Below, in pieces: positions 1 through 52,491 of a stretch of DNA of 52,491 nt. Source of the DNA: a virus (lineage: Duplodnaviria; Caudoviricetes); the IMG/VR virus record IMGVR_UViG_3300006922_000034, positions 1 through 52,491 of that record; one strand, written 5' to 3'. Both the position numbers and the translations under genes were made by a program. The notes under the pieces were generated by a model. That model did no database searches. It was not told the DNA's origin and was given only the letters and a program-made list of their open reading frames with translations. Numbering within the stretch: the first letter of the stretch is position 1; each line of letters begins with the position of its first letter.

Positions 1-61
1 CGTTCCTTCGGTTCTATTACCTACTTCCGTCGTCGCTCTACATTTAGAGTGGCGATGAACG
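1..61 (-). ncRNA. Glutamine-I (glnA motif) riboswitch aptamer, second copy of a tandem pair
   Basis: Minus strand reads CGUUC-A-[P2 UCG..CUCUA/UAGAG..CGA]-C-GGAAGUA-[P3 GGU/ACC]-GAAGGAACG. P1 is CGUUC/GAACG and the E-loop strands are AGUA/GAA, matching the glnA three-stem architecture as I recall it. Confidence 0.8.
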
Positions 62-68
62 AATGTGG

Positions 69-126
69 CGTTCCTTCGTCAGAATTGACTACTTCCGTCC
101 ACTGCTACATTTAGAGTGAATGAACG
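69..126 (-). ncRNA. Glutamine-I (glnA motif) riboswitch aptamer, first copy of a tandem pair
   Basis: Minus strand reads CGUUC-A-[P2 UUCACU/AGUGGA]-C-GGAAGUA-[P3 GUCA/UGAC]-GAAGGAACG. Conserved boxes are identical to the other copy while the stems differ in sequence and still pair. Confidence 0.8.
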
Positions 127-147
127 ATGTAATTTGCATTACAATAT

Positions 148-156
148 TATTTATCA
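148..156 (-). promoter_or_regulatory. Putative late promoter TGATAAATA driving the riboswitch-containing leader
   Basis: The same 9-mer lies upstream of several structural genes. It is followed by a TGTAAT-GCAA-ATTACA hairpin (128-143). Confidence 0.6.
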
Positions 157-177
157 ATGTATTATGAAATACCAGTC

Positions 178-206
178 AAAAAAAAGGACTCCTGAGAGTC
201 CTTTTT
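178..206 (-). terminator. Rho-independent terminator of the capsid operon (possibly bidirectional)
   Basis: GGACTC-4nt-GAGTCC stem flanked by A8 and T5 tracts, about 40 nt after the capsid stop codon. Confidence 0.85.
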
Positions 207-247
207 AATGTTTCGGTTAGAAACTGTTCTAATAAGTCTTTTAAGGC

Positions 248-1393
248 TTACTGGAATGCAACGTTGGACAATGTAATTGCATCAACGTAATCTGCCGCGT
301 TACCCAATGAACTTGCTGTGTTAGTAAGTTCTTTGTAACCATATCTTGTCATAAATGACACTACTGGTTCAAATGTGCTTGGGTCCATTACTGGGCCTGT
401 GCTCATTAATGGGATATAAGGACAATAGAATGCTGGAGCATCAGTTTCGCTTGATCCTTTGTAACCAACTAGTACTTTAGTACCGTCAGCCGCATAGTTA
501 TCTACGAATACTTTGATTGTTCCGTTTAAAGTTCCAACAAACTTAGTGTTTGTAGGTGCTTCAAATGAACCTTCTGTTGTTCTTGCGAATGTTGAAGTTG
601 ACGCACTTTGTAGGATTGTCAATGCTTCAGGTGATACAACGATATAGTTACCAGCACCACGTCTTGTTCTAGCCGCGATTCTGTTAGCCGCTCTGTTGAT
701 CTCAATAGCCAATATAGCATGTCTGTCACCAACGTATGTAGGTGTTCCAGTTACTGTATTTGCTGTAAAGTCAAGTGTTGTACCTGCGCCAGCAAGAGTT
801 CTTAGTGAACCGATAATTTCTTGGTCGATTTCAACTACGATTTCTTGTGCTAATGCCTGCATAATTTCTGCTTCAACGTCAACGCCGTGCATAGATTCTG
901 CATCTTGAGCCGCCTCAAAAGTCCATCTTGCTGATAACCTTCTGGTTTTCGCTTCAACAGTTTCTTTTAAGATTTGAATGCTCATTTTTCTACCTGGGTT
1001 ACCCTCAGCCGCCGCTGTAGCGTCTGGAGATCCAGCATATGTAGAAGCAAGTTTGAAAGGACTTAAAGCCTCATCACCTGCTGTTGCTCCACCACCAGTT
1101 TCAGAATATCTGACTCTTAGTGTATGGATTTGCCCTACTGGGCCAGTCATTGGTTGTACACCAACTAGTTCGTTTGCGATTACGGAAGGCATAACCCTTC
1201 TAATCAAAGGTAACATAACCTTGTTTAATGTTGCTACTGAACCAGCACCTGTGGCACCTGCTGTTGCGGCCTCTGACAAATGTCTCTTTGTATTTTCGAG
1301 GACGACATCTAAAGAAGATTTTCTGTTTCCAGATAAGCCTTCAAGCAAAGCATCTTTAGTTGCTGACCAGTTGCTTTCAAATAAGTTCGCCAT
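248..1393 (-). CDS. gp23: Major capsid protein, T4 gp23-like (compact, 381 aa)
   Basis: Motifs LIRRVMP..IA.ELVGVQPMTGPVGQI, VEAKTRRLSARWTFEAAQD, EIDQEII, FYCPYIPL, F.P...FMTRYG. Confidence 0.95.
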   Translation of the reverse strand: MANLFESNWSATKDALLEGLSGNRKSSLDVVLENTKRHLSEAATAGATGAGSVATLNKVMLPLIRRVMPSVIANELVGVQPMTGPVGQIHTLRVRYSETGGGATAGDEALSPFKLASTYAGSPDATAAAEGNPGRKMSIQILKETVEAKTRRLSARWTFEAAQDAESMHGVDVEAEIMQALAQEIVVEIDQEIIGSLRTLAGAGTTLDFTANTVTGTPTYVGDRHAILAIEINRAANRIAARTRRGAGNYIVVSPEALTILQSASTSTFARTTEGSFEAPTNTKFVGTLNGTIKVFVDNYAADGTKVLVGYKGSSETDAPAFYCPYIPLMSTGPVMDPSTFEPVVSFMTRYGYKELTNTASSLGNAADYVDAITLSNVAFQ

Positions 1394-1408
1394 TTTTTAA
1401 CTCCTAAT

Positions 1409-2521
1409 TTATTTTGAAAGTCCGGCTAGTTTACGGATCATATCTATTTCTACTACATCATCCGCACTCTTGTCATCGGCTTCTGTAATAACAGTCGCCT
1501 TATCGCCAGTGTGTTCACTGACAACGGATTCTGACAATGTCTTCTTTGCTCTTGGTGTTTCACCATCTAAAACTGAAGGCAAGTACTTGTTAAAGGACTC
1601 TTCCAGTTTCTCAGTTTTAACACTTTCAAGTAAGTCTGACATAATTTCTTTCTTCTCTTTACCTAATGGTGCCATAAGTTCATTTAATGTTTCTTTACGA
1701 TTCATTTGATCTTGTGCAATCCTTAATTTAGACTCTACAAGTTTAGTTGCTTCGTCTTTCTCAGCAATTTCTTGCTTAGATTCATTAAGTCTTGATTCCA
1801 TTTCAGTAATTTGTTTTTGTATTTTCTTGATTTCTTTTGCTTCATTCAAGTGGCTCATGCCAAATTCATTTGCAAATGCTTCAAAAATTCTGCGACCGAA
1901 GTCATTTTCACGAGCTTTAGTAATATCATCACGGAAAGATTTAACTTCATTAACAATTACACCATTAACAACGTTTTCAACTTTGTCTGCGGCTTTCTTA
2001 ATAAAGTCTTTCTTGGCTTCTGCTAATTGCTTCTTGCCTTCTCTTACCATTTTAACTTTTTGTTCTACTAAAGATTTTTTATCTTCGTGGAACTCAGATA
2101 GTTCAGTTGCTAATTGCTCTGCTACAAAATTATCTAATTTTGCAACATGCTCACTAGTTCTATCTCTATCTGCTCTAAGTTCTTTAACTTCCTTTGCAAC
2201 CATTTCAGTTACAAATTTATCAAGTACTTTAGAGTGCTCACTAATTGCTTTGTGATACTTTACTCGATCACTTGCTAGGGCAGTTTTTTCTTCTGCAATA
2301 GCGGAAATTTCTGCTTCAACTTTTTCAGAAATAAAGTTGTCAACTGCTTCTACGATTTGACTTTTGTCATGATCGTATCGCTGTGCAAACTCTTCTCTAA
2401 GTTCCGCAGTAAGTTCTTCTCTTGCTTCAGAAATTTTACCTTCCCAGGCTTCTTGAAGAGCAGACTTAACATCTTCTGTTAATTCCGCGTTCTCAAGTAG
2501 TTCTGTAAAATTCACTGTCAT
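1409..2521 (-). CDS. gp22: Prohead core scaffold protein, gp22-like
   Basis: E/K-rich coiled-coil protein located between the protease and capsid genes. Confidence 0.8.
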   Translation of the reverse strand: MTVNFTELLENAELTEDVKSALQEAWEGKISEAREELTAELREEFAQRYDHDKSQIVEAVDNFISEKVEAEISAIAEEKTALASDRVKYHKAISEHSKVLDKFVTEMVAKEVKELRADRDRTSEHVAKLDNFVAEQLATELSEFHEDKKSLVEQKVKMVREGKKQLAEAKKDFIKKAADKVENVVNGVIVNEVKSFRDDITKARENDFGRRIFEAFANEFGMSHLNEAKEIKKIQKQITEMESRLNESKQEIAEKDEATKLVESKLRIAQDQMNRKETLNELMAPLGKEKKEIMSDLLESVKTEKLEESFNKYLPSVLDGETPRAKKTLSESVVSEHTGDKATVITEADDKSADDVVEIDMIRKLAGLSK

Positions 2522-2534
2522 AGTAGTCTCCTAC

Positions 2535-3158
2535 TTATATTTTTAATTCGTTGATGAAACCAGTGATTGCTTTCATCAAGTGTTTCTCTGCACTTTTATC
2601 ATGTGTTAATGCAGAAGCAGTCTCAAACATTTGAGCGCCGCCTCGCATATTAAATAAACTCTCATATATAGTTTTTGGATAGGCATCAGGTGCACTTGGT
2701 TGTGCCACAATGTCCACTGTTACAATATCAAAGTCGCTGACCTGTCCACTTCCGCCGACATTTCCGCTACCTCTACTGCTTACACCAAGATTTGCTCCTG
2801 CAGTTAATAATGCTCTTGCTATATTACCCATCGGTGTATCTATAATTTTAAGTTTTCCAAGACCGTTTGCATCTTCACAATACATGTCAGTAATTATATG
2901 ACTAACACGGTCTAAATTTATTTGTAATTCTTCAGGGTGATCTAACTCACCCATCACAGTCTCGCCTTTTGACAAACGAGTCTTTACACTATCAACAGCC
3001 TTTTGTATCTCATCCTTGGGATATACTCTACCATTTTGGTTTTTTACATCACCTTGAATGAATAAACCAGCCATAAATAAGTCTTTACCATCTTTGGATT
3101 CCATTACCTGGACTCCAGATTGCTCAGGACTTAAATATTCGTATAGTTTATTGGCCAT
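2535..3158 (-). CDS. gp21: Prohead maturation protease, gp21-like
   Basis: Motifs KNQNGRVYP, GELDHP, RVSH, LGVSSRGSG, D.VAQPSAPDAY. Confidence 0.93.
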   Translation of the reverse strand: MANKLYEYLSPEQSGVQVMESKDGKDLFMAGLFIQGDVKNQNGRVYPKDEIQKAVDSVKTRLSKGETVMGELDHPEELQINLDRVSHIITDMYCEDANGLGKLKIIDTPMGNIARALLTAGANLGVSSRGSGNVGGSGQVSDFDIVTVDIVAQPSAPDAYPKTIYESLFNMRGGAQMFETASALTHDKSAEKHLMKAITGFINELKI

Positions 3159-3183
3159 TGTTTACTCCTATCAGTAAAAAGAC

Positions 3184-3975
3184 TTACGCCTTTTTAGGTT
3201 CAACGTTAATGTTGTCTGATGGTGTGTGATCTTTAGCAGATTCGCCTTTTACGCCATCGCTACCGTCATTTATAACTGGTGCTTTAACGTCGTTACCAAC
3301 TTTAGTAGGTGCTGGCATTTTCATACCATCTTTAGAATCTTCGTCTCCGCCTTTTGGATCTGCAACTTTATCTGAAAGTTTAGTTGCTTCTTCAACAACT
3401 TCTTCAGAATCAGCAATTTCTTCGTCTAGATCATATTCAACTGATTCTAGATCAAGTTCGTCGCCCATTTCGTCTGCGTCCATTTCTGCTTCTTCGCCGT
3501 CTTCCATGTCGCCTTCTTCGTCTGCTAACAATTTTTCGAATTCTGCTTTTAATTCTTCAAGTTCGTCCTCAAGATCGTCGACTTTATCTTCTAAGTCGCC
3601 TTCTTCTTTTGGCTCGTCTTCTTCTTCGTCTGCTTCAAAAGTATCTGCTTCGATTTCTTCTTCATCAGCTCTAATTTCATCTTCTAAAGATGCAGTTTGA
3701 TCGATTTCTTCTTCTACTGCTTCTTCTTCAGTTTCAGCAGTTTCTTCTACTGCTTCTTCTTCTGATTCTTCTGATTCCTCAACTGCTTCTTCTTCTGACT
3801 CAGTTGCTTCTTCAACTTCTTCTGCATCTGCTGATGAATCTTCATCTAAAATGTTTTCATATTCAGCTCTTGCTTTTGCAACAACATACTCATGAAGCAT
3901 TTCTTCTGCTTTTTCATTCTCTTCAGCAAGGAGAAGTTCAAGAATTTCTTCTAATTTGTTTCTTGATTCTGACAT
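3184..3975 (-). CDS. Highly acidic prohead core/internal protein (gp67-like position)
   Basis: Extremely D/E-rich and lies between portal and protease. Start placed at ATG 3975, which follows a GGAG RBS. Confidence 0.6.
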   Translation of the reverse strand: MSESRNKLEEILELLLAEENEKAEEMLHEYVVAKARAEYENILDEDSSADAEEVEEATESEEEAVEESEESEEEAVEETAETEEEAVEEEIDQTASLEDEIRADEEEIEADTFEADEEEDEPKEEGDLEDKVDDLEDELEELKAEFEKLLADEEGDMEDGEEAEMDADEMGDELDLESVEYDLDEEIADSEEVVEEATKLSDKVADPKGGDEDSKDGMKMPAPTKVGNDVKAPVINDGSDGVKGESAKDHTPSDNINVEPKKA

Positions 3976-4165
3976 TGTGGTCTCCATTTGAAAATTATTT
4001 TACAGGTCACAGATATAGTCATCCGTGATACTGCTTGTTTAGTACTTAGTGGTATGTTGTGTTTTTATGTTAAAAACGGTGTGAATCTGATCATTTTGAT
4101 CAAAATTGATGTATTTTACTATTATATTTATTTAATCCTTAAAAAGGATAAACTAGTATAAAACT

Positions 4166-4363
4166 TTAAATACCTGCCTGTGTAGGGTTAGCATACATTA
4201 CTTTTTGGAACTTTGCATGTTCCAAATCTTCTGCACGTTTAATTTCTTTTGCTTTTCTTAATTTACCTAATGCTTCTAATGTAAGTTTAGGAGACCTAGA
4301 ATCCTCTTCGTTTCTTTTAACGAATTCGTCAAATTCAGGATTGTAAAATTCTACTAGTCTCAT
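4166..4363 (-). CDS. Small hypothetical head-module protein
   Basis: 65-aa ORF translationally coupled to the portal stop (TAATG overlap). Confidence 0.65.
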   Translation of the reverse strand: MRLVEFYNPEFDEFVKRNEEDSRSPKLTLEALGKLRKAKEIKRAEDLEHAKFQKVMYANPTQAGI

Positions 4364-6087
4364 TATATCTCCGTAGTACCAGGTGGAACTTCTGCTCCAG
4401 TACCAGGTACATCAGTATTTATGCCTAAGTCACCTTCTGGAGCATCTTCTATTCCAGGAACTGCCGCAGGGTCTAACTCAGTATCTAAATTTACCGCCGC
4501 ATCTGAATCAGGTCTTACTCCGATATTTCTTAAATCCATATTCTTAGAATCGTCAACAAATTTTCTATAGTCGTTCTCTTTACGCCATAGTGCTTCATTA
4601 TCTTTCATTTCATCTTCTGATAAACCGAGATATTTCTTCATTTTAAATTGATTTGCTAAGTGTGGACTAGCGGCCAATGTGTTATACAAATTCGCTCTTT
4701 CTGTATCTAATTGTAAATCTCTATAAGAACTAAAGTTCATTGGTTTATTAAATGTAATAAAGAACTCTGAGGAATCTATCTCAATACCTCTGTGTTTTAA
4801 AAACATTTTAAACTCTGTATCCATATCTTCTTGTATTTGCTTTTGCAGTCTTTCAACATATCTAGCAAATCTATATTCTTGAATATATGCAATACCAACT
4901 TTACCGTCATTATAAACACTACTTCCGTCTTCTGGTCCAGTTGGTAAGTAAGAACTTGGAACTCTTAGTCCTCTTAATAGTTTATTATTAAAGTATCTTA
5001 AATCGTCTATTTGTCCTAGGTTTTCACCGCCTGGTAAAGTATCAACTTTAGAACCTCTACCGTCTGCCGTTTGTGCAAAGAAGTAGTCTTCTAACATACT
5101 CATAGGGTTATAGGCCGAATCTGCAACACTAGTGCCGTCTGACTTCTTATTAGGCACACGTTTTTGTTGTACTTCATATTTGACTTGTTCTAAATACTGT
5201 CTTGCTTTGTGAGGTGGCATATTACCAACATCAATCATAAACACACGTCTTTCAGGTGCTCTATGTACCCTATATATAATAATAGAGTCTTCTAATAATT
5301 CTTTTTGTTTAAATACTTTAAATATAGGCTCTAGAATACTAATTCCAAAAGGCCAACTATGGTCCATGCCCTCTGTTAAACTTACATGTACAACATGTTC
5401 TGCATCTACAGGAACACCTTGATCAACACCATCTATTGCTCCAGTCATATAATTACCTGCTTGACTGTTTACAGAGCTCATTGCCGCATTTAATCCTTGT
5501 CCGCCTCCATAAGGTCTACTATGTAGAGCCGCTGGATTAGTTGCTATAAGTTCTTCAAAGTTAGGTGCTAATTGTTTAACAAAATATGTTTCAATTTTTT
5601 TACCATCAGATTCGTTTACTACAACTTTCTCTATATTTGCAGGATCTGTCCAGTATAATTTAAATGTTTCAGGGTCTCTAATAAAGAATTGATCACCGTA
5701 TTTTATAGTACTACGGAATATTCTAAATGCTCTTTTATGTAATTCGTTGAGTCTACACCATTGAGTTAATGTTTTACTTAATATCTTTTGTTCTGTATCA
5801 GTTGGATCAGTTGTATAGTTTAATTCAAATGGTAATCCACCATAATCATCTTCCTGTGTACCAAATTCTGCAATAGTATCAAGAGCGGCATTAATCTCTA
5901 AATCGTTATCCATTTGATCGTACTGGATATATCGCATAAGTCTATTAGGACTTCCTGCATATACTTCAGGTAGCCAACTGGCATATCTGCTGGTTGCGGC
6001 ACCGACACCACGTTCAGAATTGTTGCTTTGAACATTAAGTGGTAGTCCACTGTTATCAACAGATGTAAAGTATTTTTTCCAACTCAT
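4363..6087 (-). CDS. gp20: Portal vertex protein, gp20-like
   Basis: Motifs LLEDSIIIYRVHRAPERRVFMIDVGNMP, MLEDYFFA, TLPGGENLGQIDDLRYF..KL.RGLRVP. Confidence 0.95.
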   Translation of the reverse strand: MSWKKYFTSVDNSGLPLNVQSNNSERGVGAATSRYASWLPEVYAGSPNRLMRYIQYDQMDNDLEINAALDTIAEFGTQEDDYGGLPFELNYTTDPTDTEQKILSKTLTQWCRLNELHKRAFRIFRSTIKYGDQFFIRDPETFKLYWTDPANIEKVVVNESDGKKIETYFVKQLAPNFEELIATNPAALHSRPYGGGQGLNAAMSSVNSQAGNYMTGAIDGVDQGVPVDAEHVVHVSLTEGMDHSWPFGISILEPIFKVFKQKELLEDSIIIYRVHRAPERRVFMIDVGNMPPHKARQYLEQVKYEVQQKRVPNKKSDGTSVADSAYNPMSMLEDYFFAQTADGRGSKVDTLPGGENLGQIDDLRYFNNKLLRGLRVPSSYLPTGPEDGSSVYNDGKVGIAYIQEYRFARYVERLQKQIQEDMDTEFKMFLKHRGIEIDSSEFFITFNKPMNFSSYRDLQLDTERANLYNTLAASPHLANQFKMKKYLGLSEDEMKDNEALWRKENDYRKFVDDSKNMDLRNIGVRPDSDAAVNLDTELDPAAVPGIEDAPEGDLGINTDVPGTGAEVPPGTTEI

Positions 6088-6107
6088 TTATTAATTTCCT
6101 TAATAGT

Positions 6108-6136
6108 ATATTACACTATTTATCAGGAGTTGTCAA
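6108..6136 (-). promoter_or_regulatory. Late promoter TGATAAATA (6117-6125) nested in a sigma70-like TTGACA-17-TAATAT promoter upstream of portal
   Basis: Both motifs are read directly on the minus strand. Confidence 0.55.
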
Positions 6137-6156
6137 CTATTTTGTGGGATATTGAA

Positions 6157-8730
6157 TTAGACAACTGTCTTAGTCTTAAGACCTGAAGTAATTATTTCTG
6201 TTATTTGTCTATTAAGTCTTTTATTTTCTGCTAAGATAAGAGTTAATGCTTTAGTTTCTGTAGATTCTTGGTCTAGTTTATTGATTTCAGATACACTTAG
6301 TGGACCACTACCACTACCATTAGGATTGGTCATTTGTTCTAAGTATCGTACATTTAAAGTACTTGTTGTTGGACCTGCTAAATTAGGTGATGTAATATTG
6401 GAAACCCTTTGTGAGTTCTTGGTTTTTTCTTTTTCGTCCCTATTTCTTCCTATTGAACCACCAATTAAATTACCAATTCCAGCACCTATAGACGCACCAA
6501 TGACCGTGCCTAATCCAGGAATTACTGAGCCTATGATACCACCTATTAATGCTCCTGTACCGCCTCCAGCAAGTCCGCCAATGTTCTCGCCGGTTGCTCC
6601 ACCATCTGAACCAGAAACTATATCATATCCATCTTTTAAAACGTAGGCTCCTGCAAGATATGGTGTAGCACGAGATGCCATACCACCCATTCTTTTAAGG
6701 AATCCTTTTCCTTTTCCGCCACCAGGCATTGGACCAACAAATCCTCCTCCGGCACTCATGGCCGCCGCCGCAACAAATGCCTGACCTGCGGCAAAGGCCG
6801 CCGCCTGAAAGAATCCTGTTATTGCGGCTGTCACACCTACAAAAAGTAAAAGAATACCCGCTATTGGTAATAACGTACCCCAAGGAAGATTGGTCAATGC
6901 AATCTTCATACCTTCCATGAATAAGCCTATGAATTCTCCTATAAACGTGCTTATTGCTCCACCTATATCTAATTCTCCATCTTTACTTAAAGCACTGATT
7001 ATTCTTTGAACTTTTTCTATAATGTAGGTAGTAAGTTTAACTAAGCCTTCAACTATATTAGTAATAAGTTTACCATAATCTCCGTCTGGGGCAAGTTCTT
7101 TAAGTGTATTTGCTAATGCGGCTCCTATATCTTTTCCTGCCTTACCCAAGGCACTATTAAGAACACTAACTCCGCCTTCTTTGCCAACAAATACATCGAA
7201 TAAAGCATCAAAACTACTTCCCATTTCTTTTGACATTTCTACAGGAATCGAATTTAATAATCCACTATAACCACCACGAACACTTTTTATAATATTATCA
7301 AATCCAGTTGTTATTTTTTGTACTTCTGAAATTTGCATTCCTGTACTACTTGCAAGTTTTTGCAATCTTTCTCTGGCCACACTTGCTTCTTGTTGCATTG
7401 TAATAATTATACTTGCAGTTTCCTGCATAGGGTGGCCTTGCAATCCTGCTATAACACTTAGTTGTTCTAACTGATCCTTATTGAGGTCAGCGGCATCAAC
7501 TAAATCTTGTATTGCATTTGGAACATCTTCTACGCCTAAACTACCTGATCTTAAATCACTTGCTAAATTTTGGAATGCACTATTTAAATTACCACCTAAA
7601 GGTATTAGCATGTTAGCAAAATCACTAATTGCACTAACACCTGTACCAGAAACAGTTAGTAATGCATCACCTAATGCTTCACCACTCTCAGGGAACACCG
7701 CAACAAGTCCTGCAACTAAATCTTTTGCTACTGTATTTAATGTTGTAGCATTAGGAGTATTTAAGGAATTCGTAAAACCTATAAAGGACTTATTAGATTC
7801 CATCACACTTGCCGCTGTTTGCCTTAATGCATCTGTACTTTGTCCAAGTATGGCAGAGAATCCCCTTAAATTTTGTATACTTTGTTGAGTAAGTTGAGCT
7901 GTAATGCTTGTATCTATTTTGTCTTTGTTTAATGTACGAGCTCTAAATTCTTGATCTTGTAAGAATAGTTCAGTTGCTTCTTCTAATGTTACACCTAAAT
8001 CGGTACCACCTCGTGTAAGTTCTAAAAAACTTCTGCTTAGATTTGCAAGGTTTGTTTGTCCCAACGTACTCATTGCTCTTGAATATGTTTCCAGTGATGC
8101 AACTGCTTGTTCTGTTGTTAGACCCATTCTATTTAATAATATAATATTTTGTTCTGTAGCATTATTTCCTGTACCTAATTGGTCTCCAAATGCCTGACCG
8201 GTATCAGTAAGTGTTCTTAAACTATTACCTAGATTAGAAAATGCACTTCCCACTATACCAACTGATGTACCAAATACTACTGCAATTCCTTTAATTGCAC
8301 TAACAATTAAATCTCCAGCAAATCGTCCGCCCTTTGTGGCCCCTTTAGCAAATGCTTGGCCAATCTCCTCTTCGTACTTTTCTCTATCTGCCTTTTGTTG
8401 GTTTAAAGATTTGATTAATTCATCTTGTCTTTGTTTTGCGAGCCTTTCCGCCTCAGACATCGTTTTGTTTAAATCTTCTGCATTTTTTTCATTGGTCTCA
8501 TTACCTTTCTTTTGAGTGTCCAGTGATTCTTTATACAGTTTGGCTAATTCTTTTAAACCTTTTTTATTTTCAGTATCAGATTCAGATATTGCTGTTACAA
8601 GACCCTCCATAACATCTCTAACTGTTTTATCTAACACATAGGGAGGCAAATTGGCAGAATACGAACCCCCTGCCCCATCAAGAGAATTAATCGATGCTGT
8701 AAAGTTCTGTCCTGATGTTTTGTCTGCCAT
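6157..8730 (-). CDS. Tape-measure-like tail protein
   Basis: 857 aa, helical and A/G/L-rich, with a hydrophobic segment and a glycine zipper (GALIGGIIGSVIPGLGTVIGASIGAGIG). It is divergent from the chaperone-like pair. Confidence 0.65.
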   Translation of the reverse strand: MADKTSGQNFTASINSLDGAGGSYSANLPPYVLDKTVRDVMEGLVTAISESDTENKKGLKELAKLYKESLDTQKKGNETNEKNAEDLNKTMSEAERLAKQRQDELIKSLNQQKADREKYEEEIGQAFAKGATKGGRFAGDLIVSAIKGIAVVFGTSVGIVGSAFSNLGNSLRTLTDTGQAFGDQLGTGNNATEQNIILLNRMGLTTEQAVASLETYSRAMSTLGQTNLANLSRSFLELTRGGTDLGVTLEEATELFLQDQEFRARTLNKDKIDTSITAQLTQQSIQNLRGFSAILGQSTDALRQTAASVMESNKSFIGFTNSLNTPNATTLNTVAKDLVAGLVAVFPESGEALGDALLTVSGTGVSAISDFANMLIPLGGNLNSAFQNLASDLRSGSLGVEDVPNAIQDLVDAADLNKDQLEQLSVIAGLQGHPMQETASIIITMQQEASVARERLQKLASSTGMQISEVQKITTGFDNIIKSVRGGYSGLLNSIPVEMSKEMGSSFDALFDVFVGKEGGVSVLNSALGKAGKDIGAALANTLKELAPDGDYGKLITNIVEGLVKLTTYIIEKVQRIISALSKDGELDIGGAISTFIGEFIGLFMEGMKIALTNLPWGTLLPIAGILLLFVGVTAAITGFFQAAAFAAGQAFVAAAAMSAGGGFVGPMPGGGKGKGFLKRMGGMASRATPYLAGAYVLKDGYDIVSGSDGGATGENIGGLAGGGTGALIGGIIGSVIPGLGTVIGASIGAGIGNLIGGSIGRNRDEKEKTKNSQRVSNITSPNLAGPTTSTLNVRYLEQMTNPNGSGSGPLSVSEINKLDQESTETKALTLILAENKRLNRQITEIITSGLKTKTVV

Positions 8731-8765
8731 AAATTACCAACTTATATTATATGCGTATTTAACTG

Positions 8766-8774
8766 TGATAAATA
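8766..8774 (+). promoter_or_regulatory. Late promoter TGATAAATA for the gp26-like operon
   Basis: Exact 9-mer about 60 nt upstream of the AGGAG RBS and ATG at 8833. Confidence 0.65.
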
Positions 8775-8799
8775 CTTGTAGTACAATACTACTCTAGTA

Positions 8800-8808
8800 T
8801 ATTTATCA
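8800..8808 (-). promoter_or_regulatory. Late promoter TGATAAATA for the tape-measure gene
   Basis: Exact 9-mer on the minus strand 70 nt upstream of ATG 8730. Confidence 0.65.
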
Positions 8809-8832
8809 GAGTAATTAACAGGAGTTTTAACT

Positions 8833-9708
8833 ATGGCAAAACAAACAAGTAATCCGTTAGCAGGACACTTTAGAACGCCAAAATTATATACAGGATTACC
8901 AAGTGGGGGAGATTATTATTCAAATGATGTTTTAGATACATCTATTGAAGAACATGCAGTCCTTCCAATGACGGCAAAAGACGAATTGATTATGAAAAAT
9001 CCAGACGCACTTTTAAACGGTGATGCTGTGATACAAGTAATAGAAAGTTGTGTACCAAGCATTAAAAATGCAATGGCACTTTTTAGCAACGATGTAGATG
9101 CTTTATTGGTTGCAATACAAGGCGCAACCTTTGGAGATGATATTGAGGTACAAGCAGTATGTGATAAATGTGAAGAACAAATTACAAGTGTATTGAGTGT
9201 TGAAGGTGTTTTAACCACAATGACTAATTTAAAAGAATCTTATCAGTTCACAACTGCATCAGGATTATTAATTAGTGTACAACCTTTTAGTTATAAATCT
9301 GCTGTAAAGGCAGGTATTGCTAATTTTAGAACTACTAGAAGTTTACAATCAATTGCAGATATCCCAGACGAAGTAGATAGAATTCGTGCTTTTAACGAAA
9401 ACTTTGTAGAATTAGCAAGTTTAAACTTTGAGCTTATGGTTGATAGTGTTAAAGATGTAACTATTAAAGAAGGCGAAGATACTATTGTTGTTTCAGATAA
9501 AAAACAAATTAAAGAATTTTTAGAAAACTGTGATAGAGCAGTTGGAAGTGAAATACAAACATTTATAGAAGAAATTTCTAATGTTGGTATTAATAAAAAA
9601 ATGGAAGTAGGATGTGAGAAAGAAGAATGTGGAGGCTCACCAGAAGAACCATACATATTTGAATCTGAGGTGAACTTTAATCCTGTAAATTTTTTCACCG
9701 CTTCCTAG
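8833..9708 (+). CDS. gp26: Baseplate hub/tail assembly chaperone, gp26-like
   Basis: LPSGG, PMTAKDEL, D.DALLVAI...TFG, two Cys pairs (CDKC, CEKEEC) and a C-terminal NFF, as in gp26-family proteins. Confidence 0.75.
   Translation: MAKQTSNPLAGHFRTPKLYTGLPSGGDYYSNDVLDTSIEEHAVLPMTAKDELIMKNPDALLNGDAVIQVIESCVPSIKNAMALFSNDVDALLVAIQGATFGDDIEVQAVCDKCEEQITSVLSVEGVLTTMTNLKESYQFTTASGLLISVQPFSYKSAVKAGIANFRTTRSLQSIADIPDEVDRIRAFNENFVELASLNFELMVDSVKDVTIKEGEDTIVVSDKKQIKEFLENCDRAVGSEIQTFIEEISNVGINKKMEVGCEKEECGGSPEEPYIFESEVNFNPVNFFTAS
9687..9696 (+). promoter_or_regulatory. Putative -1 ribosomal frameshift site (A AAT TTT / T TTT TTC)
   Basis: Two overlapping X XXY YYZ heptamers in frame with gp26. The -1 frame is open from 9681 through the downstream ORF. 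Confidence 0.7.
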
Positions 9709-9929
9709 CTCAATCAGAGCCAGAAGAGATTGTGGCATATCTTGGGAGGCTGAAAAAAGAAACAGACGCCCTAGAAAAAAATATTTGTGAACTTGTGATT
9801 TATAGCGGAGGCTCAATTGCATGGAACGATGTTTGGTATATGTCAACTCCTCAAAGAACTTTATTAGGTAAAACACTAGAAAATATGCTTAAACAAAAAG
9901 CAGGCAAAACTGTAACAGATGAACTCTAA
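9696..9929 (+). CDS. gp51-like baseplate/tail assembly catalyst, probably made as a -1 frameshift extension of gp26
   Basis: Short helical ORF with a W..M...R motif. Its GTG start at 9732 has only a weak RBS, and the frame is open back to the slippery site. Confidence 0.65.
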   Translation, partial: HRFLAQSEPEEIVAYLGRLKKETDALEKNICELVIYSGGSIAWNDVWYMSTPQRTLLGKTLENMLKQKAGKTVTDEL

Positions 9930-10348
9930 TGTCTTGGTTATATAATAACAAAGAAATTACCGAACTTCCAGAAGAATGCGAAGCCTTCGTATATATTATC
10001 ACTAACCTAACAAACAACAGAAAGTATGTTGGTAAAAAGTTAGCAAAATTTAAAACTACTAAACCGCCATTAAAAGGCAGAAAAAATAAACGTCGTGGTA
10101 CGAAAGAAAGCGACTGGAAAACATATTGGGGTAGTAACGATCATTTAAAAGCAGATGTGATAGAACTAGGAGAAGACTCTTTTACAAGAGAAATATTGCA
10201 CTTTTGTCCTAGTAGAGGTGTTGCAAGTTACTTAGAAGCACAAGAACAGTTTGAAAGAAAGGTATTACTTACTGACGATTATTATAACGGAATAATCAAT
10301 GTAAGGGTAGGCGGCTCAGAAATCCTTAAAGAAGCATTGACAAGTTGA
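9929..10348 (+). CDS. Minimal GIY-YIG (Seg-like) endonuclease, catalytic domain only
   Basis: FVYIITN..NNRKYVGKK, Y.GS, F.REIL, YLE, YYNG motifs. It has a basic insertion and no C-terminal DNA-binding module. Confidence 0.85.
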   Translation: MSWLYNNKEITELPEECEAFVYIITNLTNNRKYVGKKLAKFKTTKPPLKGRKNKRRGTKESDWKTYWGSNDHLKADVIELGEDSFTREILHFCPSRGVASYLEAQEQFERKVLLTDDYYNGIINVRVGGSEILKEALTS

Positions 10349-10359
10349 TAACTATTTGC

Positions 10360-10819
10360 TGATAAGAACACATCATGGCACATCACAGACGTTAAGTCAA
10401 AACAAGGCACACATAGGACTATACACCGGCTCTACCGAGGCATATTTAATCGGACTCTTTGACAATCCAGTAATCCTGGTGCGGGACTCTAGAGATGTAT
10501 AGCGGCAAAGATACAAACACACGTTAAACAGTATTAAAAGGATGTAGGCAATGAGAAAAAGCAACCTACAAGTTATATAACTAAACTTACTAAGGTTATA
10601 TGGCTTCCGTGAGATTCGTGACGGTAGTGTATGGGGACAAAAGGCTCACCGGTTCCTAATAGCACCCGAAGTTAAGAAGGCGAAGACATCACATGATGAC
10701 ACCTTTCTCACCTTTTATAGGTGAGTTATGGCTTCAACATACATGATAACGGTCTTTTAAAAAACTTTCAAACAAATGAAAGAGTTGAGTGAAACGAAAC
10801 GATTGAATGTAGTTTGAAA
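10360..10819 (+). ncRNA. Putative large structured non-coding RNA of unknown class
   Basis: No ORF of 60 aa or more, GC-richer than other intergenic DNA, about 10 helices including long-range ones with G-U pairs on the + strand, and a near-consensus late promoter (TGATAACTA, 10346-10354) just upstream. Confidence 0.6.
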
Positions 10820-10834
10820 AGGTCCGTAGGACCT
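10817..10834 (-). terminator. Terminator of the leftward operon (cUACGg tetraloop hairpin plus U tract)
   Basis: Minus strand GGTCC-TAC-GGACC-TTTT directly at the stop codon of ORF 10833-11171. Confidence 0.65.
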
Positions 10835-11171
10835 AAACTGTTTGTAAATGTTCTTTAATATGTTTACAGTTACCTCTAAAAGTATAACCAGGACATGTGC
10901 AAGTATTCTTTTTAGTGTCCAGCAAATAAACATTACCTTTAGAACCTTGTATTTTTACTATATGACTTTCCAGTTCTTCTTCCCTTTCGCCAATTTTCAC
11001 AAACTTACGTCTTGCTTTACTGAATTGTGTGCTAGGAACTTTAAGAACTTGGAGTTCAGAATCTTGATCAACTTGATAACCTACAAGTCTACCTGAGGAA
11101 CTTACATGATAAACTCCATTGTTTACCTTGTACTTTCCCCAGTCAGTTACTTCTTGTAATATTTCAATCAT
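10833..11171 (-). CDS. SWIM zinc-finger protein
   Basis: GSKGNVY...CTCPGYTFRGNCKH matches the CxC-xn-CxH SWIM motif. Confidence 0.8.
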   Translation of the reverse strand: MIEILQEVTDWGKYKVNNGVYHVSSSGRLVGYQVDQDSELQVLKVPSTQFSKARRKFVKIGEREEELESHIVKIQGSKGNVYLLDTKKNTCTCPGYTFRGNCKHIKEHLQTV

Positions 11172-11428
11172 TAAGCGACTTCTATCATGCTAAGTGGAAC
11201 ATTATAACTGCTACCTTGCATATCAACAACACAACGTTTAATATTTACTTTCTTAATTACACCAGGTGTACGTTTTGTTTTTTGTACTACAAATACATTA
11301 TCACCTACATTTAAGGTTGCTTTGGTTTGTGTTTCCATAACAGTTCTTGTGTAAGATATTAAAGATTGTAGATCAGAAGTAGTGAAATTACCTCTAAGAA
11401 CTTCTTGTTTTATTTCATTTAATGACAT
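11171..11428 (-). CDS. Small hypothetical protein with SH3/KOW-like C-terminus
   Basis: Start reassigned to MSLNEIK after a GGAG RBS. LNVGDNVFV...GVIKKVN pattern suggests a small beta barrel. Confidence 0.65.
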   Translation of the reverse strand: MSLNEIKQEVLRGNFTTSDLQSLISYTRTVMETQTKATLNVGDNVFVVQKTKRTPGVIKKVNIKRCVVDMQGSSYNVPLSMIEVA

Positions 11429-11461
11429 ATTAACTCCCTTAGTTTTATTAAATATGCTATT

Positions 11462-11489
11462 AGTATAGCACAAAAGCACAATATGTCAA
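11462..11489 (-). promoter_or_regulatory. Sigma70-type early promoter
   Basis: TTGACA-16nt-TATACT with an extended -10 TG. Confidence 0.7.
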
Positions 11490-11511
11490 CCGTTTTTATG
11501 TTCTAAAATAC

Positions 11512-12303
11512 TTACCTACATACCCAACTATGTAGATATTTGTTTTGGCTTACTGCATTTAAATCTATCTCATGCGTAACTTTGCCAAGCGGCAGATATC
11601 CTATAGCAAGTTTAGGATCACCCCACTCATATGGTATTTTATTTTGTATGCTACAAAAAAATTTAAACATATTCCTTTGCATACGATTACTAACTTGCAT
11701 GTCATTACCAAACCAGCAGTATAATCCACTAGCCATTTTATGTGTGAGGATTATTTGTTCTTGTGGAATGTCTGTGTCTTGGTCGTAAAATAATTCCATA
11801 AAATGTTTACCAACGTGAGGATAGTTCATGTACATTTCTCCAAACTGTTTGTTAGGAGTAAACATACTGTATGCTTCTTCTGGTAAGTCTATACCTGGAT
11901 CATTATCCACAGTAAATAGCATACTGGTATTGTTGATTTGTTTTTGTAATCGTTCTAAATGATGTATTCTATTGTTAAAGTCTCTTAATAATGCAAATAC
12001 TTTTGGATTGTTTGCATATTTCTTTTCGTTGTCAGGAAAATTAATGTGCAACTGATTTAAATTTTCTACATTATCATCGCCTATAAGGTCAGGCACCAAA
12101 TGTCTTAAATCATCTATTATACCATTTAGTTCTTGTGTAATATCTTGTTGTGATTCACCGAAGTTATAAAATTCGTTTCTGCTTACTACTTCGTTTGGTT
12201 GATTGCTAATACGATCATAAAACAGGTGTGTAACTGCATTGTCGTACAGTTCATAAGTTAGTGTAACTTCTTTATTATGACCTAAATTAACATCAATTAA
12301 CAT
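11512..12303 (-). CDS. Hypothetical protein (263 aa)
   Basis: Long ORF overlapping the gp46 stop; no motif recognised. Confidence 0.7.
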   Translation of the reverse strand: MLIDVNLGHNKEVTLTYELYDNAVTHLFYDRISNQPNEVVSRNEFYNFGESQQDITQELNGIIDDLRHLVPDLIGDDNVENLNQLHINFPDNEKKYANNPKVFALLRDFNNRIHHLERLQKQINNTSMLFTVDNDPGIDLPEEAYSMFTPNKQFGEMYMNYPHVGKHFMELFYDQDTDIPQEQIILTHKMASGLYCWFGNDMQVSNRMQRNMFKFFCSIQNKIPYEWGDPKLAIGYLPLGKVTHEIDLNAVSQNKYLHSWVCR

Positions 12304-14059
12304 ACTCTGTGTCGGTATTGTATGCTGTAAATCCGCCTTCTTTCACGACTGTTAATACATTATTAACACGTCCTACTAGTTCTTCTTTGTGTGAGATAAG
12401 CATAATGTTTTTACTTTGTTCTCTATGCATTTTCTTTAAAATGCCTAATGCATTTTCAACACCCATACTATCCATTCCACTATCAATTAATTCGTCAACA
12501 CACATAAGATTCATAGGCCTATTTAAACTTTCATACATATCTCTAAATGCCCAACTTAAACCCAGGATTAGTCTGTTTCGTTCTCCCCTACTTAGATTAT
12601 CAAAGTCTAAATCTCTGCCATATTCTGTAATTTCCACACCCAGATCACTTGCAAATTTTACATCATGTGGTAATCCTAACTTGTCTAAATAATATGCAAG
12701 TCTATGATTTAGATATGCAATATTTTGATCTATAATTTTTTTACGAATAAAACTGTCTTTGCTTGTTAAAAGTTTGTGTAGGAAGTCTTGATGTTCCTGC
12801 AAAAATGTAAGTTCGTTCATTTTATCAAAATTAACTTCTTGTATTCCTGTTTTTTGTAAGGAATCTATTTGGTCTGTATATGGGTTTTCTTCTAAGGCTT
12901 TTTCCTCTAATTGTGTTTTCATAGTTTCAACATTATGTTTATGTTGTAACGCCTTTTCCAAAGTATTATAAAATACAACCGGGTCTTCTTCTATATTTTC
13001 GAAGTCACTTAGACCTTCATTTATTTCGTTATTCCTTTCTTCTAGATCTGAAAAGTATATTTCCTCTTTGTCTATATCATCTATAAGATCTTTAGTGTAT
13101 TGTTCATGTGTATCTAAATGGGCAGTTTCTTGTTCACATGTTGGACATATTCCTGCTTTTGCACTTTCCAAAGAGGATTTTAAATCTTCTAGTTTCTTTG
13201 TACTTCTTTTTAAACTAGTTGCAATACGTTTTTCTTCTGATGTTAATACTTGTAAATTTGCACGTTGTTCTTTAAGGTCACCCAGTAGTTTATGATTTTC
13301 TAACTCTTTGTCAATATCAATAGTTTCCAGAGCAACTATCTCTTCTCCCAAAGATATAATTTTATCTTCCTTATTCTTTTCCCATGCTCTACTTCTGCTT
13401 TCTATTTCTTGTATATTCTTTTCTATACGCTCATTGCTAGTATTAATTGCATTAATCGTAATCTCTTCTTCCTTAATTGCTTCTTTTGTAAACTTCATTC
13501 TTTCTTTAAGTATTTCTGCTTTTAAACTAAGTTCAGTAATGCCTAATAGTTGTTCGATCATGTCTCTTTGATCGTTCGCCCTCATACTAAGAAAAGGTTC
13601 TGTGTATGTATTCAACGCAATTAAATGTTTGAACATATTATGTGGGAAGCCAATAATCTTTTCGATTTCTTTCTGTGTCTCTCTGCTGTCGCCTTGTTGT
13701 TCTTCTGTAAATGCATCTTCTCCGTTTACAAGTAGTCTTAACACATTAGGTCGTCTTCCACGTTCTATTCTATATGCTCTTCCTTCTATCTCAAACTCTA
13801 CAGTAACAATCATACCTTTACCGTTTGTTTTGTTTATGAGATTGTCTTTACGAATGTTTGTTAAGGCGTCTCCATAAAGAGCATAACTTAATGCATTTAT
13901 AATAGTAGTTTTACCAGTACCATTTCTGCTACCATCACCACCCATATCTAAGTTGTGACCTAGTACAAGAGTAAGTTGACAGTTATCAAAATTAACTGCC
14001 TGTGTGTTGTTGCCAACACTCATAAAATTCTTTGCTGATACGTTTTTTATTTTTAACAT
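12293..14059 (-). CDS. gp46: Recombination endonuclease ATPase subunit, gp46/SbcC/Rad50-like
   Basis: KNFMSVGN, Walker A NGTGKTT, zinc hook CPTC, signature LSRGE, Walker B CVDE, ISH. Confidence 0.95.
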   Translation of the reverse strand: MLKIKNVSAKNFMSVGNNTQAVNFDNCQLTLVLGHNLDMGGDGSRNGTGKTTIINALSYALYGDALTNIRKDNLINKTNGKGMIVTVEFEIEGRAYRIERGRRPNVLRLLVNGEDAFTEEQQGDSRETQKEIEKIIGFPHNMFKHLIALNTYTEPFLSMRANDQRDMIEQLLGITELSLKAEILKERMKFTKEAIKEEEITINAINTSNERIEKNIQEIESRSRAWEKNKEDKIISLGEEIVALETIDIDKELENHKLLGDLKEQRANLQVLTSEEKRIATSLKRSTKKLEDLKSSLESAKAGICPTCEQETAHLDTHEQYTKDLIDDIDKEEIYFSDLEERNNEINEGLSDFENIEEDPVVFYNTLEKALQHKHNVETMKTQLEEKALEENPYTDQIDSLQKTGIQEVNFDKMNELTFLQEHQDFLHKLLTSKDSFIRKKIIDQNIAYLNHRLAYYLDKLGLPHDVKFASDLGVEITEYGRDLDFDNLSRGERNRLILGLSWAFRDMYESLNRPMNLMCVDELIDSGMDSMGVENALGILKKMHREQSKNIMLISHKEELVGRVNNVLTVVKEGGFTAYNTDTEYVN

Positions 14060-15075
14060 TATTCGGTGTCTATGCTGTTATAAATATCAACCAACGTTTC
14101 TTTGTTGACTGTATTTGATTCTATTGTGTCTAATTGTGCAAGTACAATTTGATTTACACTTTCAAACAGTACTTCTCCTCCTTCAAACTCTTCCTCTTCT
14201 TTTACAGGAATAAGTTGAAGTTCTCTTACATTATATTGTTCTGCAAACTTCTCTCTAATAAAGTTTGCTTCTTCGTAACTGATGCTAATATCAAGTTTTA
14301 CTCTAGCATAAGTGTATTCATCCAATAAGTTTTGGTGATCATCTAATAATTCTTTTAAAGAAAATACTCTGTATTTTGGACATTCTGTCCAATTAACATA
14401 TTGTGGTTCTTCTCCCCATGTTAAGAACATAGCACCACGTTCGTCATCTCTAACATCTGCGTAATTATGTGGAAATGCATTTCCTATATAATGTATATTA
14501 TTTTTATATTGTCGTTTATGGAAATGTCCACTAAACACATATTCAGGCCCACTTAGCATTTTATCATTAATGCCACCGTGATCAGGCATTTCTACCATTG
14601 CATTCATTTTAAAGTAGGGTAATTCAAAATGCCCAAACATATATTTGCATTGCATTTTAGAAACTGTTTTATAATCATCTCCAACAAGCCATGGAATAAT
14701 TGCAACATCGTCTTGTTCAAACATGTCGTCAACCATTACAAAATTTGATAGGTCACGAGCATATTCTATGCTATTCATATCTCGTTTATCTTTGTAATAA
14801 AGATCGTGATTACCAGTTATAAAGTAAACAGTTTCAAATGCATCATTAAGTTTTTTAAGATCTTTAATAGATGCATTCATTGTTGCAACACTTATACTTG
14901 CTCTATGGTGACTCCAGTCACCTAGAAATATACAAGTTTCTGCATTTCTGGCTTTTGCTTCTGCTATAAACCAGTCCACATACCTGTGGCAGTCTTCTAA
15001 ATGTAAGCGACTGTTTTGCTTTAATCCGTAATGTATATCCGTAAAGCAGGCCGCTGTCTTAAACAGTTGGGCCAT
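14059..15075 (-). CDS. gp47: Recombination endonuclease nuclease subunit, gp47/SbcD/Mre11-like
   Basis: Metallophosphoesterase motifs TDIHYG, FLGD, GNHD, GHFE, SGHFH. Confidence 0.93.
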   Translation of the reverse strand: MAQLFKTAACFTDIHYGLKQNSRLHLEDCHRYVDWFIAEAKARNAETCIFLGDWSHHRASISVATMNASIKDLKKLNDAFETVYFITGNHDLYYKDKRDMNSIEYARDLSNFVMVDDMFEQDDVAIIPWLVGDDYKTVSKMQCKYMFGHFELPYFKMNAMVEMPDHGGINDKMLSGPEYVFSGHFHKRQYKNNIHYIGNAFPHNYADVRDDERGAMFLTWGEEPQYVNWTECPKYRVFSLKELLDDHQNLLDEYTYARVKLDISISYEEANFIREKFAEQYNVRELQLIPVKEEEEFEGGEVLFESVNQIVLAQLDTIESNTVNKETLVDIYNSIDTE

Positions 15076-15077
15076 AA

Positions 15078-15947
15078 TTAATCGTTTATATCACTTTGTG
15101 CAGATGTTTCTGCCGCTTCTCTTATCTGTCTCATTTCTTCTTCATGAGCAATCTGTCTGCCATAACTAGGTAGGTGTCCTTGTTCTATAAGGATGTCATC
15201 TCTAATCATTTGATTTCGTTTTTCTAAATTTAAAATTCTAGTAAAACTATTATTTACTGCGGCAGTATAATATGCAAACGGGTTATCAGATTTTGCTTCA
15301 TTAAACTGTAGGCCTATTTGGCTAAGTTGAACCAATGCTTGTCCACGCATTTCGTCTACATAAGTGTAGCCTCTCCAGTTTGCTCTGTGACTATACCTTT
15401 CAACTAGTTTTAAAAACATTGTACCTAACTTATTAGTGATCTTACCATGATCAACACTAAAGTGACCATTGCTTAAACTTCCCTGCCAGTGACTTCTTGC
15501 AACTTCAGTTACTTCACCATTTACATAAGCATAATGTTTAAAAGAAGGAAAGTTTACCTTTGCTTTAGTTTCTGCTTCATTTTTAGGAATTCTTTTCCTT
15601 CCTGGTTCATCTGGAATATGCTCCATGGTCATTACACGGAATACTAATTCTTCCTGTGGAATACTTTTTGGGTCAACTGCAAACTCTTTCTGTTTTGGTT
15701 TATTTTTATAATCCTTAGGATCATGATCAGCCATTGCGGCTTGGTAACCAATTGACTGCATTAAAGAAGCACGATTTTCTCTTGCTAATTTAATACTGTT
15801 TCTATTAATTTTATTCACATCTTGCAAAATAACATCATACTTTGCATACATTTCATCTGTAACATAACAGTATGTCATTTTACTTTTATGGATTTCTTTT
15901 AGAATATCTTTATTATTAAGATAATTTACTTTTTTAGGCTGTGCCAT
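15078..15947 (-). CDS. gp55: Late-transcription sigma factor, gp55-like
   Basis: NYLNNKD N-terminus, NWRGYTYVDEM, FNEAKSDNPFAYYT, and adjacency to gp47/gp46 as in T4. Confidence 0.85.
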   Translation of the reverse strand: MAQPKKVNYLNNKDILKEIHKSKMTYCYVTDEMYAKYDVILQDVNKINRNSIKLARENRASLMQSIGYQAAMADHDPKDYKNKPKQKEFAVDPKSIPQEELVFRVMTMEHIPDEPGRKRIPKNEAETKAKVNFPSFKHYAYVNGEVTEVARSHWQGSLSNGHFSVDHGKITNKLGTMFLKLVERYSHRANWRGYTYVDEMRGQALVQLSQIGLQFNEAKSDNPFAYYTAAVNNSFTRILNLEKRNQMIRDDILIEQGHLPSYGRQIAHEEEMRQIREAAETSAQSDIND

Positions 15948-15986
15948 TAACTCTCCTCAAAATTATAATTCATTTATATTGTTAGT

Positions 15987-16014
15987 ATTATACACAACTA
16001 TTGCGTATTGTCAA
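15987..16014 (-). promoter_or_regulatory. Sigma70-type promoter for the gp55-gp47-gp46 operon
   Basis: TTGACA-16nt-TATAAT with TG extension; GAGGAG RBS downstream. Confidence 0.75.
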
Positions 16015-16060
16015 TGTATATTTAGCCACTTTTATTAATTAACAATAGTTTTAATGAATG

Positions 16061-16069
16061 TGATAAATA
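16061..16069 (+). promoter_or_regulatory. Late promoter TGATAAATA for the baseplate operon
   Basis: Exact 9-mer upstream of the AGGAG RBS and ATG 16088. Confidence 0.7.
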
Positions 16070-16087
16070 TATACACAGGAGATTAAT

Positions 16088-16999
16088 ATGTCGTTCTTTC
16101 AAAAGAGTGTAAACAGTTTTTTAAATAACAAAATTAGTGAAAAAGTATCAGGGTTAGACCCTAGGGTACAATCTATATTTTGGAATTTAATGGGTAAAGA
16201 AGGGTTCGGTCCTTACGATACCGGAACTAGTAAAATTCATGTAGAAGAAAGAATTAAAAAAGCACAGGAATTAGCGGCGGCAACATCAGCCTCTGGACAA
16301 ATACAAATAAATGATAGTGGCTCAGAAACAAATGGTGACATTTCAAACTTTGATTGGAGAGCAAGACTTCGTCCTAAAAATGGTGGAATGAATCAAATAT
16401 ACGGTATGGCTGGCGAGGACGGAGATTCTAAAAGTTCTTTACTAGCACCACTTAAAGCAACAGGTGGTTTGGTTTGGCAAGTTACACCACAGATATTTTT
16501 ATCAGGTGTTGCAAACTATAATGCACAACAACTACATGGTTCTAACTATCCTATATACACATATATGAATAGTACTCCTCCTTCACTGCCTGTACAGGCA
16601 GATTTTTATGCTAACGACATGTTTGATGGCCATTACTTATTAGCAATGATGCATTTTTTAAAGACAGCAACAAAGAGTTATTTCGGTGAGAAGTCGGTTG
16701 TTCAACAAACTTATGGTACACCTCCTCCTACATTAATATTTGAATATTTGGGAGAACACGGCTTTAACAAAGTACCAGTTATTATAAACGACTATTCTAT
16801 ACAGTTACCTGAAGATTGTGATTATGTTCCGGTTGTTACAAATGTTGGCGGTGGTGAAGGAACAGAAACAACTTATGTACCTACAAGAATGAACGTTATG
16901 GTAAACTTAACACCTAACTATACACCTAAAAAATTAAGAAAGAAATTTGACTTAGATGATTTAAGATCTGGAAAGGGATATAAAGGAGGATTCGTTTAA
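16088..16999 (+). CDS. Baseplate tail-tube initiator/cap-like protein (gp48/gp54 or CIS tube-initiator type)
   Basis: GTPPPTLIF...NKVPVIINDYSIQLPEDCDY pattern; lies immediately before the gp53-like gene. Confidence 0.6.
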   Translation: MSFFQKSVNSFLNNKISEKVSGLDPRVQSIFWNLMGKEGFGPYDTGTSKIHVEERIKKAQELAAATSASGQIQINDSGSETNGDISNFDWRARLRPKNGGMNQIYGMAGEDGDSKSSLLAPLKATGGLVWQVTPQIFLSGVANYNAQQLHGSNYPIYTYMNSTPPSLPVQADFYANDMFDGHYLLAMMHFLKTATKSYFGEKSVVQQTYGTPPPTLIFEYLGEHGFNKVPVIINDYSIQLPEDCDYVPVVTNVGGGEGTETTYVPTRMNVMVNLTPNYTPKKLRKKFDLDDLRSGKGYKGGFV

Positions 17000-17301
17000 T
17001 GGCTAGATATAATAAACAGTCCTTTATAACAACAAGCCAATTAATAGGAAACAAGTTTTTAGATGTAAATACTATTCCTAATATCCCCACATCAATTTAC
17101 GATGAAGATTTTGTAATCACACAAGAGTTCGATCAAAGACCAGATTTACTTGCATACAAATTATATGAATCATCCAGGTTATGGTGGGTATTTTCTATGA
17201 GAAATTTAGACAAATTAAAAGACCCAATCAGAGACTTTAAAGCAGGAACTAAAATTAAACTACCTTCATCGGATTCCATTAAAGATATATTTTCGAGGTA
17301 A
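16999..17301 (+). CDS. gp53: Baseplate wedge protein, gp53/LysM-like
   Basis: RPDLLAYKLYESSRLWWVF..RN...DPI.DF.AG..IKLP motif. Confidence 0.85.
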   Translation: MARYNKQSFITTSQLIGNKFLDVNTIPNIPTSIYDEDFVITQEFDQRPDLLAYKLYESSRLWWVFSMRNLDKLKDPIRDFKAGTKIKLPSSDSIKDIFSR

Positions 17302-17304
17302 TAT

Positions 17305-20300
17305 ATGTCTTCAGTAAACGAAAATCAAGCAGGCGACAAAGATTACGGCATTTATAAAAGTGACGTTCCAAATAGTGAATATAGAATCAAAACACATTGG
17401 GGTAAAAGATTTTTTGATCAGTTTGACCTTTACGAAGGAGGCAGTCCGACTTTTGAAGACATTGAAAAGCGAATAGAAAGTTACAGTAATAGAACAACTG
17501 ATGAGTTTAATCAAGATGAATTAGACGATTTGAATCATTTTAGAGCCATGGCCGGTTTAGCAGAATTGGACAATCACAAGGACGACAAACAAAATAATGA
17601 AACTATAAATGATCAAAAGAATGTGTACTCTAAATTTTTAAGAAATAAAGTACGAGGAAACATATTAGACGGCTACTATACTCCACAGTATGTTTTTACC
17701 TTGTATATGTTAAAAAGAAATAAATTAGCCGAATACCAACAACAGACTGGACCAAAGGATGGTGCAGGTAAAGATTCAGGTGACTCCGACGAAGCAAGAG
17801 AAGATACACCTAAAGAAAGCACATTTGTAAAACACAGGACACTTACAAAACCTAACCCTCAAGATTATGTAATTATAGCACAAACAGGAACTACTGATAT
17901 AGGAATAGACGACGTTACTATACAAACATTTAATGGTCTAGACAGTGATGTTATACCATTAAAAGTAGACTTTAAACTTACAGAACCCGGTTCCATATCT
18001 CTTTTAGATAGAATAGCAGAAGCAAAGCGATATTGCGGATATAATAAACCAATATCAACATTACCTGGAATGTTTTTACAATTGGAATTTGCTGGATATC
18101 CAGATGCATCTGCACATGACGGTGTTCCAATTGATTCTGAAGTAGATGGCAAGCCTGAAAGAATACCTCTTGGATTTCCTTCAGATGCAGACGGAGATGC
18201 ATCCAAAGTTCCTACAGAAATGTATTTTGAATTAGGCGGTGTAACATATGATATGGAAATAAGTGCAGAAGGAGCCACTTATAATGTTAGTGCATATAGA
18301 CAGAAAACAGGCGGTAGAGATAGATTACATTTAAAGACTGCTCACACTATTAAAGGCAGAACCCTATCAGAACTGTTAGGTGGGCTACATCCAGTACAAC
18401 CAGGTAGTACTTCTGATACAACACCGGATAATTCACAAGATCCTGATGCCGGTGCTTCAGGAGATGAAGTCACTGACACTGGTACTGATGCTACAACACC
18501 AGCCGAAGAATGGTATGGATTGGAATATGCCTTTAATAAAGATTTTGAAGATTTAGACGACCCGGTAGATAAAAAGACGAACGAAGAGTTTAAATTATTT
18601 TTAGACGGGTTTATATCAAATTTTGCTTGTAAAGAAGGTGATCCTATTAAAATGACGCCAGATACGATTTCTGATGCATTATTAAAGGATTATAGTTTAT
18701 TAGAAACATTCGCAAAATCAGGTTCAATTACAAAATTAACTGACACTGGTGATAAAGTGTTGAATTGGCAAACCCAAACAGATCAGCAGTCAGTTGAAGA
18801 CGACGCCGCTGGTGGACCGGTAATTGTTGAATATGATGTTAGTAGATCAATAAACGACAGCATCAATGTTAATGGTGCTAGGGGAGATATATCAATTACT
18901 GAAGAAGTAGAAAAAACTATTAATGGTAAAGCCGTTTATTCAGATCCTTTAATTTCAATTAACATTCCCGCTGGTACTCATATCAAAGATTGTATATATT
19001 TAGTTTTATCCCTCAGTGAAGATTTTGTTAATAAAGCAATTAGAATTAAACCTGGAGGTTACAATGAGAAAGACATTAAAACTGTTGATAGTGCATATTC
19101 AAGGTGGCTTACATTAGATACAGATCACTTTGTAGATTTTTCAGAACAAAGTTGGGACGAAAAAAAGGGTTCTTACGATGAATACTTTCATGTAAGACCA
19201 GTGTTGTCTTATACTAGTAATCCAAACATGATTATATTTGAAGAAGAATATGAAAAAATTAAAAATCCAACATTAAAAGAAATTTCAACTCTGTTAGACT
19301 CAATGTCCATACAAAAAGAATACTACTATAGTTATACAGGACTTAACACGCAAATATTGGATTTGTCCTTAACATTTGATGAGGCTTATGCATTAAATAT
19401 ACCAGCATTTGGATTTGGAGACTATGCTCAACAGTCTGGTGTAGCCACAGCATCTGCATTAAAAGAAGAAGAAAATGCACAAAATACAAATGATAGTGAA
19501 GGCGTAAACGATATCTTAAGTAAAGATAAAAAAGCAGGTGGAATTTTTGAGACTCTCAAAGGACTTAGTGATGTAGAATTTGAAAAATTTGCAGAATTCG
19601 CCGGATACTCTTCAGAAGACATTTCTAGATTAGTGCAAGAAAAAAATTATGTAAATGAATTTGGAAGTGTAAGGGGAACAACAAATATAGAAGACCAAGA
19701 ATACCTAAAAGAATTTGCGAGTGGTTTGGCTATGGATGACGTAGGAGATGCAATATTATCTGGTTACACTAGAACCACAGAAAATAGTGAAGACCCGGTA
19801 CCAACAGAAACTACAGAGTTATTGACCGATTTAAGTAATGATTTAACTGTAGTGTCTCCTTACATATATGCTTCTGCATTAGTTATGGGACTGGAAGGAA
19901 ATGACATGGCGGCGGAATTTTACAAGTCACTTGACAATGAGCAACTTGGAGAAGAATTTCAAAATATAGTTAAGCCTAAATTAGATACAGTAGAAGTATC
20001 TAATATTGTTGAATCTGCACCGGAAGAAAGAAACTCCATTAGGTCAACAACAATGAGTCATTTAATGAGACAATATACAAATGCGGCGTCTACACAAATG
20101 ATGGATCTATCTGTTAGGGGAGACCCTTATTGGTTAGGCAACGATGTGTTTTATGACGTCCGTAAAGAAAGCGACGGTCAGCCTGATTTTACAAAAAAGA
20201 CACAAGATATTTTCTTTGTAATGGAAGCACCTAGAAAACTAGATTTTGATTTAGATGACGAAGATAACAATACCGGTTTATTTGATTATGGCAGTATAAA

Positions 20301-20550
20301 TTATACACTAAGTGGAGTTTATCTGGTGTATAGATGTACATCCAATTTCAGCGGAGGATTGTTTACACAAGAGTTAAATATGGCACAGAACAAATTATAT
20401 GAATTTTCTAAAATAGAAACAATTAAAAGAACCGGAACACAGAATTTAGAAGATTTTGAAAATTATAAAGCACAAAAGGCCTGGAACGAAAGTAGAGCAG
20501 AATACTATAAGAAACAAGAAGAACAACGCTCAGGAACACCAACAGAGTAA
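17305..20550 (+). CDS. Large baseplate hub protein (gp27-like) with insertions
   Basis: C-terminal L.VRGDPYWL and SGVYLV....SNFSGGLFTQEL hub-like motifs; lies between gp53 and gp5. Confidence 0.6.
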   Translation: MSSVNENQAGDKDYGIYKSDVPNSEYRIKTHWGKRFFDQFDLYEGGSPTFEDIEKRIESYSNRTTDEFNQDELDDLNHFRAMAGLAELDNHKDDKQNNETINDQKNVYSKFLRNKVRGNILDGYYTPQYVFTLYMLKRNKLAEYQQQTGPKDGAGKDSGDSDEAREDTPKESTFVKHRTLTKPNPQDYVIIAQTGTTDIGIDDVTIQTFNGLDSDVIPLKVDFKLTEPGSISLLDRIAEAKRYCGYNKPISTLPGMFLQLEFAGYPDASAHDGVPIDSEVDGKPERIPLGFPSDADGDASKVPTEMYFELGGVTYDMEISAEGATYNVSAYRQKTGGRDRLHLKTAHTIKGRTLSELLGGLHPVQPGSTSDTTPDNSQDPDAGASGDEVTDTGTDATTPAEEWYGLEYAFNKDFEDLDDPVDKKTNEEFKLFLDGFISNFACKEGDPIKMTPDTISDALLKDYSLLETFAKSGSITKLTDTGDKVLNWQTQTDQQSVEDDAAGGPVIVEYDVSRSINDSINVNGARGDISITEEVEKTINGKAVYSDPLISINIPAGTHIKDCIYLVLSLSEDFVNKAIRIKPGGYNEKDIKTVDSAYSRWLTLDTDHFVDFSEQSWDEKKGSYDEYFHVRPVLSYTSNPNMIIFEEEYEKIKNPTLKEISTLLDSMSIQKEYYYSYTGLNTQILDLSLTFDEAYALNIPAFGFGDYAQQSGVATASALKEEENAQNTNDSEGVNDILSKDKKAGGIFETLKGLSDVEFEKFAEFAGYSSEDISRLVQEKNYVNEFGSVRGTTNIEDQEYLKEFASGLAMDDVGDAILSGYTRTTENSEDPVPTETTELLTDLSNDLTVVSPYIYASALVMGLEGNDMAAEFYKSLDNEQLGEEFQNIVKPKLDTVEVSNIVESAPEERNSIRSTTMSHLMRQYTNAASTQMMDLSVRGDPYWLGNDVFYDVRKESDGQPDFTKKTQDIFFVMEAPRKLDFDLDDEDNNTGLFDYGSINYTLSGVYLVYRCTSNFSGGLFTQELNMAQNKLYEFSKIETIKRTGTQNLEDFENYKAQKAWNESRAEYYKKQEEQRSGTPTE

Positions 20551-20556
20551 AGTAAA

Positions 20557-22197
20557 ATGGCACACAGATATACAAGAGAACAACATGTAACAGACGGAAT
20601 TTATTTCGGTGAAGTCGTATCTGCACAAGACCCAGATATGAACGGTAGGCTTAAAGTATATATTCCAGCACTACATAAAAGAAGAAAAAATCCTAAAGGC
20701 TCAAACGATAGAGAAATGGCAACATTTAATTGTATCTGGACCTCTCCATTTGCAGGTGGTACAAACTATGCAAATGAAAATGTAAATATGAAAGATGACC
20801 ACAGGGGGTCTGGAAAATCATATGGTATGTGGATGGTTCCGCCTGATGCAGGAACGCAGGTTGTAGTAGCATTTGGGCAAGGAAATTTAAAATACGGAGT
20901 TATAGTAAGTTGTTTATTTCCTGAAGATCGTGCATTTATGGTGCCGGGTGTGGCAGGATCTCCCTTTAACTACTCTAAACTAGGGTATAAATTACCAGTA
21001 AGTGAAAAGAACAAATTTGATAATGAAAATCCTGGTAAAGGAACAGATGTATTAAGGCCGGCACACTTAGATTATGCAAGACCTATTTACGAGCAAGGAT
21101 TACTGGGCGACAACGTTAGAGGAGCATCCTCAAGTACATCTAGAAGAGAATCTCCTAGTAGTGTGTTTGGAATATTAACACCGGGTAATATAAAACCACC
21201 CACAGGAGACGGTCCGGCATTGCCTGGCAACAGAGGTGCAGGACATCAATTTGTAATGGACGACGGTGATCAAAACGGTGCCAGCAAAAATATAAGATTG
21301 AGAACAGGTGGTGGTAATCAAATTCTACTAGATGATAATGAAGGAATAATTTACTTCATTAACAAGAGCGGTAAAGCCTGGATGGAATTAGATCAAGCAG
21401 GCGGGATAACAATATTTGGAGAAGGGTCAGTAGATATTCGCTCTAAAGGAAATTTTAATTTAAGAGCAGATAGAAATGTAAATATAGAAGCCGGTGGTGA
21501 TGTCAATATTAAAGCCGCAGGAGATACAGCAACTGGTGATGGTGACCAGTATGTTGGCTTACAGCCTATTCCCGGACTTCCATCATTAGGGTATGGTGGT
21601 AACTTAAGATTTGAAAGTGTTGCACAAACATCTATATACTCTGGACAGAGTGCCCAACTTACATCAGTAGGAGGAGATATAGATATAAGTGCCGCAGGTA
21701 GATCAGCGATTACAGGTGGAACAACTGGCGTAGATATATTTGCAGGTGCAGGTGGAATTAAAATGATGTCTGCATTAGGTGGTATCCATTTAAATTCTTC
21801 ATTAGGGATAAATTTAACTAGTACAGCACCTATTAGTTTAGCAGGACTTCCAGTCTTACTAAATTCTCCTGGAGGCATACCAGGTATGCCGGCATTACCA
21901 GCCTTATCAGGTAGTGCAATATCAACAAACAAACATGACGACTGGTCTAGTAAAACTCCTGATTTTGGAGATTCCGATGATTTAATGCCAGATACTACAA
22001 CAGAAAATGCGTCAGGTAGGGAAAAAGGTTCTACTGTTAAATCTATAGTAACAACCATGCCTACTGCAGAACCTTATTTAAATCATTTTAAATCAGATGC
22101 AATGGCACACCAACAGTCTTCTATGACAGAAGAAGATTATGATGATGAATTAGGTCCTAACGATGCTGATTCACCAGACGGATATTTGGGAGGTTAA
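20557..22197 (+). CDS. gp5: Central spike protein, gp5/VgrG-like (OB-fold plus beta-helix)
   Basis: DPDMNGRLKVYIP, SYGMWMVPPD.G..V.V.F, GHQFVMDDG, RLRT.GG.QILLDD, followed by beta-helix repeats. Confidence 0.85.
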   Translation: MAHRYTREQHVTDGIYFGEVVSAQDPDMNGRLKVYIPALHKRRKNPKGSNDREMATFNCIWTSPFAGGTNYANENVNMKDDHRGSGKSYGMWMVPPDAGTQVVVAFGQGNLKYGVIVSCLFPEDRAFMVPGVAGSPFNYSKLGYKLPVSEKNKFDNENPGKGTDVLRPAHLDYARPIYEQGLLGDNVRGASSSTSRRESPSSVFGILTPGNIKPPTGDGPALPGNRGAGHQFVMDDGDQNGASKNIRLRTGGGNQILLDDNEGIIYFINKSGKAWMELDQAGGITIFGEGSVDIRSKGNFNLRADRNVNIEAGGDVNIKAAGDTATGDGDQYVGLQPIPGLPSLGYGGNLRFESVAQTSIYSGQSAQLTSVGGDIDISAAGRSAITGGTTGVDIFAGAGGIKMMSALGGIHLNSSLGINLTSTAPISLAGLPVLLNSPGGIPGMPALPALSGSAISTNKHDDWSSKTPDFGDSDDLMPDTTTENASGREKGSTVKSIVTTMPTAEPYLNHFKSDAMAHQQSSMTEEDYDDELGPNDADSPDGYLGG

Positions 22198-22198
22198 G

Positions 22199-23485
22199 AT
22201 GACAGAAAAGAAAGGACATAATCCAACACCTGTACAAAGTTTTAGTGACGGTCTCGATGCAAAAACGAAAAAAGTAGAAGAAACTTCCAAAGCATTTTCT
22301 GAGGCAGTTGGTGCCGTTTCAGGTGCAAGGGTAGCCGCAGAAAGAAAAAAATTACTAGGTAAATTAAAGGGTATTGGAAATAGTTTACTTGGGCCTATAA
22401 AAGACAAAATTAGTAATTTCAGTAATCCAGTATTTAAGAAGATAGAAGAAATACAAAGTTATATGGATGTACAAACATTATTACTTAAAGTATTGCCTCC
22501 AATAAGAGTAATGATGACCAATGCATTTGGTGATAAAGTTATTGGGCCTTCTAAAATATTAAAAGAAGCACAGGCAATGATCAAACAAGTGCAATTAGAT
22601 ATTAATAATTTAGAAACTTTAGTAGATGATGTAAAGGCTTTACCGGCACAAATGAATGCTTTAGCCAATGCTACAATCAACGACATCTATGCATCTGCAG
22701 GATTAGTAGGTGGTTCAATGGCAGACTTTTCTAATCTTGCAAATTCTTTACAAAACGAATTTACTTTGGGTTCTTTAAATGATTTAATTAAAAGTACACC
22801 CGGTGCGGCAGTAGGAGAAAGTGGTAGCGGAGACGGTATTACAAACAGAGACTTATTTGTAAACATTGTTGCTGGATTAAAAGAAAAAGGAATTACACCA
22901 ATTATAGATGGACCGTCTATTATACTTGTAGACGATCAGGGAAATAAGGTTATAGATTTTAACAATGGCATAGGCCCTATAGGAATAAATCTTACAGCAA
23001 TGTCTTTATCGAAAGAATCAGAAAACAGTATTCATGCTCTTGTAAAAGTTCCTATTAGCGACTTTCAATTTGTTGCTCTTGTAAGTTTTGTAAATCATAT
23101 TGGACCTGTAAACTTTGCAGGAAGTTCTGTATTAAGACAATTAAACCAAGAGAACTATCACAGAGTACCAGAAATGATAATGAAATGGAGATCTGGTGCT
23201 TTATCGCCTAATGCAAGTGCTGTAGTTAAACAGGATTATGTAGATAGAAGACTTTTTGAAGCAGAATTATTCACTACACCAGACTGGGTAAACTTTGATT
23301 ACAAACCTGGAGAGGGTGCTTTATTGTCATGGCCACAACTTACAACAGAATTAAAGGAAGCCAAGAAGGCCGCAATAGAAGAATTAACAAATAAAGGTAT
23401 TGATCCAAGTACTGGAGAACAATATTTAGAAGGAAAGCCAGTAAAGAAAGACGACCCTACGGCTATATACGACCCTAAAGGTTAA
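22199..23485 (+). CDS. Virion protein with a C-terminal GH24 lysozyme-like domain (catalytic motif not evident)
   Basis: VKVPISDFQFVALVSFVNHIG..NF.GSSVLRQLN...KW...RR..EAELF. Start at ATG 22199 after GGAGG. Confidence 0.7.
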   Translation: MTEKKGHNPTPVQSFSDGLDAKTKKVEETSKAFSEAVGAVSGARVAAERKKLLGKLKGIGNSLLGPIKDKISNFSNPVFKKIEEIQSYMDVQTLLLKVLPPIRVMMTNAFGDKVIGPSKILKEAQAMIKQVQLDINNLETLVDDVKALPAQMNALANATINDIYASAGLVGGSMADFSNLANSLQNEFTLGSLNDLIKSTPGAAVGESGSGDGITNRDLFVNIVAGLKEKGITPIIDGPSIILVDDQGNKVIDFNNGIGPIGINLTAMSLSKESENSIHALVKVPISDFQFVALVSFVNHIGPVNFAGSSVLRQLNQENYHRVPEMIMKWRSGALSPNASAVVKQDYVDRRLFEAELFTTPDWVNFDYKPGEGALLSWPQLTTELKEAKKAAIEELTNKGIDPSTGEQYLEGKPVKKDDPTAIYDPKG

Positions 23486-23676
23486 CTATTTTTTAGTTCT
23501 TTTTTAAGGTCTGCATTCTCAACTAATAATCTATACTTTTGCTCTTGCTCGTCAGCAACTGCTTTTTCTAGCAATTCAATATGAGCTCTCAAACTATGAT
23601 TTTCGTTGTTTTTCTCAACCAACATAATTCTTAGTTCTTCTTCTAAAGTATTATTAAGTGTTTTTGTATCAGACAT
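23482..23676 (-). CDS. Small coiled-coil hypothetical protein
   Basis: 64-aa heptad-rich ORF directly downstream of the hydrolase gene. Confidence 0.6.
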   Translation of the reverse strand: MSDTKTLNNTLEEELRIMLVEKNNENHSLRAHIELLEKAVADEQEQKYRLLVENADLKKELKNS

Positions 23677-23677
23677 G

Positions 23678-24283
23678 TTATTTCTCGATTAAGGTTTGCA
23701 AAAAATCTGTAACACTATTATTTAACAAAACTCCGCTATGTCCTGCTTCTATAGTGATGTTTTCAGTGTTTTTAAATTTAGGTGGAGTATTAAGTTGACT
23801 ATCCACTGATATCATTCCGTCGTTTGCCTTTCCGCCTAATCCTGCTAATGGATTAGAACCACTGGTACATACTATATTTGTATGTAAGCCATTGTAAGAC
23901 TTTTCTTGTAATAGTCCTAAAACTTCTGCCCCAGGCCTAGTATTTTCAAATACTTTTTTATTTCTAAATATCATTGCAAGTATTCTAGCAACTGGAGTAC
24001 CTTCCCAAGGAGCCGCTATTGTAACTAAATGTTCTACATTTTTAGGATAAACACTTGCATACCAACTTGCTAGTAATCCTCCGAAACTATGTCCCACTAA
24101 AATTACTTTTTCTTTACCGAATTCTCTTTGTTTACGCATTCTAAACAATTCTACTAAGTCATATGGATCATCTTCCATATTATAGGAAGGACGTATGAAA
24201 TTGTGTTCTGGTAACTTTAAAGTATAGTAATTAAAGTTATCTGGCTCTGCATTTGCTCCATGTATGTACATAATATTCTTCAT
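23678..24283 (-). CDS. Alpha/beta hydrolase (lipase/esterase-like)
   Basis: Oxyanion IHG, nucleophile elbow GHSFGG, NDGMI (Asp) and AGHSG (His). Confidence 0.88.
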   Translation of the reverse strand: MKNIMYIHGANAEPDNFNYYTLKLPEHNFIRPSYNMEDDPYDLVELFRMRKQREFGKEKVILVGHSFGGLLASWYASVYPKNVEHLVTIAAPWEGTPVARILAMIFRNKKVFENTRPGAEVLGLLQEKSYNGLHTNIVCTSGSNPLAGLGGKANDGMISVDSQLNTPPKFKNTENITIEAGHSGVLLNNSVTDFLQTLIEK

Positions 24284-24289
24284 CTTGTT

Positions 24290-24318
24290 ATTATACAGTC
24301 TAAAATTGCCATTGTCAA
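24290..24318 (-). promoter_or_regulatory. Consensus sigma70 promoter giving a leaderless hydrolase mRNA
   Basis: TTGACA-17nt-TATAAT; the ATG begins after a 6-nt gap from the -10 box. Confidence 0.75.
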
Positions 24319-24347
24319 CTATTAATTAAAACTAGTTATAATGTTTT

Positions 24348-24356
24348 TGATAAATA
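24348..24356 (+). promoter_or_regulatory. Late promoter TGATAAATA for the gp25-gp6-giant wedge operon
   Basis: Exact 9-mer; ATG 24362 follows after 5 nt. Confidence 0.7.
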
Positions 24357-24361
24357 CATGT

Positions 24362-24733
24362 ATGGCAATATTTAAAGGATTTAGTACGATAGATAAGGTT
24401 AGAGCACCATATACTTTAACTGATATAGATCTAGTTAAAAGAGATCTACTCAACCATTTTTATACTAAAAAAGGTGAGCGACTAATGAAACCAAACTTTG
24501 GCTCTATTATATGGGATTTACTAATGGAACCAGAAGATACAGTAACAGAAGAAGACATTAAAGACGATATAAGAAGAATTATTGATACTGATCCTAGAGT
24601 AACACTTAAAGATATCACATTATATATGATGGACCATACAATAAGAGCGGACGTTGCCTTAAAATTTAATCCGGGTTCAGAAGAAGACGTGTTATATTTA
24701 GAATTTATAAATGAATCAGAGGGTTTTGAATAA
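24362..24733 (+). CDS. gp25: Baseplate wedge subunit gp25 (GPW/gp25 family)
   Basis: DLLNHF.TKKGERLMKPNFGSIIWDLLMEP...DPRV motif. Start reassigned to MAIFKGF. Confidence 0.9.
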   Translation: MAIFKGFSTIDKVRAPYTLTDIDLVKRDLLNHFYTKKGERLMKPNFGSIIWDLLMEPEDTVTEEDIKDDIRRIIDTDPRVTLKDITLYMMDHTIRADVALKFNPGSEEDVLYLEFINESEGFE

Positions 24734-27700
24734 TGGCATTATCACAAAGACAAACTAACTTATTTGCCGCAGAAGATTGGAAAATTGCCTATAAGGCATT
24801 TAATAATGTAGACTTTACATCATACGATTTCGATACATTGCGACTTGCAATGGTAAATTACATAAGAACTAATTTTCCAGAAAACTTTAACGATTACATT
24901 GAAAGTTCTGAGTTTATTGCAATTATAGAATTACTTGCATTCCTTTCTCAAGCATTAGCATTTAGAATGGACCTTAACAGTAGAGAAAACTTTTTAGAAA
25001 CTGCTGAAAGAAGAGAAAGTGTCTTTAAACTTGCAAGGATGTTGGGATATAACCCAAGAAGAAATACGGCGGCAAGTGGATTAGTCAAAATTAAGTCTAT
25101 AAAAACAACTGAACCTTTAATAGATAGTTTAGGTGCTAACTTATCTAACAAACAAGTATTCTGGAATGACGTAAACAATCCAGAGTCTTATGAACAGTTT
25201 ATTACAATATTAAATAGTGCATTTAGTAATACAAATAGATTCACTTCGCCAATTAAGAAGGGGGTAGTTGGAGGTATAACTACAGAACTATATAGAATTA
25301 CAAAACAAATTAGTGCTTCACAAACCTTCCCCTATACATTAAATGTAAATGGCATAAGTAGAAATTTTGAAATTGTAGATGGTGATTTTTTAAATGGAAA
25401 ATATTTTTACGAAAGACATCCAGACCCTTTAAACAATTTAGGATTGTTTTATAGAAATGACGGTAAAGGACTTGATAGTAGTAACAGTGGTTTCTTTATG
25501 ATGTTCAAACAAGGAACATTATCATTTTCAGATTTTAATTTTAATACACCTATTCCAAATAGAGTAGCAGATCTTACTTCCTCAAACATAAATGAAACAG
25601 ATGTTTGGGTACAGGAAATTAATACATCAGGTGCTGTAATTAGTAAGTGGATTAAAATACCTAATACAGTAGGACAAACATTAAACTATAATAGTCAAGC
25701 ATTTGGAACAAGAAATCTTTATGCAACAGAAAATTTAGACAACGATGGTGTAAGATTAAAGTTCCCTGATGGAAACTTTGGTAATATGCCTAACGGAATT
25801 TACAGAACATGGCATAGAACCAGTGACGGTGTAAGTTATTCACTACAACCTGACGATGCAAGAAATATTACTATAAATGTTCCGTATGAAAACAGAAACG
25901 GTTCCCCTTATACAATGACTATAACATTGGCATTACAAAATGCTGTAAACAATAGTTTACCGACAGAATCATTAGAAAGTATTAAGCAAAGAGCACCACA
26001 AACTTATTTCACTCAAAACAGAATGATAAGTTCTCAGGATTATAATGTTTTTCCTTTTGCAAAAAGCAGTAACATACAAAAATTATCAGCAGTAAATAGA
26101 ACACATGCTGGTCATAGTAGGTATATAGATATTAATGATCCTACAGGCACATTACAGAACATAGATTTGTTTGCAGATGACGGTTTCCTTTACAAAATGG
26201 ATAAAACTACCAATGTAAGTACAGTTATAAGTGGAAATAATACAGCAAATAATGTTGTAGAGAATATTTTACCCCTGTATTTTAAAAATCAAAATCTTAA
26301 TAACTATGTTTACGACTCTTTCAGAGATAAATGGAAAAAATACAAAACTAACAGTTTTGATATAGAAAGTTTAGGTGTTAAATGGAATCCTCTACCTGTA
26401 AAACTAACAGGAACAACAGGTTACTTTACAGAAACATCAAGTGCAGGAGCGGCCGGTACAGAAAAGGTATTAACAAATACATTTGTATCATTTAAACAGT
26501 TCCAAGAAAACAATTTCCTTAAATTAGTAAACCCAAGTGATATGACTGAGTATAAATGGGTAAGAATTACTAAAGAATCAAATGCAGGATTACTATCCTC
26601 CGGACTTAGTACATCAACAGGACCATGGACACTTAGTTCCTCTGTTCCTACAGGGTGGAGAGTAACAGAAGTTATTGTAACACTAAGAAAAAAACTACAG
26701 GGTTCAGAATTGCCAGACGTTCAAGCACAAATGGAAAATAAAAAGACATTTGGTATAGGATTTGCACCAACAAACATAACAGACGGCCTTTTAGCAGACC
26801 AATGGTATGTAATAGAGAACGCAAACCTTGATAAAACTAGCAAATTTGATGTAAGTAACGCAGGAAGTAAAAACAATACTCCAGATGATGCTAGTTGGTT
26901 AATATTATTTGAATACGAAGCAGTAGACTTAAATTCTTACAGATACAATGTAACTATTCGTGGAGAGCAATACGTTTTTAATAGTAAAGAAGATATTAAA
27001 TTTTACAATGTTAAAAATATTAAAGTTTTAGATAGTGATAACAAGGCAAATACAGATAAGATATCTATCACAACATTTAATAACCAACCTGGTAGTTCAG
27101 AAACATTTAGATGGTACCTAGACGGTACAGGAAGTACAGGTAATAAATGGTTTAGTGAAGAAACAGGAACCGTTACAGATCCTAATCAATATAAATTAGA
27201 ATTACCATTAAGATCTAGAGACACAAATTGGTATGATATCGAAATTGATTGGATTAGTAATTTTGGTATATTAAGGGGCGAAGGTTCTGCAAAAGCAAAC
27301 GTAATTTCTAAAGATTTATTTGTAAATGATGCGACTGTAACACTTAATACATATTTTGATGATGGTGTATCGCCTGAGTTAAGTGGAAACATGACTGTAG
27401 CAAACAACATGGGAAGAGTAAGTCGCATACCGGGTAAAATTAATGTAAGTTTTACAAATGCCACATTTGGTTATAACATTTTTGACGGTAGTGGTAATAT
27501 TACATATAAAGCATATAATCCTACAACATCACAGGTAGAAATTTACCATGGTAATACTATGGTAAATGGATTTAGTAACGCAAACAGCGATGTATATTCT
27601 TACGGTACAGCAGGTACAACAGTACCTATAGCACACGGAGGCAGTGGTACCAATTATAGAGGCAATGTTCAACTAGTTGAAGCAAACTTATCAGCAAAAA

Positions 27701-29256
27701 CAGGTACTTTACAATATGGAAACTTAGAAGATAACAATTATCTTTATGCAACTGACATTACTGCTGTTACAAGTACAGATAAGATTAGAGTAAGATACGA
27801 AAATTACAAACAACGTCTTACAGAAAACATAGATTGGCATATTGTTGACACGTTCAAAGAAGCAGATGGATATACTGATCCTTCAAAAGTTATTGTTGCA
27901 CCTTTTGACACAGATAACGACCTAGTACCTGATAAACCATTGCAATTTAAAGATTTTGTTGGGGAAGAAGATTTAGTATTTTTAGAAAACTATTTAGACT
28001 ATGATGGGTACACATACGAACGTCCAGCATCTGGTGGAATTTTAGATCTTAGAGAAGAAATAGATGTAGATATTATAGGTTCAGGCACAACTGCTACAAT
28101 AAGTCCTAAAACTTATACAAACAATATAGCATTTAGTGATCTTAATTGGTTAGTTGTTGACGCATACAATATAGTAACATCCAAATTAAATAATACTGAT
28201 GGTTATGCATCAGGCTTAAAAGTATATGTTGCTGATATAGATAAAATATACCTAATGACACCAAGTAGTACTAATTCAGAACATGTAAACGCAGTAGAAA
28301 CTACAGATTGTGCGGTGTACAATGGAAGAGGTATGACACAAAACAGTTTACTTCCTGAAATAACACCTATGATATTTAAATGGGAACATGTTGCAAATAA
28401 AGATGTAAGAATAGATCCTAGTATTAGTAATGTAGTAGAAATGCTAGTACTAACAAAAAACTATTATGAAGATATTAAAAAATATATTAATGTTCCAGGA
28501 ACAATTTATCCTCTACCACCGACTTCAAACGAATTAGCAACTGAGTTTGCTGAATTAGAAGAATTCAAGAGTGCTAGTGATACTATAATATATAGAAGTG
28601 GTAAATTTAAAAAGATATTTGGTAGTGATGCAAGTCCTGAACTACAAGCAAAATTTAGAATTGTAAAATTGAACGAAGGTATAAGTGATAACGAACTAAA
28701 GTCCAAAGTAATTACAGCATTTAATCAATACTTTGATGCAACAAACTGGGACTTCGGCGAAACATTTTATTTTACAGAATTATCTAGTTATGTACATTCT
28801 CAACTAGCAGGATTGCTAGGTAGTTTAGTTATATTACCAAGAAATTCTACAGGTAAATTTGGAGACTTGTTCTCTGTTAAGGCAGAGGCAGATGAATTGT
28901 TCTTAAATACGGCAACAGTTGCCGATATAGAAGTTATAGATAAAATATCTAGAACAACATTGTCAGGTTCTACATCAGGATCAGTATATACAACAAACAA
29001 TGCATCAGCAAGTACAGGTCCATATGCAATTAACGGATATTATCCTTTGTATTCAAACGAAACAAATTCAAATAATGCAGGAAACGGTACAAGTCATACT
29101 CATGTATTTTACGGAACAACTTTTTACATGCCTAACGGTTTAGTTATGGGCTCAACAATGTTCCATGGCACATATACAGGAAATGTAAGTACAACAACTA
29201 ATACAACCAGTAGCAGTGGCGGGTCCGGCTCTGGTTCAAACGGAAGTGGTTATTAA
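24733..29256 (+). CDS. gp6: Baseplate wedge protein gp6-like, extended (1507 aa)
   Basis: YDFDTLR, FNDYIESSE, ENFLETAERRESV.KLARMLGY.P, FPDGNFG..P, ESLESIKQRAP..Y.TQNRM....DY. Confidence 0.88.
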   Translation: MALSQRQTNLFAAEDWKIAYKAFNNVDFTSYDFDTLRLAMVNYIRTNFPENFNDYIESSEFIAIIELLAFLSQALAFRMDLNSRENFLETAERRESVFKLARMLGYNPRRNTAASGLVKIKSIKTTEPLIDSLGANLSNKQVFWNDVNNPESYEQFITILNSAFSNTNRFTSPIKKGVVGGITTELYRITKQISASQTFPYTLNVNGISRNFEIVDGDFLNGKYFYERHPDPLNNLGLFYRNDGKGLDSSNSGFFMMFKQGTLSFSDFNFNTPIPNRVADLTSSNINETDVWVQEINTSGAVISKWIKIPNTVGQTLNYNSQAFGTRNLYATENLDNDGVRLKFPDGNFGNMPNGIYRTWHRTSDGVSYSLQPDDARNITINVPYENRNGSPYTMTITLALQNAVNNSLPTESLESIKQRAPQTYFTQNRMISSQDYNVFPFAKSSNIQKLSAVNRTHAGHSRYIDINDPTGTLQNIDLFADDGFLYKMDKTTNVSTVISGNNTANNVVENILPLYFKNQNLNNYVYDSFRDKWKKYKTNSFDIESLGVKWNPLPVKLTGTTGYFTETSSAGAAGTEKVLTNTFVSFKQFQENNFLKLVNPSDMTEYKWVRITKESNAGLLSSGLSTSTGPWTLSSSVPTGWRVTEVIVTLRKKLQGSELPDVQAQMENKKTFGIGFAPTNITDGLLADQWYVIENANLDKTSKFDVSNAGSKNNTPDDASWLILFEYEAVDLNSYRYNVTIRGEQYVFNSKEDIKFYNVKNIKVLDSDNKANTDKISITTFNNQPGSSETFRWYLDGTGSTGNKWFSEETGTVTDPNQYKLELPLRSRDTNWYDIEIDWISNFGILRGEGSAKANVISKDLFVNDATVTLNTYFDDGVSPELSGNMTVANNMGRVSRIPGKINVSFTNATFGYNIFDGSGNITYKAYNPTTSQVEIYHGNTMVNGFSNANSDVYSYGTAGTTVPIAHGGSGTNYRGNVQLVEANLSAKTGTLQYGNLEDNNYLYATDITAVTSTDKIRVRYENYKQRLTENIDWHIVDTFKEADGYTDPSKVIVAPFDTDNDLVPDKPLQFKDFVGEEDLVFLENYLDYDGYTYERPASGGILDLREEIDVDIIGSGTTATISPKTYTNNIAFSDLNWLVVDAYNIVTSKLNNTDGYASGLKVYVADIDKIYLMTPSSTNSEHVNAVETTDCAVYNGRGMTQNSLLPEITPMIFKWEHVANKDVRIDPSISNVVEMLVLTKNYYEDIKKYINVPGTIYPLPPTSNELATEFAELEEFKSASDTIIYRSGKFKKIFGSDASPELQAKFRIVKLNEGISDNELKSKVITAFNQYFDATNWDFGETFYFTELSSYVHSQLAGLLGSLVILPRNSTGKFGDLFSVKAEADELFLNTATVADIEVIDKISRTTLSGSTSGSVYTTNNASASTGPYAINGYYPLYSNETNSNNAGNGTSHTHVFYGTTFYMPNGLVMGSTMFHGTYTGNVSTTTNTTSSSGGSGSGSNGSGY

Positions 29257-32200
29257 TGGCTAAAATTTATAAACAATTACCTGAAGTTCTACAGACTGAG
29301 GCTAATAAAAACTTTTTTGAAACAACTGTTGAACAATTATTCAGTGCATCAAATATAGAAGTTATTACTGGATTTTTAGGAAAGCAGGATTCTGCAAACC
29401 ATAATTCAGATGGTTCTTATATTAGAGAAGCAACAGCAACAAGGCATCATTATAGTTTATCTCCAGCAGTTAATAATTTAAATACAACAACTGGTACAAG
29501 TGAAAACTTTATTTTTTATGATGAATTAGTTGACACATTAAGTATTTCAGGCGTAAACACAAAAAACCATAATAGATTATTTGCTACAGAATATCAAAGT
29601 TTCTTACCTCCAATTGACATAGATAAATTTGTAAACTATCAGGAATACTATTGGAGTAATAATGATTTACCATCTATTACAATAAATGGTACATTAACAA
29701 ATCCAATTGACATAGATACAGAAGTATTAGGCAAAAAGAATTTTACCTCACCTAACGGCATTACATTTAAAAATGGTATGGTAGTAACCTTTGGTGGTCA
29801 ATATGTTATACCAGAAAATAAAACTAATAAAGATTTTTATGTAGAAGGTGTAGGCGAAAGTATTACATTAGTTCCTAAAGTACAAAATATTGGTTCACCA
29901 TATGCTATTGCTATTTTAAATAGTTGGGATAATACTAATTTTACAGAAGCAGACAGTAATGTAAAATACACCGCTGGAAATATATCATCAGTTGTTATAT
30001 CTAACCCTGGTATTGGTTATGTGAATCCAACAGTAAGTTTTACAGGATCAAATACCACACTTGCAACAGCAACAGCGAATGCTAATGCCATTGGATCTAT
30101 ATCAGATGTTACAGTTACAAATTCAGGTGCAAATTATAGTGGCCAAATAAATTTAGTTTTAAATAGTGATACTATTTCTACAAATATTAATACAGCAGTC
30201 ACTTATGTAGACTTCTTTGATAACGATCTTAAAACCATTCCTACACCATACAAAGTTTTAGCAATTAACAGCACTACTAATGTAAAAGAAGGACAACTAG
30301 CAACAGTAGACGGACAAAGTAGTTTAGTAGAATCAACTACTACCTCTGCAATACAATCTATAGACAATGTTGTTGCTCGTTATGATACTAGTAGAGCAGG
30401 TGGTGTTTATACAGCATCAGGCACAACAAGTGGCACAGGATCAGGACAATCATTTAGAGTCACAGTAATAGGTGAGACAAAACTTTTAAGTATACATAGT
30501 GTAAATGACAGTTATTCAACATGGTCATCAAATACAGCAATTAAAACAGCAAGAACATCTATTGTTAAAGATAATGTTGCAAGTACATCATCAGGAAACG
30601 GTACCGGAGCAACTTTCAAAGTTGTTTATGATAACTTTAGTGGTAATAGTCCTCATGTAGCAGTATCAGTTGTAAATGGCGGAACAGGCTACAGAAGAAA
30701 CGACACAATTACTTTAGCCGGTAGTAGTATAGATTCTGTTGGTGGACCAAACATTACATTTAAAGCATATGAAATACAAAAACCACAAGGCATAACAGCA
30801 GTAGCAGGTGTAACACTTAGCAATAGTAATGTAACAGGTACACATATCGTTGACATGACTAACTTAGGCCATATAGGTAATATATCAACAAGTGCAAATG
30901 GTGTTGATGCTATTTTTAAAGTAGTTGCAGACGGTAATGGCAATGCAGTTGTAACAATTATTGACGGTGGTATTGATTTTGTTGACAACGAAACAATTAC
31001 CATTAATGACGGACTGTTAGGAAGTAATAATTCAGGAACACTAATATTCAATGTAAGTGATGTAATTACATTCGGTGATACTAATATAGAACTTTTAAAC
31101 GGTGGTAGTGGTCATGCAGTAAACGATGTAATTACAATTACAGATGCTAATTTAGGAAGCGGTGGCGGAAACGATCTTAAATTTGATATTGCTAGGACTG
31201 GAGATATCGTAGTATTAGATAATCCTGTAATATTAGACCAAACCTCAAATTCAGCGATATCATTTGTGGGTAGAGGTGCAGAATTCCAGATTAGAACAAG
31301 TATGTTCCAACTAACATCAAATGTAGATGGAACATTTATTTCTGGACTATCCTCTATGGCACTAACTGGTGTAGATCCAGTTACTGGAAAATTTTATTTA
31401 GGTGGGTCGCCTGACACAAACGAAGATTTCGGTTGGGATAGAGATGCCGATGGTGATGGCGATGGTGATGCAATATGGGGAGGTAAGACAGCACAAGAAA
31501 GTCCAGACTATAATGTATTACAAAGAGGAGCCACCAACAGAAATATTTGGAGCAGAATTAATTTTTGGCACCACAGACAAAACTTTTTAGATGCAGGTGC
31601 CACAGTACCTGATAAAAAATATCAAGCAACAAGACCTATTTTAGAATTTGATAAAGATATAGAATTATATAACTTTGGTTATAAATTTGTAGGAGAAATA
31701 TCCGTTGTAAGTAGAACTCTTTCTAAAGTAGAAGTAGACGGATTAGTAACAGGCTCATTAATAGATGATGCCCCACTAAGTGTTGGTACAACAATCATTT
31801 TCCCTAACGATGAACCTATAGTTTCAAAACATGTATATAAAGTTGCTCATGCAGGTGGACTAATAAGTTTATCTAAAGTTGGAGACCCTAATTTAAATCC
31901 TGCAGGAGTTGAAGAAGGAGAAACTGGATTTGTTCCTCTTACATTTATACAAGGAGACCAAGTAAATATTAAAGCAGGTCTATTTGGATATGGTAAAGAA
32001 TACTGGTGGAATAACAATAAATTAGAACTTTGCCAGGTTAAAGAACAACTACATCAAGAACCTTTAATGAAGATGTATGACGATAAAGGTCAAGACTTCA
32101 CAGACGAAGATATATTTCCAAATACATCATTTAAAGGTAATAAGATATTTAACTATAAGATAGGAACAGGTACAAATGATACAGTATTAGGATTCCCACT

Positions 32201-35200
32201 ATCTTTCAAACCTTTTAAAAGTACAAGTGAAATAGAGTTTGAAAACTTTTTAGGTACCGAAGTAGTCAATTCTGGTAATGTCACAAAAACAGATGTTCCA
32301 GGATACTATTATTATAAACTATTAAAACAAACACCTGAGTATCATTCTTATTGGAAAAACTCTGACAATAAGTTTGAACAAGCGATAAAAACATTTTATT
32401 ATGTAAATTCATTTGATGTAACAAACGCATTTAACAAGTTCTTTATAGGATGTAATCCAAAAGTTAATACAGACAATGCTTCTGGATACGACATTAATGT
32501 ATTAGTAAATGGTACACCAAGAACAGATTTTACCTATACATCTAATGGTATAATAGAATTTACAACTTACAACTTTGTTAAAGATGATATCATTGAGATA
32601 AAAGCAATTAGTGATAAAAACGGATTAATAAATGAAAGGTCAATTAGTAAATATGAGACTCCACTAAGTTGGGCACATAATTCTGATAACGAAGACATAA
32701 CAAGTATTTCCGAACCAGAGTATTTACAGCATTTTCAAAACTATATGTCTAACCAAGACGAGTTTACTGGTAATGCATTAGGAAATAATAATTTTAAAGA
32801 TACTAGTAAAAATAGTAAACATGCTAAAGATATTGTTAAAGCAGAAGAAGATTTAAGACTTGCATCATTCTTATTAAATGACCAACCTCATAACCTACTA
32901 GAAGCATTAAGATTTTCAGAGCAAGAATATATTAGATATAAAGGTAGATTAAGATCAGAACTTACAAAATATTTTACAGACTTTGATACAACAGATTTAA
33001 AAACAGATTTTATATTAGAGAAAGTATTAAGAAATGTTGTAACATTTAGTGTTGGTAATAATGTATTCCAACAGTCCTATGTAATTCCCTTTGGAGATAA
33101 CTTTACTGAAGAAGTCTTCACAATAAACTCTATTGATGTTTTAAATTATCAAATAGAAAAATATTTAGACCTCAGCAAAATAGAAAATTCTTTATTAGTA
33201 TACAGGCAACGAGGTACATCTCAAATACTTTTAGATATAGACCATGATTACACTATTACAAATACATCAAACTCCATTACAGTAAACTTATCCAGCACAT
33301 ATGATAATCAACTAGGAGATAAACTTTTAGTAAGATTGTATGATAAGGAAAGAGATAGTGCAGAGTTACCGCCTACACCAAGTACTATGGGAATGTTCCC
33401 TCTGTACGAACCTAAGATTTTAACTGATAATTCTTTTACTACTCCAGTACAATTATTATTAGGACATGACGGAAGTAAATCGGTATTACTAGGTGATACA
33501 AGAGACGACGTATTACTAGAATTTGAAAGAAGAATTTATAACTCTGCTAAGAAAGAATTTAGAAGTGCAAATAGTTTACCAGGATATAATTATACTGATG
33601 TTAAATCAGGATATTTTAGACCAAACAACTTATCGCAAAATGAATGGTTTGATCTATTAAGAAATAGTTTTGCAGACTGGGTACAAAGTAATAATGTAGA
33701 TTATATTAAAAATGAAATATATGATTCCAGTGATGAGTTCACATGGAACTTTAGGGGAACAACTGATTTACCAGGACATTGGAGAGGATATTTTGAATAT
33801 CATTATGATACAGTAAGGCCTCATACACACCCTTGGGAAATGCTAGGATTTACAGAAAAACCTAATTGGTGGGATACTTTATATATTACCTCTACATATA
33901 CAAATTATAGTAGTAACAATGTTCCTATGTGGGAAGATTTAGAAGAAGGTATTATTAGAGACGGAGACAGAGAGAACTTTACATCAGGCTTATATAAATC
34001 CATAACAACAAATCCATACAGAAGAATTGGTTTATCAAACATATTACCAGTAAGTTCAACAGGAACCTTAAAATCTCCATATGATATACAGACTACTGGA
34101 ACAACAACACTTACTAAGGCATACACTAATGCTACAGTAAATAATTCTTTAGGATACCTTACAACTAGTTTCTTATTAACAGACGGACTATCAGTAGGGT
34201 TTGATAGTAGTAATGTTTATGTAACAGGAAAAAACATTCCTAACTATGCAACTACTAAAATTGATACAACCTTAAGTAATGTAAAAGAAGGAAGTGGTAA
34301 TTACAATATACCTAGAGTAGACTTGGTTGCTGTTGCTAATAGCAATGTATCATTAGAGAGTTATGCAATTGGTGTCCTAGTAAATGGTTTACCTTTATAT
34401 AATATCAAAGACAATGCTAGTTGGAACGGAGAAGATGTTTGGCATTATAACAACGAATTTAAAAATAGAAATAGATCAAGTAATACTATTGCAGAAACTG
34501 ATAGTAACGGCGTAACAAAAACTTACCTACCAACTGTTGATATGTCAAGTACATCTGCATGGGGTAATGCAACAACACATTCGGGTATTATAGGCTGGGC
34601 ATTTGACGGATTACCTATTTACGGCCCTTACGGATATTCAGATCCTTTAGATGCTACAAGTGATGTAACAAATATTAAAAGTTCGTTTGTACTTAAAGCA
34701 GGTATAAGAGCAAGTGGACCAGGTGGAGATCATACTGGTGCATTTGTAGAAGACTACACCTGGGATTCTTCCCTAGCAGGACAAGACGGATACGCAGGTA
34801 GATGGAATCAACGAGTTGGTGTAACTCCTGATTCAAGTGGTGCACAAATTAAATATTATGTTTGTACTATAGACGACAGTGGTAAACCAATGTTCCCTTA
34901 CGCAGTAGGCGGTGGAGAAAACAATGACACAACAAATCAAACTGCATTAACATATGGCAACAGATATTATGCACAACCACAAAACAAAGAACTTAATACA
35001 TTGGGCACAGGGTATACCAGTTCAACAGCCACATCAGCAATTACTAGTTCTTATAGCGAAACGAAATCTAATACAGTAGCAATCAACGAAGACTGGAGAT
35101 TTGGTGATGGTGCTCCTGTTGAAAATGCATGGAAATATTCTGAAGCATATCCATTTGCAATTACACAGGCATTGTTATTAGCCAAACCAGGTATGTTCGC

Positions 35201-38200
35201 AACGATGTTTGGCGACCCAACAAGACTTATTGTACCACCTATGAATAAAAAGGTACTAGTAGATAAAACATCTAGAAAGTCTTGGGACTATAAATCTGCA
35301 GATAACTTTACTGTTCACGGCACAAAGGATGCAAACGGAAACTTCTTAACTAATATTGGTTATACTCAATTTATTAAAAGTTATCTAAACTTCCAAGGAC
35401 TTAACATTACAACAGATTTTTATGACAAATTAAAATCCTTAAATGTAAAACTTGGACATAGAATGGCAGGATTTATTGATAAAGATACTGCTACAATAAG
35501 AACAGACCAATACAGTACAACAGGGACATCTACAAGTTTAATTATACCAGATGAAAACATTCAACTAGAGTTACACAATTCCCCATACAAATCTAGGAAT
35601 GCTTATAGTGGTGTAATAATTGAGAAATCTACAAACGGATATAAAATAAGAGGTTACGATAAAAATAATACATACTTTAATATTTTAGAATCAGATACTT
35701 CCGGTCCAAGCCAAAGTATTACAAGGGGCGGAGACCCTGTAAGTTTTGCAAACTGGACATCCACAGTTGCATATCCTCAAAATAGTATAGTAAAATATTT
35801 AGATCAATATTATCAAGCAAAAAATAATATAGATGCAGATACTGGTTTTATAACTACTGACTGGACTTTATTACCAGCATTACCAACAACAGGAGGCGCA
35901 ACTGGTGTTGTTTATACAAACTCTACAGGAATAATTAAACGTATAGATTACGATAAAGAGTTTCTAACTGTACAAGATGTATTTGATTTCCTAATTAGTT
36001 TAGGTAGATACCATGCTTCGTTAGGATTTAACTTTGGTGAATATGATAATAGTATAAACGATGTCAGAGACTGGAACTATTCTGCAGAACAATTCTTATT
36101 CTGGGAAACAGGCGGATGGGAAGTAGGTAACACATTAGATTTATCTCCATTGTCCAATAAAGTTTCCTTTGCTAAAACCAATGAGTTTGTTGCAGAAGTC
36201 AAAGTAATAGATCAAAATCAATACTCATTGTTAGATGAAAATGGAGTATCTATTAATCCTAAAAATTGTGGTATTGTAAGGGAAGGAAATAATATAGAAA
36301 TAACTCCTCCTACAGGAAAGCAAATATACTCTGCTATATTATACACTAAGCAAACTGAACATGCTTTGATTGTTGATAATAAAACAGACTTTGCTGATAC
36401 AATTTTTAATACATTATATAACCAAAAACAAGACAGGCTTTTTATAAAAGCAAAAAGAACATTGGGCTGGGAAGGTAGATTAAGTAGTGAAGGATTTATT
36501 ATTAATGGAGAAGAATTACAGCCTAACTTAGATAATATTACGTCAACAATGGGCGACTATCATAATCTAGGATTCATACCAGTTGATAAACAAGTATACC
36601 AAGCATCAAGAGGACTTTTTGGATTTGATCAGAAAACATACTTAACAGATTTAGATATTTTAGATGACCAGCAAGTAGAATTCTTTAAGGGTATGATACA
36701 AAATAAAGGTACATTAACAGGTATTGGAAAACTTGCTAAAAGTAATTCTATTGTACAAGGTAATGTAACTGTATTTGACGAATGGGCTCTAAAAGTAGGT
36801 GAGTTCGGTGATATAGATAATGAACAAAGTATTGAACTTGCACTTACTAAAAAAGATATGGTTCAAGACCCACAACTTTTCAAACTAGAGTTTCCAGAAG
36901 ATACAACAGGATTTATTAAAGAAATCTTAGTAACAGAAAATAAAAGTTCTTACGAGACAGTTCCAGAAATAGAAATATCTGCACCCACAGAACCAGGTGG
37001 TATACAAGCAACAGGAAAAGTTAATTTAGTAGCAGGTGTTATATCCAGCATAGAAATAACAAACGGAGGTTCTGGATACGATGAACTTGCAACTGTTCAA
37101 ACTATTTTAGGTAATGTGAATGTAACAGGTGCTGATCTTAAATTTAATTCTGTAACAGTTGCAAGTAGCGACCTTATACCTGCGGCAAACATTACAGGTA
37201 TTAATAATATAACTATTACAGATCATCTTAATAGTAATTCTGCTCATACAATTGACTTATCTGGTGTAACAGAGATGGCAAACATTGCTACAAAAATTAA
37301 TAGTAAAGTAGAAACAAATGCTAATATTGTTGCTCAAGCAGTAACGTCATTTAATGCAGATGCTTGGACACTATCAAACACAACAGGATCTAATAATATG
37401 ATCGCTGTAAGTAGTCCAACAACTAGTCCAACAACATTAGAAGCAGGAATGCCTATAACGTTCTCAGGCAATGCACTAGGTGGATTAAATTTAAATACTA
37501 TATATTATGTTAGAGATATAAGTGTAATACAACCTGAAGACTTATCAGAATTTTATACAACATTTACTGTGTCAGCAACTGTAAATGGCTCAGCAGTAAA
37601 TCTTTCAAGTGCTACAGGCACTATGCAGGCGGCTGGTAGTAAAACAACAGTACTACAAATTTCAGGACAAGATTTTACATTAGGCGGAAGTGGTTTAGCC
37701 AACTTAATGTTGCCTACAACCAGAAATCAACCTAAACAAAGATATGCAATCGATGTTGCAAACAATACACAAGAAAATAATATTATAGTATCAGTATCTG
37801 GTACATCACTACAACCCTCCGGTAATTGGAGTTACGATAAAGGAGATAGATGGGAGTACACAACATCATCAACTGTTTTATCAGGCGCATATACACAAAT
37901 TATTAATACTACTGGCACAAAGCAAGGCACATCCATTTTAAGTAATAACCTTGTACAAATAGATGGGGAATATCCTTTTGTTGATGTGTATGTGAATAAT
38001 GTTAGATTAGTAAATGAAAACGGAGTTAATGTTTATAATGTTGCAAATGCAACAGCAATTACTTTCCCAGATGTAACATTATTACCAGACGGAAATATTA
38101 CTCCTGATGCTAATATTACTATTGTAGAACGAGCAACAATTGATTTTGATGATGCATACCAAGGTGATCTACCAGGTGCAGAACTTAATATTAAAGTACA

Positions 38201-41200
38201 GGCACAAGATGGTCTAGCAATTAAAGTAGAAGGAAAACGTTTATATACAATTACTGAAGACATACAAAACGATGAAATAATTACGATTGACATAGACGAC
38301 CCAACTAGATTCCTCAAGAAACCTACTGGTGTAAAAACAAATGCATTATGGCCAACAACCAATAAAGTTGATGCTACAGGTATTACAGATCCGAGTTACA
38401 GAGATATACCTAATGCTGGATATGTGAGAAGGGAAGACGTAAACTATCAGGCCTATGCGATATCAGATATACAAGATTTATTCGCAACAGATAGAATTTA
38501 TAAACCAAGCAAAGACGAATTAATTCATGTTGCATCTTCTGAAAATAAAGACTGGAATGTTTACAAATTAAGAGAAGCAGAAAACAGTAATATAAGTTTT
38601 ATAGAGCAAGAAGGAAGCGACATGTCCTCATACTTGTATACAACAGAAGATTTATTTAATTATGTAGATAGTAATCAACTACAACAAACAGATTTAAGTA
38701 GATTTATGGATTATACACTAGTACTTAAAAAAGCAAATATATCTGATAATGTTGTAATTTGGACTAACCAAGAAGTGGTAGATAAGCAATCAGCGATTAT
38801 TAAAGATTTTGGTGCTATAAGTATGATACAGGCAAATGTTGCCAATGTGGCACCTTTAAATACATACGACATTGTTGATATAGAAAAATACTCAGGGTTT
38901 GTGGCATATGGTACTTGTACAGCATCATCAAACACAAATATAGCAACTATAAATTATACAAGTGGTGCTGTATCACCGGTTAATGGAGATTATGTACAAC
39001 TTATAGATTTAGATACAACTGATACAACTTATACAGCAACATCTTTAGTACATAGTGACATTGCAACAGCAAACGCAGATTATCACGATAGTAAAATTAC
39101 TATAACAACATCTACATCTAATGTTTCAACACTAATAGCAAATGTTACACCTATAAGCCTTAACTTTACTGGTGCTGATCTAGTACTTGACGGCATCACA
39201 ACAAAAGCAAGTGATGTAAAAGATTTAACTTTTGTACCACATAGTGTTGACTATTCTGCTGGTACATTCGTAATTAATAGTGATGATACATTATTCCAAG
39301 ACTATTTTGGAAATAGTTCAGATTCTAATATTACAGCAGTAACAGGCGGTATTACAAATGTTACATTTACGGCAACTACAACAAGTAACGTAAATGGACA
39401 AATACATCAAATCTCAAATGTTAATGCATTAGAAAATACATTTACAATACCACAAAGTAACATAGCAGGACAAGTAGGAAATGTAATGATAGATTTCCAA
39501 ACAAAATGTGCCCTAGTTTCTAATACTGTTATTAGAAACGGTGTTCTTGATTCCGCTAATGTAGAAACAAGTTTCCAACCAGTTTATGCTGGTGATATAA
39601 TTAAAGTATTCACACAAAATATTAGAGGATACTATACAGTAGAACATGCTTATACAAAACGAATAGAAGAACCAAACGGAAATGTTTCTTATAAAAATGT
39701 ACAAGTAATTAATGCACCTTGGCATGAAAATATTGTTAAAACTGGACATTTTGTAGATAGAGGTGTAATAATTAATACATCTGAAGACCATGAAATACAT
39801 GAAGAATATGCAGGTAAAAGAGTATTAATACATAAGGCAAGTAATCCTTATTATAACCAAACATATAAAGTTAATAGAGTTCCAAGTAATACAAGTATAG
39901 AAGTATCAACACTTTTTGCTTACGAACCTGGTATAACAAATATCTCTAAATCAGTTATAGGTACAGTACAAGGTGTAGTAACAAATAATAAAGTTATTAC
40001 ACTTACAGCACCTGATGAGAATATTATACCATATATGATCGTTACAGGTACAGGAATTACAGAACATGTAAGGGTAATGAGTATTGCTAATAATGTTATA
40101 ACTTTAGATAAAGCAGTTACAGTTGCAAATACCGTAGAACTAACATTCCAAAATATGTCTATAATGACAACACTTGATCACGATGTTGTAAAACTAAACA
40201 ACACATCCTTTAGAATAGATGACGTAACAAGTGTAACAGGAATTGCAGATAGTTTAAACAGAACACAGGCTATTAAAAAAGGGTTTGTACAAAGTGATAC
40301 ATTCTACATAGACATTCCTATGATTACTTCAACTGTTGATATATTTGGTAACAAACCATGGGACTTTGCAGGTAGAACACCTTACATAGAAGACTTTGAT
40401 AAATGGGATCTTAAGAATTTAATTAAAACAGGTAAGTTAGTAGTAGATCCTAAAAAACCTGTACAGGAAATTAGGAAAACTGGACTTATTACTCTTGATG
40501 ATAATGAGAATTCTGTAAAATCAAAACCACAAACAACATACGAACCACAGATATTAGACCCAGTAGATAAAAATGTAGACCCTGCAATAGTGGCAACAAA
40601 CATTGCACAAGAAGGCAATGGTATGAATGTCGTAACGATTGACATGGTCACAGTTGATCCTAAATCTGCATTAAAAGGAACAGATAAAAATCCTGCATTG
40701 GGTAATAAACAAACAGCAGTACTTAATGGTAAATTACTTGCTGATGCTCCAACAAAACGTTGTGGACCAGATGCATGTGCTAAAGTTCCGTTTAGAGGAA
40801 CTCCAAAAGATGATCCATCACTAGGAAGAAAAACATGCTTTACAGGATCTAATATACCTTCAAATAGTTTTAGTGCAAACGGTTCAGGACACGGCAAAAG
40901 ACAATGGACAAGTGCTTATAGTGGTTACTACTCACCTAGAGGACAAGTAGGTGGTACAGACGGGTCACAAGGAATGACTAAACTTGGGGGTAGTATTTTA
41001 GGTGCTAAGACATGGAGTGATAACGGAAGTACAAAATCATGTACACTATCTTTTACACCAAATGTTGCTGGTAGGCTGTTTGTTCATGCATTCCAATCAG
41101 GTAAAAAACATTATAGTAACTCTAAAGTCACAGTATCAGGCGGAACAGTTATAGGACAAAGTACTGTACAAGGAAAATATTTAGGTAAATCAGGTGCTCA

Positions 41201-44200
41201 ACCAAACGGAGTAAGTAGTGCTATTATCGAAGTAGAGTTTGACGGTACACAACAAATTAGTATTACTGGTACATCTAGAGGTGGTAGCAACCACTGGCAT
41301 TCAATTGAATTCCATGTATCAGCAAAACGAAATGCGATGGATAATTGCTCTGAAGTTGTATACAAAAGCGATACAACAGTTACATCAGGTAATACAAATT
41401 CAGGAGTAGACAGAGACGATTCAGTTGCTTTCTTCTATAAACAACTACAAAATGTTAGAGGACAAAGAGATACCCATCACTTCCAAACAACAGGCAGTGG
41501 TGCAGGTACTTTATTCTTTGATAACTTTGGTGCCGCAGACGGTATCTTAATATATCAAGGTGCAACAAAAGGTGCAACAACAACCTTAGTAGGAATAAGT
41601 AATCCTCAAAGTCTGAGAAGACTGACAGATGATGAAAAGAATTTCTTTAGAACATCAGCCACAACATCAGGTACAAATGCTGGAGGCACTGGTCAATCAA
41701 CTGGTGGAAACCAAAACAATTATCAAAATAGTGGATTAGGAAAAAAACTTTTTAGTGCAGGACATAACCCAACACATAGCGGACAAAAGATAGGTGTTAA
41801 ATTTAGTGGTGCAATTGATTTTAATTTAGATCATACTAATGGTGCATATATTACTGTGGTTGTACAAAAAGATGGTACTAGTACAATTTATAAACAATGT
41901 ATACTATTACCAAAAGCACAACCAGTAATTGATGATCCAGGTGCAGATCCTAACCCAGTTATAGACTGTTCACAGCAAGGCGTAATTCCTGATAGTGCAA
42001 ATTCTAGTACAACTAATACACCTACAGGTGCTAGTACATCAATAATTACACAGTCAGGTACAGCATCAACTAAAAAACAAGGCGGTGGTGGTGGCGGTGG
42101 CGGATGGCTCAGATCCCTCATGGGTGGAAAACGTCATGCTAACTGGCAAGGATTTACAAGACCGTTTATGACAGGGTCAAGTTTTGTACCAAGTGTATTT
42201 AGAAAAACAGTTAAAACAGTATACCAACCTAGTTACGGAGTTCCAATATCGTTAGCAAGTGGTAGGTATGTAAACAACCAAGTACAACTTATAAGCGGTA
42301 ATTATATTGTTCCTCTAGCACAAAGAATGGAAGGTATAATACCAATTAGTGCTCCATTGCTAAGATCATTAGATGCAGAAACAATGCCTTTCTATAATGT
42401 ACTAGATGCAAATAGAAGTGCATTTGAAAAAGGCGGAATGTTCTATAACTTTAGTCCTAAACGTATTAATACAGATGTAAAACTAAATGACGGTGGAATA
42501 ATTAGTGTCACAGGCGGCGAATTATACGGATTACAAGTAAGCGATACATTCTTTTATGGCGATCCATATGACGGAACACTACCTATTGGTGGTAGTGGAG
42601 ACGATGATGATCCTATAACAACACCTCCGGAAGATATAGCAGAAGGACCTATAGATACTAACATAGACTTTAACGACAATAATTGGTTTATTACTATACA
42701 ACCTATAGATGAAAATGGTGGTGCAGGAGATGAAGTACCGGTACCAGTATATAGACCTACACCAGGTATTACAATTGATATTGGAAATGTAAATTTAAAT
42801 ACTGGCGACAATTTGTTTATTAATGGACAAGAAATTAAGTTCAATGGTAGCAGTCAAGAAGCAATTATGAAGTCGTTCAACTGTAATAAAGCAACAGGAT
42901 TTGATGTAACACCCGTTGGTGCAGATAAAGTTAGAATTAGTAGTTGTACAAATGCTCCTCTTACTGTTAAAGAAGGCTGTTCAGGTGGAATATATAAAGA
43001 AGTATTAGATTTCCATATTGTAAGATCCTTTATTAGTACTGAAGTAAGTAATACTGCTGTTATACCTGCTACAACAGGTTATTATAATGGTTCAGCAGGT
43101 ACTACAGAAACTGCGATATATACACACTATGATGTAGACGGTGGGTTTATAGGAAATACATCACCAAGTGACGCAACTACAGGTTCTGTATTATCAAGCA
43201 GAAATGTAACAACAGGCGGTAGTGGTTATGCAGTTGGAGATAGATTAAGATTAGTTGGTGGTACACCTATTGAAGATCCTTTTAGTGGTATTAAAGATAT
43301 ATGTATAGATCAACCAGGTGCAGGATATAGTGCACCAGAAAACATAGTTGTTAGAATAGGAGACGGTAGCACACCAGGAAGAAATGCAAGTGTTAAAACT
43401 GTCTTATTTGATGCTAATAATGGTATATCTAAAATTGTTATTGATAACCCAGGTGAAGAATACGATATAAATAGACCACCTAAAGTTACAATTTTAGATT
43501 TAGGAACAACACCAGTACCTACAGAATGGCAAGCAAATACAGCCTATACTACTAATGACATAGTATTCTATAAAAATAATTATATTGCATCTGTTGAAAA
43601 TATTAATGGCCCAGACAGTGATAGAGTAGCAGGTGAATACCAAATTACACTTTCTAATTTAAGGGAAAAATATAAAGGCGGAGTTGTTACTGTAACTATA
43701 GATGAGAATGGTGCGGCAACAATAGGAAACTTTGGTAGAGATAAAACAGTAGGATTTGAAATAGGTGATACTGTTACTATTCCTATAGAAACTTTAGCAA
43801 CAGAGGGAGTAGGCGGTTCAACCCCTATTACATTTGATGTACAATTTGTTGGATTAAATAAAACAGAATATTATACTGTAACAACAGACTTTACAACAAG
43901 TCAAGACTTTGTACCAGAGGAAAACTTTAAAGTAAGAAACAATATTTTCTCTAAGAGAGATGCAACAGCAAAAGCAACAGTTGATAATAACGGTTTAATT
44001 CCAAGGGTAGCAAAATTTGAAGTTACTAGTGTAGACCCAATAGGTGGAATTACAAGTGTTAGAATATTAGATAGAGGAATATATAAAGTATTCCCAACAG
44101 ACTTAACAAATGGTTTACCATTAGAATACGACCATATAAATTTAGGAGACGAAGCAGGACTAACTGCCGAAGGTTATTACACATCAGGTTCAGGACTAGG

Positions 44201-47200
44201 ACAATTTGATCCTATTACTTTAGAGGAACTTCCCTCTCCAGGAGGTTACGACCCTCTTAATAATTTACTAGTAGGTGGTAGTGGTGCTAAAATATTCTTA
44301 ACATCAAGAGAGATACCAGATTGTAGCCAACCAGGAACGGCTAAAAATGCTCTAGGTTTACCAGACCTAATTAATGATATTAATCCTGTAGACGAACTAG
44401 TAGCGGCTATACAAGATGCATTACAAAATTACGGATATAGTCCAGATGTTTTATATGCAGATTCTGTACCAATTAATGATAATATAAGCAGAATTAGAAT
44501 TGGAAGTCCTGCTTTCCCAGGTATCAGGATAGGAGGAACTCCGGGTTTACTAGATGGCTTAGGAATACCACCAGGTGATTACAATGTTGCTTCCCTTTGT
44601 GTTCAAGCAGTTATTGAAACACAAGATGGAAAAGAAGACAATCCTGAGGCATTACAAAAACTTACAGGACTTGCAGACGAACTAAATTTAGGTATAGAAA
44701 AGGATGGTCCTTTAGATGTAATTAAATTACTATGTGTTGACACAATTGGTGACCCAGCATTTGGACAAGTTCCAGGAGGCTCTGGCGGCAGTGGTCTTGC
44801 AGGGCAAGATCCTAATAGTATTTTTGGAGACGGTTCAGTAATTTTTGCAAAAGATTTATTCCAATACGAACTAAGATCACTTACAGGAAATCCAGTAAGA
44901 TTAAGATCAGGTTCTATGAGTCAAGAAGTAGATGTATTATATTTAGAAAGCCAAAGATATGCTACTGAATCGGATATTGCTACAGCAAATGCAACATATT
45001 CTACTATTCCAAATACGTTAAGTAGTTTTGGAAATGTTTGGATTGATAATTATCAAGGCAATGGTTGGGCATATTTAGAGAGCGGAAATATTGCTCCTGG
45101 TAGACAGCAAGAAAATTTAGTTGATACTAAGTTCCTTAATAAGGCACTTGTATATGATAATCAATCAGGCACACAAAGATTAGACTTACAAGTTTGGGAC
45201 CCATTTAAAGGTGTTATTCCAGGATACATTGATAAAGAAATAGACTTTATTTGTGCAGATGACCCAGTTGTTTATACAGGCTCTAGAAATAGATTTGACG
45301 ATAAACACGTTGGTAAAGTATGGTGGGATATTTCTACAATAAGATACAATTGGTATGAGCAAGGTTCTGCAAGAGATAGATGGTTGAATTGGGGTAGTAC
45401 ATTCCCAGGAAGTACTGTTTCAATATATGAATGGACAAAGAGTTCTGTATTGCCTACATCCTATTTAGGTTCCGGAACTCCTAGAAGTGCAAACATGTAT
45501 TTAGAATCTCAAGAATTAAATCCTGCAACTGGCAAATATGTACCAGTATATTTTTACTGGGTAAGAAATAAAGATACATTAAGTAACAATGCAAGGATAA
45601 ATTTAGGCAGAGATCTAACTGCTTTACAAATTGCAAAATACATTGCAGATCCTATAAATTATGGACTACAACTAATAAGTTTTGTTAAAGACAATTCCTT
45701 TACATTAACTAATGTTTCAAGTGAAATCAGAGATGAGGACGATAATTTACAAATTAACTTTAGTAAAAATCTTAACCCAGATGGTAAAAAGCATGTATCA
45801 TGGCAACTTGCAAGAGAAAATGATAACAACAGTATTATACCTGAAGACTTAACACAGAAACTTATAGATAGTATTTGTGGATTTGACGAATTAGGAAATA
45901 TGGTCCCTGATGGAACATTGAGTAAGGTACAAAGATACGGAATACAATTTAGACCTAGACAAACTATGTTTAAAGATATTAAAGAAGCAAGAAGATTGCT
46001 TGTTAATATTATTAACAAAGAATTTAATATTATTAAAATGAATACAGAGTTTGCTAATTGGGATTCTACATTACCAACAAATAGAACATATATAGAGCCT
46101 AAAAATTGGTATGCTGTTAAGAGTATAGATCCTGTTTCCAAAGAATTAGAATATTATGATGATTCTTATAAACCAATTTATAAAGTAAGTAGTGTTTCTG
46201 AATTAGACACCTTAAAACTTTCTATTAATGATGGTAGTATTATTCAAGTTAAAGGCAACGATACAGAAAGATATAAACTATATATGTATATAGGTTCTAA
46301 TCAATCGTTTAGATTAATTAGTATAGAAAACGAAATAGTACAATTAAAAGATACTGTATATACAGACGATTCTAACAGTATATTAAATAGTGAATTGCGT
46401 ACTTTATTAAAAATAATAAGTTCCAATACATTTAAAGATAAAGTATTATGGAATAAAATATTCTTTAACTTGCTAAAACATGCATACGTTGAACAAGGTC
46501 AACTAGACTGGGCATTTAAAACAAGTTACTTATATGTAGAAAAAGAAGAAACAGATTTAATTCAGTTTAACGGATTTAAACCAGAAAACTTTAACAAAGT
46601 ATTAGAGTATATGAATGAAGTAAAACCATATACAAGTAAAGTCAGAGAATATAAAGATGGTAAATCTGCACCAATAGAATACATTAAAGATCAAATGATT
46701 AGTGACTTTGATAGACCTGCTTATGTAGACCAAGATCAAGGAATAGTTAGAATATTAGATGATGACAGTAATTCAGATGTTGCTTTAATGAATTCTTTAG
46801 CAACACATAAAAAGTATGCAGGACTCACAGATAAATCCGGAGATCCTGTAAGAAAAATTAAAGATACTATTGTATTTGATAGAACTCACTTTGTTCCAAC
46901 AGAGTTTAACTGGAACATAGCAACAGAAAGTGCTAATATTAGTATTGCAAATAATTTAGCATGGTTAAAATCTAATTCAAATGCAGATGTTAGTGGAAAT
47001 GTAAATGTTAGATCTGTAGATAGAATAGTTAAATTTGATCCAGATGTTATAAACCAGTTTGATACAGAAATGGAAACATATTTAGTTTCTCAATCTTATG
47101 TTGCTGGTGAATCTGCAAATACAAGTGTTGTAGGAAATGCAACTATTATGTTTAATGCAGTAGAAGGCGGACACTTAGATAAAACATTAAGTTTAATTAA

Positions 47201-48047
47201 ATCTAAAGCAAGTGGTAATTTCCTAGGGGAAATACTAGATGCAAATGTGTTTAGTAAAGTTGTAGATAATTATGATGGCACAACAAACTATCAACAATTC
47301 TACGCATATGATACAGACGGATTTGACGTTACTACTTTAGATTTAAATGTTGAAGTTATTAATTACGAAGGTACATTTGACGAAGACCTAGTTACATTTA
47401 GAAGAAACGACCAAACCTATAGTGGATTTGACAATGTTACTTTTGGAAGAATGTTATATGGTGAAGGAAGACCAGAAGAACTAGCAATGATTAGTCCTTT
47501 AGAAAACCTTGTATTAACAGTTACAACTAATTCACATTTACAAGGAAATACTAGTTTGGCACAAGCAAGTGCAAATGCTTCTACAGTTACATATAGAACA
47601 CACTTAGATATGTTTGGTGATACCGAACACTTTAGACTTTTACCTGCTAATTCAACAACATTAGCGGCAAATATTATAAGTAATAGCACTAGTATTACAG
47701 TTGCAGATGCATCTAAACTTCCTAAACCACTTCTTAATACTCCAGGTGTTATTTGGGTAGGTTCAGAAAGAATAGAATATACAGAACGAAATACATCTTC
47801 TAATGTATTAAGTACCATTACTAGAGGTACAAAAGGAACAACGGCACAAGATTGGATTGTAACAGATGCAAGTGGAAGTGCTATAACAATAAACGTTTAT
47901 AACGGTGCTACAGAACACGAATTTACTGATATAACAGGAAAACCAGAAGCAAATGTTTGGTTAGATCCAGGTGCTACAAGTTTAGCAGATATTGGAAACA
48001 TAGATTTAGCAAACAACACCATTATGAAATTTATACATAACAGGTAA
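29256..48047 (+). CDS. Giant multidomain virion/baseplate protein (6263 aa, gp7 position)
   Basis: Uninterrupted 18.8-kb ORF coupled to gp6. It has GxGY beta repeats, a YHYH-like domain, CBM-like W..Y motifs and an EVKPY C-terminal wedge-like motif. Confidence 0.8.
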   Translation: MAKIYKQLPEVLQTEANKNFFETTVEQLFSASNIEVITGFLGKQDSANHNSDGSYIREATATRHHYSLSPAVNNLNTTTGTSENFIFYDELVDTLSISGVNTKNHNRLFATEYQSFLPPIDIDKFVNYQEYYWSNNDLPSITINGTLTNPIDIDTEVLGKKNFTSPNGITFKNGMVVTFGGQYVIPENKTNKDFYVEGVGESITLVPKVQNIGSPYAIAILNSWDNTNFTEADSNVKYTAGNISSVVISNPGIGYVNPTVSFTGSNTTLATATANANAIGSISDVTVTNSGANYSGQINLVLNSDTISTNINTAVTYVDFFDNDLKTIPTPYKVLAINSTTNVKEGQLATVDGQSSLVESTTTSAIQSIDNVVARYDTSRAGGVYTASGTTSGTGSGQSFRVTVIGETKLLSIHSVNDSYSTWSSNTAIKTARTSIVKDNVASTSSGNGTGATFKVVYDNFSGNSPHVAVSVVNGGTGYRRNDTITLAGSSIDSVGGPNITFKAYEIQKPQGITAVAGVTLSNSNVTGTHIVDMTNLGHIGNISTSANGVDAIFKVVADGNGNAVVTIIDGGIDFVDNETITINDGLLGSNNSGTLIFNVSDVITFGDTNIELLNGGSGHAVNDVITITDANLGSGGGNDLKFDIARTGDIVVLDNPVILDQTSNSAISFVGRGAEFQIRTSMFQLTSNVDGTFISGLSSMALTGVDPVTGKFYLGGSPDTNEDFGWDRDADGDGDGDAIWGGKTAQESPDYNVLQRGATNRNIWSRINFWHHRQNFLDAGATVPDKKYQATRPILEFDKDIELYNFGYKFVGEISVVSRTLSKVEVDGLVTGSLIDDAPLSVGTTIIFPNDEPIVSKHVYKVAHAGGLISLSKVGDPNLNPAGVEEGETGFVPLTFIQGDQVNIKAGLFGYGKEYWWNNNKLELCQVKEQLHQEPLMKMYDDKGQDFTDEDIFPNTSFKGNKIFNYKIGTGTNDTVLGFPLSFKPFKSTSEIEFENFLGTEVVNSGNVTKTDVPGYYYYKLLKQTPEYHSYWKNSDNKFEQAIKTFYYVNSFDVTNAFNKFFIGCNPKVNTDNASGYDINVLVNGTPRTDFTYTSNGIIEFTTYNFVKDDIIEIKAISDKNGLINERSISKYETPLSWAHNSDNEDITSISEPEYLQHFQNYMSNQDEFTGNALGNNNFKDTSKNSKHAKDIVKAEEDLRLASFLLNDQPHNLLEALRFSEQEYIRYKGRLRSELTKYFTDFDTTDLKTDFILEKVLRNVVTFSVGNNVFQQSYVIPFGDNFTEEVFTINSIDVLNYQIEKYLDLSKIENSLLVYRQRGTSQILLDIDHDYTITNTSNSITVNLSSTYDNQLGDKLLVRLYDKERDSAELPPTPSTMGMFPLYEPKILTDNSFTTPVQLLLGHDGSKSVLLGDTRDDVLLEFERRIYNSAKKEFRSANSLPGYNYTDVKSGYFRPNNLSQNEWFDLLRNSFADWVQSNNVDYIKNEIYDSSDEFTWNFRGTTDLPGHWRGYFEYHYDTVRPHTHPWEMLGFTEKPNWWDTLYITSTYTNYSSNNVPMWEDLEEGIIRDGDRENFTSGLYKSITTNPYRRIGLSNILPVSSTGTLKSPYDIQTTGTTTLTKAYTNATVNNSLGYLTTSFLLTDGLSVGFDSSNVYVTGKNIPNYATTKIDTTLSNVKEGSGNYNIPRVDLVAVANSNVSLESYAIGVLVNGLPLYNIKDNASWNGEDVWHYNNEFKNRNRSSNTIAETDSNGVTKTYLPTVDMSSTSAWGNATTHSGIIGWAFDGLPIYGPYGYSDPLDATSDVTNIKSSFVLKAGIRASGPGGDHTGAFVEDYTWDSSLAGQDGYAGRWNQRVGVTPDSSGAQIKYYVCTIDDSGKPMFPYAVGGGENNDTTNQTALTYGNRYYAQPQNKELNTLGTGYTSSTATSAITSSYSETKSNTVAINEDWRFGDGAPVENAWKYSEAYPFAITQALLLAKPGMFATMFGDPTRLIVPPMNKKVLVDKTSRKSWDYKSADNFTVHGTKDANGNFLTNIGYTQFIKSYLNFQGLNITTDFYDKLKSLNVKLGHRMAGFIDKDTATIRTDQYSTTGTSTSLIIPDENIQLELHNSPYKSRNAYSGVIIEKSTNGYKIRGYDKNNTYFNILESDTSGPSQSITRGGDPVSFANWTSTVAYPQNSIVKYLDQYYQAKNNIDADTGFITTDWTLLPALPTTGGATGVVYTNSTGIIKRIDYDKEFLTVQDVFDFLISLGRYHASLGFNFGEYDNSINDVRDWNYSAEQFLFWETGGWEVGNTLDLSPLSNKVSFAKTNEFVAEVKVIDQNQYSLLDENGVSINPKNCGIVREGNNIEITPPTGKQIYSAILYTKQTEHALIVDNKTDFADTIFNTLYNQKQDRLFIKAKRTLGWEGRLSSEGFIINGEELQPNLDNITSTMGDYHNLGFIPVDKQVYQASRGLFGFDQKTYLTDLDILDDQQVEFFKGMIQNKGTLTGIGKLAKSNSIVQGNVTVFDEWALKVGEFGDIDNEQSIELALTKKDMVQDPQLFKLEFPEDTTGFIKEILVTENKSSYETVPEIEISAPTEPGGIQATGKVNLVAGVISSIEITNGGSGYDELATVQTILGNVNVTGADLKFNSVTVASSDLIPAANITGINNITITDHLNSNSAHTIDLSGVTEMANIATKINSKVETNANIVAQAVTSFNADAWTLSNTTGSNNMIAVSSPTTSPTTLEAGMPITFSGNALGGLNLNTIYYVRDISVIQPEDLSEFYTTFTVSATVNGSAVNLSSATGTMQAAGSKTTVLQISGQDFTLGGSGLANLMLPTTRNQPKQRYAIDVANNTQENNIIVSVSGTSLQPSGNWSYDKGDRWEYTTSSTVLSGAYTQIINTTGTKQGTSILSNNLVQIDGEYPFVDVYVNNVRLVNENGVNVYNVANATAITFPDVTLLPDGNITPDANITIVERATIDFDDAYQGDLPGAELNIKVQAQDGLAIKVEGKRLYTITEDIQNDEIITIDIDDPTRFLKKPTGVKTNALWPTTNKVDATGITDPSYRDIPNAGYVRREDVNYQAYAISDIQDLFATDRIYKPSKDELIHVASSENKDWNVYKLREAENSNISFIEQEGSDMSSYLYTTEDLFNYVDSNQLQQTDLSRFMDYTLVLKKANISDNVVIWTNQEVVDKQSAIIKDFGAISMIQANVANVAPLNTYDIVDIEKYSGFVAYGTCTASSNTNIATINYTSGAVSPVNGDYVQLIDLDTTDTTYTATSLVHSDIATANADYHDSKITITTSTSNVSTLIANVTPISLNFTGADLVLDGITTKASDVKDLTFVPHSVDYSAGTFVINSDDTLFQDYFGNSSDSNITAVTGGITNVTFTATTTSNVNGQIHQISNVNALENTFTIPQSNIAGQVGNVMIDFQTKCALVSNTVIRNGVLDSANVETSFQPVYAGDIIKVFTQNIRGYYTVEHAYTKRIEEPNGNVSYKNVQVINAPWHENIVKTGHFVDRGVIINTSEDHEIHEEYAGKRVLIHKASNPYYNQTYKVNRVPSNTSIEVSTLFAYEPGITNISKSVIGTVQGVVTNNKVITLTAPDENIIPYMIVTGTGITEHVRVMSIANNVITLDKAVTVANTVELTFQNMSIMTTLDHDVVKLNNTSFRIDDVTSVTGIADSLNRTQAIKKGFVQSDTFYIDIPMITSTVDIFGNKPWDFAGRTPYIEDFDKWDLKNLIKTGKLVVDPKKPVQEIRKTGLITLDDNENSVKSKPQTTYEPQILDPVDKNVDPAIVATNIAQEGNGMNVVTIDMVTVDPKSALKGTDKNPALGNKQTAVLNGKLLADAPTKRCGPDACAKVPFRGTPKDDPSLGRKTCFTGSNIPSNSFSANGSGHGKRQWTSAYSGYYSPRGQVGGTDGSQGMTKLGGSILGAKTWSDNGSTKSCTLSFTPNVAGRLFVHAFQSGKKHYSNSKVTVSGGTVIGQSTVQGKYLGKSGAQPNGVSSAIIEVEFDGTQQISITGTSRGGSNHWHSIEFHVSAKRNAMDNCSEVVYKSDTTVTSGNTNSGVDRDDSVAFFYKQLQNVRGQRDTHHFQTTGSGAGTLFFDNFGAADGILIYQGATKGATTTLVGISNPQSLRRLTDDEKNFFRTSATTSGTNAGGTGQSTGGNQNNYQNSGLGKKLFSAGHNPTHSGQKIGVKFSGAIDFNLDHTNGAYITVVVQKDGTSTIYKQCILLPKAQPVIDDPGADPNPVIDCSQQGVIPDSANSSTTNTPTGASTSIITQSGTASTKKQGGGGGGGGWLRSLMGGKRHANWQGFTRPFMTGSSFVPSVFRKTVKTVYQPSYGVPISLASGRYVNNQVQLISGNYIVPLAQRMEGIIPISAPLLRSLDAETMPFYNVLDANRSAFEKGGMFYNFSPKRINTDVKLNDGGIISVTGGELYGLQVSDTFFYGDPYDGTLPIGGSGDDDDPITTPPEDIAEGPIDTNIDFNDNNWFITIQPIDENGGAGDEVPVPVYRPTPGITIDIGNVNLNTGDNLFINGQEIKFNGSSQEAIMKSFNCNKATGFDVTPVGADKVRISSCTNAPLTVKEGCSGGIYKEVLDFHIVRSFISTEVSNTAVIPATTGYYNGSAGTTETAIYTHYDVDGGFIGNTSPSDATTGSVLSSRNVTTGGSGYAVGDRLRLVGGTPIEDPFSGIKDICIDQPGAGYSAPENIVVRIGDGSTPGRNASVKTVLFDANNGISKIVIDNPGEEYDINRPPKVTILDLGTTPVPTEWQANTAYTTNDIVFYKNNYIASVENINGPDSDRVAGEYQITLSNLREKYKGGVVTVTIDENGAATIGNFGRDKTVGFEIGDTVTIPIETLATEGVGGSTPITFDVQFVGLNKTEYYTVTTDFTTSQDFVPEENFKVRNNIFSKRDATAKATVDNNGLIPRVAKFEVTSVDPIGGITSVRILDRGIYKVFPTDLTNGLPLEYDHINLGDEAGLTAEGYYTSGSGLGQFDPITLEELPSPGGYDPLNNLLVGGSGAKIFLTSREIPDCSQPGTAKNALGLPDLINDINPVDELVAAIQDALQNYGYSPDVLYADSVPINDNISRIRIGSPAFPGIRIGGTPGLLDGLGIPPGDYNVASLCVQAVIETQDGKEDNPEALQKLTGLADELNLGIEKDGPLDVIKLLCVDTIGDPAFGQVPGGSGGSGLAGQDPNSIFGDGSVIFAKDLFQYELRSLTGNPVRLRSGSMSQEVDVLYLESQRYATESDIATANATYSTIPNTLSSFGNVWIDNYQGNGWAYLESGNIAPGRQQENLVDTKFLNKALVYDNQSGTQRLDLQVWDPFKGVIPGYIDKEIDFICADDPVVYTGSRNRFDDKHVGKVWWDISTIRYNWYEQGSARDRWLNWGSTFPGSTVSIYEWTKSSVLPTSYLGSGTPRSANMYLESQELNPATGKYVPVYFYWVRNKDTLSNNARINLGRDLTALQIAKYIADPINYGLQLISFVKDNSFTLTNVSSEIRDEDDNLQINFSKNLNPDGKKHVSWQLARENDNNSIIPEDLTQKLIDSICGFDELGNMVPDGTLSKVQRYGIQFRPRQTMFKDIKEARRLLVNIINKEFNIIKMNTEFANWDSTLPTNRTYIEPKNWYAVKSIDPVSKELEYYDDSYKPIYKVSSVSELDTLKLSINDGSIIQVKGNDTERYKLYMYIGSNQSFRLISIENEIVQLKDTVYTDDSNSILNSELRTLLKIISSNTFKDKVLWNKIFFNLLKHAYVEQGQLDWAFKTSYLYVEKEETDLIQFNGFKPENFNKVLEYMNEVKPYTSKVREYKDGKSAPIEYIKDQMISDFDRPAYVDQDQGIVRILDDDSNSDVALMNSLATHKKYAGLTDKSGDPVRKIKDTIVFDRTHFVPTEFNWNIATESANISIANNLAWLKSNSNADVSGNVNVRSVDRIVKFDPDVINQFDTEMETYLVSQSYVAGESANTSVVGNATIMFNAVEGGHLDKTLSLIKSKASGNFLGEILDANVFSKVVDNYDGTTNYQQFYAYDTDGFDVTTLDLNVEVINYEGTFDEDLVTFRRNDQTYSGFDNVTFGRMLYGEGRPEELAMISPLENLVLTVTTNSHLQGNTSLAQASANASTVTYRTHLDMFGDTEHFRLLPANSTTLAANIISNSTSITVADASKLPKPLLNTPGVIWVGSERIEYTERNTSSNVLSTITRGTKGTTAQDWIVTDASGSAITINVYNGATEHEFTDITGKPEANVWLDPGATSLADIGNIDLANNTIMKFIHNR

Positions 48048-48069
48048 TAAACTACATAGTTTTGAAAGG

Positions 48070-48078
48070 TGATAAATA
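48070..48078 (+). promoter_or_regulatory. Late promoter TGATAAATA
   Basis: Exact 9-mer; ATG 48084 follows after 5 nt. Confidence 0.65.
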
Positions 48079-48083
48079 GTTAC

Positions 48084-48716
48084 ATGAGCAAGGAAATGAA
48101 AATAGATCAAGATAAAAAAATTCATAAGCCAGACGATACAGTCGGTTTAAATGTTAGTGGTCATATTTTGATCAAAGATAAGGAAACAGGCGAAGAGCTC
48201 GTTAATAAAAGAAATGCAATACACTATGGAAACATGGCTTATATTGTTGCACAGGCATTAAATAGTTTTAATACAGAAAATGCTTTTATTGACAGAATCG
48301 CATTTGGAAACGGTGCTACAAGTATAGATACAGCAGGTAAAATTACATATAAAACTCCTAAAGTTAGTGAGGCGTATGAAAACTCTGCAGGGTTATACAG
48401 TAGAACGTACAGCAAAAGGTTAAATCCTGCTAGTACAGATACATTTATATCCACTACTGTTGGTGCATCTTACACAGACATTAAAATAACAGCAACTTTA
48501 GGCTATAACGAACCATCAGATGCAGAATTATTCGATACTGCAACAAATAATGCAGGTAATTATGTATTTGATGAAATAGGATTATTTACATTCCCAACAG
48601 ATGGTTCAGATATAGATACAAGTACAATGTTGACACACGTTATTTTTCATCCGGTGCAAAAGAGTCAAAACAGAATAATAGAAATAGTTTATACTGTAAG
48701 AATACAGTTAAGTTAA
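48084..48716 (+). CDS. Baseplate/fibre-attachment structural protein
   Basis: NKRNAIH, IAFGNG, FDEIGL, LTHVIFHPVQKS.NR.IEIVYTVRI pattern resembles tail-collar/baseplate proteins. Confidence 0.65.
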   Translation: MSKEMKIDQDKKIHKPDDTVGLNVSGHILIKDKETGEELVNKRNAIHYGNMAYIVAQALNSFNTENAFIDRIAFGNGATSIDTAGKITYKTPKVSEAYENSAGLYSRTYSKRLNPASTDTFISTTVGASYTDIKITATLGYNEPSDAELFDTATNNAGNYVFDEIGLFTFPTDGSDIDTSTMLTHVIFHPVQKSQNRIIEIVYTVRIQLS

Positions 48717-48731
48717 TGAGGAAATAAGAAA

Positions 48732-51700
48732 ATGGCATATACAATTACAAATTCAGACGGAACAGTAACGGCTACCATACCGGATACTACTGTCGATACA
48801 ACTTATGCTTTAACACTAATAGGTAGAAATGTTTCTGGATACGGTCAGTATTTTGTACAAAATACAATTAGACATCTAGAAAACTTTGCAAGTACGGTGC
48901 AACCATCGGGAACAAAATTAATCGGACAACTTTGGTACGATAAAAGCGATAGCACGTTTAAAGTATGGGACGGAAGTCAGTGGAAGTTTGCAACAAATAT
49001 AGTTGTAAGTTCAACAGTACCCTCAAACCCAACACCTGGTGCCGCACATTTCAATACTAACAATGACAAACTTAGCATATATGATGGAACAGCATTTAAG
49101 TTAGCCTCATACTCAGGTGAAGTTTCCAATGCATATAGCAGTATTTCAAGTGCAGGAAATCCTAGTAACTATGGTACAAAATTAAGAAACATATTTTTAA
49201 CAGATGCAAACGACATTGTAAAACCAGTATTAGCATTAGTATATGTAAGTGATGGTTCATTAAACCAAGGTGATACAAGTACATCTGCAGGTAAAGAAAC
49301 AATTATGTCCATAATGAGTGACCACCCGTCATTTGTTGTTAAGGATATTGCAAGTTCTTCAGAAGGCGAAAACATTAACTACTATTTAGAACTAAGTGCA
49401 AGTGGTGGTATAGGAACCACTATTAATCCTGGACAAAATTTAAGAAGCGAATATGCCGCAACATCAGTACCATTGGCAGAAAGAGCATATAGAGCTGATG
49501 CGGCTTATGTATTAAATGTAGGTGGTAGTCCAGGTTCAGACGGTGCTTCTAATGTTAGTGCGTCTGCTGTTATACATACAGGTACTGGATATGTTCCAGT
49601 TAGTGATAACAGTTTCTCATTAGGATCAAGTGATTATAAATTTGCTACTGCTTATTCAGGAGCCTTTTTTGCAGGTTCAAATGGTGTAACAATTGGTAAT
49701 GACTTAGGTAACGCAACAACAAGATTTGCAAACATATACGGTACTAACTTAGATATAAGTGGTGATATAACATTCGGTGCAGGTACACAAAACTTTGGTA
49801 CAAGCAGTGAACCAGTTGAAAACCTATTTGCCGGAGCGGCAACTATTAAAACATCCTTAACATTAGGAGGTGGATCAGGTTATACATTACCAGTTGCAGA
49901 CGGTGTGGCTGATCACGCTCTAGTTACAGACGGATCTGGTGCAGTATCGTTTACTGCTATCCCAACTACAGCAACTACAATGACTGCTGGAGACGGTTTA
50001 ACAGGTGGTGGTACACTTGCTTCTAGCAGAACATTCAACGTAGGTGAAGGTGCATATATGACAGTTTCAGCAGATGCTGTGGCTGTAGATGCAACACCAG
50101 ATGCTACAGCAGGTAAAGTTGTAGCAAGAGACGGATCAGGTAACTTTGCCGCAGGAACAATTACAGGTAGTTCAATTACAGATGGAACAGCAACATTAAC
50201 AGGTGGTGCATTAAGTCTAGGTGGAGGAATTACAGGTGCTACTGGTATTACAGCCAGTGGAACAGTACAATTTGGTAATCTTAGTGACGGTAGTATTACT
50301 GCTACAGGGTTTGTAGATGAAGATAATATGGCATCTAATAGTGCTACATTAATTCCAACTCAACAGTCAGTTAAAGCATACGCAGATTTAAAAGAAACAA
50401 ATGCTGGTACAGTAACAAATACAGCCAACACAAACATGAAGGCTTATGTTGATACTCAGGTATCAGGACTTAATAATGCTACAATAGTAAGAACAAGTGG
50501 TACACAAAGTATTTCAGGTGCTAAAACATTTAATGACGTTGCAACCTTTAGTTCTAATATTATTGTAAATGCAAATTTAATAGTAAATGGAACAACAACA
50601 GAAATTAATACAGAAACTTTAACTGTAGATGATAATATTATTGTACTTAACAATAATGAAGCAGGAACACCATCACAAAATGCTGGTATAGAGGTTGAAC
50701 GTGGAACACATAATAACGTTTTATTTAGATGGAACGAAAGTGGTACTCGTTGGGAGTATACTGAAGACGGGTCTACTTATGTAGGTTTAGGTTCAGCACA
50801 AACATTCAGTGGTAATACAGACGGTGTTGCAGAAGGTTCTAATAACTTATACTTTACAGATGCTAGAGCAAAAGCAAGTGCCAATACAGCAATTGGACTT
50901 AACAGTACATCCAATCTTTCTGAAGGTACAAATTTATACTTCACAAATAATAGAGCAGATGCCAGAATAGCAAGTGCCAATTTAGCAGATCTTAATAATG
51001 TTTCTAGTTCGGCACCAAGTGCAAACCAAGTTTTACAATGGAACGGAAGTGCATGGGCACCAGCAACTACGGCGGCAGGTGTTACTGACTTAGGCGACTT
51101 AGGAGATGTAAATGCTTCATCATCAAACGGACAAGTATTGACATCAGATGGTAGTGGTAATTTCACTTTCCAAAGTATTCCTGGAAGTAATAACTATTAC
51201 TTAGACGGTATCACTAAATCAGGTAATACACTAACATTTAGTGTTAACGGCACAACCAATAGAACTTATACATTTGGTAGTAATGCATTTAATAGTAGTA
51301 CTATACCAACAAACACTGACCAATTAACAAATGGTGCAGGATTTACTACAAATACAGGTACTGTAACAAATGTAACTGTTGGATCAGGATTAGACGTATC
51401 TAGTGGAACAACAACACCAGATATTAGTTTGGATTTATCAGAACTTACAACAAGTACCACAAACGGTCATGGTGATTATTTCGTAGTTGTAGATAGTGCA
51501 AACGCCCAGAGAAAACTTTCTAAAGGCAGTATTAATATAAGCGAATTTAATAATAATGCCGGTTACATTACAAGTTATGTAAATAATAACCATTATCTAA
51601 ACGGTATTAGTAAATCCGGAAACACATTAACATTTGAAGTTCTAGGACAGACTGATCAATCATTTAGTTTTGGTTCTAATGCATTCAATAGTACAACAAT

Positions 51701-52259
51701 ACCAACTAATACTAACCAATTAACAAATAATTCAGGCTTTCTTACAAGTATTTCAAGTTCACAAGTAACAAGTGCATTAGGATTTACACCATATAATAAC
51801 ACTAATCCAAATGGATATACAAGTAATTCAGGTGATATTACAGCAGTTACAGTAAGTAATGGTATATCAGGCGGTGGTACTAGTGGTAGTGTTGGCGTAA
51901 GTATGTCAGGAACTTACACTGGAGACTTTAGAGTAACAGGTGAAATTAGTGCTACTGCTGACGTAGTTGCGTATTATAGTTCAGACGAAAGATTAAAAGA
52001 TAACGTTAAAGTAATTGAAAATGCTTCTGATAAAGTAGCACAATTACGTGGTGTTGAATTTGATTGGAACGACAAGCAGTCAACTTACGAAGGACATGAT
52101 GTTGGTGTTATAGCACAAGATGTTGAAAAAGTTTTACCAGAATTAGTACAAACAAGAGACGATGGCTACAAAGCAGTAAAATATGAAAAAATTGTTGGAC
52201 TATTAATAGAAGCAATTAAAGATTTACAGGACGAAGTCAAGGCTCTTAAGGGAGAATAA
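48732..52259 (+). CDS. Tail fibre with C-terminal peptidase S74 intramolecular chaperone
   Basis: N-terminal LIGRN..GYG...LENFA...GQLWYD; C-terminal SDERLKDNV...LRGVEFDW...GVIAQDVEKVLPELV...YEKIVGLLIEAIKDL. Confidence 0.88.
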   Translation: MAYTITNSDGTVTATIPDTTVDTTYALTLIGRNVSGYGQYFVQNTIRHLENFASTVQPSGTKLIGQLWYDKSDSTFKVWDGSQWKFATNIVVSSTVPSNPTPGAAHFNTNNDKLSIYDGTAFKLASYSGEVSNAYSSISSAGNPSNYGTKLRNIFLTDANDIVKPVLALVYVSDGSLNQGDTSTSAGKETIMSIMSDHPSFVVKDIASSSEGENINYYLELSASGGIGTTINPGQNLRSEYAATSVPLAERAYRADAAYVLNVGGSPGSDGASNVSASAVIHTGTGYVPVSDNSFSLGSSDYKFATAYSGAFFAGSNGVTIGNDLGNATTRFANIYGTNLDISGDITFGAGTQNFGTSSEPVENLFAGAATIKTSLTLGGGSGYTLPVADGVADHALVTDGSGAVSFTAIPTTATTMTAGDGLTGGGTLASSRTFNVGEGAYMTVSADAVAVDATPDATAGKVVARDGSGNFAAGTITGSSITDGTATLTGGALSLGGGITGATGITASGTVQFGNLSDGSITATGFVDEDNMASNSATLIPTQQSVKAYADLKETNAGTVTNTANTNMKAYVDTQVSGLNNATIVRTSGTQSISGAKTFNDVATFSSNIIVNANLIVNGTTTEINTETLTVDDNIIVLNNNEAGTPSQNAGIEVERGTHNNVLFRWNESGTRWEYTEDGSTYVGLGSAQTFSGNTDGVAEGSNNLYFTDARAKASANTAIGLNSTSNLSEGTNLYFTNNRADARIASANLADLNNVSSSAPSANQVLQWNGSAWAPATTAAGVTDLGDLGDVNASSSNGQVLTSDGSGNFTFQSIPGSNNYYLDGITKSGNTLTFSVNGTTNRTYTFGSNAFNSSTIPTNTDQLTNGAGFTTNTGTVTNVTVGSGLDVSSGTTTPDISLDLSELTTSTTNGHGDYFVVVDSANAQRKLSKGSINISEFNNNAGYITSYVNNNHYLNGISKSGNTLTFEVLGQTDQSFSFGSNAFNSTTIPTNTNQLTNNSGFLTSISSSQVTSALGFTPYNNTNPNGYTSNSGDITAVTVSNGISGGGTSGSVGVSMSGTYTGDFRVTGEISATADVVAYYSSDERLKDNVKVIENASDKVAQLRGVEFDWNDKQSTYEGHDVGVIAQDVEKVLPELVQTRDDGYKAVKYEKIVGLLIEAIKDLQDEVKALKGE
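51189..51740 (+). repeat. Two ~52-aa internal repeats in the tail fibre (51189-51344 and 51585-51740)
   Basis: NNYYLDGITKSGNTLTF...FGSNAFNSSTIPTNTDQLTNGAGF versus NNHYLNGISKSGNTLTF...FGSNAFNSTTIPTNTNQLTNNSGF. Confidence 0.9.
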
Positions 52260-52261
52260 AC

Positions 52262-52491
52262 GTGGCTATACCGTCCTCAGGACAAGTTAGTCTAAATACT
52301 GTAAAGACCGAATTCGGTGATCCTAACAGTGATGGACAATTCAAACTTAGCGAATATTACCGAGACGGTGATAACGATCCTATACCTAACTCTCAAACAT
52401 CAATACCTGCTTCAGGACAAATTAGTTTAAATAATTTCCGTGGCACTAGTGATATTACAGAAGTATATTATGTAAGAAAAGGCCAAGCCAA
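52262..52491 (+). CDS. Partial fibre-tip adhesin-like protein (gp38-type N-terminus), truncated by the window edge
   Basis: GTG start after GGGAG; translates as MAIPSSGQVSLNTVKTEFG...LSEYY...IPASGQISLNNFRG. Not in the ORF track. Confidence 0.7.
   Translation, partial: MAIPSSGQVSLNTVKTEFGDPNSDGQFKLSEYYRDGDNDPIPNSQTSIPASGQISLNNFRGTSDITEVYYVRKGQA

Follow-up and report, generated by a model that had tools for sequence, protein, structure and literature searches.

What does the largest gap between the open reading frames (ORFs) of an uncultured marine phage encode, and does its content belong with the small nuclease gene that precedes it? We analyzed IMG/VR record IMGVR_UViG_3300006922_000034 (Caudoviricetes), the whole stretch of which, 52,491 nt, is referred to here as the window. 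The longest part of the window with no ORF of at least 60 aa spans positions 10349-10832 (484 nt; the next largest is 247 nt) and, as claimed in the initial annotation, lies behind the nuclease gene. It is found at the junction of two convergent gene blocks, namely the gp46 recombination genes and the baseplate genes. The elements bordering it are:

9929-10348, + strand: stand-alone GIY-YIG nuclease gene, 139 aa (Pfam PF19835, PHROG 447, AlphaFold2 model)
10347-10362, + strand: conserved motif GATAACTATTTGCTGA, the 5' border of the RNA unit described below, kept in relatives
10833-11171, - strand: SWIM-finger gene, convergent, its stop codon overlapped by RNA hairpin P11

Relatives were considered in two sets. 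The RNA-anchored set holds at least 119 IMG/VR contigs matched by an RNA-only pattern, and the baseplate-anchored set holds 21 loci with a neighboring baseplate gene of at least 50% amino acid identity. Analysis of repeated words and the accompanying tree relied on 99 distinct RNAs, with the repeat columns being left out when the tree was built, and invariant residues of the nuclease family were taken from an alignment of 44 members.

The nuclease

The nuclease start codon overlaps the stop codon of an upstream 65-aa ORF, and the gene ends with TGA followed by TAA. The protein matches Pfam PF19835 (SegE_GIY-YIG; E 2.6e-33, 115.3 bits against a cut-off of 25) with residues 3-123 covering profile positions 1-123 of 123, as well as PHROG 447 (E 9.8e-36). 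Only GIY-YIG families were returned by the profile searches, and not the RuvC/HNH nucleases of the IscB/TnpB family. Y22, Y33, G35, R87, E103 and N120 are invariant in all 44 aligned family members, and we take the two Tyr residues, which belong to the GIY and YIG motifs, and the Arg, Glu and Asn residues among these to have catalytic roles. The AlphaFold2 model is of high confidence (pLDDT 96.0, pTM 0.87), and its best structural match in the PDB is the I-TevI catalytic domain 1mk0 (probability 0.97, TM 0.66 by target length, with a weak E of 0.095); nothing was found at E 0.001 or better in this structural search, and a sequence search of all solved structures gave no match.

The initial annotation described the protein as no more than the GIY-YIG fold with a basic loop, lacking a C-terminal DNA-binding module. 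Both descriptions agree with our results, as the full PF19835 profile is matched, the basic stretch KFKTTKPPLKGRKNKRRGTK is present and the protein stops about 15 residues past the catalytic domain, with no such module. The ORF is full length in the 81 loci read (138-145 aa), and the family measures 135-150 aa throughout. The basic stretch is modeled as a confident beta-hairpin; it is common to the whole family, RNA-linked or not, and is thus not an adaptation to the gap RNA.

Complex prediction yields a symmetric homodimer of the nuclease. It scored 0.76, as compared to 0.00 for the best of three controls, with 100% contact agreement between runs and a partner pLDDT of at least 91. Among solved proteins, 20 of 30 one-chain pairs and one of 23 single chains reached this score mark; these counts are only rough, as our own alignment was used as input. 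It should also be considered that the dimer score may partly mirror resemblance to solved GIY-YIG oligomers.

A structured RNA in the gap

Comparison of relatives shows that the gap encodes, on the + strand, a non-coding RNA of about 470 nt, with a conserved core of about 425 nt (10412-10834), at least 14 well-supported helices and two pseudoknots. The full model comprises 91 base pairs in 17 helices and features the two pseudoknots, with 95.6% of cells being paired, as compared to 83.7% in shuffles (none of 500 reached the observed value) and 32-43% in slid controls. Compensatory change is seen in 53 of the pairs, and RNAalifold applied to the relatives gave 70 pairs, 39 of them compensatory. 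The central domain is the best-conserved part: 98.9% of the cells of its 45 pairs are paired (shuffled, 87.2%; slid controls, 34-46%) and 31 pairs have changed on both sides. The covariance model, R1, scores 192.8 bits on the window. In the parts list, percentages refer to paired cells:

10363-10418, + strand: variable 5' leader, with GGCAC motifs at 10377-10381 and 10406-10410 and hairpin P0
10388-10390 with 10396-10398, + strand: P0, weak (80.8%)
10419-10502, + strand: 5' domain, closed by P1 and holding P2, P3 and P4
10419-25 with 10496-502, + strand: P1, 94.8%, compensatory changes
10435-38 with 10450-53, + strand: P2, 98.4%, compensatory changes
10467-70 with 10476-79, plus 10463 with 10483, + strand: P3, 95.0%, compensatory changes
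10455-58 with 10491-94, + strand: P4, 75.6%, alignment uncertain
10510-10676, + strand: central domain, with P5-P8, PK1 and PK2
10510-14 with 10531-35, + strand: P5, central domain
10543-48 with 10565-70, + strand: P6, with a near-invariant loop at 10549-10564, GCnnUGAGAAAAAGCA
10571-74 with 10602-05, and 10576-82 with 10594-600, + strand: P7, central domain
10622-24 with 10666-68, 10627-30 with 10662-65, and 10633-38 with 10652-57, + strand: P8, central domain
10609-13 with 10645-49, + strand: pseudoknot PK1, 100%
10586-90 with 10671 and 10673-76, + strand: pseudoknot PK2, 100%
10680-10700, + strand: direct repeat DR-a, unpaired, with the 7-nt word ACAUGAU at 10691-10697
10707-12 with 10720-25 (10707-10725), + strand: P9, hairpin between the repeats, 98.4%, compensatory changes
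10731-10750, + strand: direct repeat DR-b, with the same word at 10741-10747, 50 nt past the DR-a copy
10766-73 with 10812-19, + strand: P10, long-range helix, 97.6%, 7 of 8 pairs compensatory
10784-86 with 10798-800, + strand: inner helix within P10, weak (59.4%), in a purine-rich region
10820-25 with 10829-34, + strand: P11, terminal hairpin, 99.0%, 4 of 6 pairs compensatory

Similarity among relatives stops at P11, where the conserved block ends on its 3' side. Relatives differ in how many GGCAC motifs and hairpins their 5' leader contains, and some also carry optional GNRA-capped hairpin inserts after 10613. G.U pairs make up 13.9% of paired cells, and pairing falls from 98.9% to 85.2% when the - strand is read. 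As G.U pairs are impossible on the opposite strand, these pairs, together with the pseudoknots and the GNRA-capped hairpins, point to an RNA-like constraint. The helix-richness claimed in the initial annotation is thus borne out by covariation downstream of the nuclease homologues rather than by folding of the single sequence, for which the MFE z-score (-0.33 for the + strand, +0.20 for the - strand) shows no excess stability. In the same loci (n=81), identity to the window is 0.69 for the RNA core and 0.54 for third codon positions in the nuclease gene, which indicates that the RNA is under purifying selection of its own.

That the gap is no RNA gene but a decayed remnant of the C-terminal portion of the nuclease, or of some other dead gene, might be suspected since Seg-type enzymes normally carry a C-terminal DNA-binding part that the 139-aa nuclease is missing. 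However, no consistent ORF is found in 81 relatives, indels do not come in threes and instead take the form of helix or hairpin inserts, and the nuclease family is of uniformly short length. Together with the 53 compensatory pairs, this leaves decay with virtually no probability, and we considered it ruled out by the covariation counts.

Eight sequencing runs contain small shares of the 3-kb stretch around the RNA locus, and all four of those aligned to it consist of assembled contigs. Pieces from the RNA libraries X2 and X4, as well as from X1, which is probably DNA, fall on 10307-10838; these contigs should not be read as proof of transcription, of transcript ends or of level, as they are assembled and as a conserved RNA draws contigs from relatives.

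At the 5' border, the motif GATAACTATTTGCTGA may be a late-type promoter or the 5' end of the RNA. The initial annotation had noted a one-mismatch promoter-like motif over the nuclease stop codon; indeed, GATAACTA (10347-10354) overlaps the TGA and differs from the core ATAAATA at one position, and from the full TATAAATA at two. When a gene on the opposite strand lies between the nuclease and the RNA, the border motif stays beside the RNA and not beside the nuclease stop (L122, L146, L178, L182, L185, L188 and L224). In the window, ATAACTAT is at chance level (6 occurrences, 6.4 expected) and TATAAATA occurs only twice (10.6 expected). A + strand scan for sigma-70-type promoters and intrinsic terminators scored none, P11 included.

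Two copies of one changing word

Two unpaired copies of one 7-10-nt word flank hairpin P9. In all 99 distinct RNAs, the word in DR-a equals that in DR-b, even though eight variants exist and at least 18 changes are required on the tree. The top mutual-information pairs join DR-a to DR-b by identical letters, for example 10693 with 10743 (AA 58, GG 25, UU 16). The same repeat-hairpin-repeat layout is found in diverged RNA types behind nuclease homologues. Pairing of word with word was rejected as an explanation, as pairing would not force identity. A mini-ORF from DR-a to DR-b, of 17 codons in the window, was also rejected, as it is not conserved in alignments of relatives.

Searches for a sequence that the word might recognize were negative. 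Scanning every locus for exact or near copies and for reverse complements yielded nothing beyond noise. Neither the RNA itself nor the 600 nt to each side of it contains a complement of the word, with a reverse-complement 7-mer appearing only where DR-a is itself palindromic. When G.U pairs are allowed, the sole pairing candidate is the invariant GUUAUG at 10725-10730, which shows no covariation. For the 13-mer, eight occurrences in the window against 6.2 expected reveal no enrichment of a complementary target, and the window's own word is neither avoided nor favored in it. A fixed-length hypervariable guide of the OMEGA type, sought downstream of the nuclease in line with the initial annotation, was not found either: the 5' leader and the linkers after each repeat vary in length as well as in sequence, and no complementary target was found. 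The 7-10-nt twin word is the only guide-like, co-varying unpaired segment.

Linkage and distribution of the pair

The nuclease gene lies upstream of the RNA on the same strand in 113 of 119 RNA-anchored contigs, among the matches listed, with the remaining six offering less than 460 nt upstream, too short to tell. In the baseplate-anchored set, the RNA is present in 21 of 21 loci and the nuclease gene in 20, being cut by the contig end in the other. The pairing of nuclease and structured RNA put forward in the initial annotation thus holds in both sets. Fifteen of these 21 loci have the pair in one orientation and six in the other, meaning that the pair inverts as one unit. The order is fixed, nuclease first and RNA second on the same strand, and no RNA was seen apart from a nuclease. 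The neighbors differ between loci on both sides (up65, gp46 or orf263 upstream; SWIM, orf263 or up65 downstream) while the pair stays together. In 14 of the 113 loci, the nuclease and the RNA are separated by other genes spanning 0.55-1.5 kb, some of which lie on the opposite strand, such that co-transcription is not required. The nuclease gene and the RNA are therefore a two-gene module in every sampled member of the clade, comprising uncultured marine T4-like phages, and are inverted only as a whole. Such linkage is far tighter than chance or plain synteny gives.

The nuclease family is much wider than the RNA. A homologue is found in 764 deposited phage records, 2102 clusters at 50% identity match the nuclease and the family holds more than 7,900 protein clusters at 90% identity. 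Among the best 80 nuclease loci, 37 have no nhmmer match to the RNA, some of these being cut by contig ends. Of the 37, L061 carries a diverged RNA type according to model R1, as do L081, L086-L088, L097 and L098 according to shared twin words; in some further loci, ORFs follow the nuclease gene. Phage Melnitz encodes a homologue of 77% amino acid identity and its whole genome has no R1 match. R1 searches of three complete phage genomes, those of Melnitz, S-SRM01 and phiN3, gave no credible match (best E 0.58), and blastn of the RNA against 50,697 deposited phage records gave no match. In Pseudomonas phage PA5oct, the best R1 match within the locus running from gp46 to the baseplate hub reached 10 bits (E 0.12), and no twin word was seen in the 1.4-kb gene-poor stretch of that phage. 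One contig among 185,579 species genomes matched the RNA pattern; this match was rejected as being due to chance, as it lies inside bacterial genes and has no R1 match.

Comparison with known RNAs and nucleases

Rfam 15 in gathering mode, applied to the whole window, returned only two glutamine riboswitches at 1-128, and in E-value mode for 10250-10950 only three chance-level matches (16-18 bits, as compared to gathering scores of 40-70). There was no Rfam match to RNase P, tmRNA, group I or II introns, HEARO, GOLLD, ROOL, OLE or raiA, and ARAGORN found no tRNA or tmRNA. The Rfam comparison proposed in the initial annotation thus assigned the gap RNA to no known family in either mode. RF01718 (gathering score 37 bits) was matched neither by the window (E up to 10) nor by 10 variant-RNA loci (E up to 1) or five further viral records. 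This family, the Polynucleobacter-1 motif, is reported from Burkholderiales and from fresh water or estuary samples (Weinberg et al. 2010, PMC2864571). In the literature, we found no description of a GIY-YIG-linked RNA. A set of 10,006 candidate structured RNAs from IMG/VR, the main text of which does not refer to GIY-YIG (PMC10690425), may hold nameless pieces of the gap RNA.

The closest analogy is with the OMEGA systems (HEARO/omega-RNA with IscB, reRNA with TnpB), where a large structured RNA is likewise encoded next to a small nuclease gene, in the same direction and with conserved linkage. HEARO was itself first noticed as an RNA associated with an endonuclease gene (PMC13565253). OMEGA nucleases are, however, RuvC/HNH enzymes, while that of the phage module is GIY-YIG; moreover, no transposon or TnpA context was seen and, rather than a long hypervariable guide at the RNA end, a 7-10-nt word occurs twice inside the RNA.

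With the free-standing SegA-G of T-even phages and with I-TevI, the nuclease shares the catalytic domain (PF19835; 1mk0) and a gene position between conserved phage genes. It differs in having no linker or DNA-binding domain, in being a predicted homodimer and in the dedicated structured RNA behind its gene. Unlike the sporadic Seg genes, it is universal in the clade (21/21), with no empty site being seen. T4 endonuclease II (DenA), of similar size, is a small oligomeric stand-alone GIY-YIG enzyme that likewise has no separate DNA-binding domain. The Melnitz homologue lies directly after ribonucleotide reductase genes, as denA does in T4. We know of no RNA partner of DenA.

ROOL and GOLLD, carried by phages or prophages, are similarly large, heavily structured orphan RNAs. 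RNA-only assemblies are reported for them (PMC12286853). The gap RNA differs from them in that no covariance model matches, in being smaller, in being tied to one nuclease gene, in its co-changing twin words and in its occurrence in marine T4-like phages.

Possible roles of the module

Our best reading of the module, held tentatively, is that of a nuclease-RNA particle, with an independent neighboring RNA being nearly as likely. The RNA would act in trans as the partner of the nuclease, with the folded scaffold holding the nuclease dimer, and the readout of the twin words would be two-fold, in the simplest case through base pairing to a nucleic acid bearing the complementary word. Such reading might either direct cleavage or restrain it. 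All three elements of this reading, namely particle, word reader and target, are inferred. A symmetric homodimer, as predicted, fits an RNA with two copies of one word. The initial proposal that the RNA supplies targeting or a scaffold therefore stands in part: the structured RNA, the tight linkage and the predicted dimer agree with it, while neither an OMEGA-type guide nor a target was found. A more specific version, in which a homodimeric GIY-YIG enzyme is aimed by a single scaffold RNA with two identical short guide words, one per subunit, seems unlikely to us. In that case, the two words would anneal to the opposite strands of a palindrome, or to a pair of repeated half-sites, in the DNA of the host or of a rival phage, and the at least 18 concerted word changes would reflect retargeting.

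Several observations speak against a particle and at the same time favor an independent trans-acting phage RNA with the nuclease as a mere constant neighbor, an explanation that we regard as a serious possibility, if not a probable one. Close nuclease homologues, such as that of Melnitz (77%), exist without the RNA, and the basic hairpin is shared by the whole family. Searches in the vicinity of the word revealed no complement that would serve as a nuclease-guide-type target, and in 14 of 113 loci other genes, some of them opposite in strand, separate the nuclease from the RNA. The border motif, moreover, moves with the RNA, as its own promoter would. Such an RNA could be a decoy or sponge that presents the word twice to some RNA or protein of the host or the phage, or an ornate self-assembling RNA, and the nuclease gene would adjoin it because both occupy the same convergent genome junction. 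Against this, the linkage outlasts inversion and neighbor changes on both sides (113/119 among the matches listed, 21/21), the order is always nuclease then RNA on the same strand, and a predicted two-fold nuclease beside a two-fold word would be a coincidence.

The block might alternatively act in cis as DNA, as already raised in the initial annotation, either as an origin with a primer transcript or as a packaging or processing site nicked by the nuclease, with the repeats being DNA sites. Structured transcripts do prime DNA synthesis at the R-loop origins of T4 and in RNA II of ColE1, the block sits at the junction of the convergent gp46 and baseplate blocks and the repeats lie about five helical turns apart. 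Yet the constraint is RNA-like (G.U pairs, two pseudoknots, optional GNRA-capped hairpins), the fold is more ornate than primer transcripts are known to need and DNA sites for one protein need no 18 joint changes, making a cis-acting element improbable. We think as little of a selfish homing cassette, in which the GIY-YIG enzyme would cut cassette-less genomes and the RNA would either be cargo or regulate the nuclease messenger from its 3' untranslated region, with recent spread accounting for the high conservation. The Seg/I-TevI-type catalytic domain, the placement of the unit between conserved genes in either orientation, a start codon lying over the upstream stop in several contexts and a second, longer GIY-YIG-like ORF (226 aa) inside the unit of one relative would all fit such a cassette. 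Its distribution is, however, not sporadic (21/21 clade members, no empty site found), and the enzyme lacks a DNA-binding domain with which to recognize a long target. In the same loci, the nuclease shows 77-91% and gp46 70-95% amino acid identity, with the near-copies L234 (99%) and L235 (98%) being set aside; as the nuclease is no more conserved than gp46, recent spread is not needed. Finally, the RNA is under purifying selection of its own, and genes on the opposite strand can part it from the messenger.

Significance

Large RNAs that combine two pseudoknots with at least a dozen covarying helices are rare, and those known are ribozymes, ribonucleoprotein scaffolds or guide scaffolds. To our knowledge, no RNA partner has been described for the GIY-YIG fold. 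The gap RNA occurs abundantly in ocean viromes, with at least 119 IMG/VR contigs matched by its pattern, and appears to be uncatalogued, with no Rfam match and no deposited phage genome found to hold it. Its twin words, with at least 18 joint changes and no visible complement, pose a sharply defined puzzle, namely what reads the word. If the RNA programs the nuclease, this would be a new and very compact targeting principle of 139 aa and about 430 nt, the first RNA-guided GIY-YIG enzyme, with a bivalent short-guide logic unlike that of CRISPR or OMEGA. If it does not, the RNA would still represent a new class of ornate phage RNA, held at a fixed genome junction in a major group of marine giant T4-like phages.

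The locus and its source phage

The window, an IMG/VR viral contig of 52,491 bp, represents an estimated 14% of the genome of a T4-like marine myophage. The deposited phage nearest to it by the gp46/SbcC-like protein is the Pseudomonas jumbo phage PA5oct, at no more than 51% identity. The gap of 484 nt that separates the nuclease gene from a SWIM zinc-finger gene, which runs convergently, is the longest stretch of the window with no ORF of at least 60 aa, the second longest being 247 nt.

Features considered in the analysis
1-128, - strand: two tandem glutamine riboswitch aptamers (Rfam RF01739; 50.1 and 44.8 bits, gathering score 35)
9929-10348, + strand: GIY-YIG nuclease gene (139 aa; PF19835 match)
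10349-10832, + strand: ORF-free gap and RNA gene (no ORF of at least 60 aa; covariation in relatives)
10691-10697 and 10741-10747, + strand: 7-nt word ACAUGAU, one copy per direct repeat
10833-11171, - strand: SWIM zinc-finger gene (112 aa; PF04434, E 8.1e-5), convergent on the RNA

The second riboswitch aptamer is truncated by the window end. A 65-aa ORF (9732-9929) ends in TAATG, overlapping the nuclease start codon at 9929, while the stop codon of the SWIM gene overlaps the terminal hairpin of the RNA. Relatives of the SWIM protein (56-99% identity) were found in 29 IMG/VR loci, only some of which carry the nuclease-RNA unit no more than 3 kb away. Shuffles predict 10.6 copies of the T4 late-promoter octamer TATAAATA in the window, yet there are only two (14079 and 43466), a strong depletion of the kind that a functional motif would show if it were avoided at other sites.

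The gap encodes a structured RNA

Folded as a single sequence, the gap showed no stability beyond that of shuffles (z -0.33 and +0.20), and it matched no Rfam family. For the orphan motif Polynucleobacter-1 (RF01718) in particular, neither the window nor ten loci with variant RNAs nor five further viral records gave a match. As its own fold is thus uninformative, the structure is established by covariation among relatives. The gap was found by blastn in 54 of the 112 loci fetched via the two flanking proteins, at 70-98% identity, and in nuclease-anchored loci with a match it lies immediately 3' of the nuclease gene; no ORF across it is common to the relatives. RNAalifold analysis of 32 sequences yielded 70 pairs, of which 39 were compensatory, and two pseudoknots were added by mutual information (99 distinct sequences) and a subsequent helix scan. 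In the central domain (10506-10682; 38 sequences), 45 pairs, 31 of them compensatory, present 98.9% paired cells, as compared to 87.2% in shuffles (none of 500 reached the observed value) and 34-46% in slid controls, and both pseudoknots are 100% paired. The full model contains 91 pairs in 17 helices, with 53 compensatory pairs and 95.6% of cells paired (83.7% in shuffles, 32-43% in slid controls). Support is weak for three helices: P0 (80.8% paired), P4 (75.6%) and the helix inside P10 (59.4%). At one site, GNRA-capped hairpins are an optional addition in relatives. Since 13.9% of cells are G.U pairs and reading the opposite strand lowers pairing to 85.2%, the RNA has the same sense as the nuclease gene. 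Across the same 81 loci, identity to the window is 0.69 in the RNA core versus 0.54 at nuclease third codon positions. The gap is, therefore, a new and ornate RNA gene on the + strand with the modelled fold.

In some RNA variants (L052 and L069), the 5' leader, in the first 100 nt past the nuclease stop, contains a 22-27-nt unit in as many as three tandem copies; every unit has a small GAC-5 nt-GUC hairpin, and GGCAC-like motifs lie between units. The leader of the window has one hairpin of this type and two GGCAC motifs.

Full-text literature searches brought up no account of an RNA linked to a GIY-YIG gene; the supplements of an IMG/VR-wide screen for candidate structured RNAs (PMC10690425) may list pieces of the present one.

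The RNA is tied to the nuclease gene

Scanning IMG/VR with a pattern based on the RNA only yielded at least 119 contigs. In 113 of the 119 listed, the nuclease gene lies upstream on the same strand, and the remaining six have less than 460 nt of contig upstream. In 99 of the 113 linked loci, some 205 nt separate the end of the nuclease gene from the pattern, placing the RNA directly after the gene, while in the other 14 the two are separated by 0.55-1.5 kb of other genes, some on the opposite strand. In the inspected loci whose insert is on the opposite strand, the motif GATAACTAnTTGCTGA remains beside the RNA. The intervening ORFs include a second, longer GIY-YIG-like ORF of 226 aa (L189 and L209), two + strand ORFs of 343 and 142 aa (L121 and L195), and one or two opposite-strand ORFs of 165-173 aa (L122, L146, L178 and L188).

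As another anchor, we used the neighbouring baseplate-hub-like gene (at least 50% aa identity; 21 loci). The RNA was present in all 21 and the nuclease gene in 20, one being truncated by the contig end. The unit lies at the junction of the baseplate and gp46 blocks, in the window orientation in 15 loci and inverted in six. Identities were 77-91% for the nuclease, 70-95% for gp46 and 50-73% for the baseplate gene, than which the nuclease is far better conserved. Two near-copies of the window, L234 and L235 (99%, 98% and 96-97% for the three proteins in that order), were excluded from these ranges. The upstream neighbour of the nuclease gene varies (the 65-aa ORF, gp46 or a 263-aa ORF). As the stop of the preceding gene adjoins or overlaps the nuclease start codon also where this gene is gp46 or the 263-aa ORF, expression of the nuclease may ride on late or on early/middle genes, depending on the phage.

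The nuclease gene, for its part, does not invariably come with the RNA, as 37 of the 80 closest nuclease loci gave no nhmmer match to the RNA. The covariance model R1 revealed diverged versions in six loci (L061, L078, L080, L092, L106 and L107), of which only L061 belongs to these 37, and exact repeats revealed the repeat-hairpin-repeat layout in six more (L081, L086-L088, L097 and L098). Further nuclease loci have different conserved DNA or ORFs downstream. In phage Melnitz, the nuclease homologue (77% aa identity) lies after the ribonucleotide reductase genes and 148 nt ahead of its next neighbour, and R1 found no match in the whole genomes of Melnitz, S-SRM01 and phiN3. The RNA was absent from deposited phages by blastn, and its pattern from cellular genomes, apart from one chance match. 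In PA5oct, the gp46/baseplate-hub junction (L260, 9018-10530) includes some 1.4 kb in which many hairpins but no more than four tiny annotated ORFs (117-153 nt) lie; no R1 match or twin word was seen there.

The nuclease is a stand-alone GIY-YIG protein predicted to dimerize

The nuclease matches the full length of the PF19835 (SegE_GIY-YIG) profile (Pfam, E 2.6e-33). It also matches PHROG 447, for which 'NAD synthetase' seems to be the wrong label. Its relatives, stand-alone proteins 135-150 aa long, make up a very large family: matches comprise at least 7,978 clusters at 90% identity (138-143 aa among the matches listed) and 2,102 representatives at 50% identity, and 764 deposited phage records, mainly of cyanophages, carry a homologue. 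In 44 aligned members, Y22, Y33, G35, K37, R87, E103 and N120 are invariant and the basic PPLKGK-KRK stretch is found family-wide. The AlphaFold2 model is confident (pLDDT 96.0, pTM 0.87) and presents this stretch as a beta-hairpin. The closest solved structure is the I-TevI catalytic domain (1mk0; prob 0.97, E 0.095); no structural match reached E 0.001, and a sequence search across all solved structures found none.

A homodimer is predicted with a score of 0.76 (0.00 for the top of three controls), which is model confidence and not a measurement; the score mark is passed by 20 of 30 proteins solved as same-chain pairs and by one of 23 solved as single chains, counts that are only approximate here, as our own alignment was used. 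Contacts agreed fully (100%) between runs, with partner pLDDT of at least 91, and the predicted interface is symmetric, via residues 101-138.

Two words in the RNA evolve in concert

Direct repeats (10680-10700 and 10731-10750) lie on either side of hairpin P9. Nowhere else in the RNA are mutual-information signals as strong as at their variable positions, where the letters are identical and not complementary (10693 with 10743: AA 58, GG 25, UU 16). In each of the 99 distinct RNAs, the two repeats share their 7-nt word, of which there are eight variants. On a quick maximum-likelihood tree from which the repeat columns were excluded, the word changed at least 18 times, both copies each time. 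The repeats are not fresh duplications, since fixed differences between them are kept (an extra base in the first; GAUGAC versus GAUAAC). The two words thus evolve in concert, and such constraint on both copies suggests a single external reader that would encounter the two. Pairing of the copies with each other was rejected, as identity is not enforced that way. The complement of the word is found neither inside the RNA nor within 600 nt on either side, and is not in excess in the window. The first repeat matches the box-C consensus RUGAUGA; no box D was seen and this likeness was given no weight.

Possible roles of the nuclease-RNA unit

Considering its presence in all baseplate-anchored loci, its two orientations and a nuclease about as conserved as gp46, the module has the look of a core feature, inherited vertically and inverted as a single piece, and not of a sporadic selfish insert. 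A homing cassette, which the GIY-YIG fold would suit, is improbable. We similarly assign little weight to a cis-acting origin or primer element; the strand-specific pairing is that of an RNA.

It is nearly as likely as the reading that we favour that the RNA works without the nuclease. In favour of this, nuclease homologues exist that lack the RNA; against it, each of the listed RNA-pattern contigs with sufficient upstream sequence has the nuclease gene. The initial annotation had suggested that the pair might be RNA-guided. Of this idea, the long guide is abandoned, while guidance by the short twin words is retained as an unlikely variant. We tentatively prefer a particle, which the RNA would form with the predicted dimeric, domain-less nuclease, and in which the two words would be read two-fold.

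Follow-up and report, generated by a model that had tools for sequence, protein, structure and literature searches.

A strongly selected, doubly pseudoknotted RNA of about 430 nt beside a GIY-YIG gene in uncultured T4-like marine phages

A gene-free gap in the genome of an uncultured, T4-like marine phage encodes a real, strongly selected non-coding RNA of about 430 nt, which is doubly pseudoknotted, lies on the + strand and belongs to a family absent from Rfam. The window, that is, the whole stretch of DNA analysed here, is a 52,491-base virus record of IMG/VR, a genome fragment estimated to be 14% complete, and it harbors a T4-type portal gene (PF07230, E 8e-109) together with genes for a T4 baseplate protein and a Rad50-like AAA_23 protein. 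The gap (10349-10832, 484 nt) is bordered on the left by a 139-aa ORF of the SegE-type GIY-YIG class (9929-10348, + strand) and on the right by a 112-aa SWIM zinc-finger ORF (10833-11171, minus strand), and its G+C content is 0.39-0.43 versus approximately 0.29-0.37 in the flanks. Two glutamine riboswitches at the left end of the window are its sole Rfam matches at gathering scores. Elsewhere in the window, a 6263-aa ORF is open under table 11.

Large and intricately folded orphan RNAs are rare, and each earlier one opened new biology. The RNA described here is widespread in ocean viromes, where a two-motif DNA pattern alone added at least 119 IMG/VR stretches to the relatives found by other routes. 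The explanation that we favor, at a little better than even probability, is that the element is the gene of a compactly folded, free-standing non-coding RNA that shows two matching sequence boxes to a common reader.

Covariation and the fold

An earlier note on this DNA, made from the sequence of the window, had proposed a large, multi-junction and pseudoknotted non-coding RNA on the + strand, and this proposal is borne out by covariation among relatives. Using an alignment of 30 sequences (A2), RNAalifold predicted 80 pairs, 42 of them compensatory; the two pseudoknots and a revised 5' domain then came out of a mutual-information (MI) scan over 91 distinct copies (Neff 43). The final model comprises 85 pairs and 13 helices with two pseudoknots, and 96.9% of its cells are paired in A2. 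Fifty of the 85 pairs change on both sides (286 cells), and none of 500 shuffles reaches any of these values; when the partners are slid by 1-3 columns, 33-44% of the cells are paired and 9-15 pairs are two-sided. This covariation is decisive for a structured RNA.

The structure can be divided into a 5', a central and a 3' domain, with a hairpin region preceding the last. The 5' domain (10419-10502) is closed by P1 (10419-25 with 10496-502, CTATACA with TGTATAG), which is 100% paired, has three two-sided pairs out of seven and encloses P2, P3 and P4. P2 (10435-38 with 10450-53) is also 100% paired, with all four pairs two-sided, and P3 (10455-58 with 10491-94; two of four two-sided) is 77.5% paired in a region where the alignment register is poor. 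P4 (10463 and 10467-70 with 10476-79 and 10483) is a local hairpin closed by GGTGCG, 95-100% paired and two-sided at three of its five pairs. A possible closing helix, 10459-61 with 10667-69, is 100% paired and varies on one side only.

The central domain (10510-10665) consists of P5 to P10. P5 (10510-14 with 10531-35) and P8 (10607-10 with 10621-24) are placed by covariation on A2, and P6 (10543-48 with 10565-70, TGTAGG/CCTACA; three of six pairs two-sided) carries a near-invariant 16-nt loop. P7 (10571-81 with 10595-605, AGTTATATAAC/GTTATATGGCT) is an 11-bp hairpin with ten two-sided pairs. P9 pairs GTGT with GCAC (10627-30 with 10662-65), and P10 (10633-38 with 10652-57) includes GGGAC (10634-38) paired with GTTCC. 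The first pseudoknot, PK1, joins CTTAC in the loop of P7 (10586-90) to GTTAAG (10671-76) and leaves one T bulged; four of its five pairs are two-sided, and its top MI pairs are 10590-10671, 10589-10673 and 10588-10674. In PK2 the P8-loop GAG (10611-13) pairs with the P10-loop CTC (10645-47), fully paired and two-sided at two of three pairs, with four pair types at 10612-10646. Downstream, the hairpin P13 (10707-10725) contains CTCACCT/AGGTGAG, two-sided at two of seven pairs, and is followed by the 3' domain (10766-10834). This last domain is made up of P16 (10766-73 with 10812-19; seven of eight pairs two-sided), inner pairs placed by the alignment (10776-77 with 10807-08 and 10784-86 with 10798-800) and the terminal hairpin P18 (10820-25 with 10829-34; four of six two-sided). 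Near-invariant unpaired nucleotides are found in loops and junctions throughout A2.

The ten segment pairs listed in the earlier note are all present and complementary in the window sequence, and three of them, TGTAGG/CCTACA, AGTTATATAAC/GTTATATGGCT and CTCACCT/AGGTGAG, coincide with P6, P7 and P13. The other seven (GGTGC/GCACC, GGGAC/GTTCC, CTATACAC/GTGTATGG, GGA/TCC, TGTAT/ATACA, GAAGTTA/TGGCTTC and GAAGG/CCTTT) break where one side varies: only 4 of their 38 pairs (6 cells) are two-sided, and 23 of the 30 sequences are unpaired at alignment columns 183-366, likewise at 384-473. Among these is the only pseudoknot that had been traced, CTATACAC/GTGTATGG, where CTATACA pairs instead with TGTATAG in P1. 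Both long-range closing helices likewise break, and the GGGAC that pairs with GTTCC is the one at 10634-38 and not the one at 10483-87. The replacements backed by covariation are P1, P4, P9, P10, PK1 and PK2. The compensatory changes that the note had named as a check are thus very strong, for a fold that is partly different from the one it drew.

The extent also differs. The note had given 10416-10735; the conserved core extends over about 10403-10834, and therefore the second of two repeated boxes and the whole 3' domain fall outside that range. Similarity in A2 is lost after column 592, and conservation ends after P18. Folding energy, another check put forward in the note, did not set the element apart: the minimum free energy of 10416-10735 on the + strand is -74.4 kcal/mol versus a shuffle mean of -72.96 kcal/mol (z -0.29), a value equalled or bettered by 35 of 100 shuffles, and the minus strand gives a z of +0.50. 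For the whole gap the values are -0.33 and +0.20. With a z of about -0.3 the single-sequence test is uninformative, and used alone it would have wrongly dismissed the element.

The + strand is fixed by conserved G-U pairs in P5 (GU in 29 of 30 sequences), P9 (UG in 29 of 30) and P10 (GU in 27 of 30 and 30 of 30), which would be A-C mismatches on the other strand. This asymmetry agrees with the argument of the note that G-U pairs favor an RNA over a DNA cruciform. Stop-to-stop frames in the gap are at most 53 aa long on the + strand and 82 aa on the minus strand, and insertions and deletions among the relatives in A2 are not multiples of three. A coding or pseudogene reading was rejected given the absence of a long frame in the gap, and mini-ORFs from AUGs in the first box or after P13 were set aside since they differ in length or are lost among relatives. 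As part of the favored explanation, and at the same slightly better than even probability, the element is therefore neither coding sequence nor decayed gene nor cruciform.

A cassette shared with a GIY-YIG gene

The constant upstream neighbor of the RNA is the 139-aa ORF, which matches PF19835 over residues 3-123 (E 2.6e-33) and phrog_447 (E 9.8e-36). No solved homologue was found by sequence; the AF2 model (pLDDT 89.8) has the I-TevI catalytic domain as its best PDB fold match, with a weak E of 0.07-0.12. Among 56 relatives of the ORF, which are 69-89% identical, have 67 invariant columns and end at the same point, Y22, Y33, G35, R55/R56 and N120 are invariant and E88 nearly so, and we take these residues to correspond to catalytic residues of I-TevI. 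By profile, fold and conserved residues the ORF is thus a predicted GIY-YIG nuclease, reduced to its catalytic domain. In many phage records this neighboring gene is labelled 'NAD synthetase', a likely habit of mis-annotation that the present finding corrects.

Reached through the SWIM protein, 16 of 29 IMG/VR loci hold the gap sequence at 72-98% identity. In these 16 the RNA directly follows a same-strand ORF of about 140 aa, and its position and orientation relative to the SWIM gene differ. A search with the ORF alignment gave 588 relatives or more; 80 of them were retained, and blastn located the element in 43 of the 73 loci from this search that have at least 300 nt downstream. All loci collected yield 158 instances. 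Upstream DNA suffices in 149 of these, and the ORF lies directly upstream in 132 and 0.6-1.5 kb upstream on the same strand in 13. The remaining four (L113, L122, L206 and L209) are without profile hit and were discarded as chance pattern matches. Same-strand linkage to the ORF accordingly holds in 145 of 145 real instances, at least 145 in IMG/VR. When the two-motif pattern was run on 596 Gb of cellular genomes it matched 120 stretches; nhmmer recognized no relative among them, and they were dismissed as chance.

Genes upstream of the ORF extend as far as its start codon in four or more distinct settings. A neighbor census, which includes some spurious antisense frames, is used only to show that the contexts differ. 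Since upstream genes abut the start codon and conservation stops after P18, the ORF and the RNA behave as a cassette of about 0.9 kb, which is found at several genome positions. An empty-site comparison by way of the SWIM gene was abandoned, as the relatives share only that gene in DNA and no insertion boundary could be read. Free-standing homing endonuclease cassettes of the seg type are known from T4, where segB, for example, lies beside tRNA and small-RNA genes. The present cassette resembles them in having a small GIY-YIG gene wedged between other genes with its start abutting the upstream stop, in occupying positions that differ among related phages and in carrying along an adjacent RNA gene. 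It differs in that the 139-aa ORF is limited to the catalytic domain, in that homing is only putative here and in that one large structured RNA stands beside the ORF instead of tRNAs.

The RNA is separable from this gene. In 13 relatives other genes, including one for IMPDH/GMP reductase, lie between the ORF and the RNA, and the same start of the leader is kept; in 6 of the 13 the inserted ORF is on the opposite strand, as in locus L152, where it encodes a 2OG-Fe(II) oxygenase (PF13640, E 1.5e-7). ORF homologues of equal size (43-50% identical) are present in 269 records of cultured phages, and at the three cultured-phage loci inspected other genes follow directly and the RNA is absent. Indeed the RNA is in no cultured phage record: only four Melnitz phages match, over the ORF alone (77% identical), and they give no match to the covariance model of the RNA. 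Because the RNA keeps its leader when separated and cultured homologues of the nuclease are without it, we regard the nuclease as a neighbor and not a partner of the RNA, whereas the tight synteny in 145 of 145 instances could still mean functional coupling.

Such coupling would be expected if the RNA were a scaffold or guide of the adjacent nuclease in an RNA-directed homing system like OMEGA, a reading that we judge quite unlikely. As with TnpB or IscB and their omega RNA, a nuclease gene is followed on its own strand by a structured RNA that closes the mobile unit at its 3' edge, and the nuclease here has a catalytic domain only, and no DNA-binding domain. Nevertheless, the nuclease belongs to an unrelated family, the three cultured loci and the Melnitz phages have equally sized homologues and no RNA, RNA-less homologues share the basic hairpin of the protein, and opposite-strand genes can intervene. 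Moreover, the cassette and the 52-kb window gave no hypervariable, guide-like segment that has a target, and neither holds a complement of the boxes described below.

The leader (10349-10402, about 55 nt; columns 1-100 of A2) has a conserved start of the TAACTATTTGCTGA type followed by CA-rich words of the GGCACA type. These are direct words of 9-10 nt, variable in number, and they are also found as a repeat family. We infer that the leader is a candidate promoter or spacer. A scan of the + strand gave no sigma-70-like promoter, with the limit that it does not model phage promoter types, and no intrinsic terminator was found in the scan; a minus-strand promoter overlapping the second box was rejected, as its last two -10 positions vary among relatives.

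Considering that the cassette could be mobile, we compared the conservation of the RNA with that of the silent sites of its neighbor. Identity averages 0.76 in the RNA core; in the ORF it averages 0.54 for third codon positions and 0.45 for four-fold sites. In 99.7% of 378 pairs from 28 loci the RNA is more conserved than the silent sites. The RNA is thus under purifying selection, and its conservation is not merely a matter of recent spread.

Contigs from four RNA-library runs in four studies cover parts of 10289-10838. They are unstranded and of low depth (2-5), one 163-nt contig is without differences, and two bridge the end of the ORF into the RNA. These contigs could be DNA carry-over and show presence only, not strand, ends or level; the RNA-run shares, 0.07-0.18, are too small for a statement on habitat or expression. 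The bridging contigs would also fit read-through from the ORF, and together with the position of the element directly after a stop codon and its non-significant folding z-score they are what could speak for no RNA gene at all, that is, for the remains of a C-terminal nuclease domain, for a site acting as DNA, or simply for a 3' UTR or terminator of the ORF. We consider this extremely unlikely in view of the common end point of the ORF in 56 relatives, the 50 compensatory pairs, a conservation above that of silent sites, the G-U asymmetry between strands and the leader retained after opposite-strand insertions.

Twin boxes and possible roles

Either side of P13 lie two boxes, R1 (10685-10699, ending GATGAC) and R2 (10737-10751, ending GATAAC and followed by an A-rich tract), which are direct repeats of 10-13 nt in the same sense. 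They show strong MI (0.90 for 10691-10741, 0.85 for 10693-10743 and 0.75 for 10688-10739), and canonical pairs make up only 2-7%. Among relatives the box cores take several forms (CATG, CGTG, CTTG, CGAG and TATG, with differing 5' flanks) and are always the same in both copies, apart from a constant G/A difference between R1 and R2. The word CATGATRAC occurs only at those two sites in the 52-kb window, both strands counted, and a complement of the boxes is absent from the RNA by MI, from the ORF and leader, and from both strands of the window. Divergent relatives of another sequence type behave in the same way with other words, as read in three sequences. That two same-sense words mutate together indicates a specific interaction. 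Pairing of R1 with R2 was rejected, since the identity changes are not what a helix needs. Two repeated boxes also invite comparison with a translational hop of the gene 60 type; a hop of this kind was rejected because the upstream 'frame' crosses compensatory helices and non-triplet indels.

The P13 hairpin may in addition be part of a switch. Both GTGA at 10618-21 and GTGA at 10721-24 complement TCAC at 10708-11 in the 5' arm of P13, and the helix of 10618-21 with 10708-11 is 98.3% paired. Pair 10619-10710 is UA in 16 sequences and AU in 12, the same split as pair 10710-10722, which suggests an alternative pairing or a base triple. The putative switch rests on this one strongly covarying pair.

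In the explanation that we favor, the RNA would be a gene of its own with its own leader, sharing the cassette with the nuclease and not depending on it, and it would be transcribed from its own promoter and act in trans as a free-standing, folded molecule. The central domain, locked by the two pseudoknots, would hold a body that presents R1 and R2 to one common reader, for which a strand complementary to both boxes would be our first choice and a protein the second. Presentation might be gated by the 5' arm of P13, pairing either with its own 3' arm or with the P8-loop GTGA.

The complementary strand could, provocatively, be the DNA of the phage itself, the knotted body positioning two identical, fast-changing words for its capture; we hold this to be unlikely. 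The RNA would then be of an origin or pre-primer type, in which R1 pairs with the template at R2 and seeds an RNA-DNA hybrid for copying or recombination, a reading that is likewise unlikely and is drawn by analogy. In ColE1 RNA II and the R-loop origins oriF and oriG of T4, a structured transcript has an upstream RNA segment that is the same as a downstream DNA segment, as R1 here is the same as the downstream sense DNA of R2. Since R1 would pair with the template DNA strand at R2, the two boxes must be equal, which is how same-sense boxes come to covary in identity without a complementary partner in cis: the only complement sure to follow both boxes is the minus strand of the phage itself. 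The variable number of 9-10-nt leader words, which resemble iterons, the A-rich tract after R2 and the finding of a single RNA copy per record in three records, of which one spans 340 kb at 91% completeness, are in line with this. On the other hand, the 3' domain beyond R2 has compensatory changes at the RNA level, therefore the RNA is folded past the supposed hybrid, and, owing to the constant G/A difference, R1 fits the R2 template less well than the nascent RNA does. The phage RNA is also much more elaborately knotted than ColE1 RNA II and the T4 origins. Origins of the T4 type are not known to require RNAs so ornate, which counts against this reading. If it were true, giant marine T4-like phages would have an RNA-built start site for replication or recombination that hitch-hikes with a homing-type nuclease gene.

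The favored free-standing RNA that presents its boxes to a reader has two further competitors. The boxes might be two equivalent cleavage sites, cut by a ribozyme core or an endoribonuclease to free a P13 module of about 50 nt; as in ribozymes, the loops and junctions have near-invariant unpaired nucleotides and the fold a double pseudoknot, and two identical boxes do bracket a discrete hairpin. Processing of this kind is nonetheless improbable to about the same degree as a nuclease guide, given that Rfam has no ribozyme match and that cleavage sites need not vary, let alone co-vary. Very unlikely, in turn, is an RNA-only assembly in which the covariation foreign to the monomer would stem from contacts between copies. 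The RNA is large and ornate, the boxes and the second partner of 10710 are unexplained by the monomer model, and ROOL, GOLLD and OLE are described as forming homo-oligomers (PMC12286853). Against such an assembly, antiparallel pairing of box with box does not require identity changes, the CUUG and CGAG variants would give tandem mismatches, and there is no homology to ROOL, GOLLD or OLE.

Known families and distribution

Rfam 15 gave no match to the RNA at gathering scores and nothing in 9700-11300 better than E 1.7 (rows 1.7-9.1). A Flavivirus xrRNA match (E 0.79) and other Rfam rows with E above 1 were dismissed as chance-level. The earlier note had seen no consensus of a group I or group II intron, of RNase P or of tmRNA, and this was confirmed, as Rfam has no match to any of these four or to GOLLD, ROOL or HEARO and ARAGORN found 0 genes. 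The genes flanking the RNA are complete, i.e. there is no split host gene.

The RNA shares with GOLLD, ROOL, OLE and raiA a length of hundreds of nucleotides, many helices, pseudoknots and highly conserved unpaired nucleotides, as well as GNRA-capped variable stems and the character of a phage-borne orphan. It differs from this group in showing no sequence or structure-model similarity to it in Rfam, in being linked to a GIY-YIG gene and not to tRNAs, and in its twin boxes covarying in identity. Another aquatic orphan, the motif Polynucleobacter-1 (RF01718) listed by Weinberg et al. (2010; PMC2864571), has 141 positions versus about 430 nt for the phage RNA. It was not detected in the window (E up to 10), in the loci of 40 relatives at the gathering score (37 bits), in the 5' parts of L058 and L060 (E up to 10) or in four large records. 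Full-text searches of the literature turned up no account of the RNA; the catalogue of Fremin et al. (2023; PMC10690425), with over ten thousand viral candidates, may list the locus.

A covariance model of the central domain (model R1, built on 10506-10680, with 180 positions and 36 pairs) scores 200 bits on the window and finds divergent copies, termed type B, at the expected place behind the ORF. Their E-values are 1.8e-10 for L079 and 1.9e-9 for L086; L060, L061 and L098 give 1.1e-6, and values for L075 and L077 go up to 0.02. Other downstream sequence clusters exist behind ORF relatives. The type C RNAs of L058, L089 and L095 are not reached by model R1, and their kinship lies in a similar layout only, with 107 predicted pairs, 9 of them compensatory, in five sequences. 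DNA contigs of the RNA stretch were recovered from 18 metagenome runs of 14 studies, described as marine, seawater, riverine or viral, and two of these runs may be the window's own source.

Annotation of the ORF family and its non-coding neighbors

In many cultured phage records in GenBank, homologues of the GIY-YIG ORF that lies directly upstream of the RNA carry the label 'NAD synthetase' (for example L351:1774-2214 and L353:1801-2217), which is also the label of phrog_447. Because both Pfam and the predicted fold indicate a GIY-YIG nuclease instead, this label is likely an inherited mis-annotation. Downstream of the same ORF family we found further conserved non-coding clusters of about 450-550 nt, types B, C and D, located in the relatives L058 (2920-3520), L089, L095 and L060 (2920-3500). 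Type B clusters are matched by the covariance model of the central domain of the RNA, and type C clusters display a layout that resembles the RNA, with twin boxes of their own.

Cargo genes separating the nuclease ORF from the RNA

In some relatives cargo genes lie between the GIY-YIG ORF and the RNA, among them those at L152:5592-6086, L121:4297-5325 and L203:5525-6133. One codes for a 2OG-Fe(II) oxygenase and runs on the opposite strand, another codes for an IMPDH/GMP-reductase, and a third is a 203-aa ORF whose N-terminus appears GIY-YIG-like by eye and for which Pfam returned no match.

Leader and 3' end of the RNA

CA-rich words of 9-10 nt (GGCACA type) occur in variable copy number at 10349-10411 of the window and in the leaders of relatives, one of which (L050) carries three perfect tandem copies. 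These words could be protein sites, iteron-like sites or spacer. At the other end, within 10819-10840, the 3'-terminal hairpin P18 lies at the stop codon of the SWIM zinc-finger gene and, when read on the minus strand, is followed by TTTT; it may double as the terminator of this gene in this genome, although a simple scan reported no terminator.

Other features of the window

Positions 1-128 hold, on the minus strand, a tandem pair of glutamine riboswitch aptamers (RF01739, scoring 50.1 and 44.8 bits), the second of which is truncated by the window edge. On the plus strand, 24733-52259 contains a series of very large ORFs (1507, 6263 and 1175 aa), the second and third of which are separated by a 215-aa ORF; the 6263-aa open frame is of exceptional size for a phage.
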